From NCBI GenBank assembly GCA_964016885.1, contig OZ024744.1, forward strand, positions 119,660,001 to 119,724,000: a DNA stretch of 64,000 bases. Direction: 5' to 3'. The stretch comes from Eledone cirrhosa. Taxonomy: Eukaryota. Of the stretch, positions 1 to 64,000 are shown in pieces. The notes under the pieces were generated by a model. That model saw nothing but the letters and a program-made list of their open reading frames with translations, was not told the origin of the DNA and did not search any database. The first letter of the stretch is position 1, and each line of letters starts with the position of its first letter. The position numbers were made by a program, and so were the translations under genes.

Positions 1-22
1 GCTTCGTCAATGCTGTACTAAA

Positions 23-260
<238 letters not shown>

Positions 261-262
261 GT

Positions 263-1798
263 TTGTATATGTATGAATTATTCACAGAGATCCCGGACAT
301 GACTGCAGCCCAGATCGAAAAACAGACCAACTCCATCTGGTTCGACATCTGTAGGAGAAGACAACTCCCAAATAAAGTTAAGCTCAACTACACCACTAGA
401 AATAGCAGACTGCCCACTTTCTACCACCTCATCAAGACCCACAAGAATAGTACTAAGACGCAAATAAGACCCATCGTCTCTAGCATAGAAGGACCCCTAT
501 ACAGAATTTCCTGGCTCCTCTACCAGGTCCTCAAGCCTCTACTCTCCACCTTTCCCGGGCATGTCAGTAGCTCCGACGAAGTCATACGTAGACTACATCA
601 ACTCCAGCCAGAACAACTTAAACTAAATAGAGACGCCTTTAGCCTCGACGTTGTCTCCCTCTACACTAGAGTCCCCGCTCATCCAGCTGTCGATTTATTG
701 ACGGACTGCGTGGTCGCAGAGGACATCCACTGCTACGGCCTCCACCCGACGGACATACACCAACTTTTGTCCTTCACAGTAGACAACACGTACTTCACCT
801 TCCACCACCACACATACAGACAGACAACAGGATTACCCATGGGATCCAGCCTATCGGGCCTGCTGGCCATCACCTACATGAACCAGCTAGAATGCCGAGC
901 CCTCAACACCTGCCATTCCCATACCTTCTTCACCCGATATGTAGATGACATACTCATCCTTACATCATCCCGTGAGGAGGCGGATAAAATATACACAACA
1001 TTCTCCAGCATGGACGCCAGTATAAAGTTCAGCATAGAACACCCCGATGACCGCGGATCCCTATCCCTACTGGACTTCCAACTCAGGGTAACAGAGGAAG
1101 GCAACATCCACACCTGCTTCTATAAAAAAGCCGCCAGCAGGGACCTGTTCGTACATTTCAGATCGGCCCTCCCACTCGGTGCCAAGTTCGGATACATAAG
1201 GAACGAACTGGCACGTATCCGGAACAAATGCAACGACGCTAGAGACCGAGACACACACACCACACATTTCCTGGAAGTACTCAAACTGAACGGATACACG
1301 ACATCCACCACAAACCGTGCCAGAAAGAACAGAGGACATTACACCCGAGGCACTAACACTTGCTTCCTGAAGCTCCCACACTTCAGTGAAGAAACAACAA
1401 CAGCCATCCGCAGAGCTATCAGACGAGAGGGACTAGATATCCAACTGGCCCACTCAGGTCCTTCTCTACGCGGACAGCTAACCAAAAGACACTCCACCAG
1501 ACATGACAACTGCTGCAGACTAGCCAACTGCCCCATCAAGGACACAGACCTATGCCACCAGGCTTACGTCGTATACAGACTAGAGTGTGACAAATGCAAC
1601 AACTTCTACGTAGGTAGCACCACCAGACCACTCCACATAAGAATAAAAGAACACCTCAATACTAACGCTTCCTCATTTAAGAAACACCTAGTTAAATGCA
1701 AAAACACCGACAAAACCATAACAGTTAGGATAGAAACTAAGGAAAAAAACCTCGGCAATCTTAGAATTAAGGAAGCACTAATTATAGATAAAACATAA
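263..1798 (+). pseudogene. Penelope-like element family 1a, RT + GIY-YIG ORF, 5'-truncated, premature stop near the C-terminus
   Basis: Motifs [62 protein letters not shown]. The stop at 1796-1798 is followed in frame by PPINNRLE, matching PQINNRLE of the 29.4-kb homolog. The N-terminal MYMY comes from flanking sequence. A CA-rich 3' UTR runs to about 2070. Confidence 0.93.
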
Positions 1799-2072
1799 CC
1801 ACCAATCAATAATAGACTAGAACTCAACACCCAATTTATAACCTGATAGAGCTTCTAGTCCCATATTTACACACACCCCCCACACACACACGCACGCACG
1901 CACACACACACACATGCTTACACCTCCACTTATTCTCTCTCACACATACACACACACAACCAGTTCTAACCCCAGATAACACCTATCCCCCACATTTACG
2001 AATAGACATATCTTCTCACACTCACACACACACACTCACATACTTACACCTTCATGCATTCTCCCACACACT

Positions 2073-3115
2073 TAAACAGGCATGTATAGGAGCAAATTTT
2101 GGAATAGAATAGAAAGAACTAGGAACAAGGCTAATAGAATAAACTCATGGTATGATAGCAATAAATACCAGAGTGTAATGTTCATCGATACAACCCCTAG
2201 AGGTGAATTAGCTTACAAATTTAGAAGGGCCCTAGATAAACATAAACTCAATATTAAGATAGTAGAAAGACCAGGTACCTCCGTAAAAAACACTTATTAG
2301 CAAGACATACCCTTTTCAAAGACCCTCATGTATAGATAAGAAATGTATAACCTGTAAAATAAGCCCCCATATTAACTGTAAAACTAGAAATGTAGTGTAT
2401 AGCATAAGATGTACTGAAGGACAATGTAGAAACAAAAATATAGTGTACATAGGTGAGACAGCTCGTAGTGTAGGGGAACGGATAAATGAACACTAGCGAG
2501 ACCTTCAAGATAATAAAGAATCATCTGTACTCTACCAACATGTTAAAATAGAACACAAGGGTAAATTAGAGAACATAGAAATAAAAATAGAATCTACACA
2601 CAGAAAAGACGCAATGTTTAGACAAATCACAGAGGCAATAAACATAAAAGAATTACAACCAAAATTAAATAGAAAATATGAGTGGAACAGCAACATCACA
2701 ACTTACAATTAAGGACAAAATGAATACACACACACACATAGAACAAACAACCAACCAGTAACATGTAAATAAACAAATAAATAAATGAACATAAACACAC
2801 ACAGACACCCGAATGTGGCGCATGTGCAGACTGAGCACACAACACACACACAGAAACAAAATGGCGTAGGACAGAACAAAGGAGAGGCAAAAAACAAAGA
2901 AAGGAATCCCCAGTCACTGAAGAGGTCACAGAGTGTGTGACGAAAGAACTATGACAATATATAAACAACTATCTGGTTGTGGAACCAACCAACCAACCAG
3001 AAATTTATAAATTTATAAATTTATTATAAATTTATTATAAATTTATTATAATAAATTGAAGTGAAAGCAACTGGTGCGTGTGTTTCTTATTGGCAAAATG
3101 ACCCTCCCAAAGTAT
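2073..3115 (+). mobile_element. PLE family A, copy A1 (GIY-YIG end + 3' UTR, 5'-truncated, degraded)
   Basis: YRSKFWNRIER...NVVYSIRC...YIGETARS...RQITEA...LNRKYEWN with a frameshift and a stop; about 90% similar by eye to the other A copies. Confidence 0.9.
2913..2955 (+). ncRNA. Minimal type I hammerhead ribozyme in the family A 3' UTR
   Basis: gtca CTGAAGA g gtcaca-gagtg-tgtgac GAAA gaac TA tgac: stem I gtca/tgac, 6-bp stem II, minimal stem III. Confidence 0.8.
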
Positions 3116-4130
3116 CTCTCTCGTCTGCGACTTCACAGAACTTGTTTACCGAATTCGCAGACCAGACCCCTTCTTCCTCCCGTTAGATCTGTGCGAAATT
3201 CCTTCCTTGCTCACATTTCAACCAGGTTTGATGGTCTTTATTCCCTCGTTCACGATTCCACCGAATTTATATTCATAGAAATCTGGGACTTGTTTCCTTC
3301 TTCATTACTTTCTGCTGCTTAAACCATTTTGTTCGTTTACCCTAGCGTCCCCCTTATTTACGTGTCCCAACGACTTTTTTTTAGCCGTTACTCGCACCAA
3401 CCTGAGGTATATGGCCTTTAATGCGACGAAATGCCTACGACGGTTGGATGGTCACTGATGAGGACAAACTTTTTCATATGTAACCCATTTGCAGCGCCGC
3501 AGCTCCATTATTATCATATTTACACATATATTTTTCCTCCGCTGCCAGCAGTCTGTTTCGTTCTTTGTGTCTTTACCCTTTCTAGCAGTCTCTCTCTCTC
3601 TGTTAGCCTCTTCCTCACCTTTCACTCACTCACTCTCTGTCACTACCTCTCCTCCTCCCCTTTCTTCCCGTTTGACCTGTCCGTATTCCTTTTCTCGCGG
3701 GCACTTGGCCAAGCCGGTATGAATTTTTTTTCTCTCTCTCTCTCGTCTGCGACTTCACAGAACTTATGTTTACCGAATTCGCAGACCAGACCCCTTCTTC
3801 CTCCCGTTAGACCTGTGCGAAATTCCTTCCTTGCTCACATTTCAACCAGGTTTGATGGTCTTTATTCTCTCGTTCACGATTCCACCGAATTTATATTCAT
3901 AGAAATCTGGGACTTGTTTCCTTCTTCATTACTTTCTGCTGCTTAAACCATTTTGTTCGTTTACCCTAGCGTCCCCCTTATTTACGTGTCCCAACGACTT
4001 TTTTTTAGCCGTTGCTCGCACCAACCTGAGGTATATGGCCTTTAATGCGACGAAATACCTACGACGGTTGGATGGCCACTGATGAGGACAAACTTTTTCA
4101 TATGTAACCCATTTGCAGCGCCGCAGCTCC

Positions 4131-4133
<3 letters not shown>
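3116..4133 (+). repeat. Non-coding partial tandem repeat 'S' (period about 624 bp; copies about 3116-3511 and 3735-4133), ending in (TA)n
   Basis: Near-identical direct copies from tctctctcgtctgcgacttcacagaac to gcagctccattat; a diverged relative lies at 12812-12928. Confidence 0.85.
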
Positions 4134-4170
<37 letters not shown>

Positions 4171-4173
<3 letters not shown>

Positions 4174-4682
4174 TAAAACATGTCTATAGAATCACAAGAT
4201 AAAATATATACTATTTCCTCTCCCAATTAACATAATTAACTATATAAAAAATCGAATAGACCAGGCTATACGAATGAGGCTTCTATGAAGGAATCTCCGA
4301 CAAATAACCAAAACTAGCACTTCGCGTCGGCCGTAGCGGAGTATTTATCGAATATTTCGACAGCGTAATCGCCTAGATACAGTCAACTAAGCAGAATTAG
4401 GTTTAAAATAAACTAGGAGAAAATAGAATACATTTAAATACCTCTACCATGGTTTCGTCCGTGTTTTGAGTTTTCCAATAATTATGTAATAATTATATAA
4501 ACTCGAGCGCCGGATTCTTCAGGAAGCTCGCTCATATCTAGACATTAAATTTTCCAAAACAATCGCGCCAAGAATTCATTTCAAAATGGCTAAAAATTGT
4601 GACGTAGTCGCGGTCAAGTTGGAAGGGGTGTGGTAGTTGCTTACGACTGGTGGCACTTTTGCTAGAAAGCACGGCACAATAC
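4171..4682 (-). mobile_element. Non-coding interspersed repeat 'M', copy 1 (inverted relative to 6575-7086)
   Basis: Reverse complement of 6575-7086 at roughly 90% identity; outer end tcataaaacatgtctatag abuts (TA)n; class unresolved. Confidence 0.75.
4441..4526 (-). ncRNA. Candidate hammerhead ribozyme with long stem II in repeat M
   Basis: Minus strand: cttc CTGAAGA atccg...gagttt..ataatta-ttaca-taattat..aaactc...cggac GAAA ccatgg TA gagg. Confidence 0.5.
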
Positions 4683-4894
4683 AGCCAAATTTGTATCTCA
4701 ACCTAGTGGGAGATTATTACATATAAAAGTTTACATATATATATACATACACATACATATACGTGTTTTGCAACCGGTCACTTTGTGGCTCAATGAAAAA
4801 TTAATAAATTAAACAATCAGAGCTATATATAATAAAACATGTCTATGTCGGTTGCAAAACACGTATATGCATGTGTATGTATATATATATGTAA

Positions 4895-4988
<94 letters not shown>

Positions 4989-5310
4989 TATGTACACGTA
5001 CATACACATATGTATACAGACGTGCAGTAGTATGTATATATATATATATATATACATACATGCACACATATATATATATGTACCTATGGATTCACCGAAC
5101 ATTTATTATAATGCTCGGTGTGTTTGTAAACAAACATCCCGTATTAAGCCGTAGTGTCCAGCAACCATCGTTGCTCGTTTGTTTAACACTGACAAAGGAA
5201 CGCTGTACTAGTTTCAATCCTGCCAGATTGTTGAACGTATATACTTACCTTATGCATATTAACGGCTGAGTAGCCCAATTTGCATATCGAGTGGGTTAAT
5301 CGGCCGGGTG

Positions 5311-6448
5311 CAAATCAGAGTATATAGAGGAGCCAGAACCAAATGGGAAAAAATGGTAAATAATGACACAAATGGGACCTGCCCCTTGTATAGGAGCAAA
5401 TTTTGGAATAGAATAGAAAGAAATGGGAATAAGGTTAATAGAATAAACTCATGGTATGATAGCAATAAATACCAGAGTGTAATGTTTATCGATACAACCC
5501 TTAAAGGTGAATTAGCTTACAAATTTAGAAGGGCCCTAGATAAATATAAACTCAATATTAAGATAGTAGAAGACCAGGTACCTCCATAAAAACACTTATT
5601 AGCAATACACACCCTTTTCAAAGACCTCCCTGTATAGATAAGAAATGTATAATCTGTAAATTAAGCCCCTATATTAACTGTAAAACTAGAAATGTAGTAT
5701 ATAGCATAAGATGTACTGAAGGACAATGTAGAGATAAGAATATAGTGTACATAGGTGAGACAGCTCGTAGTATAGGGGAACTGATAAATGAACACTGGCG
5801 AGATCTTCAAGATAGTAAAGAATCATCTGTACTCTACCAACATGCTAAAATAGAACATAAGGGTAAATTAGAGAACATAGAAATAAAAATAGAATCTACA
5901 CACAGAAAAGACGCAATGTTTAGACAAATCACAGAGGCAATAAACATAAATGAACTCCAACCAAAACTAAATAGAAAACATGAATGGAACAGCAACATCA
6001 CAACTTACAATTAAGGACAAAATGAAAACACACACACACATAGAACAAACAACCAACCAGTAACATGTAAATAAACAAATAAATAAACAAATATAAACAC
6101 ACACAGACACCCGAATGTAACACATGCGCAAACTAAGCACACAACACACACAAAAACAAGATAGTGTAGGACAGAACAAAGGAGAGGCACAAAAACAAAG
6201 AAAAGAATCTCCAGTCACTGAAGAGGTCACAGAATGTGTGACGAAATAACTTTGACAATATATGAACAATCATCTGGTTGTGGAACCAACCAACCAACCG
6301 GAAATTTATAAATTGATTATAATAAATTGAAGTGAAAGCAACTGGTGCATGTGTTTCTTATTGGCAACATGACCCTCCCAAAGTATAACAATATCGGTTT
6401 CAAAACACGTTTTCAGGTAAAGAATCTTGCTAAACAAATTCAGAAACG

Positions 6449-6452
<4 letters not shown>
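5311..6452 (+). mobile_element. PLE family A, copy A2 (3' half: GIY-YIG + 3' UTR) ending in (TA)n
   Basis: ORF pieces 5308-5589 and 5745-6014 (YIGETARS..EH..RQITEA..EWN); the 3' tail cagaaacgaaata joins the TA run. Confidence 0.92.
6214..6256 (+). ncRNA. Family A hammerhead motif (stem III mutated)
   Basis: gtca CTGAAGA g gtcaca-gaatg-tgtgac GAAA taac TT tgac. Confidence 0.65.
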
Positions 6453-6479
<27 letters not shown>

Positions 6480-6482
<3 letters not shown>

Positions 6483-6572
6483 CATTTCTGAATTTGTTTA
6501 GCAAGATTCTTTATCTGAAAACGTCTGTTGATACCGATATTGTTATACTTTGGGAGCGTCATGTTGCCAATA
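6480..6572 (-). mobile_element. PLE family A, isolated 3' tail, tail-to-tail with A2 across a short (TA)n
   Basis: Reverse complement of about 6359-6452 with several substitutions. Confidence 0.85.
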
Positions 6573-6574
6573 TT

Positions 6575-7083
6575 GTGTAATGTGCTGTGCTTTCTAGCAA
6601 AAAAGCCACCAGCCGTAAGCAACTACCACACCCCTTCCAACCTGACCGCTACTACGTCACGATTCTTAGCCATTTTGAATGAATTCTTGGCGCGATCACT
6701 TTGGAAAATTTAGTGTCTAGATCAGAGCAAATCTCCTGATGAATCCGATGCTCGAGTTACATAATTATTACATAATTATTGGAAACCTCAAAATACGGAC
6801 GAAACTATGGTAGAGGTATTTAAACGTATTCTATTTTCTCCTAGTTTATTTTACACCTAATTCTGTTTAATTGACTGTATCTGGGCGATTACGCTGTCGA
6901 AATATTCGATAAATATTCCGTTGCGGCCGACGCGAAGGGCTAGTTTCGGTTATTTGTTGGAGATTTCTTCATAGAAACCTCATTCTTATAGCCTGGTCTA
7001 TTCGATTTTTTAAATAGTTAATTATGCTAAGTGGGAGAGGAAATGGTATATATTTTATCTTGTGATTCTATAGACATGTTTTA

Positions 7084-7086
<3 letters not shown>
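6575..7086 (+). mobile_element. Non-coding repeat 'M', copy 2, ending in (TA)n
   Basis: Inverted copy of 4171-4682. Confidence 0.75.
6732..6816 (+). ncRNA. Candidate long-stem-II hammerhead in repeat M copy 2
   Basis: tctc CTGATGA atccg...cggac GAAA ctatgg TA gagg. Confidence 0.45.
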
Positions 7087-7133
<47 letters not shown>

Positions 7134-7498
7134 ATGTATATATGTATGCACATGTATGTGTATGTGTACGTATATTTATTTTTTTAATATATATACACAC
7201 ATATATATGTGTGTGTGTTTGCATGTGTGTATAGGTATATGTGCATGTATATGTGTATATGTGTATGTATGTGTACATATATATATATGAGGATAGCCTA
7301 CGGATTATCTGTTACAAACACAATTTTCAGGGCGAAACAGATTAAATCTCTAATCTGTCCGAGAGATGAAATGGTTATTGATACGGTCTGTATATAATTT
7401 TATATCTTACTCTATATTTCAGATTAAATATATAAAACATTTGTGCCCTTCTCTCCTCTCGAAATTTTAGACACGGAATTTTCTGTGTTTATTTCTAC

Positions 7499-7601
<103 letters not shown>

Positions 7602-7733
7602 ATTTCCTGTATTTGTTTATATTTAAGTTGTTTTTATTTATCCCCCCCCACACACACACACACTCACACCTATCGTTGTCAACACGTCTCCCCTTTTTTA
7701 CTTTATTTTGTTTTTGATTTTGATCTTTACTTT

Positions 7734-7885
<152 letters not shown>

Positions 7886-7887
7886 CA

Positions 7888-7947
<60 letters not shown>

Positions 7948-8234
7948 CATACATATATTTTTTGTATTTTTTGTTCTTATTTATTTATTTAGTTATTCCT
8001 GTTTCTTAACCACTGTCCATATTTATGTGTACATTTTTGAGTGCATATATATCTGTGTATATGTATGTGTATGTATTTATGTTCCAGTCTAGACGCAAAT
8101 ACGCTTATGTGAGAAAGTATCCGTCTACGTACTTTTTAGTATATGCGCGTAGTTGAGTGTGTCTATGTTTACATTCTGGATATTTATATTTTTATATAAG
8201 TAGAAGGGATATTTAATTTGTTGGGAATTCATCT

Positions 8235-9622
8235 AGTGATGAAATGCATATACTTCTAACAGCACGGAAAACATTAATAGAATTCAATAATCATCTCTGG
8301 CCAAGAGCCGATAGAAAAAATAATTTTAATATCACTATGGGATCATCTGACTCGGCGCAAATAAAGGATCTTGTGGGCTTATTTATTAATAATACACTGC
8401 ATAAGAAAATGCCAGAGATGACCGGTGGTTTATATCTTGACGATATGCTGCTTTTAATTAAAAATCATTGTAATTGTGAAATTAATAGGAAAAGAAAATC
8501 CATAATACAATTCTTCAATAATTATAACCATAAGTTAGAAATAGAGAATAACTATAAAATCGTTAACTTCTTAGACGTAACATTAAACCTTAGTACAGGT
8601 CTTTACTGTCCTTTCCATAAAATTAACGAAAAGCTAAATTACGTAAGTTTTAACTCTAATCATCCTAGATCTATCAAGAACACTATTGTCAATAGTGTCC
8701 AACAACGGATTTCACGCATCTCTGCTCATAAAAATATTTTTGATGATAAGGCTGAATATTATAATGAAGCTTTAAATAGAACGGGGAATAAAATTAAATA
8801 CATTGACAACAATAACATGACAAATCACCCTAATAATAATAAACAATTTAACTTAAACTCTAAACCAAACAAAAGATCTAGAACTAGAAATATTATTTCG
8901 TAGCCCCCCCCCCCTCATTCTCTTTAAGCGTTAAAACACCTTTAGCAAATCTATTCTTCAAAGCACTAGACAAATGTTTTCCTAAAGCCCACAGATACCA
9001 CTCAATCTTTAACAGACATACTATAAAACTATCCTACTCTACTACTATGAACATAGCACAGAATATAAATAGAATTAATAATAGAAACTTAAATTTAAAC
9101 CCTAACCAAAATAACCATAATAGCAATAATATTATTTCTAGCAATATCCAATATAACAGTACCGTTCCGAGCAACAACTCGGTAAAATGTAACTGTAGAA
9201 TTAAATCAAATTGCCCTTTACAAAATAAGTGTTTAGATAAAAACGTAGTCTATAAATGCACAGTTAAAACTAGAGATAATATATTTAACTATGTCGGTGC
9301 TACTTCTACAAAATTTAAAGATCGCTGGAATAACCATAATCATTCTTTCAGAAGATCTGATAAAAAAATCTTCTACTTCTCTTTCACATCTTATATGGAA
9401 CTTAAAAAGCAAGAATATAGACTATTCAATATCTTGGAAAACGATTTTAAAGCACTTGCGTACTGAAATATGGCTTTATCAAAATTCTGTAAATTGTGTA
9501 TTGAAGAAATTTTTAATATAATTAACTGCCAAAACTCTATTAATCTCAGGACAGAATTATTTTCTTCTTGCAGACATCGCCAAAATTCTACATTCAGAAC
9601 TATAAATCTTCAAACAATTTAA
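8235..9622 (+). pseudogene. Naiad-type PLE (element C), degraded RT + GIY-YIG; the 3' UTR probably extends to about 10940
   Basis: NITMGSSDSAQIKDLVGL, GGLYLDD, VNFLDVTLNL, SNHPRSI, CNCRIKSNCPLQNKCL..NVVYKC..YVGAT..FKDRW.NH..SF, CKLCIEE, NLRTELFSSCRH. Stops and frameshifts are present. Homologous to the ORF at 18378-21053. Confidence 0.9.
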
Positions 9623-9735
9623 CAATTTAAATTTTTAATATTTTAAATATTTTAATATATTAATATTTCTAAATGGTAATATCTTTAATATTTGTAGTAC
9701 TTTCACCTTTCAGCAAAAATTTCTTTATATATATA

Positions 9736-9830
<95 letters not shown>

Positions 9831-10087
9831 ATAGATATTTATATATATTTATGTATATCTTTAATTCTTGCATTATATTTTTCCAATGACACCCTTTAAA
9901 GCTATTTTTAAACGTAGATTAATAACCATTAACTGACATTAGAAAAATGTATCCTATTTTAAACATTCACACTTCTTTCGACTAAATAATTAATTAATCT
10001 CACACTAACTCTTAAAAAATGTATCGATTAACAAACAAAATTGGAGTTATCTTTCCTTTCTCAATCATATAAACTTATTACATTATT

Positions 10088-10276
10088 GGCGGTGGATTGG
10101 CAGTATCGGTAGAGGGTCGGACGCCATGCTTTCCAGCATAGTTACGTCCCTTTACGATCTGATTTCAAATCCCGCCGAGGTTGACTTTGCCTTTCATCCT
10201 TATGGGGTCGATAAAATAAAGTACCAGTAATGCACTGGGTAATTGCTGGCCTTGTGCCTAACGTAGAAACAATTAT
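10088..10276 (+). mobile_element. tRNA-derived SINE with Nin/Deu-type central domain (octopus-type SINE), decayed
   Basis: A-box-like tggcagtatcgg, B-box-like tttcaaatcc, then ccgaggttgactttgcctttcatccttatggggtcgataaaataaagtaccag; recognised from memory of octopus SINEs. Confidence 0.85.
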
Positions 10277-10835
10277 ATACGTAACTCCATTAAATTAAAA
10301 CATTCTCAAAGCCGAACAAGATATTCAAATATATAAATTCATAATTTTAACTACCTATTTATTTACATAAAATACAAAATCAACACCCTCGTAACTCATA
10401 TTATAAACAACTAATAATAGCAAATGATCTCTTTAATAATAATACATATGCTATTATTAAAATATATATAGATATTTATATATTTAACCCACTACAATAT
10501 TGTAATAAGATAAATACTTACCAACATAATTCTCCATATAAATATATACCTAATATAGGTAAATATTCAAATTTTTTCCCCAAAATTAACGTATATAAGT
10601 GGTCTTCTTCTTTTTCTTTTTTTTTCTTTCTTTCTTTCTCTCTTACTAATATATTTAAACTTTTCATAGCGTTTAAAATAACGGTTTTTCAATCATATAA
10701 CTCAACCTCATTTACATATTCATTTGCATACTCATCCTAACAATTTTGAAAAATCCGTTCTTTAAATATCCAAGGAAAATTCAACTGATAAGGTATGTTT
10801 CCTTAGCTATGTCAAAATTTATAAAACACACTTTG

Positions 10836-10898
10836 TATTTTATCTGATGAAAGCGTACCAAAGGTTTTTGGTACCCTTGAAATATATACAATAGAATA
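10836..10898 (+). ncRNA. Hammerhead motif at the likely 3' end of element C (cleavage triplet mutated)
   Basis: tattttat CTGATGA aag-c-gtaccaaa..tttggtac-c-ctt GAAA tatata CA atagaata. Confidence 0.65.
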
Positions 10899-11019
10899 AA
10901 TATGGTTTTATAAATATAGTTCCCATTTATTTAATATCATTGTATATTTATATATATATTTTTTTATATATATATATTTTTATATATATATATTATACAT
11001 ATATATATATATATATATT

Positions 11020-11198
11020 TTTTTTTTCGCCCGTTTTTTTCAGCCTCACTTTCATATTTCCTAAATTTTGTTTTCAAATCTATATTTAATAAATACACCA
11101 TGTTTTTTATTCCGACGACTGCAGACAGACACAACATCTGTCTTCAAGAAACCACTGGTAAATGAAATAATTATCTTATGTTGTTTATTACATAACTA
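11020..11198 (+). mobile_element. Family E 3'-terminal (pLTR-like) fragment with a degenerate HHR at 11104-11168
   Basis: CCGACGA...agacaga/tctgtct..GAAA ccactgg TA aatgaaa, then tail ataattatcttatgttgtttattacataac-TATA; homologous to 24977-25160 and 26605-26720. Confidence 0.7.
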
Positions 11199-11487
11199 TA
11201 TATATAACAGAAATATATGATTGAGAAAACAAAATTCTTAAATTTTATTCTTTACACCATATATCATCTGAAAGAATATCATTCGTTTTCTGATGGAAGG
11301 AATTAAATAAGATTTATATACCTCCGTAGAAGGTGTATATATATAATTATTATTATTGTTTACCCTTCAACCTTTAAATGTAAACATACTGTTACTCCCC
11401 CGGCCCTCTAAAAACCCATTAATAAGTGTAAGTAGATATCGAGACCTCTATTAACAGTTTAAATGTGCTTTTGCACCTATATATTCA

Positions 11488-11571
11488 CATAGCTGAAGAG
11501 ATGTCAAATAAAGCGTCGGGTCGCGTCATCTTGATTGTACCCTAACCCGATATCCAAACAATTGTAATATG
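11488..11571 (+). ncRNA. Degenerate hammerhead in an unclassified pLTR-like segment
   Basis: catag CTGAAGA gatgtc...gatatc CAAA caattg TA atatg followed by AATAAA; GAAA is mutated to CAAA. Confidence 0.45.
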
Positions 11572-11787
11572 CTAATAAAGTTTGTACTTATGCTGCAACA
11601 CTGACTTCGATTCTTTTCATTCTACACTCTGCAAATTAGAGCCGTAACCCTGGAATACATCCCAGACGAGACGAACCCCGTAACAGCATTGAGTCCTTCG
11701 AACGGCGTATAACTGTAGTTACACACCTAACTATCACATACATACACAGACATATATTTACATATACACACGTATGTGTGTATATAT

Positions 11788-12051
11788 CAGTCATGGGCAA
11801 GCTGCGACCCGCCAAGCTTTAGTGAAATCTTCCAGATTTTTTACCCCAACTTTTCAGTCATAATTTATCTTTCTATCATTTTTACGATCGACGAAAACAA
11901 CATGCAGGAATTCTGAATAAACAAATCAAAACAACCTGAGTTACCGCCCTTTTTTTAACGTAGGCATGAATGTAAATTAGCGCTTGTGGCCCGCCTGATG
12001 GTGAGCCATTTCTCATACGGCCAGCTTCTCGAAAAGGTTTACCCATGCCTG
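11788..12051. mobile_element. hAT-type MITE (264 bp) with 8-bp TSD
   Basis: Imperfect TIRs cagtcatgggcaa / ttacccatgcctg; GTATATAT on both sides (11780-11787 and 12052-12059). Confidence 0.88.
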
Positions 12052-12811
12052 GTATATATAGATGCATATATATACGTTGGGTAGCACCTGTGTGTGCGTT
12101 TATATCTCACAAGATAGTGTTTCGATTTTGAAAAATGTTCGATAAAGTATTTTAGGAGGTGATCAAGTTGTTTGATAAACAAAGCAACATTTTTAATTCC
12201 TGTTTTAATTTACACCCAAGAGGTGAAACGCGGAGATCCTAGCCAGAAATCCCCAAACCTGGGTAGTGTCACCTATAATGAGGAATACAGTGAATTACCA
12301 GGACTTGACTAAACCGTAACAGTACCGAGCCGGTCACTGCGGTGACCGCTGGTATTCTCGCTTATCCTGGACTGTAGTTTTCTCCATAAAATGCATGAGA
12401 ATGGAAGCCCTATTAGATAGAATGGATGATGTAGCCGGTGTTGCTGGTTGTTTTCTGCAGCAATGCCTTCGCCATGTTTTTTCTGCGAAGTACAGCTGAG
12501 ATACAGTGATTACTCTTCGGTCTCAAATAATCGTACCCAGCCCCCATGCTTATTAATTTTTCAGATCTTTTCCAACTCTTATTCTAACCCAACCGCTTAT
12601 CAATTTTTGCTAATCTCTCTCGGGTGAAATTATATACTAAGTGGTAGCATTGCTCTGATAATATATATATAAATATATATATATACATACAAATATATAT
12701 GTATACATATATACATACAAATATATATGTATACATATATACATATATATATATATATACATATATACATATATATATACATATATACACACACACATAT
12801 ATATATATATA

Positions 12812-12928
12812 TATGAATAAATTTAGTCCTTCATCAGTGATCTTCCAACCTTCATTGGTATTTCATCGCTTTAAAGACCTTATGCCTCTGGTTGGTGCGG
12901 GCAACGTCTAAAGAAAGTCGTTGCGACT
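12812..12928 (-). repeat. Diverged fragment of repeat S between TA runs
   Basis: tcatcagtga..ccaacc..ggtatttc..ggttggtgcg.gcaacg..aaagtcgttg aligns to the reverse complement of about 3990-4103. Confidence 0.75.
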
Positions 12929-12946
12929 ATATATATATATATATAT

Positions 12947-13085
12947 ATAATAGGAACCAGTAAGACCCCGACAGCTGAGCTCAGCTGTCGGGGTCTTACT
13001 GGTTCCTATTATCCACTCTACTACCTCAAGTATTGAGTACTTTGGTGCGTTATGGTCCACCTGGTTCCTTACCACATTTCCTTCG

Positions 13086-13087
<2 letters not shown>
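12947..13087. mobile_element. Fold-back PLE-like 3' tail containing a perfect 66-bp palindrome (12947-13012)
   Basis: ataataggaaccagtaagaccccgacagctgag|ctcagctgtcggggtcttactggttcctattat; both ends lie in (TA)n; cagctg-TC resembles HHR stem III plus cleavage site. Confidence 0.75.
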
Positions 13088-13161
<74 letters not shown>

Positions 13162-13163
<2 letters not shown>

Positions 13164-14757
13164 ATAATAATAAAATTGAAGACTAAAATCCAAAGAGGGC
13201 TCGATAAGGAAAATATATATCAAATATATAAGAACCGTAGAGCAAATATTTATTAAAATAACAGATTAAAGTTTAAGCAAAGAATCGCTGCTTTCACCCT
13301 TAACGGGATCTTCTGAAACTAACAAAGTCAATCTGTAAACGCAGAACTGGATATTTCAAAAACCGTTGCAACCGGAGGAAGACAGGAAGACGATACTTTG
13401 GTTCGTGGTAACGTTCGCTGGCAAAGAACGGGAAAAAACGAATAATACGTCATTAATAGGAGCGGTGAAAAACAATTACGCGCAAAGACAGAACCACGTT
13501 TAGGTATAAAGGAGGTCGTAGACTAATGTTCTCTTAGGTGGTTCATAGAGACGTTCTCTGGCAATGAACGAAAGAACGAAGATAATAAGTCATATGTGGA
13601 GCGTGGAGAACAATAGCACGCAAAGACAAAACCATGTAAATGGTATAGCAGAAGTTGTAGACTAAAATTCTAACTAGGAGACCAAATGAAATCTCCGCTA
13701 CAGAGTTAAGAACAAAGTAAATAAATACAATACAGAAGTAATAGAAACAAATAAATACATACACGCAAACAGATACGTACATACACAAGCATACGCAAAA
13801 CCTTACCATGGTTATACAAAACCACGTACATATAAATATGTGTGTGTGTGTATGCTTGTGTACAAATAAATAAATAATTATATAAACGCATATAAGTAAA
13901 TAAATACGTATATAACAAGCGCACACACATACCTACAAATAAATACATGAATGTTCGGAGACGTAAGTCAACTAAAACAAGAAGTACACATATACACAGA
14001 CCCACCATACGTACGAACCTGCATACTCACGCAGACGCAAAACTCCCGTATACACATAGCCAAACCCTAAATACCAGAATATGTAAAAATTATACGCCAT
14101 AACAGTCAAATATACGTACGAGAAGGTATACATACCTTCACAAAATATACGGGTAATGCAAATAAGTAAAGGAATAAACAAAACATATACTTAGCTCCCA
14201 CATCAAGACGTAAAATATCCACGTATAGATCGTACTATCCGTTAGGGTATAACGTGGGGCTGTAATACAGGAAAGTTTTGTGCAATTTATGTTTACAAGC
14301 CGAAATTGCCTCAGATTTTTTGTTTAAGATGTGGTCTGTGGCGTAGAGTATTTCCAGGGCCCCAGCGGCGCAGAGGTCACATGGTCTTTTATTTCCGTTA
14401 TACGATCTAGCCCTAGCTAGGATCTCCCAGTGTAACTTATATTGGGTGTGGTTGTCTTTTAGACTCCAGATATAAGCTGAAAGGGACGTCATATTCCTTC
14501 TTAGAGGGTAACGAAAAGAATGAGTATGCATGTAAAGACGCTGCTTGAAACTATTGGCGGTTAACCCTATGTAGGCCCTACGGGACGTGGGTGTTTCAAC
14601 CTTACATTTGTAGACAATGTTACTAGAGAGGCATTTCCCGGATAGGGGGCAATCAGCCCGATTCCCACCATTACATTAGTTTCAGAAGATCCCGTTAAGG
14701 GTGAAAGCAGCGATACTTTACTTAAACTTTAATCTGTTATTTTAATAATAAATAAAT
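13162..14757 (-). mobile_element. Naiad-type PLE element D (GIY-YIG + 3' UTR, minus) with an inverted copy of its 3' tail at 14677-14757
   Basis: 14677-14749 is the reverse complement of about 13249-13322; both ends lie in (TA)n. Confidence 0.85.
14235..14676 (-). pseudogene. GIY-YIG endonuclease fragment of element D
   Basis: CNGGNRADCPLSGKCLSSNIVYKCKV...AYIGLTANSFKQR..HTHSF...TSLSAYIW.LK...CDLC...LNKKSEAISACKH. Confidence 0.88.
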
Positions 14758-14769
14758 ATATATATATAT

Positions 14770-16389
14770 ATTTCGTTTCTGAATTTGTTTAGCAAGATTC
14801 TTTATCTGAAAACGTGTGTTGAAACCGATATTGTTATACTTTGGGAGGGTCATGTTGCCAATAAGAAACACACGCACCAGTCGCTTTCACTTCAATTTAT
14901 TATAAAGTAAATTTATAAATTTAGGAATTTATAAATTTCCGGTTGGTTGGTTGGTTGGTTCCACAACCAGACGATTGTTCATATATTGTCAAAGTTCTTT
15001 CGTCACACATTATGTGACCTCTTCAGTGACTGGGAATTCTTTTCTTTGTTTTTGTGCCTCTCTTTGTTCTGTCCTACGCCATCTTGTTTTTGTGTGTGTT
15101 GTGTGTTTAGTTTGCGCATGTGTTACATCCGGGTGTCTGTGTGTGTTTATATTTGTTTATTTATTTTATTTGTTTATTTACATGTTACTGGTTGGTTGTT
15201 TGTTCTATGTGTGTGTGTGTTTTCATTTTGTCCTTAATTGTAAGTTGTGATGTTGCTATTCCATTCATGCTTTCTATTTAATTTTAGTTGGAGTTCATTT
15301 ATGTTTATTGCCTCTGTGATTTGTCTAAACATTGCGTCTTTTTTGTGTGTAGATTCTATTTTTATTTCTATGTTCTCTAATTTACCCTTATGTTCTATTT
15401 TAGCATGTTGGTAGAGTACAGATGATTCTTTACTATCTTGAAGATCTCGCCAGTGTTCATTTATCAGTTCCCCTATACTACGAGCTGTCTCACCTATGTA
15501 CACTATATTTTTGTCTCTACATTGTCCTTCAGTACATCTTATGCTATATACTACATTTCTAGTTTTTCAGTTAATATGAGGGCTTAGTTTACAGATTATA
15601 CATTTCTTATCTATACAGGGAGGTCTTTGAAAAGGGTATGTATTGCTAATAAGCGTTTTTATGGAGGTACCTGGTCTCTCTACTATCTTAATATTGAGTT
15701 TATGTTTATCTAGGGCCCATCTGAATTTGTAAGCTAATTCACCTCTAGGGGTTGTATCGATGAACATTACACTCTGGTATTTATTGCTATCATACCATGA
15801 GATTATTCTATTAACCTTATTCCTAGTTCTTTCTATTCTATTCTAAAATTTGCTCCTATACAAGGGGCAGGTCCCATTTGTATCATTATTTACCATTTTT
15901 TCCCATTTGGTTCTGGCTCCTCTATATACTCTGATCTTATCTCTCTGATTGTAACCAGAGAACTGCATACGGTGGATGAAGTGATGTATGTGTCTCTCTA
16001 GTTCTTTGGGGTTGCACATGCGGGACACGTTTCTCATCACCCGTACCAAATCCGCAATCAGTCTGTTGATTTTGGTGTGGTCCGAAACAGCTGAGTTTCG
16101 GTGGATCAGATATTTGGAAGTCATGGGTTTGGCATAATGGGAATGGAGGATCTGTTTTTTGTTATTGATAGTATCTAACCAGAGCTCTGTGTCTAGTACT
16201 GGTAATCGATGGTTGGGGTGTTTGCTTGGGTAGTCTATAGTAATTCTAATATTCTGATGGATGGAGTTAGCTATTTGCTAAATGCTTTCCATGGTGTTTT
16301 TCTCTAATTCCCGACTGTTCTCTAGTGGGCGTGTTTTTACTACGATGTTTATATTATCAACGTAGCGGGAGTACGTTATCATTATCAGG
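14770..16389 (-). mobile_element. PLE family A, copy A3 (from the RT YVD region to the 3' end); HHR at 14988-15030
   Basis: ORF fragments 15234-15503, 15567-15767 and 15843-16124 with several stops; 3' end in TA. Confidence 0.92.
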
Positions 16390-17037
16390 TGAGACAGCTC
16401 GTAGTATAGGAGAACAGATAAATGAACACTGGCGAGAGCTTCAAGATAGTAAAGAATCATCTGTACACTACCAACATGCTAAAATAGAACATAAGGGTAA
16501 ATTAGAGAACATAGAAATAAAAATAGAAGCTACACACAGAAAAGACGCAATGTTTAGACAAATCACAGAGGCAATAAACATAAATGAACTCCAACCAAAA
16601 TTAAATAGAAAGCATGAATGGAATAGCAACATCACAACTTACAATTAAGGACAAAATGAAAACACACACACACACATAGAACAAACAACCAACCAGTAAC
16701 ATGTAAATAAACAAATAAATAAACAAATATAAACATCACAGACACCCGAATGTAACACATGCGCAAACTAAACACACAACATACACAAAAACAAGATGGC
16801 GTAGGACAGAACAAAGGAGAGGCACAAAAACAAAGAAAAGAATCCCCAGTCACTGAAGAGGTCACAGAATGTGTGACGAAAGAACTTTGACAATATATGA
16901 ACAATCGTCCGGTTGTGGAACCAACCAACCAACCGGAAATTTATAAATTCCTAAATTTATAAATGTATTATAATAAATTGAAGTGAAAGCGACTGGTGCG
17001 TGTGTTTCTTATTGGCAACATGACCCTCCCAAAGTAT

Positions 17038-17043
<6 letters not shown>
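16387..17043 (+). mobile_element. PLE family A, copy A4, head-to-head with A3; HHR at 16849-16891
   Basis: Starts at aggtgagacagctcg (GETARS) with AGG microhomology at the junction; ends aagtataacaata-(TA)n. Confidence 0.92.
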
Positions 17044-17095
<52 letters not shown>

Positions 17096-17139
17096 AAGTT
17101 AAATAAAAGTCAAATGATTAAAATTTAGCTTCGTTTATT

Positions 17140-17194
17140 ACTGCTATATATATTTCAGTGACAGCCATCTTTGGCTGTGACCTCTTCAGGCAGT
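17140..17194 (-). ncRNA. Minimal type I hammerhead ribozyme, element B left arm
   Basis: actgc CTGAAGA ggtcacagcca-aaga-tggctgtcact GAAA tatata TA gcagt; palindromic stem III. Confidence 0.85.
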
Positions 17195-18377
17195 TTGAAT
17201 TAGTATGGTATAGACAAGTACATATGTTGTTTAGGTGTATGATATTGTCAATACTCTGATATGCCCAGTTCCTTGTTGGGTTGTTAATTCACTGGGGAAC
17301 TGGAGTCATATGAATTCAAACAAACGAATTTTAGTGTCACAGGTCCCCTTCTCCTCTCATTGGTCAGTTATTAGTGTTGTCATTGTTGGAGTTAGCTTAA
17401 AAATTGATAAAATGGTAGAAGGGACAAGGTGTTGAAGGAACAAAATATCAAAAAATGTGTCAAACTTCCCATTGTTCAGTTCTGAGAGCATTCCTCAGTC
17501 AGAAGTCTATAGAATTCTTTCTGGGGTGAGGCTCCCTGTAGTGTTTATGCCTGCTATTGTTCAGTACATTTGGCCTCCACCATTATTTTGGTACTGTTGT
17601 TGTTGTAGTGGTCAGCTTATATCTTGCTGCTGCTAACAATTTAGAAGTATTCAGTTTGTGTTTTCTCTTCATCCCACCCGCCACCACCGTAGTGGTGGCG
17701 GCGGGGGGGGGGGGGTTATTTCATGTATATGAAGAAATATAAGGCAATAAATGAAGAAAACAGAAGATAAATAAATAATATAATAAAATAAAATAATTAA
17801 TATAATTTGTGTAATTTGAAAATAAATAAATAAATAGAGAATAAAGAATAAAGAGTAAATGAGAGATTGGTGAAAAAGTAATGATAATGTATATGGAGAA
17901 GTGAGAAATAATGTAGGATAAAGTGTGTGTGTGTGCTATAACCAATCTCAAGGTCAGAATATGTTGGATAGATTGGTATGATACAAGATGTTAAGATGAG
18001 ATATTCAATGTGTTTGTGTTATAATCTATCTCAACTTAATATAAATATAAGGTTATACAGTGAAGAGGGCAGAAAACAAATAACAAATTAATATAGAGAA
18101 ATCAAGATTTAAGATTGGAACTTTAAAGTCAGAAATCTGGTAAATTAAAAGTGTTTGTGTTATAGATGTTGGCCAGATTATTATGGCTGTGTCCGATTCT
18201 GTCTCTAGGCTATCATGGTGTCTGCTCCGCCTGGGTTGTTCCCTATGGCTTGAGGGGAGTTCACAACCTAGGGTGTTGTAATTGTCCATATAGCTTGAGG
18301 GAGGTCTGGCCGAGAGGTGTTTTCATGTTCTGTAGAAGTCCCTATAGCTTGAAGGGAGTTCACATCTTCTTGTGTTG

Positions 18378-21053
18378 CTACTGTCCATATATTTTGAGAA
18401 AGGTCCCGGCTCTAAGGTGTCTGCATGTCCCGAAGAAGTCGGTTCTGAGGTTTATCAGGCCGCTTCCACCTCTTAGTATCTCGAGGGTCTCGTTCAGGCA
18501 TAGTTTGCATATGCAAGATCCCCCTTTATCGGGTGGTACTTTCCTGATTATGTACCAAGCCAGAGAGTATGGGGTCCTGTCCAGCTTAAGCTTCCAGATC
18601 AGGTCGGAGAGAGCTGTGCTTTTCCTTTTGGCCTCCTTCTTGAATGAATGGCGATGGTTGTACCAGCGGTCCTTAAAGCTCGTTGATGTGGCTCCTATGT
18701 AGAGGTGTTCGGAGTTGGGGGTTTTAACCCTACAACCGTACACTATGTTCTTCTTGAGACATTCATTACCAAGGGGGCATGATTCGGGGTTTCTACAGTT
18801 GCAGAGGGTGGGCGGCCTCTGCGTGCTTAGATTAGGGTTCTCATTATGTGTTACATGTTGGTCTTCCCCCATGCTCGGTGGGGGGTCCTTGGGTCTGTTT
18901 GTGTTTCTTGGGTGGGCTCTGGGTCCCCCCTTCCCTCCTTTCACATGGTTCTGCTGAGTGTTTGTATTGCCATCTTCTGGTTGTGTGTGGTTTTTAAGCC
19001 TACTTCTGTTGATGCTAGCTATGTGTTGGGCCAAATTTCTCGTGGTGGAATACGAAAGCTTCACAGTGTGTCTGTTGAAGATCCTGTGGTATCTGTGGTC
19101 CCTCGGGAAGCATTTGTCAAGTGCTCCAAAGAACAATCGGGCCAAGCTTTTCTTTAGGGCCGCTGAGTAGGGTGGGTTGTACCACGTGATTTGTCGGTGT
19201 CTCCTCCTATATGTGTGGGTTGGGGGCTTCGTGATTTGTTGGAGATTTGTTGGTTTGCTGGTGGTTTCCGCACTGTTGCTTCCCTTTTGGGCTCTATACT
19301 TTCTGTTATCTTCACGGCCCGGATTTGTGGGGTGGTTGTTGTCTGCCCCGGGAGATCCATCGTGGGGTGGTCGCCCGTTTCTCCCCCCACGTGTCCTGCG
19401 GTTGGGGTTGTCCGTCCTGGGGTAGTTAGCATCACGCCTGAGACTGCTACTCATATTGTGCTCCATCTCGTGGTCAAGCGCACTAGTCCCCACTGCCCGT
19501 GTGGTGGTGTCTGGTACATGGTGCCTATTTGATTTTGCTCTGCCTGTATTGTTAGGGTTCGCCCTCCCTCCTCTGGTAACGCGGTTGTGGGTGTCTGTTG
19601 GGCTATCCACCTCCCGGCTTTTCGGACTATATGTTATATTTTGTCCATGTGCCGCCTTCTTTAGAGCTGCGTTGTAATATTCCGCGTGGTTGTTGAATAT
19701 TTCCTTACTTGCGGACAGGCTGGAGATCCTGTCCGAGACACTCTTCACCACTGCCTTGGTTATGGATCTAGGGTGGTTTGATTTGGCGTTAACATATACT
19801 AGTTTCTCGTTGGGCTTGTGGTAGGGGTAGTATTGCTCGGTGTTCAGGTTTAGGGTGGTGTCTAGGAAGTTAACTACCTTCCTATTTGGGTCTATTTCTA
19901 TGCTGAGCCCCTGGTTCTTAAAGAAATGGCGAATACGCCTCCTCATACCCTCCAACATATTGGTGCTGTGGTCATGTACTGTGAATAGAGCATCGTCACG
20001 ATATAATCCGCCGCCCAGGCAGGGGATTTCATCTTTTATCTGCTTCAGCAGGTAGAGCCCAACCAGGTCCGTTACCTGCGCTGAGTCGCTGGAGCCCATC
20101 GTGATGTCAAAGTTATTTGGCCAATCACTCCTGGTCCACAGGTCTCCATCGAAGCGGATTAAGGTCTTTCTTGCGACGTGGATGATGCTCACCTCCTCTC
20201 GGGTTAGGTCCGTATTGGACATCGCTAAAAATAGGGCCTTATTAAGTACTATGGGTGAGATTGAGGAGTAGTAGCTTGCGATGTCCAGTTGTATAAAGCT
20301 GGTCCTACTTTTCTCCTGCAGTATTTTGAACCATTCTATTACTTCTCTCGTGCATGACCATTGCTGTAATTTGGTTTTTTTCCGAAGCTTGGGCAAAATC
20401 CTATCCAGTATTCTTTTACTGACGATCCCTAGGTCAGATCTGGAGGGGGCTATTAGTCTGACAGGGAGGTCGGACTCAAAGTTTGACTTGTGGTCTTTAA
20501 GGGTAATCCGCGGCTCCCTTGGTTGGTATGGGGCCGTCCTGTCCTCTATGCCGATTCTGGATATAATCCTGTAAGCTGTGGCATTGATCTCATCCAGGGT
20601 AAATCCAGGTGTTTTTTTGTAGCACTTCCTCAGTTCCCTGAGGATTAGCTTATTGTACAGTTCAGTGTTCATGTTGTAGAGGTTGTTTGTTTTGTCAGCA
20701 TGGACAAGTATTCCAGTTGTCCCTTTAAGTACTGTAATCCGGTTTCTCAGGTGTCTGAGGTACTCCTGACTTCTGGTTGGGTTTCCGGAGAATTTGAGGT
20801 TGGATATGATGTTAATCATCTCGTTTTCAAACTCCTCCATTAGTCTGTTATGGGGGGGATTCCTCCTTGATCGAAAAAGGTACTCCATGTTTTCTGTGTT
20901 TGTAGTTTTCTGCGTTCCTCTTTCGAAGTGGAACGCCTTCCATCTCATCCTACGGATGAGGGAGTCCGTACTCTTGATGAGATCACTGGTGTATTCTCGT
21001 TTATCCGGTAGGGGGATGTCCTTCAGTGACGCTAAGGTTGCCAGTTTATCCAT
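18378..21053 (-). CDS. Apparently full-length Naiad-type PLE polyprotein (RT + CxC linker + GIY-YIG), 891 aa
   Basis: N-terminal SLKDIPLP..LIRRMRWKAF, ADKTNN, ITLKDHK, LDIASYYSSI, ITMGSSDSAQ, GLYRDD, CNCRNPESCPL..C, IVYGC..LYIGAT..FKDRW.NH..SF, CKLCL.E, NLRTDF..TCRH; no internal stops. Clade assignment is by motif recall. Confidence 0.93.
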   Translation of the reverse strand: MDKLATLASLKDIPLPDKREYTSDLIKSTDSLIRRMRWKAFHFERGTQKTTNTENMEYLFRSRRNPPHNRLMEEFENEMINIISNLKFSGNPTRSQEYLRHLRNRITVLKGTTGILVHADKTNNLYNMNTELYNKLILRELRKCYKKTPGFTLDEINATAYRIISRIGIEDRTAPYQPREPRITLKDHKSNFESDLPVRLIAPSRSDLGIVSKRILDRILPKLRKKTKLQQWSCTREVIEWFKILQEKSRTSFIQLDIASYYSSISPIVLNKALFLAMSNTDLTREEVSIIHVARKTLIRFDGDLWTRSDWPNNFDITMGSSDSAQVTDLVGLYLLKQIKDEIPCLGGGLYRDDALFTVHDHSTNMLEGMRRRIRHFFKNQGLSIEIDPNRKVVNFLDTTLNLNTEQYYPYHKPNEKLVYVNAKSNHPRSITKAVVKSVSDRISSLSASKEIFNNHAEYYNAALKKAAHGQNITYSPKSREVDSPTDTHNRVTRGGRANPNNTGRAKSNRHHVPDTTTRAVGTSALDHEMEHNMSSSLRRDANYPRTDNPNRRTRGGRNGRPPHDGSPGADNNHPTNPGREDNRKYRAQKGSNSAETTSKPTNLQQITKPPTHTYRRRHRQITWYNPPYSAALKKSLARLFFGALDKCFPRDHRYHRIFNRHTVKLSYSTTRNLAQHIASINRSRLKNHTQPEDGNTNTQQNHVKGGKGGPRAHPRNTNRPKDPPPSMGEDQHVTHNENPNLSTQRPPTLCNCRNPESCPLGNECLKKNIVYGCRVKTPNSEHLYIGATSTSFKDRWYNHRHSFKKEAKRKSTALSDLIWKLKLDRTPYSLAWYIIRKVPPDKGGSCICKLCLNETLEILRGGSGLINLRTDFFGTCRHLRAGTFLKIYGQ

Positions 21054-21103
21054 AGTGACTTAGGTCCGCTACTGTTTGAAGCGCTACAAACAACCTCTAC
21101 AAC

Positions 21104-23398
21104 ATGAACACTGAACTGTACAATAAGCTAATCCTCAGGGAACTGAGGAAGTGCTACAAAAAAACACCTGGATTTACCCTGGATGAGATCAATGCCACAG
21201 CTTACAGGATTATATCCAGAATCGGCATAGAGGACAGGACGGCCCCATACCAACCAAGGGAGCCGCGGATTACCCTTAAAGACCACAAGTCAAACTTTGA
21301 GTCCGACCTCCCTGTCAGACTAATAGCCCCCTCCAGATCTGACCTAGGGATCGTCAGTAAAAGAATACTGGATAGGATTTTGCCCAAGCTTCGGAAAAAA
21401 ACCAAATTACAGCAATGGTCATGCACGAGAGAAGTAATAGAATGGTTCAAAATACTGCAGGAGAAAAGTAGGACCAGCTTTATACAACTGGACATCGCAA
21501 GCTACTACTCCTCAATCTCACCCATAGTACTTAATAAGGCCCTATTTTTAGCGATGTCCAATACGGACCTAACCCGAGAGGAGGTGAGCATCATCCACGC
21601 CGCAAGAAAGACCTTAATCCGCTTCGATGGAGACCTGTGGACCAGGAGTGATTGGCCAAATAACTTTGACATCACGATGGGCTCCAGCGACTCAGCGCAG
21701 GTAACGGACCTGGTTGGGCTCTACCTGCTGAAGCAGATAAAAGATGAAATCCCCTGCCTGGGCGGCGGATTATATCGTGACGATGCTCTATTCACAGTAC
21801 ATGACCACAGCACCAATATGTTGGAGGGTATGAGGAGGCGTATTCGCCATTTCTTTAAGAACCAGGGGCTCAGCATAGAAATAGACCCAAATAGGAAGGT
21901 AGTTAACTTCCTAGACACCACACTAAACCTGAACACCGAGCAATACTACCCCTACCACAAGCCCAACGAGAAACTAGTATATGTTAACGCCAAATCAAAC
22001 CACCCTAGATCCATAACCAAGGCAGTGGTGAAGAGTGTCTCGGACAGGATCTCCAGCCTGTCCGCAAGTAAGGAAATATTCAACAACCACGCGGAATATT
22101 ACAACGCAGCTCTAAAGAAGGCGGCACATGGACAAAATATAACATATAGTCCGAAAAGCCGGGAGGTGGATAGCCCAACAGACACCCACAACCGCGTTAC
22201 CAGAGGAGGGAGGGCGAACCCTAACAATACAGGCAGAGCAAAATCAAATAGGCACCATGTACCAGACACCACCACACGGGCAGTGGGGACTAGTGCGCTT
22301 GACCACGAGATGGAGCACAATATGAGTAGCAGTCTCAGGCGTGATGCTAACTACCCCAGGACGGACAACCCCAACCGCAGGACACGTGGGGGGGGAAACG
22401 GGCGACCACCCCACGATGGATCTCCCGGGGCAGACAACAACCACCCCACAAATCCGGGCCGTGAAGATAACAGAAAGTATAGAGCCCAAAAGGGAAGCAA
22501 CAGTGCGGAAACCACCAGCAAACCAACAAATCTCCAACAAATCACGAAGCCCCCAACCCACACATATAGGAGGAGACACCGACAAATCACGTGGTACAAC
22601 CCACCCTACTCAGCGGCCCTAAAGAAAAGCTTGGCCCGATTGTTCTTTGGAGCACTTGACAAATGCTTCCCGAGGGACCACAGATACCACAGGATCTTCA
22701 ACAGACACACTGTGAAGCTTTCGTATTCCACCACGAGAAATTTGGCCCAACACATAGCTAGCATCAACAGAAGTAGGCTTAAAAACCACACACAACCAGA
22801 AGATGGCAATACAAACACTCAGCAGAACCATGTGAAAGGAGGGAAGGGGGGACCCAGAGCCCACCCAAGAAACACAAACAGACCCAAGGACCCCCCACCG
22901 AGCATGGGGGAAGACCAACATGTAACACATAATGAGAACCCTAATCTAAGCACGCAGAGGCCGCCCACCCTCTGCAACTGTAGAAACCCCGAATCATGCC
23001 CCCTTGGTAATGAATGTCTCAAGAAGAACATAGTATACGGTTGTAGGGTTAAAACCCCCAACTCCGAACACCTCTACATAGGAGCCACACCAACGAGCTT
23101 TAAGGACCGCTGGTACAACCATCGCCATTCATTCAAGAAGGAGGCCAAAAGGAAAAGCACAGCTCTCTCCGACCTGATCTGGAAGCTTAAGCTGGACAGG
23201 ACCCCATACTCTCCGGCCTGGTACATAATCAGGAAAGTACCACCCGATAAAGGGGGATCTTGCATATGCAAACTATGCCTGAACGAGACCCTCGAGATAC
23301 TAAGAGGTGGAAGCGGCCTGATAAACCTCAGAACCGACTTCTTCGGGACATGCAGACACCTTAGAGCCGGGACCTTTCTCAAAATATATGGACAGTAG
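21104..23398 (+). CDS. N-terminally truncated copy of the element B RT/GIY-YIG ORF (764 aa, frame open)
   Basis: Matches the left ORF from MNTELYN onward except V>A, R>G, S>P, L>P. Confidence 0.88.
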   Translation: MNTELYNKLILRELRKCYKKTPGFTLDEINATAYRIISRIGIEDRTAPYQPREPRITLKDHKSNFESDLPVRLIAPSRSDLGIVSKRILDRILPKLRKKTKLQQWSCTREVIEWFKILQEKSRTSFIQLDIASYYSSISPIVLNKALFLAMSNTDLTREEVSIIHAARKTLIRFDGDLWTRSDWPNNFDITMGSSDSAQVTDLVGLYLLKQIKDEIPCLGGGLYRDDALFTVHDHSTNMLEGMRRRIRHFFKNQGLSIEIDPNRKVVNFLDTTLNLNTEQYYPYHKPNEKLVYVNAKSNHPRSITKAVVKSVSDRISSLSASKEIFNNHAEYYNAALKKAAHGQNITYSPKSREVDSPTDTHNRVTRGGRANPNNTGRAKSNRHHVPDTTTRAVGTSALDHEMEHNMSSSLRRDANYPRTDNPNRRTRGGGNGRPPHDGSPGADNNHPTNPGREDNRKYRAQKGSNSAETTSKPTNLQQITKPPTHTYRRRHRQITWYNPPYSAALKKSLARLFFGALDKCFPRDHRYHRIFNRHTVKLSYSTTRNLAQHIASINRSRLKNHTQPEDGNTNTQQNHVKGGKGGPRAHPRNTNRPKDPPPSMGEDQHVTHNENPNLSTQRPPTLCNCRNPESCPLGNECLKKNIVYGCRVKTPNSEHLYIGATPTSFKDRWYNHRHSFKKEAKRKSTALSDLIWKLKLDRTPYSPAWYIIRKVPPDKGGSCICKLCLNETLEILRGGSGLINLRTDFFGTCRHLRAGTFLKIYGQ

Positions 23399-24577
23399 CA
23401 ACACAAGATGTGAACTCCCCTCAAGCTATAGGGACTTCTACAGAACATGAAAACACCTCTCGGCCAGACCTCCCTCAAGCTATATGGACAATTACAACAC
23501 CCTAGGTTGTGAACTCCCCTCAAGCCATAGGGAACAACCCAGGCGGAGCAGACACCATGATAGCCTAGAGACAGAATCGGACACAGCCATAATAATCTGG
23601 CCAACATCTATAACACAAACACTTTTAATTTACCAGATTTCTGACTTTAAAGTTCCAATCTTAAATCTTGATTTCTCTATATTAATTTGTTATTTGTTTT
23701 CTGCCCTCTTCACTGTATAACCTTATATTTATATTAAGTTGAGATAGATTATAACACAAACACATTGAATATCTCATCTTAACATCTTGTATCATACCAA
23801 TCTATCCAACATATTCTGACCTTGAGATTGGTTATAGCACACACACACACTTTATCCTACATTATTTCTCACTTCTCCATATACATTATCATTACTTTTT
23901 CACCAATCTCTCATTTACTCTTTATTCTTTATTCTCTATTTATTTATTTATTTTCAAATTACACAAATTATATTAATTATTTTATTTTATTATATTATTT
24001 ATTTATCTTCTGTTTTCTTCATTTATTGCCTTATATTTCTTCATATACATGAAATAACCCCCCCCCCCCGCCACCACCACTACGGTGGTGGCGGGTGGGA
24101 TGAAGAGAAAACACAAACTGAATACTTCTAAATTGTTAGCAGCAGCAAGATATAAGCTGACCACTACAACAACAACAGTACCAAAATAATGGTGGAGGCC
24201 AAATGTACTGAACAATAGCAGGCATAAACACTACAGGGAGCCTCACCCCAGAAAGAATTCTATAGACTTCTGACTGAGGAATGCTCTCAGAACTGAACAA
24301 TGGGAAGTTTGACACATTTTTTGATATTTTGTTCCTTCAACACCTTGTCCCTTCTACCATTTTATCAATTTTTAAGCTAACTCCAACAATGACAACACTA
24401 ATAACTGACCAATGAGAGGAGAAGGGGACCTGTGACACTAAAATTCGTTTGTTTGAATTCATATGACTCCAGTTCCCCAGTGAATTAACAACCCAACAAG
24501 GAACTGGGCATATCAGAGTATTGACAATATCATACACCTAAACAACATATGTACTTGTCTATACCATACTAATTCAA

Positions 24578-24632
24578 ACTGCCTGAAGAGGTCACAGCCA
24601 AAGATGGCTGTCACTGAAATATATATAGCAGT
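24578..24632 (+). ncRNA. Minimal type I hammerhead ribozyme, element B right arm
   Basis: actgc CTGAAGA ggtcacagcca aaga tggctgtcact GAAA tatata TA gcagt followed by AATAAA. Confidence 0.85.
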
Positions 24633-24773
24633 AATAAACGAAGCTAAATTTTAATCATTTGACTTTTATTTAACTTTATTTTACACTACTCCGGAGTAAC
24701 CAAACCAACCTGCGCACTTCGTCGAGTGCTCCAGCCTGCATACTGAGGTGTTGGTATACAACCAACATAAACT

Positions 24774-24866
<93 letters not shown>

Positions 24867-24976
24867 TACATATAAATATATATGCATACATATATACATA
24901 TATATATGTATAAATATATACATATATACGTATATATATATATATATATATATGTATAAATATATACATATATATA

Positions 24977-25160
24977 TAGTTATGTAATAAACAACATAAG
25001 ATAATTATTTCATTTACCAATGGTTTCTTGAAGACAGATATTTATGTCTGTCTTCATTCATCAGAAGAAATAATATGAAATATTTATTTAATATGGATTT
25101 GAAAACAGTTTAGGACAAATGAAAGTGAGGTTGAGATAAAATAACGGGCAAAAATTTAGG
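24977..25160 (-). mobile_element. Family E 3'-terminal fragment; HHR at 25004-25074
   Basis: Minus strand: CTGATGA a tgaagacaga..tctgtcttca a GAAA ccattgg TA aatgaaataat; tail joins TA. Confidence 0.75.
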
Positions 25161-25354
25161 GGGAAAAACATAAATAAATATCCAAAACATAAATGTACAC
25201 ATACTTAAATTCACACATATACGTAATAGTACGTAAACGTAAGTGCGTCTACATGAAAATACAAATACACATATAAACGTGTGATCTTTTGCGCACATAT
25301 GCGCACACACAATCTCACATTCACATATATATTCAGTAATAACGTATAAATATA

Positions 25355-26470
25355 CTAGCAGTAGTACCCAGCGTTGCCAGGGTAGGTAAAATAATATGTG
25401 CTTTGATGAAAAGGTGTTGATCTTAGTGACTGCTTCTCGATGACTCATCTATGGCCACACACAGACCATGCGGGGGAGGGTGGTGATGACCTCTATCACT
25501 GAGAAACGCGGGTGATTGACGAAGGGGCATACTGGGGGAGAGAGGTAATGACCTCTAACACGCCAAATTTCCTCACGCTACTTGATTGGAAACCGATGAA
25601 TTCTCAAATACACACCTAAAAGCTCAGACGACGTCAGTGGCCATCGTTTTGCCTTTGACCATCTATAAGATGTGCAATGATAGGTTCTATCGTAGTATAA
25701 AAGTTGAACCAAATAAATTGATTTATGTGTGAGGTGGAGCCGAAGTTTCGAATTTGTACGAAATCGGTTGAAAAATGTGGGTGCTAATGATAGGTTCTAT
25801 CATAGTATAAAAGTTTAACCAAATAAATTGATTTATGCGTGAGGTGGAGCCGAAGTTTCGAATTTGAACGAAATCGGTTGAATGTGGGAGCTAGAGCCGA
25901 AATGGCGGAAATTTGAGCGAAAAGGTGGTATTTTTGAATATTTAAGCGGCTGCCACGCCGTTCCTCAACCAAAAATCAAAAATGTAAAGCCACTTTAAGA
26001 GGTGAAATAATCAGATCTAGCGTAGTGTAAAATTTGAACAAAGTAGGTTGATTAATGTGGGAGCTAGAGCCGAAAAAGTGGAAATGTGAGTCTAAAAGTG
26101 GTATTTTTGAATATTTAAGCGGCTGCCACGCCGTCCCTGAACAACAAATGCAAAATATAAAGCTATTACAGGATGTGCAATGATAAATTCTATTTTGCTT
26201 TAAAATTTGAACGAAATCAGTGGCAAAATGTGGGAGCTAGAGCCAAAAATCTTATTTTTTGATACCTAAAAAAAGGTGATCCCCCCTATCGATTTTTATC
26301 TGCAGAATGACACCAGAATAAAAAAAAAAACCATACGCTGATATATAGAAAACACTCCCTGATGACTAATCTATGGGCCTGTAAAGTTTCATGAAAATCG
26401 GTCGTAAGATGTAGGCCCCTACACGTAATACACAGGCACACACACACACGGCGCGCGCGCGCTACTTAAT

Positions 26471-26480
<10 letters not shown>
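25355..26480 (-). mobile_element. Non-autonomous Helitron-like element with internal repeats of about 110 and 170 bp
   Basis: Minus-strand 3' end ccctggcaacgctggg (hairpin) + tactactg CTAG|T. The opposite end aagtttcatgaaaatcgg..(CA)n..ttatatatat is typical of invertebrate non-autonomous Helitrons. The 5' TC is not visible. Confidence 0.7.
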
Positions 26481-26502
<22 letters not shown>

Positions 26503-26636
26503 GTTGATATATACTTGATAATTGTATAATTTATTTATATATATATATGTATATATGTGTAAATGAAGTAATTCCGTCGGAAAGGTCCAGGAAAAAAGTG
26601 CTTAATAGTTATCTAATAAACAACATAAGGTAATTA

Positions 26637-26699
26637 TTTTCATTTACCAGTGGTTTCTTGAAAGCAAACAAATTTTGCCTTCAATCATCAGAATGAAAA
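26637..26699 (-). ncRNA. Intact minimal type I hammerhead ribozyme (family E)
   Basis: ttttcatt CTGATGA ttgaaggcaaa-atttg-tttgctttcaa GAAA ccactgg TA aatgaaaa; 8-bp stem I, 11-bp stem II. An inverted tail copy lies at 26729-26772. Confidence 0.85.
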
Positions 26700-27290
26700 A
26701 ATCCTGGTGTATTTATTGTCAATAAATATGGTAAATGAAAATAATTACCATATGTTATTTATTACATAACTATATATATATATATACATATATACAAATA
26801 TATATATATATATATACACACACATACATATACATAGACAAATATCTCTATACATACACGCTCACATATATACATATATATACATATACACATATATGTG
26901 TATATATATACATACATACACATATATATATCCACTCAAGCACATACAAGCATTTGTAAACATACATACCCACATCTGCCTATGTACGCACGTATACACA
27001 GACATACAAAAGTTCAGACACACGCGCGCAAACTTGCGGTTAAGTGTGCACATAGCCGTAATCACACGTATAGGCATGATACTACATATATACAATTACA
27101 AATGACTTCACATTGGCAGGTAGTTAAGGGAACAGATATAAATAAAATTTAAAAAAATAAAAAAATAATGAATAACAAAAAAAAAAAAATAAAAAATAAA
27201 ATAAAAGCATAAATGGACGTGTTGACAACGAAAGGTGGGGGGAGGGATTAATAAATAAATATATAAATATATATACAAACATACGTATAA

Positions 27291-27472
27291 TTATCTACAT
27301 GGACACACTAGAAGAGGAAGACCAAGGTTAACATATGTTGATGCCCTAAGGACAGACACTGGTCTGTTGGAGATGCAGGATATGGCAGCGATAATGAGGG
27401 ACAGAGACCGCTGGAGAGAACTCGTCCATGGATCTCGGGAATTTTACCCGCCTTAGATAGATAGATAGATAG
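27291..27472 (+). mobile_element. 5'-truncated RTE-clade LINE 3' end with (TAGA)n tail and 10-bp TSD
   Basis: Translates HGHTRRGRPRLTYVDALRTDTG..M.DRDRWRELV..stop at 27454-27456; ATACGTATAA at 27281-27290 and 27473-27482. Confidence 0.85.
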
Positions 27473-27690
27473 ATACGTATAAATACACGCACACACACAC
27501 ACACAAACGTATACATACAAGCACACACACACACACAATATGTTAAATGAAATAAATGAAATAATTATCTTATGTAGTTTAAAAGCTCTGTAGCCTTCAT
27601 AGAGCACTCTTTTCCTTTACCTTTCCTACGGAAATAATTCCATTTTACATATATATATAGATATAAATATATACATATAAATATATACAC

Positions 27691-27721
<31 letters not shown>

Positions 27722-29029
27722 TATCGATACCGTCACTCGTGCCATATCTTTAAACCTAGCTGTTAGTATATAACAATGTCAGATTTGAATTCCCCACCAC
27801 ACTTCACATCTAGGACTTATCAGCCCCACAACTACACACTCTTTGATCAGCTCTTTCCTCTACACAACTCCTATGTATCTCTAAACTTATAGAGAATTAA
27901 ACATAAAGTTACCACCTTTTGATATAACTACTATCGCTTAATTATATTATATACAGTAATAGATATTTAATATGTAGAGACATTTAATGTAATATGTAAT
28001 AATAAATTATATATACATTTATATAATTAAATACTTAAATTAATAACATGTATATAAGGGATCTACCTTTAACACAACATAATAATAATAAAGTATATAT
28101 ACATTTATAATTAAATATATAAAGTAATAGCATTGTATATAAGGGATTAATTTTTAAACAATAATGTATATTATTACACAAATGATCTAACTATTTGGAC
28201 ATATAAACAGCTATACAATTTTCCATAACATATATCTTGTCCAGTAATGAATAGATAACAATCTAAAGAGACCTTTAATGTATTATAATAAAATACACTG
28301 TATTTAAAATCAAGTATAAATTTATAGCATTATGTAATAGAAATTCAATTGTATCACATTATAATGTGTATTAAAGCAAAGATTTTGAATAACTGAATTT
28401 AATTAGCTAGTTACCTCCCCTTACTCACTTCCGGAAATTAACCGTTGGAAAACCTACCCGTTGAACAACTATAGTCCATGAATAAGAATACATTAAAACT
28501 AATTTACAATCCATTGCTTTAACTAACTTAAAACATTCAATATAAACATTAACTAAAATATAATTCAACATATGTAATGGAAGAGACTGCAATAACTTTG
28601 TTTTTCTCAACACACACAAATTCAAACACTATCAACATACTACGTCCACCATAGATTTTAATACATTACATATTTGCTTAAAATACAGTATTTATTTATC
28701 TATATATGCATAATAACTTTGCTTATTTCCTTCTCATATATATGACTAACGCATTGCACTTTCTACACGACTGCATATGTATTGCTAATGTACTCTTTCT
28801 TTCTCAAAGCTCCTTTCACAATGCTCTTTAATTATTAGACTATTCTCTTGTATGTATTCCACTCTGTGCTTTTAATTTGAATTTGAATTTTTGTACAATT
28901 CTCGTAAAATATATGTCACATCCATTCCACCCTGTAAATACTAAACTGTTGTTCACAACATCAATATATGTGTATCTATATTATTGTTCAGTTGAATAGG
29001 AGGTTAATTACATGTACAAACATTGATAA

Positions 29030-29076
29030 TGCTCCGATGATTCCAAACGAAAGTTTGGAAGAAACGATTGTCAGCA
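29030..29076 (+). ncRNA. Hammerhead motif (U4C core variant) ending an AT-rich UTR-like segment of about 27725-29130
   Basis: tgct CCGATGA ttccaaac-gaaa-gtttggaa GAAA cgattg TC agca. Confidence 0.7.
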
Positions 29077-29187
29077 ATTAAATGATTTGAACACAACTTT
29101 GATAATTGTCTAATTTATTTATTACAAATATATGCATATGCATATACATATACATAAATATATACATATACATATACATAAATATAT

Positions 29188-29373
<186 letters not shown>

Positions 29374-29398
29374 GTATATATACATATACATATATTTT

Positions 29399-30715
29399 TT
29401 AGCCAGAATACTCAAACCCATCTTAGACACCTTGCCGGGACACGTTAACAGCTCCGAGGAGGTGTTGAAGCGCCTGCATCAAATGGATCCCGACACCAGA
29501 AGGAATAACAGATATGCCTTCAGCCTTGATGTAGTCGCTCTCTACACCTCGGTCCCGGCACTCTCCGCCGTCAATATACTGATGGAACGCGTCCAATCCA
29601 CCGACTTACACTGCTTCGGGCTCACCACCACTGACATCCACCAACTCCTATCCATCGTCGTCGACAACACCTACTTCGGATTCCTTGACCAAACATACCA
29701 ACAAACTTCGGGACTGCCCATGGGATCAAGCCTGTCGGGTGTGCTAGCGATCTCTTACATGGACAACCTCGAACGCAAGGCACTCAACGCCTGCCACCCC
29801 AACGCCGTAGCCTTTTTCTCAAGGTACGTGGACGATATCCTCATCCTCACATCTTCCCAAGACACGGCGAACAGAATCTATGAGACGTTCAACAACACGG
29901 ACGAGAACATTGACTTCAGTGTTGAACACCCCAACGAAGACGGGTCACTTGCCCTCCTCGACTTCCGAATCAACATCACGGAACAGGGAAGGATCCACTG
30001 CAACTTCTACCGAAAGGCAGCCTGCAGGGACCTGTTCGTTCACTACAAGTCGGCCCTCCCTAACAGTGCCAAAAGAGGATACATCACGAACGAGATCGCG
30101 CGAATCAAAAACAGATGCAATGATCCCGCGAGTGGTGTCACTCATACCAAGCGATTCCTCGAGGTGCTGGAGACGAACGGGTACCCTACCTCGATCACAG
30201 ACAGAATAGGAGACACCAGACACAAGAGACAGAGAGGCACCCAAGGCAAGTGCTTCCTTAAAATTCCACATCTGGGCGAGAATACCACCAACGCTATCCG
30301 CAAGGCTATACAGAGGGAGGGCCTCGACATCCACCTGGCCCACTCGGGCCCCTCCCTGCGAAGATGCCTCTCCAAGAAACCCGGGAAATCTACTGACGCA
30401 TGCTCCCTCAGAGACTGCCCGATACGCCATGCGAACTGTTGCCTACGCACATACGTCGTGTATGAATGTGACAGGTGCAACCAATACTACATAGGTAGCA
30501 CAATCCGACCTTTGCACATCCGGATCAAGGAACACACTAAAACCAGGGCCTCGTCTTTCCGGAAACACATAGACAAATGCGGAAACAAAGACGGAAGGCC
30601 CATTGTCACAATTCTAGCGACTGAAAGAAACGTCGGCACGTTACGTATCAAGGAAGCACTTTTTATCAAACGCCTGGCACCGCAAATAAACAACCGATTA
30701 GAGAGAAGCGAAATG
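29399..30715 (+). pseudogene. PLE family 1b, RT + GIY-YIG, 5'-truncated, homologous to 263-1798
   Basis: [56 protein letters not shown]. Two residues are missing after VVY relative to 1a. The ORF-track extension to 31147 reads through CA-rich UTR. Confidence 0.92.
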
Positions 30716-31087
30716 AGATGTAGCAACACACAACACACGCACACACAAACGAGACAACTACACACACACACAGTAGCATTCCACCATACGAACATACTAC
30801 ACTGCCAATACAGAGGAACAAGGCAACTACACTCGCACACACACACACACTCAAGCGAGACAACAACACACGCACACACGCACACAGTAACATTTAACAA
30901 ACAGGCAGAGAATGGACTGACAGCTAGCGCCACCCCACTCCCTCATTCGGCCGCTGACATCTGCCCGACCGACCCCATTTCACGCGCACGCGCGCTCTGC
31001 CGAATACCTCAGATATTCAAAACAACAAACAGCGGAGGACGCGTTTCGCCACCTGCCCGACAGACAACCTTTACCCCGGAAAAAAAC

Positions 31088-31123
31088 CCCCAGTTGATGG
31101 ATGTGAATCCGAAATATATAGGG
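31088..31123 (+). ncRNA. Degenerate hammerhead in the family 1b 3' UTR
   Basis: ccc CAGTTGA t ggat-gtga-atcc GAAA tata TA ggg; two core mismatches to CTGATGA. Confidence 0.5.
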
Positions 31124-31724
31124 ACTATTAAATCTCTCCCAAGGTAACTCTCTCTTGTGTTGTTACTTTTATTTTATCCTTTATACTCTTCCCTTCTTTC
31201 TTCTACACATTTACACATCTTTACACACCACGCATCTCAACGTACACCCACTTACATCTCTCTTTCCACCACCGAATCTTGTTACCCGGAGATTTACCCA
31301 TCTGCGTTGTCGAGGCTTCCAAACGACTTAAAGATATTTATTTATTATTCCACAATGCTTCAAGCAAACTTCAATACTCTCTTATTATATACATATATAT
31401 AAATATATACATATACATATATATAAATACACATATACATATATATATACTTATACATATATACATATACATATATACATATACATATATACATATACAT
31501 ATATATATACATATATATATACATATATATACATATACATATACATATACATATCTACATATACATATACATATATAGACATATTTACATATATATTTAT
31601 ATATACATATACATATACATATAAATATATACATATACATATATATAAATATATACTATTACATATATATATAAATATATACATATACATATATATAAAT
31701 ATTTGCACACACACACACACACAC

Positions 31725-31766
<42 letters not shown>

Positions 31767-32012
31767 AAAAAAAAATATATATATATATAGGGAAAAAAAA
31801 AAATATATATATATAGGGGAAAAAAAAAATACTGGTCCCCCCCCCCCCCACACACACATATATACACACACACATACACACGCGTACATCAACATACACA
31901 CACTTCTCCGTATAAGACAAAAGCTGAAAAATATCTTTTGACATGCTAAAATACCCCCATTGCTTTCAGACACATTCTTACTGACCATCCCTGCCACCAC
32001 AAATTACTCTGC

Positions 32013-32053
<41 letters not shown>

Positions 32054-32119
32054 ATCTTAATAGCCATTTGACACACATCGCTGCTAACCATTATCACAAC
32101 ATCGAACACCTTACTACTA

Positions 32120-32204
<85 letters not shown>

Positions 32205-32242
32205 CACACACACCTATTTGTTGTGAAAGAGTTATTTCTCAA

Positions 32243-32460
32243 TCTTGGCACAAAACCAATCTTTTATTCACATGACCTCTACCGACCAATCAAAATTGTT
32301 TTGACCACAAGAATTTTTGCTGGAGCCACTTTTTTTACATAAAAACAGTCTTGGCGCAAAATCAATTTTTTACATTCACATGACCTCTACCGACCAATCA
32401 AAATTGTTTTGACCACAAGAATTTTTGCAAATTGGAGCCACTTTTTTAACATAAAAACAG
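32243..32460. repeat. Two-copy tandem duplication of about 108 bp
   Basis: tcttggc.caaaa.caat...attcacatgacctctaccgaccaatcaaaattgttttgaccacaagaatttttgc...acataaaaacag occurs twice. Confidence 0.85.
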
Positions 32461-32668
32461 GTAGAATTCCCAAAACTAATCAGATCAGAGCAAACAGCAC
32501 GGACACTCTATCTCAAAATTATTTTTGAAAAGCATTTAGAAATGCGCAACCGGTAAAAACTTAAAACCACAACTGAATACTAACCCATACAATCACTAAT
32601 ACTCTTTTATTCCTAATTAAACCATTTTTCAACTGTGAACAATTTGTCAGCATTTTCTATTCCGTTTA

Positions 32669-32826
<158 letters not shown>

Positions 32827-32829
32827 AAC

Positions 32830-34680
32830 ATATTTCGTTTCTGAATTTGTTTAGCAAGATTCTTTATCTGAAAACGTGTGTTGAAACCGATATTGTTATA
32901 CTTTGGGAGGGTCATGTTGCCAATAAGAAACACACGCACCAGTTGTTTCACTCCAATTTATTATAAATTAAATTTATAAATTTAAGAATTTATAAATTTC
33001 CGGCTGGTTGGTTGGTTCCACAACTGGACGGCTGTTCATATATTGTCAAAGTTCTTTCGTCACACATTCTGTGACCTCTTCAGTTATTGGGGATTCTTTT
33101 CTTTGTTTTTGTGCCTCTCCTTTGTTCTGTCCTACGCCATCTTGTTTTTGTGTGTGTTGTGTGCTTAGTTTACGCATATGTTACATCCGGGAGTCTGTGT
33201 GTGTGTGTGTGTGTTTATCTAGGGCCCTTCTAAATTTGTAACCTAATTCACCTCTAGGGGTTGTATTGATGAACATTAGACTCTGGTACTTGTATTTATT
33301 GCTAACATAACATGAGTTTATTCTATTAACCTTATTCCCAGTTCTTTCTATTCTATTCCAAAATTTGCTCCTATAAAAGGGGCAGGTCCCATTTGTATCA
33401 TTATTTAACATTTTTTCCCATTTGGTTCTGGCTCCTCTATATACTCTGATTTTATCTCTCTGATTGTAACCAGAGAACTGCATACGGTGGATGAAGTGTT
33501 GTATACATGCGGAACACGTTTCTCATCACTCGTACTAAATCCGCAATCAGTATGTTGATTTTGGTGTGATCCGAAACAGCTGAGTTTCGGTGGATCAGAT
33601 ATTTGGAAGTCATGGGTTTGGCATAATGGGAATGGAGGATTTGTTTTTTGTTATTAATGGTTTCTAACCAGAGCTCTGTGTCTAGTACAGGTAATCGATG
33701 GTTGGAGTGTTTGCTTGGGTAGTCTATAGTAACTCTAATACTCTGGTGGATGGAGTTAGCTATTTGCTGGATGCTTTCCATGGTGTTTTTCTCTAATTCC
33801 TGACTGTTCTCTAGTGGGGGTGTTTTTACTACGATGTTTATATCATCAACGTAGCGGGAGTACATTATCAGGGTTAAGAGGTTGCTGTCTTCTAATTGTT
33901 CTTTAAATTTAAGTTTAAGTTTATTGTGCCACCATACCATAAATAGGTTAGCTATGTCACCTGCAATGCTAACACCAATGGCTGCTCTCTCCTCTTGGGC
34001 ATATGTTTTTCCATTAAATTTGAACATATGTTCCTTGAGGGTTAGTTTTATACTGGCCCCTACCGCATGTGCAATCATTTTCTTTAGTTCATCGTGGTTT
34101 TCGGGGGTCCGTATGGCTCTGGCCCACCCGTTCCATCTTTCTGTGTAGGTTTTCTTGGCCATTGAGGTAATGGTAGGTGGTCTGCCTCTTGCTGATTTTG
34201 TAGGGCACAGGTTGCTAAGGTCATACGTATCTAGATAATCATTACTATAGGTAAGTTTAAGTAGGAGTCCCAGCTCACTGGTATCAATCCCACGGAATTC
34301 AACATTACTCTCACTGATCATTTCTACGCATTTCTCCACAGCAAAGTTCACGTCAGTTGATGGATACAAGGACACAACATCCATACTTCCTATTATACAG
34401 TCTGTTAGGTCCCTAGATCGGTTATTTTCGCTGATTCTGCTGAGGAGGTCCTCCGTGCTGTCACACATATCTGGGGACATTTCAATGATGGGGCGTATGA
34501 TCAGGGAGAGGACGTAGGAAAGTCTGTAGTTACTAGCAATGTAACAATGTAAGCTCCACAGACTGGCCGTGTTGGTGGTCCTGTGACAGGGTCACTGTTG
34601 GTCTTATGGTCTTTTCGAAGCCCATACAACGCTGGCATGTCATTGTTCCAGGCCCGGAAGTTGTTGGCAGTCCTTTTAAA
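32830..34680 (-). mobile_element. PLE family A, copy A5 (RT present, GIY-YIG deleted); HHR remnant at 33045-33087
   Basis: PALYGLRKDHK..PTRPVCGA, IGSMDVVSLYPS, AIGVSIAG, RYVDD; about 500 bp are missing at about 33213 between tgtttat microhomologies. Confidence 0.92.
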
Positions 34681-35094
34681 GAATTTATAAATTTCCGGTT
34701 GGTTGGTTGGTTCCACAACCGGACGGTTGTTCATATATTGTCAAGGTTCTTTCGTCACACATTCTGTGACCTCTTCAGTGACTGGGGATTGTTTTCTTTG
34801 TTTTGTGCCTCTCCTTTGTTCTGTCCTACGCCATCTTGTTTTTGTGTGTGTTGTGTGCTTAGTTTGCGCATGTATTACATCCGGGTGTCTGTGTGTGTGT
34901 GTGTATGTGTTTATTTGTTTATTTATTTGTTTATTTACATGTTACTGGTTGGTTGTTTGTTCTATGTGTGTGTGTGTTTTCATTTTGTCATTAATTGTAA
35001 GTTGTGATGTTGCTATTCCATTCATGTTTTCTATTTAATTTTGGTTGGAGTTCATTTATGTTTATTGCCTCTGTGATTTGTCTAAACATTGCGT
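34677..35094 (-). mobile_element. PLE family A, copy A6 (3' segment in direct tandem upstream of A5); HHR at 34740-34782
   Basis: Endonuclease C-terminus + 3' UTR fused to the A5 RT start. Confidence 0.9.
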
Positions 35095-35098
35095 ATAA

Positions 35099-36572
35099 GT
35101 GTCCCTATATCCATCTATTGACGTGGATTTTGCTGTGGAGAAATGCGTAGAAATGATCAGTGAGAGTAATGTTGAGTTCCGTGGGATTGACACCAGTGAG
35201 CTGGGACTCCTACTTAAACTTACCTATAGTAATAATTACCTAGACACATATGACCTTAGCAACCTGTGCCCTACAAGACCAGCAAGAGGCAGACCACCTA
35301 CCATTACCTCAATGGCCAAGAAAACCCACACAGAAAGATGGAACGGGTGGACCAGAGCCATACGGACCCCCGAAAACCATGATGAACTAAAGAAAATGAT
35401 TGCACATGCGGTGGGGGCCAATATAAAACTAACCCTCAAGGAACATATGTCAGGAATTAGAGAAAAACACCATGGAAAGCATCTAGCAAATAGCTAGCTC
35501 CATCCACCAGAGTATTAGAGTTACTATAGACTACCCAAGTAAACACCCCAACCATCGATTACCTGTACTAGGCACAGAGCTCTGGTTAGAAACCATTAAT
35601 AACAAAAACCAAATCCTCCATTCCCATTATGCCAAACCCATGACTTCCAAATATCTGATCCACCGAAACTCAGCTGTTTCGGATCACACCAAAATCAACA
35701 TACTGATTGCGGATTTGGTACGAGTAATGAGAAACGTGTCCCGCATGTGCAACCCCGAAGAACTAGAGAGACATATACAACACTTCATCCACCGTATGCA
35801 GTTCTCTGGTTACAATCAGAGAGATAAAATCAGAGTATATAGAGGAGCCAGAACCAAATGGGGAAAAATGTTAAATAATGATACAAATGGGACCTGCCCC
35901 TTATACAGGAGCAAATTTTGGAATAGAATAGAAAGAACTAGGAATAAGGGTAATATAATAAACTCATGGTATGATAGCAATAAATACCAGTACCAGAGTG
36001 TAATGTTCATCAATACAACCCCTAGAGGTGAATTAGCTTACAAATTTAGAAGGGCCCTAGATAAACATAAACTCAATATTAAGATAGTAGAAAGACCAGG
36101 TACCTCCATACAAACACTTATTAGTAATACATACCCTTTTCAAAGACCTCCCTGTATAGATAAGAAATGTATAATCTGTAAACTAAGCCCCCATATTAAC
36201 TGTAAAACTAGAAATGTAGTATATAGCATAAGATGTACTGAAGGACAATGTAAAGATAATAATATAGGTGAGACAGCTCGATAGAGAGCTTCAAGATAGT
36301 AAAGAATCATCTGTACTCCACCAACATGCTAAAATAGAACATAAGGGTAAATTAGAGAACATAGAAATAAAAATAAAATCTACACACAGAAAAGACGCAA
36401 TGTTTAGACAAATCACAGAGGCAATAAACATAAATGAACTCCAACCAAAATTAAATAGAAAACATGAATGGAATAGCAACATCACAACTTACAATTAAGG
36501 ACAAAATGAAAACACACACACACATAGAACAAACAAACAACCAGTAACATGTAAATAGACAAATAAATAAAC
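35099..36572 (+). mobile_element. PLE family A, copy A7, head-to-head with A6, internally deleted, 3' UTR truncated
   Basis: ORF pieces 35099-35497, 35640-36284 and 36268-36498; the YVDD region is deleted at about 35450. Confidence 0.9.
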
Positions 36573-37385
36573 ACAATATATTCTTCCTTGTTTGTTGTTA
36601 ATTTTGTTTTCCGAAGTGCGTTCCAGATGGTTCTAGCTATCCCATCGTGTCTCATGGGGAGGTAGTAGCGAGATGACATTCTTTCCCAGCTGGCAACAAT
36701 GTGGCTTACATCCTCGATCTTTGTTTTACATAGCCTACATTTTTGTGCAGCAGATATTTGGTAGGGAGTTCTTGTTCCTGTATTGCATAGAGATATCCCA
36801 CAAGGTGTGATGTCATAAACTTGTCGGAACTCCATGCCAGCCTTTTTGAGTGGTTTATCCCCTCCATAGTCTGTGTTTTACGTCTCAAGTATCCATGCAC
36901 AACTTTCTCTGTAAATTGGTCAATTTTTTCATCTTGAATGTTTGAACATTAAATAGGATCTTCCGATTTCTCTGGGTGAGAAATTTATATCAGGCTTTAT
37001 TACATATCTCTCCTCCAGATCGGTGGCTATTCTAATGATACTTTTTTTTCATGCTCATAAACCTGGGCAAGATGGTTGCCAACCTTTTTCCTCTGTTGAA
37101 GGTGTTGCTTCAGTGTTACTATCCGGGTCTCATATGATGTTAATATTGATTTTAGACCCCGGCCACGTTCCTTGCGTGAGAAGTATAGCCTATCCACATC
37201 ACCATTGATGTTACAGTTCCCAGTAACACTGAGAAGTTTTCGAGTTCTAACATCCATCTCACTTAGTTCTTGCAATGACCAGTTCAGCAGGCCAAATGTT
37301 GGCGTTGGAATTGGCACAGCATAAGTATTGCGGGCAATGTATTTGTTGTACGCTGACAGTTCTGATGACCATATTTTCTTTACGC
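36573..37385 (-). mobile_element. R4/Dong-clade non-LTR retrotransposon fragment (post-RT region to zinc knuckle)
   Basis: [67 protein letters not shown]; frameshifted. Confidence 0.85.
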
Positions 37386-37431
37386 ACATACATACTATGT
37401 ATGTATGTGCGTATGTATGTATGTATATATG

Positions 37432-37558
<127 letters not shown>

Positions 37559-37625
37559 ATATATATATATAGGTGTGTATGTAGGTGTTTATATATTTTT
37601 ATATGTTTATATATATATATGTGTG

Positions 37626-37692
<67 letters not shown>

Positions 37693-37698
<6 letters not shown>

Positions 37699-39800
37699 AT
37701 ACTTTGGGAGGGTCATGTTGCCAATAAGAAACACACGCACCAGTTGCTTTCACTTCAATTTATTATATATTTATAAATTTATAAATTTACAAATCTACAA
37801 ACTTATAAATTTCTGGTTGGTTGGTTGGTTCCACAACCAGATAGTTGTTTATATATAGTCATAGTCCTTTCGTCACACACTCTGTGACCTCTTCAGTGAC
37901 TGGGGATTCCTTTCTTTGTTTCTGTGCCTTTCCTTTCTTCTGTCCTACGCCATTTTGTTTCTGTGTGTGTGTTGTGTGCTCAGTTTGCGCATGCGCCACA
38001 TCCGGGTGTCTGTGTGTGTTTGTGTTCATTTATCTATTTGTTTATTTATTTATTTATTTATTGTTGGTTGGTTGTTTGTTCTATGTGTGTGTGTGTTTTC
38101 ATTTTGTCCTTAATTGTAAGTTGTGATGTTGCTGTTCCACTCATATTTACTATTTAATTTTGGTTGTAATTCTTTTATGCTTACTGCCTCTGTAATTTGC
38201 CTAAACATTGCATCTTTTCTGTGTGTGGATTCTATTTTTATTTCTATGTTCTCTAATTTACCCCTGTGTTCTATCTTAGCATGTTGGTAGAGCACAGATG
38301 ATTCTTTATTATCTTGAAGGTCTCGCCAGTGTTCATTTATTCGTTCCCCTATACTACGAGCTGTCTCACCTATGTACACTATATTTTTGTTTCTACATTG
38401 TCCTTCAGTACATCTTATGCTATATACTACATTTCTAGTTTTACAGTTAATATGGTGGCTTATTTTACAGGTTATACATTTCTTATCTATACATGAGGGT
38501 CTTTGGAACGGGTATGTCTTGCTAATAAGTGTTTTTACGGAGGTACCTGGTCTTTCTACTATCTTAATATTGAGTTTATGTTTATTTAGGGCCCTTCTAA
38601 ATTTGTAGGCTAGTTCGCCTCTAGGGGTTGTATTGATGAACATTACACTCTGGTATTTATTGCTATCATACCATGAGTTTATTCTATTGGCCTTGTTCCT
38701 AGTTCTTTCTATTCTATTCCAAAATTTGCTCCTATACAAGGGGCAGGTCCCATTTATGTCATTATTTACCATTTTTTCCCATTTGGTTCTGGCTCCTTTA
38801 TACACTCTGATTCTATCTCTCTGATTGTAACCAGAGAACTGCATACGGTGGATGAAGTGTTATATGTGTCTCTCTAGTTCTTCGGGGTTGCACACGCGGG
38901 ACACATTTCTCATCACCCGTACCAAATCTGCAATCAGTATGTTGATTTTGGTATGGTCCGAAATGGCCGAGTTTCGGTGGATCAGATGTTTGGAAGTCAT
39001 GGGTTTGGCATAATGGGAATGGAGGATTTGTTTTTGGTTGTTAATGGTATCTAACCAGAGCTCTGTGTCTAGTACAGGTAATCAATGGTTGGGGTGTCTA
39101 CTTGGGTAGTCTATAGTAACTCTAATGCTCTGGTGGATGGAGTTTGCTATTTGCTGGATGCTTTCCCTTGTGTTTTTCTCTAGTTCCTGACTGTTCTTTA
39201 GTGGTGTCTTAACTACGATGTTTATATCATCTACGTAGCGGGAGTACATTATCAGGGTTAAGCTGTCTTCTAATTGTTCTTTAAGTTTTTGTTTAAGTCT
39301 ACTGTCCCACCATACCATGAATAAGTTAGCTATGTCGCCTGCAATGCTAACACCAATGGCTGCTCCTTCCTCTTGGGCATATGTTTTACCATTAAATTTG
39401 AACATATGTTCCTTAAGGGTTAATTTTATGCTGGCCCCTACCGCATGTGCAATCATTTTCTTCAGTTCATCGTGGTTTTCGGGTGTCCGTATGGCTCTGG
39501 TCCACCCGTTCCATCTATCTGTGTGGGTTTTCTTGGCCATTGAGGTAATGGTAGGTGGTCTGCCTCTTGCTGGTCTTGTAGGGCACAGGTTGCTAAGGTC
39601 ATAAGTGTCTAGGTAACTATTACTATGGGTAAGCTTAAGTAGAAGTCCCAGCTCACTGGTATCAATCCCACGGAACTCAACCTTGCTCTCGCTGATCATT
39701 TCTACGCATTTCTCCACAGCAAAATCCACGTCAATAGATGGATACAGGGACACAACATCCATACTGCCTATTATGCAGTTTGTTAGGTCCCCAGATCGGT
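37693..39800 (-). mobile_element. PLE family A, copy A8 (longest; RT to 3' end, runs into the gap); HHR at 37858-37900
   Basis: Colinear RT-thumb-GIY-YIG with two C>T nonsense changes (about 39082 and 38860); 3' end aacaata-(TA)n. Confidence 0.93.
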
Positions 39801-40000
39801 NNNNNNNNNNNNNNNNNNNNNNNNNNNNNNNNNNNNNNNNNNNNNNNNNNNNNNNNNNNNNNNNNNNNNNNNNNNNNNNNNNNNNNNNNNNNNNNNNNNN
39901 NNNNNNNNNNNNNNNNNNNNNNNNNNNNNNNNNNNNNNNNNNNNNNNNNNNNNNNNNNNNNNNNNNNNNNNNNNNNNNNNNNNNNNNNNNNNNNNNNNNN
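39801..40000. other. Assembly gap (200 N)
   Basis: N run; the round size suggests a scaffolding gap of unknown true length. Confidence 0.99.
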
Positions 40001-43000
40001 TCAGAGCTGTGATCTCTCAATTCAGAGATTCTTTCCTGAGACATTGTAACCACATGTATCAGAGATATTCTTAATAGTGATCTCTCAATTCAGAGATTCT
40101 TTCCTGAGATTTTCTAACCACATGTCATAGTATTAGAGATGTGATCTCTCAATTCAGAGATTCTTTCCTGAGACATTCTAACCACATGTCTGTAGTATCA
40201 GAGCTGTATGATCTCAATTCAGAGATTCTTTCCTGAGACATTCTAACCACATGTCCCAGTATCAGAGCTGTGATCTCTCAATTCAGAGATTCTTTCCTGG
40301 GATATTCTAACCACATGTCATAGTATCAGAGCTGTGATCTCTCAATTCAGAGATTATTTCCTGAGATATTGTAACCACATGTCATAGTATCAGAGCTGTG
40401 ATCTCTCAATTCAGAGATTCTTTCCTGGGATATTCGAACCACATGTCATAGTATCAGAGCTGTGATCTCTCAATTCAGATATTCTTTCCTGAGACATTCT
40501 AACCATATGTCATATGATCAGATTTGTGATCTCTCAATTCCGAGATTCTTTCCTGAGATATTCTAACCACATGTCATAGTATCAGAGCTGTGATCTCTCA
40601 ATTCAGAGATTCTTTCCTGAGATATTCTAACCACATGTCATAGTATCAGAGCTGTGATCTCTCAATTCATATATTCTTTCCTGAGACATTCTAACTCCAT
40701 GTCCACAGTATCAGAGCTGTGATCTCTCAATTCAGAGATTCTTTCCTGAGATATTCAAACCACATGTCATAGTATCAGAGCTGTGATCTCTCAATTCAGA
40801 GATTCTTTCCTGAGACATTCTAACCACATGTCATAGTATTAGAGCTGCGATCTCTCAATTCAGAGATTCTTTCCTGAGACATTCTTACCGCATGTCATAG
40901 TATCAGCGCTGTGATCTCTCAATTTAGAGATTCTTTCCTGAGACATTCTAACCACATGTCATAGTATCAGAGCTGTGATATCTCGATTCAGAGATTCTTT
41001 CCTGAGACATTCTAACCACATGTCATATTATTAGAGCTGTGATCTCTCAATTCAGAGATTCTTTCCTGAGACATTCTTACCACATGTCATAGTATCAGAG
41101 CTGTGATCACTCAATTTAGAGATTCTTTCCTGAGATATTCTAACCACATGTCATAGTATCAGAGCTGTGATCTCTCAATTCAGAGATTCTTTCCTGGGAT
41201 ATTCTTACCACATGTCATAATATTAGAGCTGTGATTTCTCAATTCAGATATTCTTTCCTGAGACATTCTAACCACATGTCAGAGGATCAGATTTGTGATC
41301 TCTCAATTCAGAGATTCTTTCCTGAGATATTCTAACCACATGTCATAGTATCAGAGCTGTGATCTCTCAATTTAGAGATTCTTTCCTGAGACATTTTAAC
41401 CACATGTCATACTATCAGAACTGTGATATCTCAATTCAGAGATTCTTTCCTGATATATTCTAACCACATGTCATAGTATCAGAGCTGTGATATCTCAATT
41501 CAGAGATTCTTTCCTGAGAACTTCTAACCACATGTCTGTAGTATCAGAGCTGTGATCTCTCAATTCAGAGATTTTTTCCTGAGATATTCTAACCACATGT
41601 CATATTATTAGAGCTGTGATATCTCAATTCAGAGATTCTTTCCTGAGACATTCTAACATCATGTCATAGTATCAGAGCTGTGATATCTCCATACAGAGAT
41701 TCTTTCCTGATATATTCTAACCACATGTCATAGTATCAGAGCTGTGATATCTCAATTCAGAGATTCTTTCCTGAGAACTTCTAACCACATGTCTGTAGTA
41801 TCAGAGCTGTGATCTCTCAATTCAGAGATTCTTTCCTGAGATATTCTAAACACATGTCATAGTATCAGAGCTGTGATCTCTCAATTCAGAGATTCTTTCC
41901 TGAGACATTCTAACCACATGTCATAGTATCAGAGCTGTGATCTCTCAATTCAGAGATTCTTTCCTGAGACATTCTAACCACATGTCATAGTATCAGAGCT
42001 GTGATCTCTCAATTCAGAGATTCTTTCCTGAGACATTCTAACCACATGTATCAGAGATATTCTTAATAGTGATCTCTCAATTCAGAGATTCTTTCCTGAG
42101 ACATGCTAACTCCGTGTCCCCAGTATCAGAGCTGTGATATCTCAATTTAGAGATTCTTTCCTGAGATATTCTAACCACATGTCATAGTATTAGAGATGTG
42201 ATCTCTCAATTCAGAGATTCTTTCCTGAGAAATTCTAACCTTATGTCTGTAGTATCAGAGCTGTGATCTCTCAATTCAGAGATTCTTTCCTGAGACATTC
42301 TAACTCCATGTCCACATTATCAGAGCTGTGATCTCTCAATTCAGAGATTCTTTCCTGAGATATTCAAACCACATGTCATAGTATCAGAGCTGTGATCTCT
42401 CAATTCAGAGATTCTTTCCTGAGACATTCTAACCACATGTCATAGTATTAGAGCTGCGATCTCTCAATTCAGAGATTCTTTCCTGAGACATTCTTACCGC
42501 ATGTCATATTATCAGCGCTGTGATCTCTCAATTTAGAGATTCTTTCCTGAGACATTCTAACCACATGTCATAGTATCAGAGCTGTGATATCTCAATTCAG
42601 AGATTCTTTCCTGAGACATTCTAACCACATGTCATATTATTAGAGCTGTGATCTCTCAATTCAGAGATTCTTTCCTGAGACATTCTTACCACATGTCATA
42701 GTATCAGAGCTGTGATCACTCAATTTAGAGATTCTTTTCTGAGATATTCTAACCACATGTCATAGTATCAGAGCTGTGATCTCTCAATTCAGAGATTCTT
42801 TCCTGGGATATTCTTACCACATGTCATAATATTAGAGCTGTGATTTCTCAATTCAGATATTCTTTCCTGAGACATTCTAACCACATGTCAGAGGATCAGA
42901 TTTGTGATCTCTCAATTCAGAGATTCTTTCCTGAGATATTCTAACCACATGTCATAGTATCAGAGCTGTGATCTCTCAATTTAGAGATTCTTTCCTGAGA

Positions 43001-46000
43001 CATTTTAACCACATGTCATACTATCAGAGCTGTGATATCTCCATACAGAGATTCTTTCCTGATATATTCTAACCACATGTCATAGTATCAGAGCTGTGAT
43101 ATCTCAATTCAGAGATTCTTTCCTGAGAACTTCTAACCACATGTCTGTAGTATCAGAGCTGTGATCTCTCAATTCAGAGATTCTTTCCTGAGATATTCTA
43201 AACACATGTCATAGTATCAGAGCTGTGATCTCTCAATTCAGAGATTCTTTCCTGAGACATTCTAACCACATGTCATACTATCAGAGCTGTGATCTCTCAA
43301 TTCAGAGATTCTTTCCTGAGACATTCTAACCACATGTCATAGTATCAGAGCTGTGATCTCTCAATTCAGAGATTCTTTCCTGAGACATTCTAACCACATG
43401 TATCAGAGATATTCTTAATAGTGATCTCTCAATTCCGAGATTCTTTCCTGAGACATGCTAACTCCGTGTCCACAGTATCAGAGCTGTGATCTCTCAATTT
43501 AGAGGTTCTTTCCTGAGATATTCTAACCACATGTCATAGTATTAGAGATGTGATCTCTCAATTCAGAGATTCTTTCCTGAGAAATTCTAACCGCATGTTT
43601 GTAGTATCAAAGCTGTATGCTCTCAATTCAGAGATTCTTTCCTGAGACATTCTAACCACATGTCATATTAGCGGAGCTGTGATATCTCAATTCAGAGATT
43701 CTTTCGTGAGATATTCTAACCACATGTCATAGTATCAGAGCTGTGATCTCTCAATTCAGATATTCTTTCCTGAGACATTCTAGCCACATGTCATAGGATC
43801 AGGGTTGTGATCTCTCAATTCAGAGATTCTTTCTTGAGATATTCTAACAACATGTCATAGTATCAGAGCTGTGATCTCTCAATTCAGAGATTCTTTCCTG
43901 AGATATTCTAACCACATGTCTGTAGTATCAGAGCTGTGATCTCTCAATTCAGAGATTCTTTCCTGAGACATTCTAACCACATGTCACAGTATCAGAGCTG
44001 TGATCTCTCAATTCAGAGATTCTTTCCTGGGATATTCTAACCACATGTCATAGTATCAGAGCTGTGATCTCTCAATTCAGAGATTCTTTACTGAGATATT
44101 GTAACCACATGTCATAGTATCAGGGCTGTGATCTCTCAATTCAGAGATTCTTTCCTGGGATATTCGAACCACATGTCATAGTATCAGAGCTGTGATCTCT
44201 CAATTCAGAGATTCTATCCTGAGACATTCTAACCACATGTCATAGTATCAGAGCTGTGATCTCTCAATTCAGATATTCTTTCCTGAGACATTCTAACCAC
44301 ATGTCATAGTATTAGAGCTGTGATCTCTCAATTCAGAGATTCTTTCCTGAGAAATTCTAACCTTATGTCTGTAGTATCAGAGCTGTGATCTCTCAATTCA
44401 GATATTCTTTCCTGAGACATTCTAACCACATGTCATATGATCAGATTTGTGATCTCTCAATTCCGAGATTCTTTCCTGAGATATTCTAACCACATGTCAT
44501 ATTATCAGAGCTGTGATCTCTCAATTCAGAGATTCTTTCCTGAGATATTCTAACCACATGTCATAGTATCAGAGCTGTGATCTCTCAATTCAGATATTCT
44601 TTCCTGAGACATTCTAACCACATGTTATATTATCAGAGTTGTGATCTCTCAATTCAGAGATTCTTTCCTGAGACATTCTTACCACATGTCATAGTATCAG
44701 AGCTGTGATCTCTCAATTTAGAGACTCTTTCCTGAGACATTCTAACCTCATGTCATAATATCAGAGCTGTGACTTCTCAATTCAGAGATTCTTTCCTGAG
44801 ACATTCTAACCAGATGTCATAGTATCAGAGCTGTCATCTCTCAATTCAGAGATTCTTTCCTGAGACATTCTAACCACATGTCATAGTATCAAAGCTGTGA
44901 TCTCTTAATTTAGAGATACTTTCCTGAGATATTCTAACCACATGTCATAGTATCAGATCTGTGATCTCTCAATTCAGATATTCTTTCCTGAGACATTCTA
45001 ACCACATGTCATAGTATTAGAGCTGTGATCTCTCAATTCAGAGATTCTTTCCTGAGAAATTCTAACCTTATGTCTGTAGTATCAGAGCTGTGATCTCTCA
45101 ATTCAGAGATTCTTTCCTGAGACATTCTAACTCCATGTCCACAGTATCAGAGCTGTGATCTCTCAATTCAGAGATTCTTTCCTGAGATATTCAAACCACA
45201 TGTCATAGTATCAGAGCTGTGATCTCTCAATTCAGAGATTCTTTCCTGAGACACTCTAACCACATGTCATAGTATTAGAGCTGCGATCTCTCAATTCAGA
45301 GATTCTTTCCTGAGACATTCTTACCGCATGTCATAGTATCAGCGCTGTGATCTCTCAATTTAGAGATTCTTTCCTGAGACATTCTAACCACATGTCATAG
45401 TATCAGAGCTGTGATATCTCAATTCAGAGATTCTTTCCTGAGACATTCTAACCACATGTCATATTATTAGAGCTGTGATCTCTCAATTCAGAGATTCTTT
45501 CCTGAGACATTCTTACCACATGTCATAGTATCAGAGCTGTGATCTCTAAATTCAGAGATTCTTTCCTGAGACATTCTAACCACATGTATCAGAGATATTC
45601 TTAATAGTGATCTCTCAATTCAGAGATTCTTTCCTGAGACATTCTAACTCCGTGTCCACAGTATCAGAGCTGTGATCTCTCAATTTAGAGATTCTTTCCT
45701 GAGATATTCTAACCACATGTCATAGTATTAGAGATGTGATCTCTCAATTCAGAGATTCTTTCCTGAGACATTCTAACCGCATGTCTGTAGTATCAAAGCT
45801 GTATGCTCTCAATTCAGAGATTCTTTCCTGAGACATTCTAACCACATGTCATAGTAGCGGAGCTGTGATATCTCAATTCAGAGATTCTTTCCTGAGATAT
45901 TCTAACCACATGTCATAGTATCAGAGCTGTGATCTCTCAATTCAGATATTCTTTCCTGAGACATTCTAACCACATGTCATAGTATTAGAGCTGTGATCTC

Positions 46001-49000
46001 TCATTTCAGAGATTCTTTCCTGAGAACTTCTAACCACATGTCTGTAGTATCAGAGCTGTGATCTCTCAATTCAGAGATTCTTTCCTGAGATATTCTAAAC
46101 ACATGTCATAGTATCAGAGCTGTGATCTCTCAATTCAGAGATTCTTTCCTGAGACATTCTAACCACATGTCATAGTATCAGAGCTGTGATCTCTCAATTC
46201 AGAGATTCTTTCCTGAGACATTCTAACCACATGTCATAGTATCAGAGCTGTGATCTCTCAATTCAGAGATTCTTTCCTGAGACATTCTAACCACATGTCA
46301 TAGTATCAGAACTGTGATCTCTCAATTCAGAGATTCTTTCCTGAGACATTCTAACCACATGTATCAGAGATATTCTTAATAGTGATCTCTCAATTCAGAG
46401 ATTCTTTCCTGAGACATTCTAACTCCGTGTCCACAGTATCAGAGCTGTGATCTCTCAATTTAGAGATTCTTTCCTGAGATATTCTAACCACATGTCATAG
46501 TATTAGAGTTGTGATCTCTCAATTCAGAGATTCTTTCCTGAGACATTCTAACCGCATGTCTGTAGTATCAAAGCTGTATGCTCTCAATTCAGAGATTCTT
46601 TCCTGAGACATTCTAACCACATGTCATAGTAGCGGAGCTGTGATATCTCAATTCAGATATTCTTTCCTGAGATATTCTAACCACATGTCATAGTATTAGA
46701 GCTGTGATCTCTCAATTCAGATATTCTTTCCTGAGACATTCTAACCACATGTCATAGTATTAGAGCTGTGATCTCTCAATTCAGAGATTCTTTCCTGAGA
46801 AATTCTAACCTTATGTCTGTAGTATCAGAGCTGTGATCTCTCAATTCAGAGATTCTTTCCTGAGACATTCTAACTCCATGTCCACAGTATCAGAGCTGTG
46901 ATCTCTCAATTCAGAGATTCTTTCCTGAGATATTCAAACCACATGTCATAGTATCAGAGCTGTGATCTCTCAATTCAGAGATTCTTTCCTGAGACATTCT
47001 AACCACATGTCATAGTATTAGAGCTGCGATCTCTCAATTCAGAGATTCTTTCCTGAGACATTCTTACCGCATGTCATAGTATCAGCGCTGTGATCTCTCA
47101 ATTTAGAGATTCTTTCCTGAGACATTCTAACCACATGTCATAGTATCAGAGCTGTGATATCTCAATTCAGAGATTCTTTCCTGAGACATTCTAACCACAT
47201 GTCATATTATTACAGCTGTGATCTCTCAATTCAGAGATTCTTTCCTGAGACATTCTTACCACATGTCATATTATCAGAGCTGTGATCTCTCAATTTAGAG
47301 ATTCTTTCCTGAGATATTCTAACCACATGTCATAGTATCAGAGCTGTGATCTCTCAATTCAGAGATTCTTTCCTGGGATATTCTTACCACATGTCATAAT
47401 ATTAGAGCTGTGATCTCTCAATTCAGATATTCTTTCCTGAGACATTCTAACCACATGTCAGAGGATCAGATTTGTGATCTCTCAATTCAGAGATTCTTTC
47501 CTGAGATATTCTAACCACATGTCATAGTATCAGAGCTGTGATCTCTCAATTCAAAGATTCTTTCCTGAGACATTTTAACCACATGTCATACTATCAGAGC
47601 TGTGATATCTCAATTCAGAGATTCTTTCCTGATATATTCTAACCACATGTCATAGTATCAGAGCTGTGATATCTCAATTCAGAGATTCTTTCCTAAGAAC
47701 TTCTAACCACATGTCTGTAGTATCAGAGCTGTGATCTCTCAATTCAGAGATTTTTTCCTGAGATATTCTAACCACATGTCATATTATTAGAGCTGTGATA
47801 TCTCAATTCAGAGATTCTTTCCTGCGACATTCTAACCACATGTCATAGTATCAGAGCTGTGATATCTCCATACAGAGATTCTTTCCTGATATATTCTAAC
47901 CACATGTCATAGTATCAGAGCTGTGATATCTCAATTCAGAGATTCTTTCCTGAGAACTTCTAACCACATGTCTGTAGTATCAGAGCTGTGATCTCTCAAT
48001 TCAGAAATTCTTTCCTGAGATATCCTAAACACATGTCATAGTATCAGAGCTGTGATCTCTCAATTCAGAGATTCTTTCCTGAGACATTCTAACCACATGT
48101 CATAGTATCAGAGCTGTGATCTCTCGATTCAGAGATTCTTTCCTGAGACATTCTAACCACATGTCATAGTATCAGAGCTGTGATCTCTCAATTCAGATAT
48201 TCTTTCCTGAGACATTCTAACCACATGTATCAGAGATATTCTTAATAGTGATCTCTCAATTCAGAGATTCTTTCCTGAGACATTCTAACTCCGTGTCCAC
48301 AGTATCAGAGCTGTGATCTCTCAATTTAGAGATTCTTTCCTGAGATATTCTAACCACATGTCATAGTATTAGAGATGTGATCTCTCAATTCAGAGATTCT
48401 TTCCTGAGACATTCTAACCGCATGTCTGTAGTATCAAAGCTGTATGCTCTCAATTCAGAGATTCTTTCCTGAGACATTCTAACCACATGTCATAGTAGCG
48501 GAGCTGTGATATCTCAATTCAGAGATTCTTTCCTGAGATATTCTAACCACATGTCATAGTATCAGAGCTGTGATCTCTCAATTCAGATATTCTTTCCTGA
48601 GACATTCTAGCCACATGTCATATGATCAGATTTGTGATCTCTCAATTCCGAGATTCTTTCCTGAGATATTCTAACCACATGTCATATTATCAGAGCTGTG
48701 ATCTCTCAATTCAGAGATTCTTTCCTGAGATATTCTAACCACATGTCATAGTATCAGAGCTGTGATCTCTCAATTCAGATATTCTTTCCTGAGACATTCT
48801 AACCACATGTTATATTATCAGAGTTGTGATCTCTCAATTCAGAGATTCTTTCCTGAGATATTCTAACCACATGTCATAGTATCAGAGCTGTGATCTCTCA
48901 ATTCAGAGATTCTTTCCTGAGACATTCTTACCACATGTCATAGTATCAGAGCTGTGATCTCTCAATTTAGAGACTCTTTCCTGAGACATTCTAACCTCAT

Positions 49001-52000
49001 GTCATAATATCAGAGCTGTGACTTCTCAATTCAGAGATTCTTTCCTGAGACATTCTAACCAGATGTCATAGTATCAGAGCTGTCATCTCTCAATTCAGAG
49101 ATTCTTTCCTGAGACATTCTAACCACATGTCATAGTATCAAAGCTGTGATCTCTTAATTTAGAGATACTTTCCTGAGATATTCTAACCACATGTCATAGT
49201 ATCAGAGCTGTGATATCTCAATTCAGAGATTCTTTCCTAAGAACTTCTAACCACATGTCTGTAGTATCAGAGCTGTGATCTCTCAATTCAGAGATTTTTT
49301 CCTGAGATATTCTAACCACATGTCATATTATTAGAGCTGTGATATCTCAATTCAGAGATTCTTTCCTGAGACATTCTAACCACATGTCATAGTATCAGAG
49401 CTGTGATATCTCCATACAGAGATTCTTTCCTGATATATTCTAACCACATGTCATAGTATCAGAGCTGTGATATCTCAATTCAGAGATTCTTTCCTGAGAA
49501 CTTCTAACCACATGTCTGTAGTATCAGAGCTGTTATCTCTCAATTCAGAAATTCTTTCCTGAGATATCCTAAACACATGTCATAGTATCAGAGCTGTGAT
49601 CTCTCGATTCAGAGATTCTTTCCTGAGACATTCTAACCACATGTCATAGTATCAGAGCTGTGATCTCTCAATTCAGATATTCTTTCCTGAGACATTCTAA
49701 CCACATGTATCAGAGATATTCTTAATAGTGATCTCCCAATTCAGAGATTCTTTCCTGAGACATTCTAACTCCGTGTCCACAGTATCAGAGCTGTGATCTC
49801 TCAATTTAGAGATTCTTTCCTGAGATATTCTAACCACATGTCATAGTATTAGAGATGTGATCTCTCAATTCAGAGATTCTTTCCTGAGACATTCTAACCG
49901 CATGTCTGTAGTATCAAAGCTGTATGCTCTCAATTCAGAGATTCTTTCCTGAGACATCCTAACCACATGTCATAGTAGCGGAGCTGTGTTATCTCAATTC
50001 AGAGATTCTTTCCTGAGATATTCTAACCACATGTCATAGTATCAGAGCTGTGATCTCTCAATTCAGATATTCTTTCCTGAGACATTCTAGCCACATGTCA
50101 TATGATCAGATTTGTGATCTCTCAATTCCGAGATTCTTTCCTGAGATATTCTAACCACATGTCATATTATCAGAGCTGTGATCTCTCAATTCAGAGATTC
50201 TTTCCTGAGATATTCTAACCACATGTCATAGTATCAGAGCTGTGATCTCTCAATTCAGTTATTCTTTCCTGAGACATTCTAACCACATGTTATATTATCA
50301 GAGTTGTGATCTCTCAATTCAGAGATTCTTTCCTGAGATATTCTAACCACATGTCATAGTATCAGAGCTGTGATCTCTCAATTCAGAGATTCTTTCCTGA
50401 GACATTCTTACCACATGTCATAGTATCAGAGCTGTGATCTCTCAATTTAGAGACTCTTTCCTGAGACATTCTAACCTCATGTCATAATATCAGAGCTGTG
50501 ACTTCTCAATTCAGAGATTCTTTCCTGAGACATTCTAACCAGATGTCATAGTATCAGAGCTGTCATCTCTCAATTCAGAGATTCTTTCCTGAGACATTCT
50601 AACCACATGTCATAGTATCAAAGCTGTGATCTCTTAATTTAGAGATACTTTCCTGAGATATTCTAACCACATGTCATAGTATCAGATCTGTGATCTCTCA
50701 ATTCAGATATTCTTTCCTGAGACATTCTAACCACATGTCATAGTATTAGAGCTGTGATCTCTCAATTCAGAGATTCTTTCCTGAGAAATTCTAACCTTAT
50801 GTCTGTAGTTTCAGAGCTGTGATCTCTCAATTCAGAGATTCTTTCCTGAGACATTCTAACTCCATGTCCACAGTATCAGAGCTGTGATCTCTCAATTCAG
50901 AGATTCTTTCCTGAGATATTCAAACCACATGTCATAGTATCAGAGCTGTGATCTCTCAATTCAGAGATTCTTTCCTGAGACATTCTAACCACATGTCATA
51001 GTATTAGAGCTGCGATCTCTCAATTCAGAGATTCTTTCCTGAGACATTCTTACCGCATGTCATAGTATCAGCGCTGTGATCTCTCAATTTAGAGATTCTT
51101 TCCTGAGACATTCTAACCACATGTCATAGTATCAGAGCTGTGATATCTCAATTCAGAGATTCTTTCCTGAGACATTCTAACCACATGTCATATTATTAGA
51201 GCTGTGATCTCTCAATTCAGAGATTCTTTCCTGAGACATTCTTACCACATGTCATAGTATCAGAGCTGTGATCTCTCAATTCAGAGATTCTTTCCTGAGA
51301 CATTCTAACCACATGTATCAGAGATATTCTTAATAGTGATCTCTCAATTCAGAGATTCTTTCCTGAGACATTCTAACTCCGTGTCCACAGTATCAGAGCT
51401 GTGATCTCTCAATTTAGAGATTCTTTCCTGAGATATTCTAACCACATGTCATAGTATTAGAGATGTGATCTCTCAATTCAGAGATTCTTTCCTGAGACAT
51501 TCTAACCGCATGTCTGTAGTATCAAAGCTGTATGCTCTCAATTCAGAGATTCTTTCCTGAGACATTCTAACCACATGTCATAGTAGCGGAGCTGTGATAT
51601 CTCAATTCAGAGATTCTTTCCTGAGATATTCTAACCACATGTCATAGTATCAGAGCTGTGATCTCTCAATTCAGATATTCTTTCCTGAGACATTCTAACC
51701 ACATGTCATAGTATTAGAGCTGTGATCTCTCAATTCAGAGATTCTTTCCTGAGAACTTCTAACCACATGTCTGTAGTATCAGAGCTGTGATCTCTCAATT
51801 CAGAGATTCTTTCCTGAGATATTCTAAACACATGTCATAGTATCAGAACTGTGATCTCTCAATTCAGAGATTCTTTCCTGAGACATTCTAACCACATGTC
51901 ATAGTATCAGAGCTGTGATCTCTCAATTCAGAGATTCTTTCCTGAGACATTCTAACCACATGTCATAGTATCAGAGCTGTGATCTCTCAATTCAGAGATT

Positions 52001-55000
52001 CTTTCCTGAGACATTCTAACCACATGTATCAGAGATATTCTTAATAGTGATCTCTCAATTCAGAGATTCTTTCCTGAGACATTCTAACTCCGTGTCCACA
52101 GTATCAGAGCTGTGATCTCTCAATTTAGAGATTCTTTCCTGAGATATTCTAACCACATGTCATAGTATTAGAGATGTGATCTCTCAATTCAGAGATTCTT
52201 TCCTGAGACATTCTAACCGCATGTCTGTAGTATCAAAGCTGTATGCTCTCAATTCAGAGATTCTTTCCTGAGACATTCTAACCACATGTCATAGTAGCGG
52301 AGCTGTGATATCTCAATTCAGAGATTCTTTCCTGAGATATTCTAACCACATGTCATAGTATCAGAGCTGTGATCTCTCAATTCAGATATTCTTTCCTGAG
52401 ACATTCTAACCACATGTCATAGTATTAGAGCTGTGATCTCTCAATTCAGAGATTCTTTCCTGAGAAATTCTAACCTTATGTCTGTAGTATCAGAGCTGTG
52501 ATCTCTCAATTCAGAGATTCTTTCCTGAGACATTCTAACTCCATGTCCACAGTATCAGAGCTGTGATCTCTCAATTCAGAGATTCTTTGCTGAGATATTC
52601 AAACCACATGTCATAGTATCAGAGCTGTGATCTCTCAATTCAAAGATTCTTTCCTGAGACATTCTAACCACATGTCATAGTATTAGAGCTGCGATCTCTC
52701 AATTCAGAGATTCTTTCCTGAGACATTCTTACCGCATGTCATAGTATCAGCGCTGTGATCTCTCAATTTAGAGATTCTTTCCTGAGACATTCTAACCACA
52801 TGTCATAGTATCAGAGCTGTGATATCTCAATTCAGAGATTCTTTCCTGAGACATTCTAACCACATGTCATATTATTACAGCTGTGATCTCTCAATTCAGA
52901 GATTCTTTCCTGAGACATTCTTACCACATTTCATATTATCAGAGCTGTGATCTCTCAATTTAGAGATTCTTTCCTGAGATATTCTAACCAAATGTCATAG
53001 TATCAGAGCTGTGATCTCTCAATTCAGAGATTCTTTCCTGGGATATTCTTACCACATGTCATAATATTAGAGCTGTGATCTCTCAATTCAGATATTCTTT
53101 CCTGAGACATTCTAACCACATGTCAGAGGATCAGATTTGTGATCTCTCAATTCAGAGATTCTTTCCTGAGATATTCTAACCACATGTCATAGTATCAGAG
53201 CTGTGATCTCTCAATTCAGAGATTCTTTCCAGAGACATTTTAACCACATGTCATACTATCAGAGCTGTGATATCTCAATTCAGAGATTCTTTCCTGATAT
53301 ATTCTAACCACATGTCATAGTATCAGAGCTGTGATATCTTAATTCAGAGATTCTTTCCTAAGAACTTCTAACCACATGTCTGTAGTATCAGAGCTGTGAT
53401 CTCTCAATTCAGAGATTTTTTCCTGAGATATTCTAACCACATTTCATAGTATCAGAGCTGTGATATCTCCATACAGAGATTCTTTCCTGATATATTCTAA
53501 CCACATGTCATAGTATCAGAGCTGTGATATCTCAATTCAGAGATTCTTTCCTGAGAACTTCTAACCACATGTCTGTAGTATCAGAGCTGTGATCTCTCAA
53601 TTCAGAGATTCTTTCCTGAGATATCCTAAACACATGTCATAGTATCAGAGCTGTGATCTCTCAATTCAGAGATTCTTTCCTCAGACATTCTAACCACATG
53701 TCATAGTATCAGAGCTGTGATCTCTCAATTCAGATATTCTTTCCTGAGACATTCTAACCACATGTCATAGTATCAGAGCTGTGATCTCTCAATTCAGAGA
53801 TTCTTTCCTGAGACATTCTAACTCCGTGTCCACAGTATCAGAGCTGTGATCTCTCAATTTAGAGATTCTTTCCTGAGATATTCTAACCACATGTCATAGT
53901 ATTAGAGATGTGATCTCTCAATTCAGAGATTCTTTCCTGAGACATTCTAACCGCATGTCTGTAGTATCAAAGCTGTATGCTCTCAATTCAGAGATTCTTT
54001 CCTGAGACATTCTAACCACATGTCATAGTAGCGGAGCTGTGATATCTCAATTCAGAGATTCTTTCCTGAGATATTCTAACCACATGTCATAGTATCAGAG
54101 CTGTGATCTCTCAATTCAGAGATTCTTTCCTGAGATATTCTAACCACATATCATAGTATCAGAGCTGTGATCTCTCAATTCAGAGATTCTGTCCTGAGAA
54201 CATCTAACCACATGTCTGTAGTATCAGAGCTGTGATCTCTCAATTCAGAGATTCTTTCCTGAGACATTCTAACCACATGTCATATTATTAGAGCTGTGAT
54301 CTCTCAATTCAGATATTCTTTCCTGAGACATTCTAACCACATGTCATAGTATCAGAGCTGTGATATCTCCATACAGAGATTCTTTCCTGATATATTCTAA
54401 CCACATGTCATAGTATCAAAGCTGTGATATCTCAATTCAGAGATTCTTTCCTGAGACATTATAACCTCATGTCATAGTATCAGAGCTGTGATCTCTCAAT
54501 TCAGAGATTCTTTCCTGAGACATTATAACCTCATGTCATAGTATCAGAGCTGTGATCTCTCAATTCAGAGATTCTTTCCTGAGACATTATAACCACATGT
54601 ATCAGAGATATTCTTAATAGTGATCTCTCAATTCAGAGATTCTTTCCTGAGACATTCTAACTCCGTGTCCACAGTATCAGAGATGTGATCTCTCAATTTA
54701 GAGATTCTTTCCTGAGATATTCTAACCACATGTCTGTAGTATCAGAGCTGTATGCTCTCAATTCAGAGATTCTTTCCTGAGACATTCTAACCACATGTCA
54801 CAGTATCAGAGCTGTGATCTCTCAATTCAGAGATTCTTTCCTGGGATATTCTAACCACATGTCATAGTATCAGAGCTGTGATCTCTCAATTCAGAGATTC
54901 TTTACTGAGATATTGTAACCACATATCATAGTATCAGAGCTGTGATCTCTCAATTCAGAGATTCTTTCCTGGGATATTCGAACCACATGTCATAGTATCA

Positions 55001-58000
55001 GAGCTGTGATCTCTCAATTCAGAGATTCTATCCTGAGACATTCTAACCACATGTCATAGTATCAGAGCTGTGATCTCTCAATTTAGAGATTCTTTCATGA
55101 GATATTCTAACCACAAGTCATAGTATCAGAGCTGTGATCTCTCAATTCAGAGATTCTTTCCTGAGACATTCTAACCCCATGTCATATTATCAGAGCTGTG
55201 ATCTCTCAATTCAGAGATTCTTTACTGAGATATTGTAACCACATATCATAGTATCAGAGCTGTGATCTCTCAATTCAGAGATTCTTTCCTGAGATATTCT
55301 AACCACATGTCATATTATCAGAGCTGTGATCTCTCAATTCAGAGATTCTTTCCTGAGACATTTTAACCACATGTCATACTATCAGAGCTGTGATATCTCA
55401 ATTCAGAGATTCTTTCCTGAGATATTCTAACCACATGTCATAGGATCAGATTTGTGATCTCTCAATTCAGAGATTCTTTCCTGAGATATTCTAACCACAT
55501 GTCATAGTATCAGAGCTGTGATCTCTCAATTCAGAGATTCTTTCCTGAGACATTCAACCCCATGTCATAGTATCAGAGCTGTGATCTCTCAATTCAGAGA
55601 TTCTTTCCTGAGACATTTTAACCACATGTCATACTATCAGAGCTGTGATATCTCAATTCAGAGATTCTTTCCTGATATATTCTAACCACATGTCATAGTA
55701 TCAGAGCTGTGATCTCTCAATTCAGAGATTCTTTCCTGAGATATTCTAACCACATGTCATAGTATCAGAGCTGTGATCTCTCAATTCAGAGATTCTTTCC
55801 TGAGACATTCTAACCACATGTCTGTAGTATCAGAGCTGTATGCTCTCAATTCAGAGATTCTTTCCTGAGACATTCTAACCACATGTCACAGTATTAGAGC
55901 TGTGATCTCTCAATTCAGAGATTCTTTCCTGGGATATTCTAACCACATGTCATAGTATCAGAGCTGTGATCTCTCAATTCAGAGATTCTTTCCTGAGATA
56001 TTGTAACCACATATCATAGTATCAGAGCTGTGATCTCTCAATTCAGAGATTCTTTCCTGGGATATTCGAACCACATGTCATAGTATCAGAGCTGTGATCT
56101 CTCAATTCAGAGATTCTATCCTGAGACATTCTAACCACATGTCATAGTATCAGAGCTGTGATCTCTCAATTCAGAGATTCTTTCCTGAGACATTTTAACC
56201 ACATGTCATACTATCAGAGCTGTGATATCTCAATTCAGAGATTCTTTCCTGATATATTCTAACCACATGTCATAGTATCAGAGCTGTGATATCTCAATTC
56301 AGAGATTCTTTCCTAAGAACTTCTAACCACATGTCTGTAGTATCAGAGCTGTGATCTCTCAATTCAGAGATTTTTTCCTGAGATATTCTAACCACATGTC
56401 ATATTATTAGAGCTGTGATATCTCAATTCAGAGATTCTTTCCTGAGACATTCTAACCACATGTCATAGTATCAGAGCTGTGATATCACCATACAGAGATT
56501 CTTTCCTGATATATTCTAACCACATGTCATAGTATCAGAGCTGTGATATCTCAATTCAGAGATTCTTTCCTGAGAACTTCTAACCACATGTCTGTAGTAT
56601 CAGAGCTGTGATCTCTCAATTCAGAGATTCTTTCCTGAGATATCCTAAACACATGTCATAGTATCAGAGCTGTGATCTCTCAATTCAGAGATTCTTTCCT
56701 GAGACATTCTAACCACATGTCATAGTATCAGAGCTGTGATCTGTCAATTCAGATATTCTTTCCTGAGACATTCTAACCACATGTATCAGAGATATTCTTA
56801 ATAGTGATCTCTCAATTCAGAGATTCTTTCCTGAGACATTCTAACTCCGTGTCCACAGTATCAGAGCTGTGATCTCTCAATTTAGAGATTCTTTCCTGAG
56901 ATATTCTAACCACATGTCATAGTATTAGAGATGTGATCTCTTAATTTAGAGATTCTTTCATGAGATATTCTAACCACATGTCATAGTATCAGAGCTGTGA
57001 TCTCTCAATTCAGAGATTCTTTCCTGAGACATTCTAACCACATGTCATAGTATCAGTGCTGTGATCTCTCAATTCAGAGATTCTTTCATGAGATATTCTA
57101 ACCACATGTCATAGTATCAGAACTGTGATCTCTCAATTCAGAGATTCTTTTCTGTGATATTCTAACCACATGTCATATTATCAGAGCTATAATCTCTCAA
57201 TTCAGATATTCTTTCCTGAGACATTCTAACCACATGTCATAGGATCAGATTTGTGATCTCTCAATTCAGAGATTCTTTCCTGAGATATTCTAACCACATG
57301 TCATAGTATCAGAGCTGTGATCTCTCAATTCAGAGATTTTTCCTGAGACATTCTAACCACATGTCATAGTATTAGAGCTGTGATCTCTCAATTCAGAGAT
57401 TCTTTCCTGAGACATTCTAACCACATGTCATAGTATCAGAGCTGTGATCTCTCAATTCAGAGATTCTTTCCTGGGATATTCTTACCACATGTCATAATAT
57501 CAGAGCTGTGATCTCTCAATTCACATATTCTTTCCTGAGACATTTTAACCACATGTCAGAGGATCAGATTTGTGATCTCTCAATTCAGAGATTCTTTCCT
57601 GAGATATTCTAACCACATGTCATAGTATCAGAGCTGTGATCTCTCAATTCAGAGATTCTTTCCTGAGACATTCTAACCCCATGTCATAGTATCAGAGCTG
57701 TGATCTCTCAATTCAGAGATTCTTTCCTGAGACATTTTAACCACATGTCATACTATCAGAGCTGTGATATCTCAATTCAGAGATTCTTTCCTGATATATT
57801 CTAACCACATGTCATAGTATCAGAGCTGTGATCTCTCAATTCAGAGATTCTTTCCTGAGATATTCTAACCACATGTCATAGTATCAGAGCTGTGATCTCT
57901 CAATTCAGAGATTCTTTCCTGAGACATTTTAACAATATGTCATACTATCAGAGCTGTGATATCTCAATTCAGAGATTCTTTCCTGATATATTCTAACCAC

Positions 58001-61000
58001 ATGTCATAGTATCAGAGCTGTGATATCTCAATTCAGAGATTCTTTCCTGAGAACTTCTAACCACATGTCTGTAGTATCAGAGCTGTGATCTCTCAATTCA
58101 GAGATTTTTTCCTGAGACATTCTAACCACATGTCATAGTATCAGAGCTGTGATATCACCATACAGAGATTCTTTCCTGATATATTCTAACCACATGTCAT
58201 AGTATCAGAGCTGTGATATCTCAATTCAGAGATTATTTCCTGAGAACTTCTAACCACATGTCTGTAGTATCAGAGCTGTGATCTCTCAATTCAGAGATTC
58301 TTTCCTGAGATATTCTAAACACATGTCATAGTATCAGAGCTGTGATCTCTCAATTCAGAGATTCTTTCCTGAGACATTCTAACTACATGTCATAGTATCA
58401 GAACTGTGATCTCTCAATTCAGAGATTCTTTCCTGAGACATTCTAACCACATGTCATAGTATCGGAGCTGTGATCTCTCAATTCAGAGATTCTTTCCTGA
58501 GACATTCTAACCACATGTATCAGAGATATTCTTAATAGTGATCTCTCAATTCAGAGATTCTTTCCTGAGACATTCTAACTCCGTGTCCACAGTATCAGAG
58601 CTGTGATTTCTCAATTTAGAGATTCTTTCCTGAGATATTCTAACCACCTGTCATAGTATTAGAGATGTGATCTCTCGATTCAGAGATTCTTTCCTGAGAC
58701 ATTCTAACCACATGTCTGTAGTATCAAAGCTGTATACTCTCAATTCAGAGATTCTTTCCTGAGACATTCTAACCACATGTCATAGTAGCGGAGCTGTGAT
58801 ATCTCAATTCAGAGATTCTTTCCTGAGATATTCTAACCACATGTCATAGTATCAGAGCTGTGATCTCTCAATTCAGAGATTCTTTCCTGAGATATTCTAA
58901 CCACATGTCTGTAGTATCAGAGCTGTGATCTCTCAATTCAGAGATTCTTTCCTGGGATATTCTAACCACATGTCATAGTATCCGAGCTGTGATCTCTCAA
59001 TTCAGAGATTCTTTCCTGATATATTCTAACCACATGTCATAGTATCAGAGCTGTGATATCTCAATTCAGAGATTCTTTCCTAAGAACTTCTAACCACATG
59101 TCTGGAGTATCAGAGCTGTGATCTCTCAATTCAGAGATTTTTTCCTGAGATATTCTAACCACATGTCATATTATTAGAGCTGTGATATCTCAATTCAGAG
59201 ATTCTTTCCTGAGACATTCTAACCACATGTCATAGTATCAGAGCTGTGATATCACCATACAGAGATTCTTTCCTGATATATTCTAACCACATGTCATAGT
59301 ATCAGAGCTGTGATATCTCAATTCAGAGATTCTTTCCTGAGAACTTCTAACCACATGTCTGTAGTATCAGAGCTGTGATCTCTCAATTCAGAGATTCTTT
59401 CCTGAGATATCCTAAACACATGTCATAGTATCAGAGCTGTGATCTCTCAATTCAGAGATTCTTTCCTGAGACATTCTAACCACATGTCATAGTATCAGAG
59501 CTGTGATCTGTCAATTCAGATATTCTTTCCTGAGACATTCTAACCACATGTATCAGAGATATTCTTAATAGTGATCTCTCAATTCAGAGATTCTTTCCTG
59601 AGACATTCTAACTCCATGTCCACAGTATCAGAGCTGTGATCTCTCAATTTAGAGATTCTTTCCTGAGATATTCTAACCACATGTCATAGTATTAGAGATG
59701 TGATCTCTTAATTTAGAGATTCTTTCATGAGATATTCTAACCACATGTCATAGTATCAGAGCTGTGATCTCTCAATTCAGAGATTCTTTCCTGAGACATT
59801 CTAACCACATGTCATAGTATCAGTGCTGTGATCTCTCAATTCAGAGATTCTTTCATGAGATATTCTAACCACATGTCATAGTATCAGAACTGTGATCTCT
59901 CAATTCAGAGATTCTTTTCTGTGATATTCTAACCACATGTCATATTATCAGAGCTATGATCTCTCAATTCAGATATTCTTTCCTGAGACATTCTAACCAC
60001 ATGTCATAGGATCAGATTTGTGATCTCTCAATTCAGAGATTCTTTCCTGAGATATTCTAACCACATGTCATAGTATCAGAGCTGTGATCTCTCAATTCAG
60101 AGATTTTTCCTGAGACATTCTAACCACATGTCATAGTATTAGAGCTGTGATCTCTCAATTCAGAGATTCTTTCCTGAGACATTCTAACCACATGTCATAG
60201 TATCAGAGCTGTGATCTCTCAATTCAGAGATTCTTTCCTGGGATATTCTTACCACATGTCATAATATCAGAGCTGTGATCTCTCAATTCACATATTCTTT
60301 CCTGAGACATTTTAACCACATGTCAGAGGATCAGATTTGTGATCTCTCAATTCAGAGATTCTTTCCTGAGATATTCTAACCACATGTCATAGTATCAGAG
60401 CTGTGATCTCTCAATTCAGAGATTCTTTCCTGAGACATTCTAACCCCATGTCATAGTATCAGAGCTGTGATCTCTCAATTCAGAGATTCTTTCCTGAGAC
60501 ATTTTAACCACATGTCATACTATCAGAGCTGTGATATCTCAATTCAGAGATTCTTTCCTGATATATTCTAACCACATGTCATAGTATCAGAGCTGTGATC
60601 TCTCAATTCAGAGATTCTTTCCTGAGATATTCTAACCACATGTCATAGTATCAGAGCTGTGATCTCTCAATTCAGAGATTCTTTCCTGAGACATTTTAAC
60701 CATATGTCATACTATCAGAGCTGTGATATCTCAATTCAGAGATTCTTTCCTGATATATTCTAACCACATGTCAGAGGATCAGATTTGTGATCTCTCAATT
60801 CAGAGATTCTTTCCTGAGATATTCTAACCACATGTCATAGTATCAGAGCTGTGATCTCTCAATTCAGAGATTCTTTCCTGAGACATTCTAACCACATGTC
60901 ATAGTATCAGAGCTGTGATCTCTCAATTCAGAGATTCTTCCTGAGACATTTTAACCACATGTCATACTATCAGAGCTGTGATATCTCAATTCAGAGATTC

Positions 61001-64000
61001 TTTCCTGATATATTGTAACCACATGTCATAGTATCAGAGCTGTGATATCTCAATTCAGAGATTCTTTCCTGAGAACTTCTCACCACATGTCTGTAGTATC
61101 AGAGCTGTGATCTCTCAATTCAGAGATTTTTTCCTGAGACATTCTAACGACATGTCATATTATTTAAGCTGTGATATCTCAATTCAGAGATTCTTTCCTG
61201 AGACATTCTAACCACATGTCATAGTATCAGAGCTGTGATATCTCAATTCAGAGATTCTTTCCTGATATATTCTAACCACATGTCATAGTATCAGAGCTGT
61301 GATATCTCCATACAGAGATTCTTTCCTGATATATTCTAACCACATGTCATAGTATCAGAGCTGTGATATCTCAATTCAGAGATTCTTTCCTTAGAACTTC
61401 TAACCACATGTCTCTAGTATCAGAGCTGTGATCTCTCAATTCAGAGATTCTTTCCTGAGATATTCTAAACACATGTCATAGTATCAGAGCTGTGATCTCT
61501 CAATTCAGAGATTCTTTCCTGAGACATTCTAACCACATGTCATAGTATCAGAGCTGTGATCTCTCAATTCAGAGATTCTTTCCTGAGACATTCTAACCAC
61601 ATGTATCAGAGATATTCTTAATAGTGATCTCTCAATTCAGAGATTCTTTCCTGAGACATTCTAACTCCGTGTCCACAGTATCAGAGCTGTGATCTCTCAA
61701 TTTAGAGATTCTTTCCTGAGATATTCTAACCACATGTCATAGTATTAGAGATGTGATCTCTCAATTCAGAGATTCTTTCCTGAGACATTCTAACCACATG
61801 TCTGTAGTATCAAAGCTGTATGCTCTCAATTCAGAGATTCTTTCCTGAGACATTCTAACCACATGTCATAGTAGCGGAGCTGTGATATCTCAATTCAGTG
61901 ATTCTTTCCTGAGATATTCTAACCACATATCATAGTTTCAGAGCTGTGATCTCTCAATTCAGAGATTCTTTCCTGAGATATTCTAACCACATGTCTGTAG
62001 TATCAGAGCTGTGATCTCTCAATTCAGAGATTCTTTCCTGAGACATTCTAACCACATGTCACAGTATCAGAGCTGTGATATCTCAATTCAGAGATTCTTT
62101 CCTGGGATATTCTAACCACATGTCATAGTATCAGAGCTGTGATCTCTCAATTCAGAGATTCTTTACTGAGATATTGTAACCACATGTCATAGTATCAGGG
62201 CTGTGATCTCTCAATTCAGAGATTCTTTCCTGGGATATTCGAACCACATGTCATAGTATCAGAGCTGTGATCTCTCAATTCAGAGATTCTATCCTGAGAC
62301 ATTCTAACCACATGTCATAGTATCAGAGCTGTGATCTCTCAATTCAGATATTCTTTCCTGAGACATTCTAACCACATGTCATATTATTAAAGCTGTGATC
62401 TCTCAATTCAGAGATTCTTTCCTGAGAAATTCTAACCTTATGTCTGTAGTATCAGAGCTGTGATCTCTCAATTCAGAGATTCTTTCCTGAGACATTCTAA
62501 CCACATGTCATAGTAGCGGAGCTGTGATATCTCAATTCAGTGATTCTTTCCTGAGATATTCTAACCACATATCATAGTTTCAGAGCTGTGATCTCTCAAT
62601 TCAGAGATTCTTTCCTGAGATATTCTAACCACATGTCTGTAGTATCAGAGCTGTGATCTCTCAATTCAGAGATTCTTTCCTGAGACATTCTAACCACATG
62701 TCACAGTATCAGAGCTGTGATATCTCAATTCAGAGATTCTTTCCTGGGATATTCTAACCACATGTCATAGTATCAGAGCTGTGATCTCTCAATTCAGAGA
62801 TTCTTTACTGAGATATTGTAACCACATGTCATAGTATCAGGGCTGTGATCTCTCAATTCAGAGATTCTTTCCTGGGATATTCGAACCACATGTCATAGTA
62901 TCAGAGCTGTGATCTCTCAATTCAGAGATTCTATCCTGAGACATTCTAACCACATGTCATAGTATCAGAGCTGTGATCTCTCAATTCAGATATTCTTTCC
63001 TGAGACATTCTAACCACATGTCATATTATTAAAGCTGTGATCTCTCAATTCAGAGATTCTTTCCTGAGAAATTCTAACCTTATGTCTGTAGTATCAGAGC
63101 TGTGATCTCTCAATTCAGAGATTCTTTCCTGAGACATTCTAACCACATGTCATAGTATCAGTGCTGTGATCTCTCAATTCAGAGATTCTTTCCTAAGATA
63201 TTCTAACCACATGTCATAGTATCAGAGCTGTGATCTCTCAATTCAGAGATTCTTTCCTGGGATATTCTAACCACATGTCTTAATATCAGGGCTGTGATCT
63301 CTCAATTCAGAGATTCTTTCCTGAGACATTCTAACCAAATGTCATAGTATCAGCGCTGTGATCTCTCAATTTAGGGATCCTTTCCTGAGACATTCTAACC
63401 ACATGTCATAGTATCAGAGCTGTGATATCTCAATTCAGAGATTCTTTCCTGAGACATTCTAACCACATGTCATATTATTAGAGCTGTGATCTCTCAATTC
63501 AGATATTCTTTCCTGAGACATTCTTACCACATGTCATAGTATCAGAGCTGTGATCTCTCAATTTAGAGATTCTTTCCTGAGATATTCTAACCACATGTCA
63601 TAGTATCAGAGCTGTGATCTCTCAATTCAGAGATTCTTTCCTGGGATATTCTTACCACATGTCATAATATCAGAGCTGTGATCTCTCAATTCACATATTC
63701 TTTCCTGAGACATTCTAACCACATGTCAGAGGATCAGATTTGTGATCTCTCAATTCAGAGATTCTTTCCTGAGATATTCTAACCACATGTAATACTATCA
63801 GAGCTGTGATCTCTCAATTCAGAGATTCTTTCCTGAGAACATCTAACCACATGTCTGTAGTATCAGAGATGTGATCTCTCAATTCAGAGATTCTTTCCTG
63901 AGACATTCTAACCACATGTCACAGTATCAGTGCTGTGATCTCTCAATTCAGAGATTCTTTCCTGGGATATTCTAACCACATGTCATAGTATCCGAGCTGT
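40001..64000. repeat. Satellite DNA array, 64-bp monomer (about 370 copies, continues past the window end)
   Basis: Consensus tcagagctgtgatctctcaattcagagattctttcctgagacattctaaccacatgtcatagta; period checked at 41821/41885/41949/42013; 65- and 68-bp variants occur. Confidence 0.99.

Follow-up and report, generated by a model that had tools for sequence, protein, structure and literature searches.

Head-to-head Penelope-like insertions in (TA)n tracts pair one short with one tailed end, probably through twin priming

Four head-to-head Penelope-like element (PLE) units lie side by side at positions 12928-24851 of the window, with (TA)n between and around them. In all four, one arm ends at a short site (S) directly against TA, and its partner runs 56-97 nt further through a tail to a second site (T), which is again followed by TA. 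The same coupling of one S and one T end is found across the genome almost without exception. Each unit is a single PLE insertion of two head-to-head arms, one S and one T, probably made by twin priming. The counts, and the tests that favour twin priming from a single source over fold-back or independent insertions, are new here. Inverted pairs, the tail on one arm, TA targeting, priming on two strands and two RT start sites are already published, as the accessible parts of three papers document (PMC3846280; PMC8557442; PMC11167929).

Architecture of the window

The window is the whole 64-kb stretch analysed (positions 119660001-119724000, within a 3.0-Gb genome) and was examined by self-comparison and reading. 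The units belong to four families, here called E, D, A and B in the order of their appearance:

12928-12949, unstranded: (TA)n target tract
12947-12979, minus strand: S arm of family E, 33 bp; 33/33 match to the right arm; genome copies share the same end
12980-13087, plus strand: T arm of family E, assigned to the Hydra-type PLEs; tail at about 13013-13087 (75 nt)
13087-13160, unstranded: (TA)n tract common to E and D
13161-14675, minus strand: T arm of family D, 5'-truncated; tail at about 13161-13245 (84 nt)
14235-14675, minus strand: family D endonuclease fragment with CxCx5C linker, inside the D tailed arm
14676-14755, plus strand: S arm of family D, with a variant hammerhead core (by eye); (AAAT)n, then TA at its end
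14756-14771, unstranded: (TA)n tract common to D and A
14772-16381, minus strand: T arm of family A (A3); tail at 14772-14827 (56 nt); Neptune/Nematis-type linker CX4CxxC
16387-17042, plus strand: S arm of family A (A4); short duplication and AGG microhomology at the junction
17042-17090, unstranded: (TA)n tract common to A and B
17091-21085, minus strand: S arm of family B (B left); its 5' reach exceeds that of the partner arm by 395 nt; blunt junction
18378-21053, minus strand: intact 891-aa ORF in B left, Hydra-type RT plus GIY-YIG-like domain
21086-24778, plus strand: T arm of family B (B right); tail at about 24682-24778 (about 97 nt), equal to the 5' UTR start of a tandem unit
24577-24633, plus strand: minimal hammerhead-like motif of the B pseudo-LTR (CTGAAGA, stem II hairpin, GAAA), by sequence and fold; mirrored in the left arm
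24778-24851, unstranded: (TA)n target tract

Arm-to-arm identity is 100% in the E unit (33 matches over 33 bp), 97% in D (71 matches and 2 mismatches over 73 bp), 98% in A (642 matches, 14 mismatches and 15 gap columns over 656 aligned bases) and 99.7% in B (3588 matches and 9 mismatches over 3.6 kb).

An earlier note on this DNA had given the order and coordinates of the four units between (TA)n tracts, and both hold on self-comparison. It had also ascribed a single architecture to them. The outward-facing 3' ends and the joined, truncated 5' ends stand, but the two arms of a unit end at different sites. A further pair that it had placed at 26605-26772 likewise carries one S and one T end (G pair, about 26560-26772). 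For A6/A7, also listed there as similar, the head-to-head junction is present (35094/35099), but the outer ends are not TA-primed 3' ends and have no TA on either side.

One short and one tailed end across the genome

Exact end-motif patterns were counted genome-wide, with the reversed patterns as controls. Family B yields 3,343 ends (1,557 S and 1,786 T-type), and families A, D and E yield 25,932, 29,181 and 323, respectively. The reversed patterns have no match anywhere in the genome, and the end motifs are thus far beyond chance. The two kinds of end are about equally frequent, both in B and in the first 100 ends of A (49 S and 51 T).

Pairs were then called by alignment of coordinate-ordered loci (115 of B and 30 each of A, D and E). 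One S and one T arm occur in 99 of 102 called pairs (B 62/64, A 12/12, D 7/7, E 18/19), and 195 of 198 outer ends in called pairs are flanked by TA or TC. The same loci contain unpaired arms (B 57, A 10, D 26, E 9), some of which stem from tandem units or from the end of the retrieved DNA. Coordinates alone give a similar picture. Among the first 100 ends of A, 24 of 26 head-to-head pairs are S+T (p=5e-6). For B, 91 S and 100 T ends in the first 169 Mb of sequence C1 form 49 S+T pairs against four T+T and one S+S, and 81 ends lack an exact-match partner. One hundred D ends comprise 19 head-to-head, two tail-to-tail and one same-direction neighbours.

Inspection by eye of the B insertions at 1-152 Mb of C1 finds 72 of 115 two-armed (65 with overlapping arms, seven with a tail-only partner), 34 single-armed and nine unclear. 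Because pairs have two chances of detection, we put the two-armed share of B at about 60%, an estimate. About 30% of B insertions, and more of the D ends, are without a partner arm. The earlier note's view of double-ended priming as a common mode here is supported by the two-armed share of B, by the same-source arms and by the extra sequence in many S arms described below.

Proposed mechanism

In the twin-priming reading, the element-encoded endonuclease would nick a (TA)n tract on both strands, and the two resulting 3' ends would serve as primers for reverse transcription. Each would begin at its own fixed position on RNA derived from one source copy, and the tail would lie between these two positions. 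Both cDNAs would terminate independently, and their 3' ends would be joined via short microhomology or a few inserted bases. Failure of the second priming would leave a single arm joined to TA, as in the roughly 30% of B. On the order of priming, and on whether one RNA serves or two, we can only infer. The observed part of the case consists of the S+T rule, the common source of the arms and the features of their junctions. The earlier reading, double priming, is probably correct once amended: each primer has a fixed site of its own. It had derived separate cDNAs on both strands from the self-complementarity of (TA)n. Two-strand priming is supported, but self-complementarity is not required, because rotifer PLEs have the same layout with ordinary target-site duplications in the accessible text of PMC3846280.

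Paired arms have a common source. Divergence within a pair is lower than between pairs in 53 of 65 B cases, a set that includes some identity-selected loci (0.63% vs 1.63%, p=6e-8), and in 13 of 15 A cases (3.2% vs 5.5%, p=0.007). The window arms A3 and A4 differ by 2.1%, less than either does from any other arm compared. Just 10 of 195 differences between B arms are variants present in other arms. Fold-back copying or later gene conversion would also fit same-source arms; of 134 shared B variants, 39 are confined to a single pair.

Fold-back is the first alternative to be weighed. A cDNA started at the tailed site would snap back and copy itself, the endonuclease would resolve the second end at S, and deletions would later trim the centre of the palindrome. 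Self-priming has been proposed from junction palindromes (PMC3846280, in the parts available), and endonuclease-mediated resolution has been suggested for the tail (PMC8557442, likewise). Variants common to both arms agree with such copying, as do the near-equal 5' ends of 25/62 B and 18/18 E pairs, which often lie on short palindromes. However, fold-back predicts that the S arm is contained within the T arm, and the S arm holds sequence absent from the T arm in 23/62 B, 4/12 A and 4/7 D pairs. Since in these 23 B pairs the tail-less arm has sequence that the tailed arm lacks, simple fold-back of a tailed cDNA fails for them unless deletions followed. Central deletions in palindromes could imitate pairs in which S reaches further. 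The exceptions include the B unit of the window and many pairs shorter than 250 bp, and the 5' reach in the 62 B pairs is balanced (S arm further in 16, T arm further in 14, equal in 25, tail-only partner in seven). We therefore regard fold-back as unlikely. An excess of longer S arms, seen at one point (21 vs 10 of 48), disappears in the coordinate-ordered sample.

The B junctions carry inserted bases in 20 of 62 pairs. Among the 42 without an insert, microhomology of at least 3 nt is found in 22, against about 6% expected, in BLAST-derived overlaps that are inflated where arm ends lie in natural hairpins. Within the window, the B junction is blunt and the A junction has the AGG microhomology. 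Some B junctions recur exactly (a spacing of 423 bp occurs five times), and these, together with the concentration of 43 of 185 B arm 5' ends in 6 nt, could indicate that the short palindromic units are non-autonomous elements spreading as ready-made pairs from a few masters. Against this, junctions mostly differ between loci, the recurring ones lie on self-complementary ATAT, and long ORF-bearing pairs obey the same rule. Spread as ready-made pairs thus appears improbable.

Independent insertions meeting in one TA tract are less probable still. TA tracts do gather several elements, and there are a few joins to other families (locus L194; window 6481-7085), but most inner junctions are without TA, paired arms are each other's close relatives, and S+S and T+T combinations, expected in half of such pairs, are seen in 3 of 102. 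The S+T rule already refutes this reading, unless a neighbour affects the choice of end. Palindromic chimeras from assembly or library preparation have next to no probability: although no read or contig in the listed short-read data bridges the junctions of the window itself, arms differ by substitutions and have unequal ends fixed per family, inverted D joints are present in contigs and reads, and RAD reads of two other samples contain 1,690-1,935 reads each with TA directly at the short ends of D and A.

Arm 5' ends

Numerous short palindromic inserts share an end point that is specific to the family and lies 50-225 nt upstream of S. Within a 6-nt span 220-225 nt upstream of S lie the 43 of 185 B arm 5' ends mentioned above, and 37 of 47 E arms end 53-69 nt upstream of S. 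These pile-ups adjoin what we take to be initiator-like motifs (TCA or TTAG), in E together with a presumed TATA-like box. The simplest reading, and a likely one, is that the pile-up point corresponds to the 5' end of the transcript. Against it, of 22 upstream pseudo-LTRs belonging to near-full-length B copies, none ends at this point and 11 extend beyond it.

Family assignment

The intact ORF of B left (P0001) encodes RWK at residue 39, DKT in place of DKG at 122, and YRDD. A CxCX5C linker (CNCRNPESC) at 753 precedes a C-terminal GIY-YIG-like region (IVY..YIG at 772) with one Cys inside and no CCHH, followed by CKLC (CxxC) at 851 and CRH (CxH) at 879. In a Pfam profile search P0001 matched no family, and RVT_1 matched in two other window fragments only. 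Family E has RWR and DKT motifs. The CxCX5C linker of family D is degenerate in the window copy and intact in seven of seven other matches. The earlier note had called the four sequences unrelated. This does not hold, since family B matches E (40-42% amino acid identity) and D (42%) in tblastn, and A alone has no tblastn match to B. We assign B, D and E to related Hydra-type PLEs, D and E on their motifs and 40-42% identity to B. Family A, with the linker CIDKKCITC (which fits CX2-5CxxC), two Cys between VVY and YIG and a downstream His pair (CCHH, read by eye), is by these motifs a Neptune/Nematis-type PLE.

Hammerhead-like cores are present at motif level upstream of S in A and B, and in a variant form, by eye, in D and E. 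Of 161 Rfam matches, the 150 listed include no hammerhead family, and none of these 150 reached its gathering score.

The tail of the window families is the known PLE tail: in B and E, its sequence is that with which the following tandem unit begins, be it 5' UTR or ORF. In 29/29 other near-full-length B loci it matches the beginning of the 5' UTR, immediately before the ORF leader, and it continues into the ORF in the tandem E copies L122 and L148. The window families are new families of a known kind with a known insertion layout.

Relation to known systems

During twin priming of L1, the second target strand primes a second cDNA and the cDNAs join by microhomology, but the internal position at which the second primer anneals varies, and no second copy of the 3' end arises. 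In the PLE units described here, the two sites are constant, and most pairs have overlapping arms. The seven tail-only B partners resemble the non-overlapping L1 product.

Among PLEs, the accessible parts of PMC3846280 describe head-to-head as the most frequent arrangement, with an optional tail on one inverted pseudo-LTR and self-priming as a proposal. PMC8557442, as far as available, describes an inverted truncated copy, often with a tail at one end, and a TA bias, and calls the formation of inverted structures and tails open. The canonical insertion unit of EN+ PLEs in these sources (Pen2a_Av, PMC3846280; PMC8557442) equals the window units in its 5'-truncated head-to-head copies, one-end tail, junction palindromes and partial tandems acting as pseudo-LTRs. 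The tail sequence of the window families likewise corresponds to the sequence after the upstream pseudo-LTR. Tails are 30-40 nt there and 56-97 nt here. The accessible text calls the tail optional and gives no count that we saw, whereas here exactly one tail is present in 99 of 102 pairs.

For the Hydra clade, the parts of PMC8557442 at hand list RWK, DKT, CxCX5C, CxxC/CxH, absence of CCHH, a hammerhead, (TA)n targets and a length generally below 3 kb. Family B shares these protein motifs, carries a hammerhead motif and inserts into (TA)n, with TA or TC beside 122 of 124 outer ends, but its unit is about 4.1 kb, against a length range that is a tendency and not a strict criterion. The N/R/T-rich inserts in its ORF resemble those of A. 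vaga Penelope. Compared with the clade as described in those parts, copy numbers here extend from thousands up to tens of thousands of ends.

Poseidon_Ac cleaves and extends both strands in vitro, uses AT-rich targets, has two RT start sites that bracket the tail and is predicted to dimerize (PMC11167929, accessible parts). These features are all akin to the mechanism proposed here. In contrast, no difference in start site between strands is reported in that part of the paper, nor is a single insertion tied there to one site of each kind, and the genome data here imply, in other clades, a coupling of one site of each kind per insertion. Tentatively, coupled asymmetric twin priming may be conserved from Hydra- to Neptune-type PLEs. 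One complex would use two fixed sites that bracket the tail of the same RNA, every complete insertion would be an S+T pair, LINE-like second-strand synthesis would be bypassed, and run-off at the transcript 5' end would mass-produce MITE-like palindromes.

Our literature search returned no paper that joins Penelope, head-to-head and twin priming. A one-tail count or a twin-priming model may be in print elsewhere, for example in earlier reviews on Penelope or in supplementary files to PMC8557442 and PMC11167929. The available parts of a retrozyme preprint, an octopus repeat paper and an L1 preprint add nothing on inverted pairs or tails of PLEs. The near-strict S+T coupling and the same-source test constrain an open question of PLE mechanism that is only partly answered in vitro (PMC11167929). 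From the counts follows a sharply defined prediction, namely that each event starts once at S and once at T, on the same source. Family B is usable for testing it, being young, with its 891-aa ORF intact and its start sites mapped exactly. Annotators of such genomes should note that the small TA-flanked palindromes, tens of thousands in number, are ends of retroelements and not MITEs.

TA tracts as targets

Every insertion leaves TA on both sides. A target-site duplication is masked by the (TA)n, and interruptions are repeated on both flanks at a few loci, such as L193. The earlier note had proposed that one microsatellite becomes a growing landing pad, and of this a weak effect persists. Across 40 evenly spaced 10-kb regions, 32 of 308 TA tracts adjoin an end of these families (36 of 616 sides). 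Another end is found across the tract from a known end in 3/31 cases for A, 4/38 for E, 0/33 for D and 23/155 for B, in total 30/257 against 16.8 expected after length matching (about 1.8-fold, p=0.002), an excess driven by B. These counts rule out a strong landing-pad effect. With a probability of about 0.12 at each step and insertions in the tens of thousands, a genome would be expected to contain tens of four-unit chains. For the four-unit nest, the best reading is a pile of TA-seeking insertions, rare but to be expected, and it is not special in itself.

Telomerase-like addition of repeats at B tail ends is inseparable from microsatellite drift, and we do not claim it. At least four TC units occur at 427 B tail ends, on several haplotypes, and none or one at 1,237. 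On the S side, none of 20 pairs examined has a copy next to the TA tract. At least four GA units occur in 49 of 235 ordinary GA-flanked TA runs (13 of 31 in random DNA) and at 20 of 57 B ends.

Start points and internal features of B copies

Among 22 near-full-length copies of the Penelope-like (PLE) family B, six start at most ~15 nt from the hammerhead cut site, which is predicted and was positioned by eye, in their upstream pseudo-LTRs (loci L050-L052, L054, L058 and L060, outside the window). These copies look as if they had been copied from self-cleaved RNA. The 5' starts of three independent tailed B arms (window 21086, L215 and L274) lie within 8 nt of each other, at body positions 389-396, which are possibly an internal stop or a joining hot spot. 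A direct duplication of ~100 bp, 75% alike, spans the B stop codon (window 18240-18440 and 23336-23533) and was found in all long B copies aligned.

Duplicated junctions and joins between families

At L211, one inverted junction (3703 joined to 76) is present twice within the locus, and the identical junction occurs at L042, which shows secondary duplication of an already existing pair. Family F forms an arm head-to-head with a tailed A end of 92 bp at window 6481-7085, and is found again, inverted, at window 4172-4683. At L194, a full-length A is joined at its 5' end to a tailed B arm. The 6481-7085 and L194 arrangements represent either cross-family joins or nested insertions.

Simple repeats at element borders

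Roughly one in four tailed B ends genome-wide carries pure (TC)4-27 separating the element from its TA tract (e.g., L063, L228 and L256), and AAAT is repeated at 4 of 43 D short ends. Slippage at reverse transcriptase (RT) initiation could be the source of both repeats; at B ends, a control with ordinary GA-flanked TA runs did not separate such slippage from microsatellite drift.

Further elements in the window

Besides the families above, the window holds:

626-1785, further PLE copy
8217-9720, further PLE copy
29372-31147, further PLE copy
40001-64000, satellite array of 24 kb, period ~64 bp, units ~90% identical

The three PLE copies belong to further families. The one at 8217-9720 is a decayed Hydra-type element ending in TA, with 40-69% amino-acid identity to B, and those at 626-1785 and 29372-31147 belong to another RT plus GIY-YIG family. 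The satellite array begins immediately after a 200-N gap.
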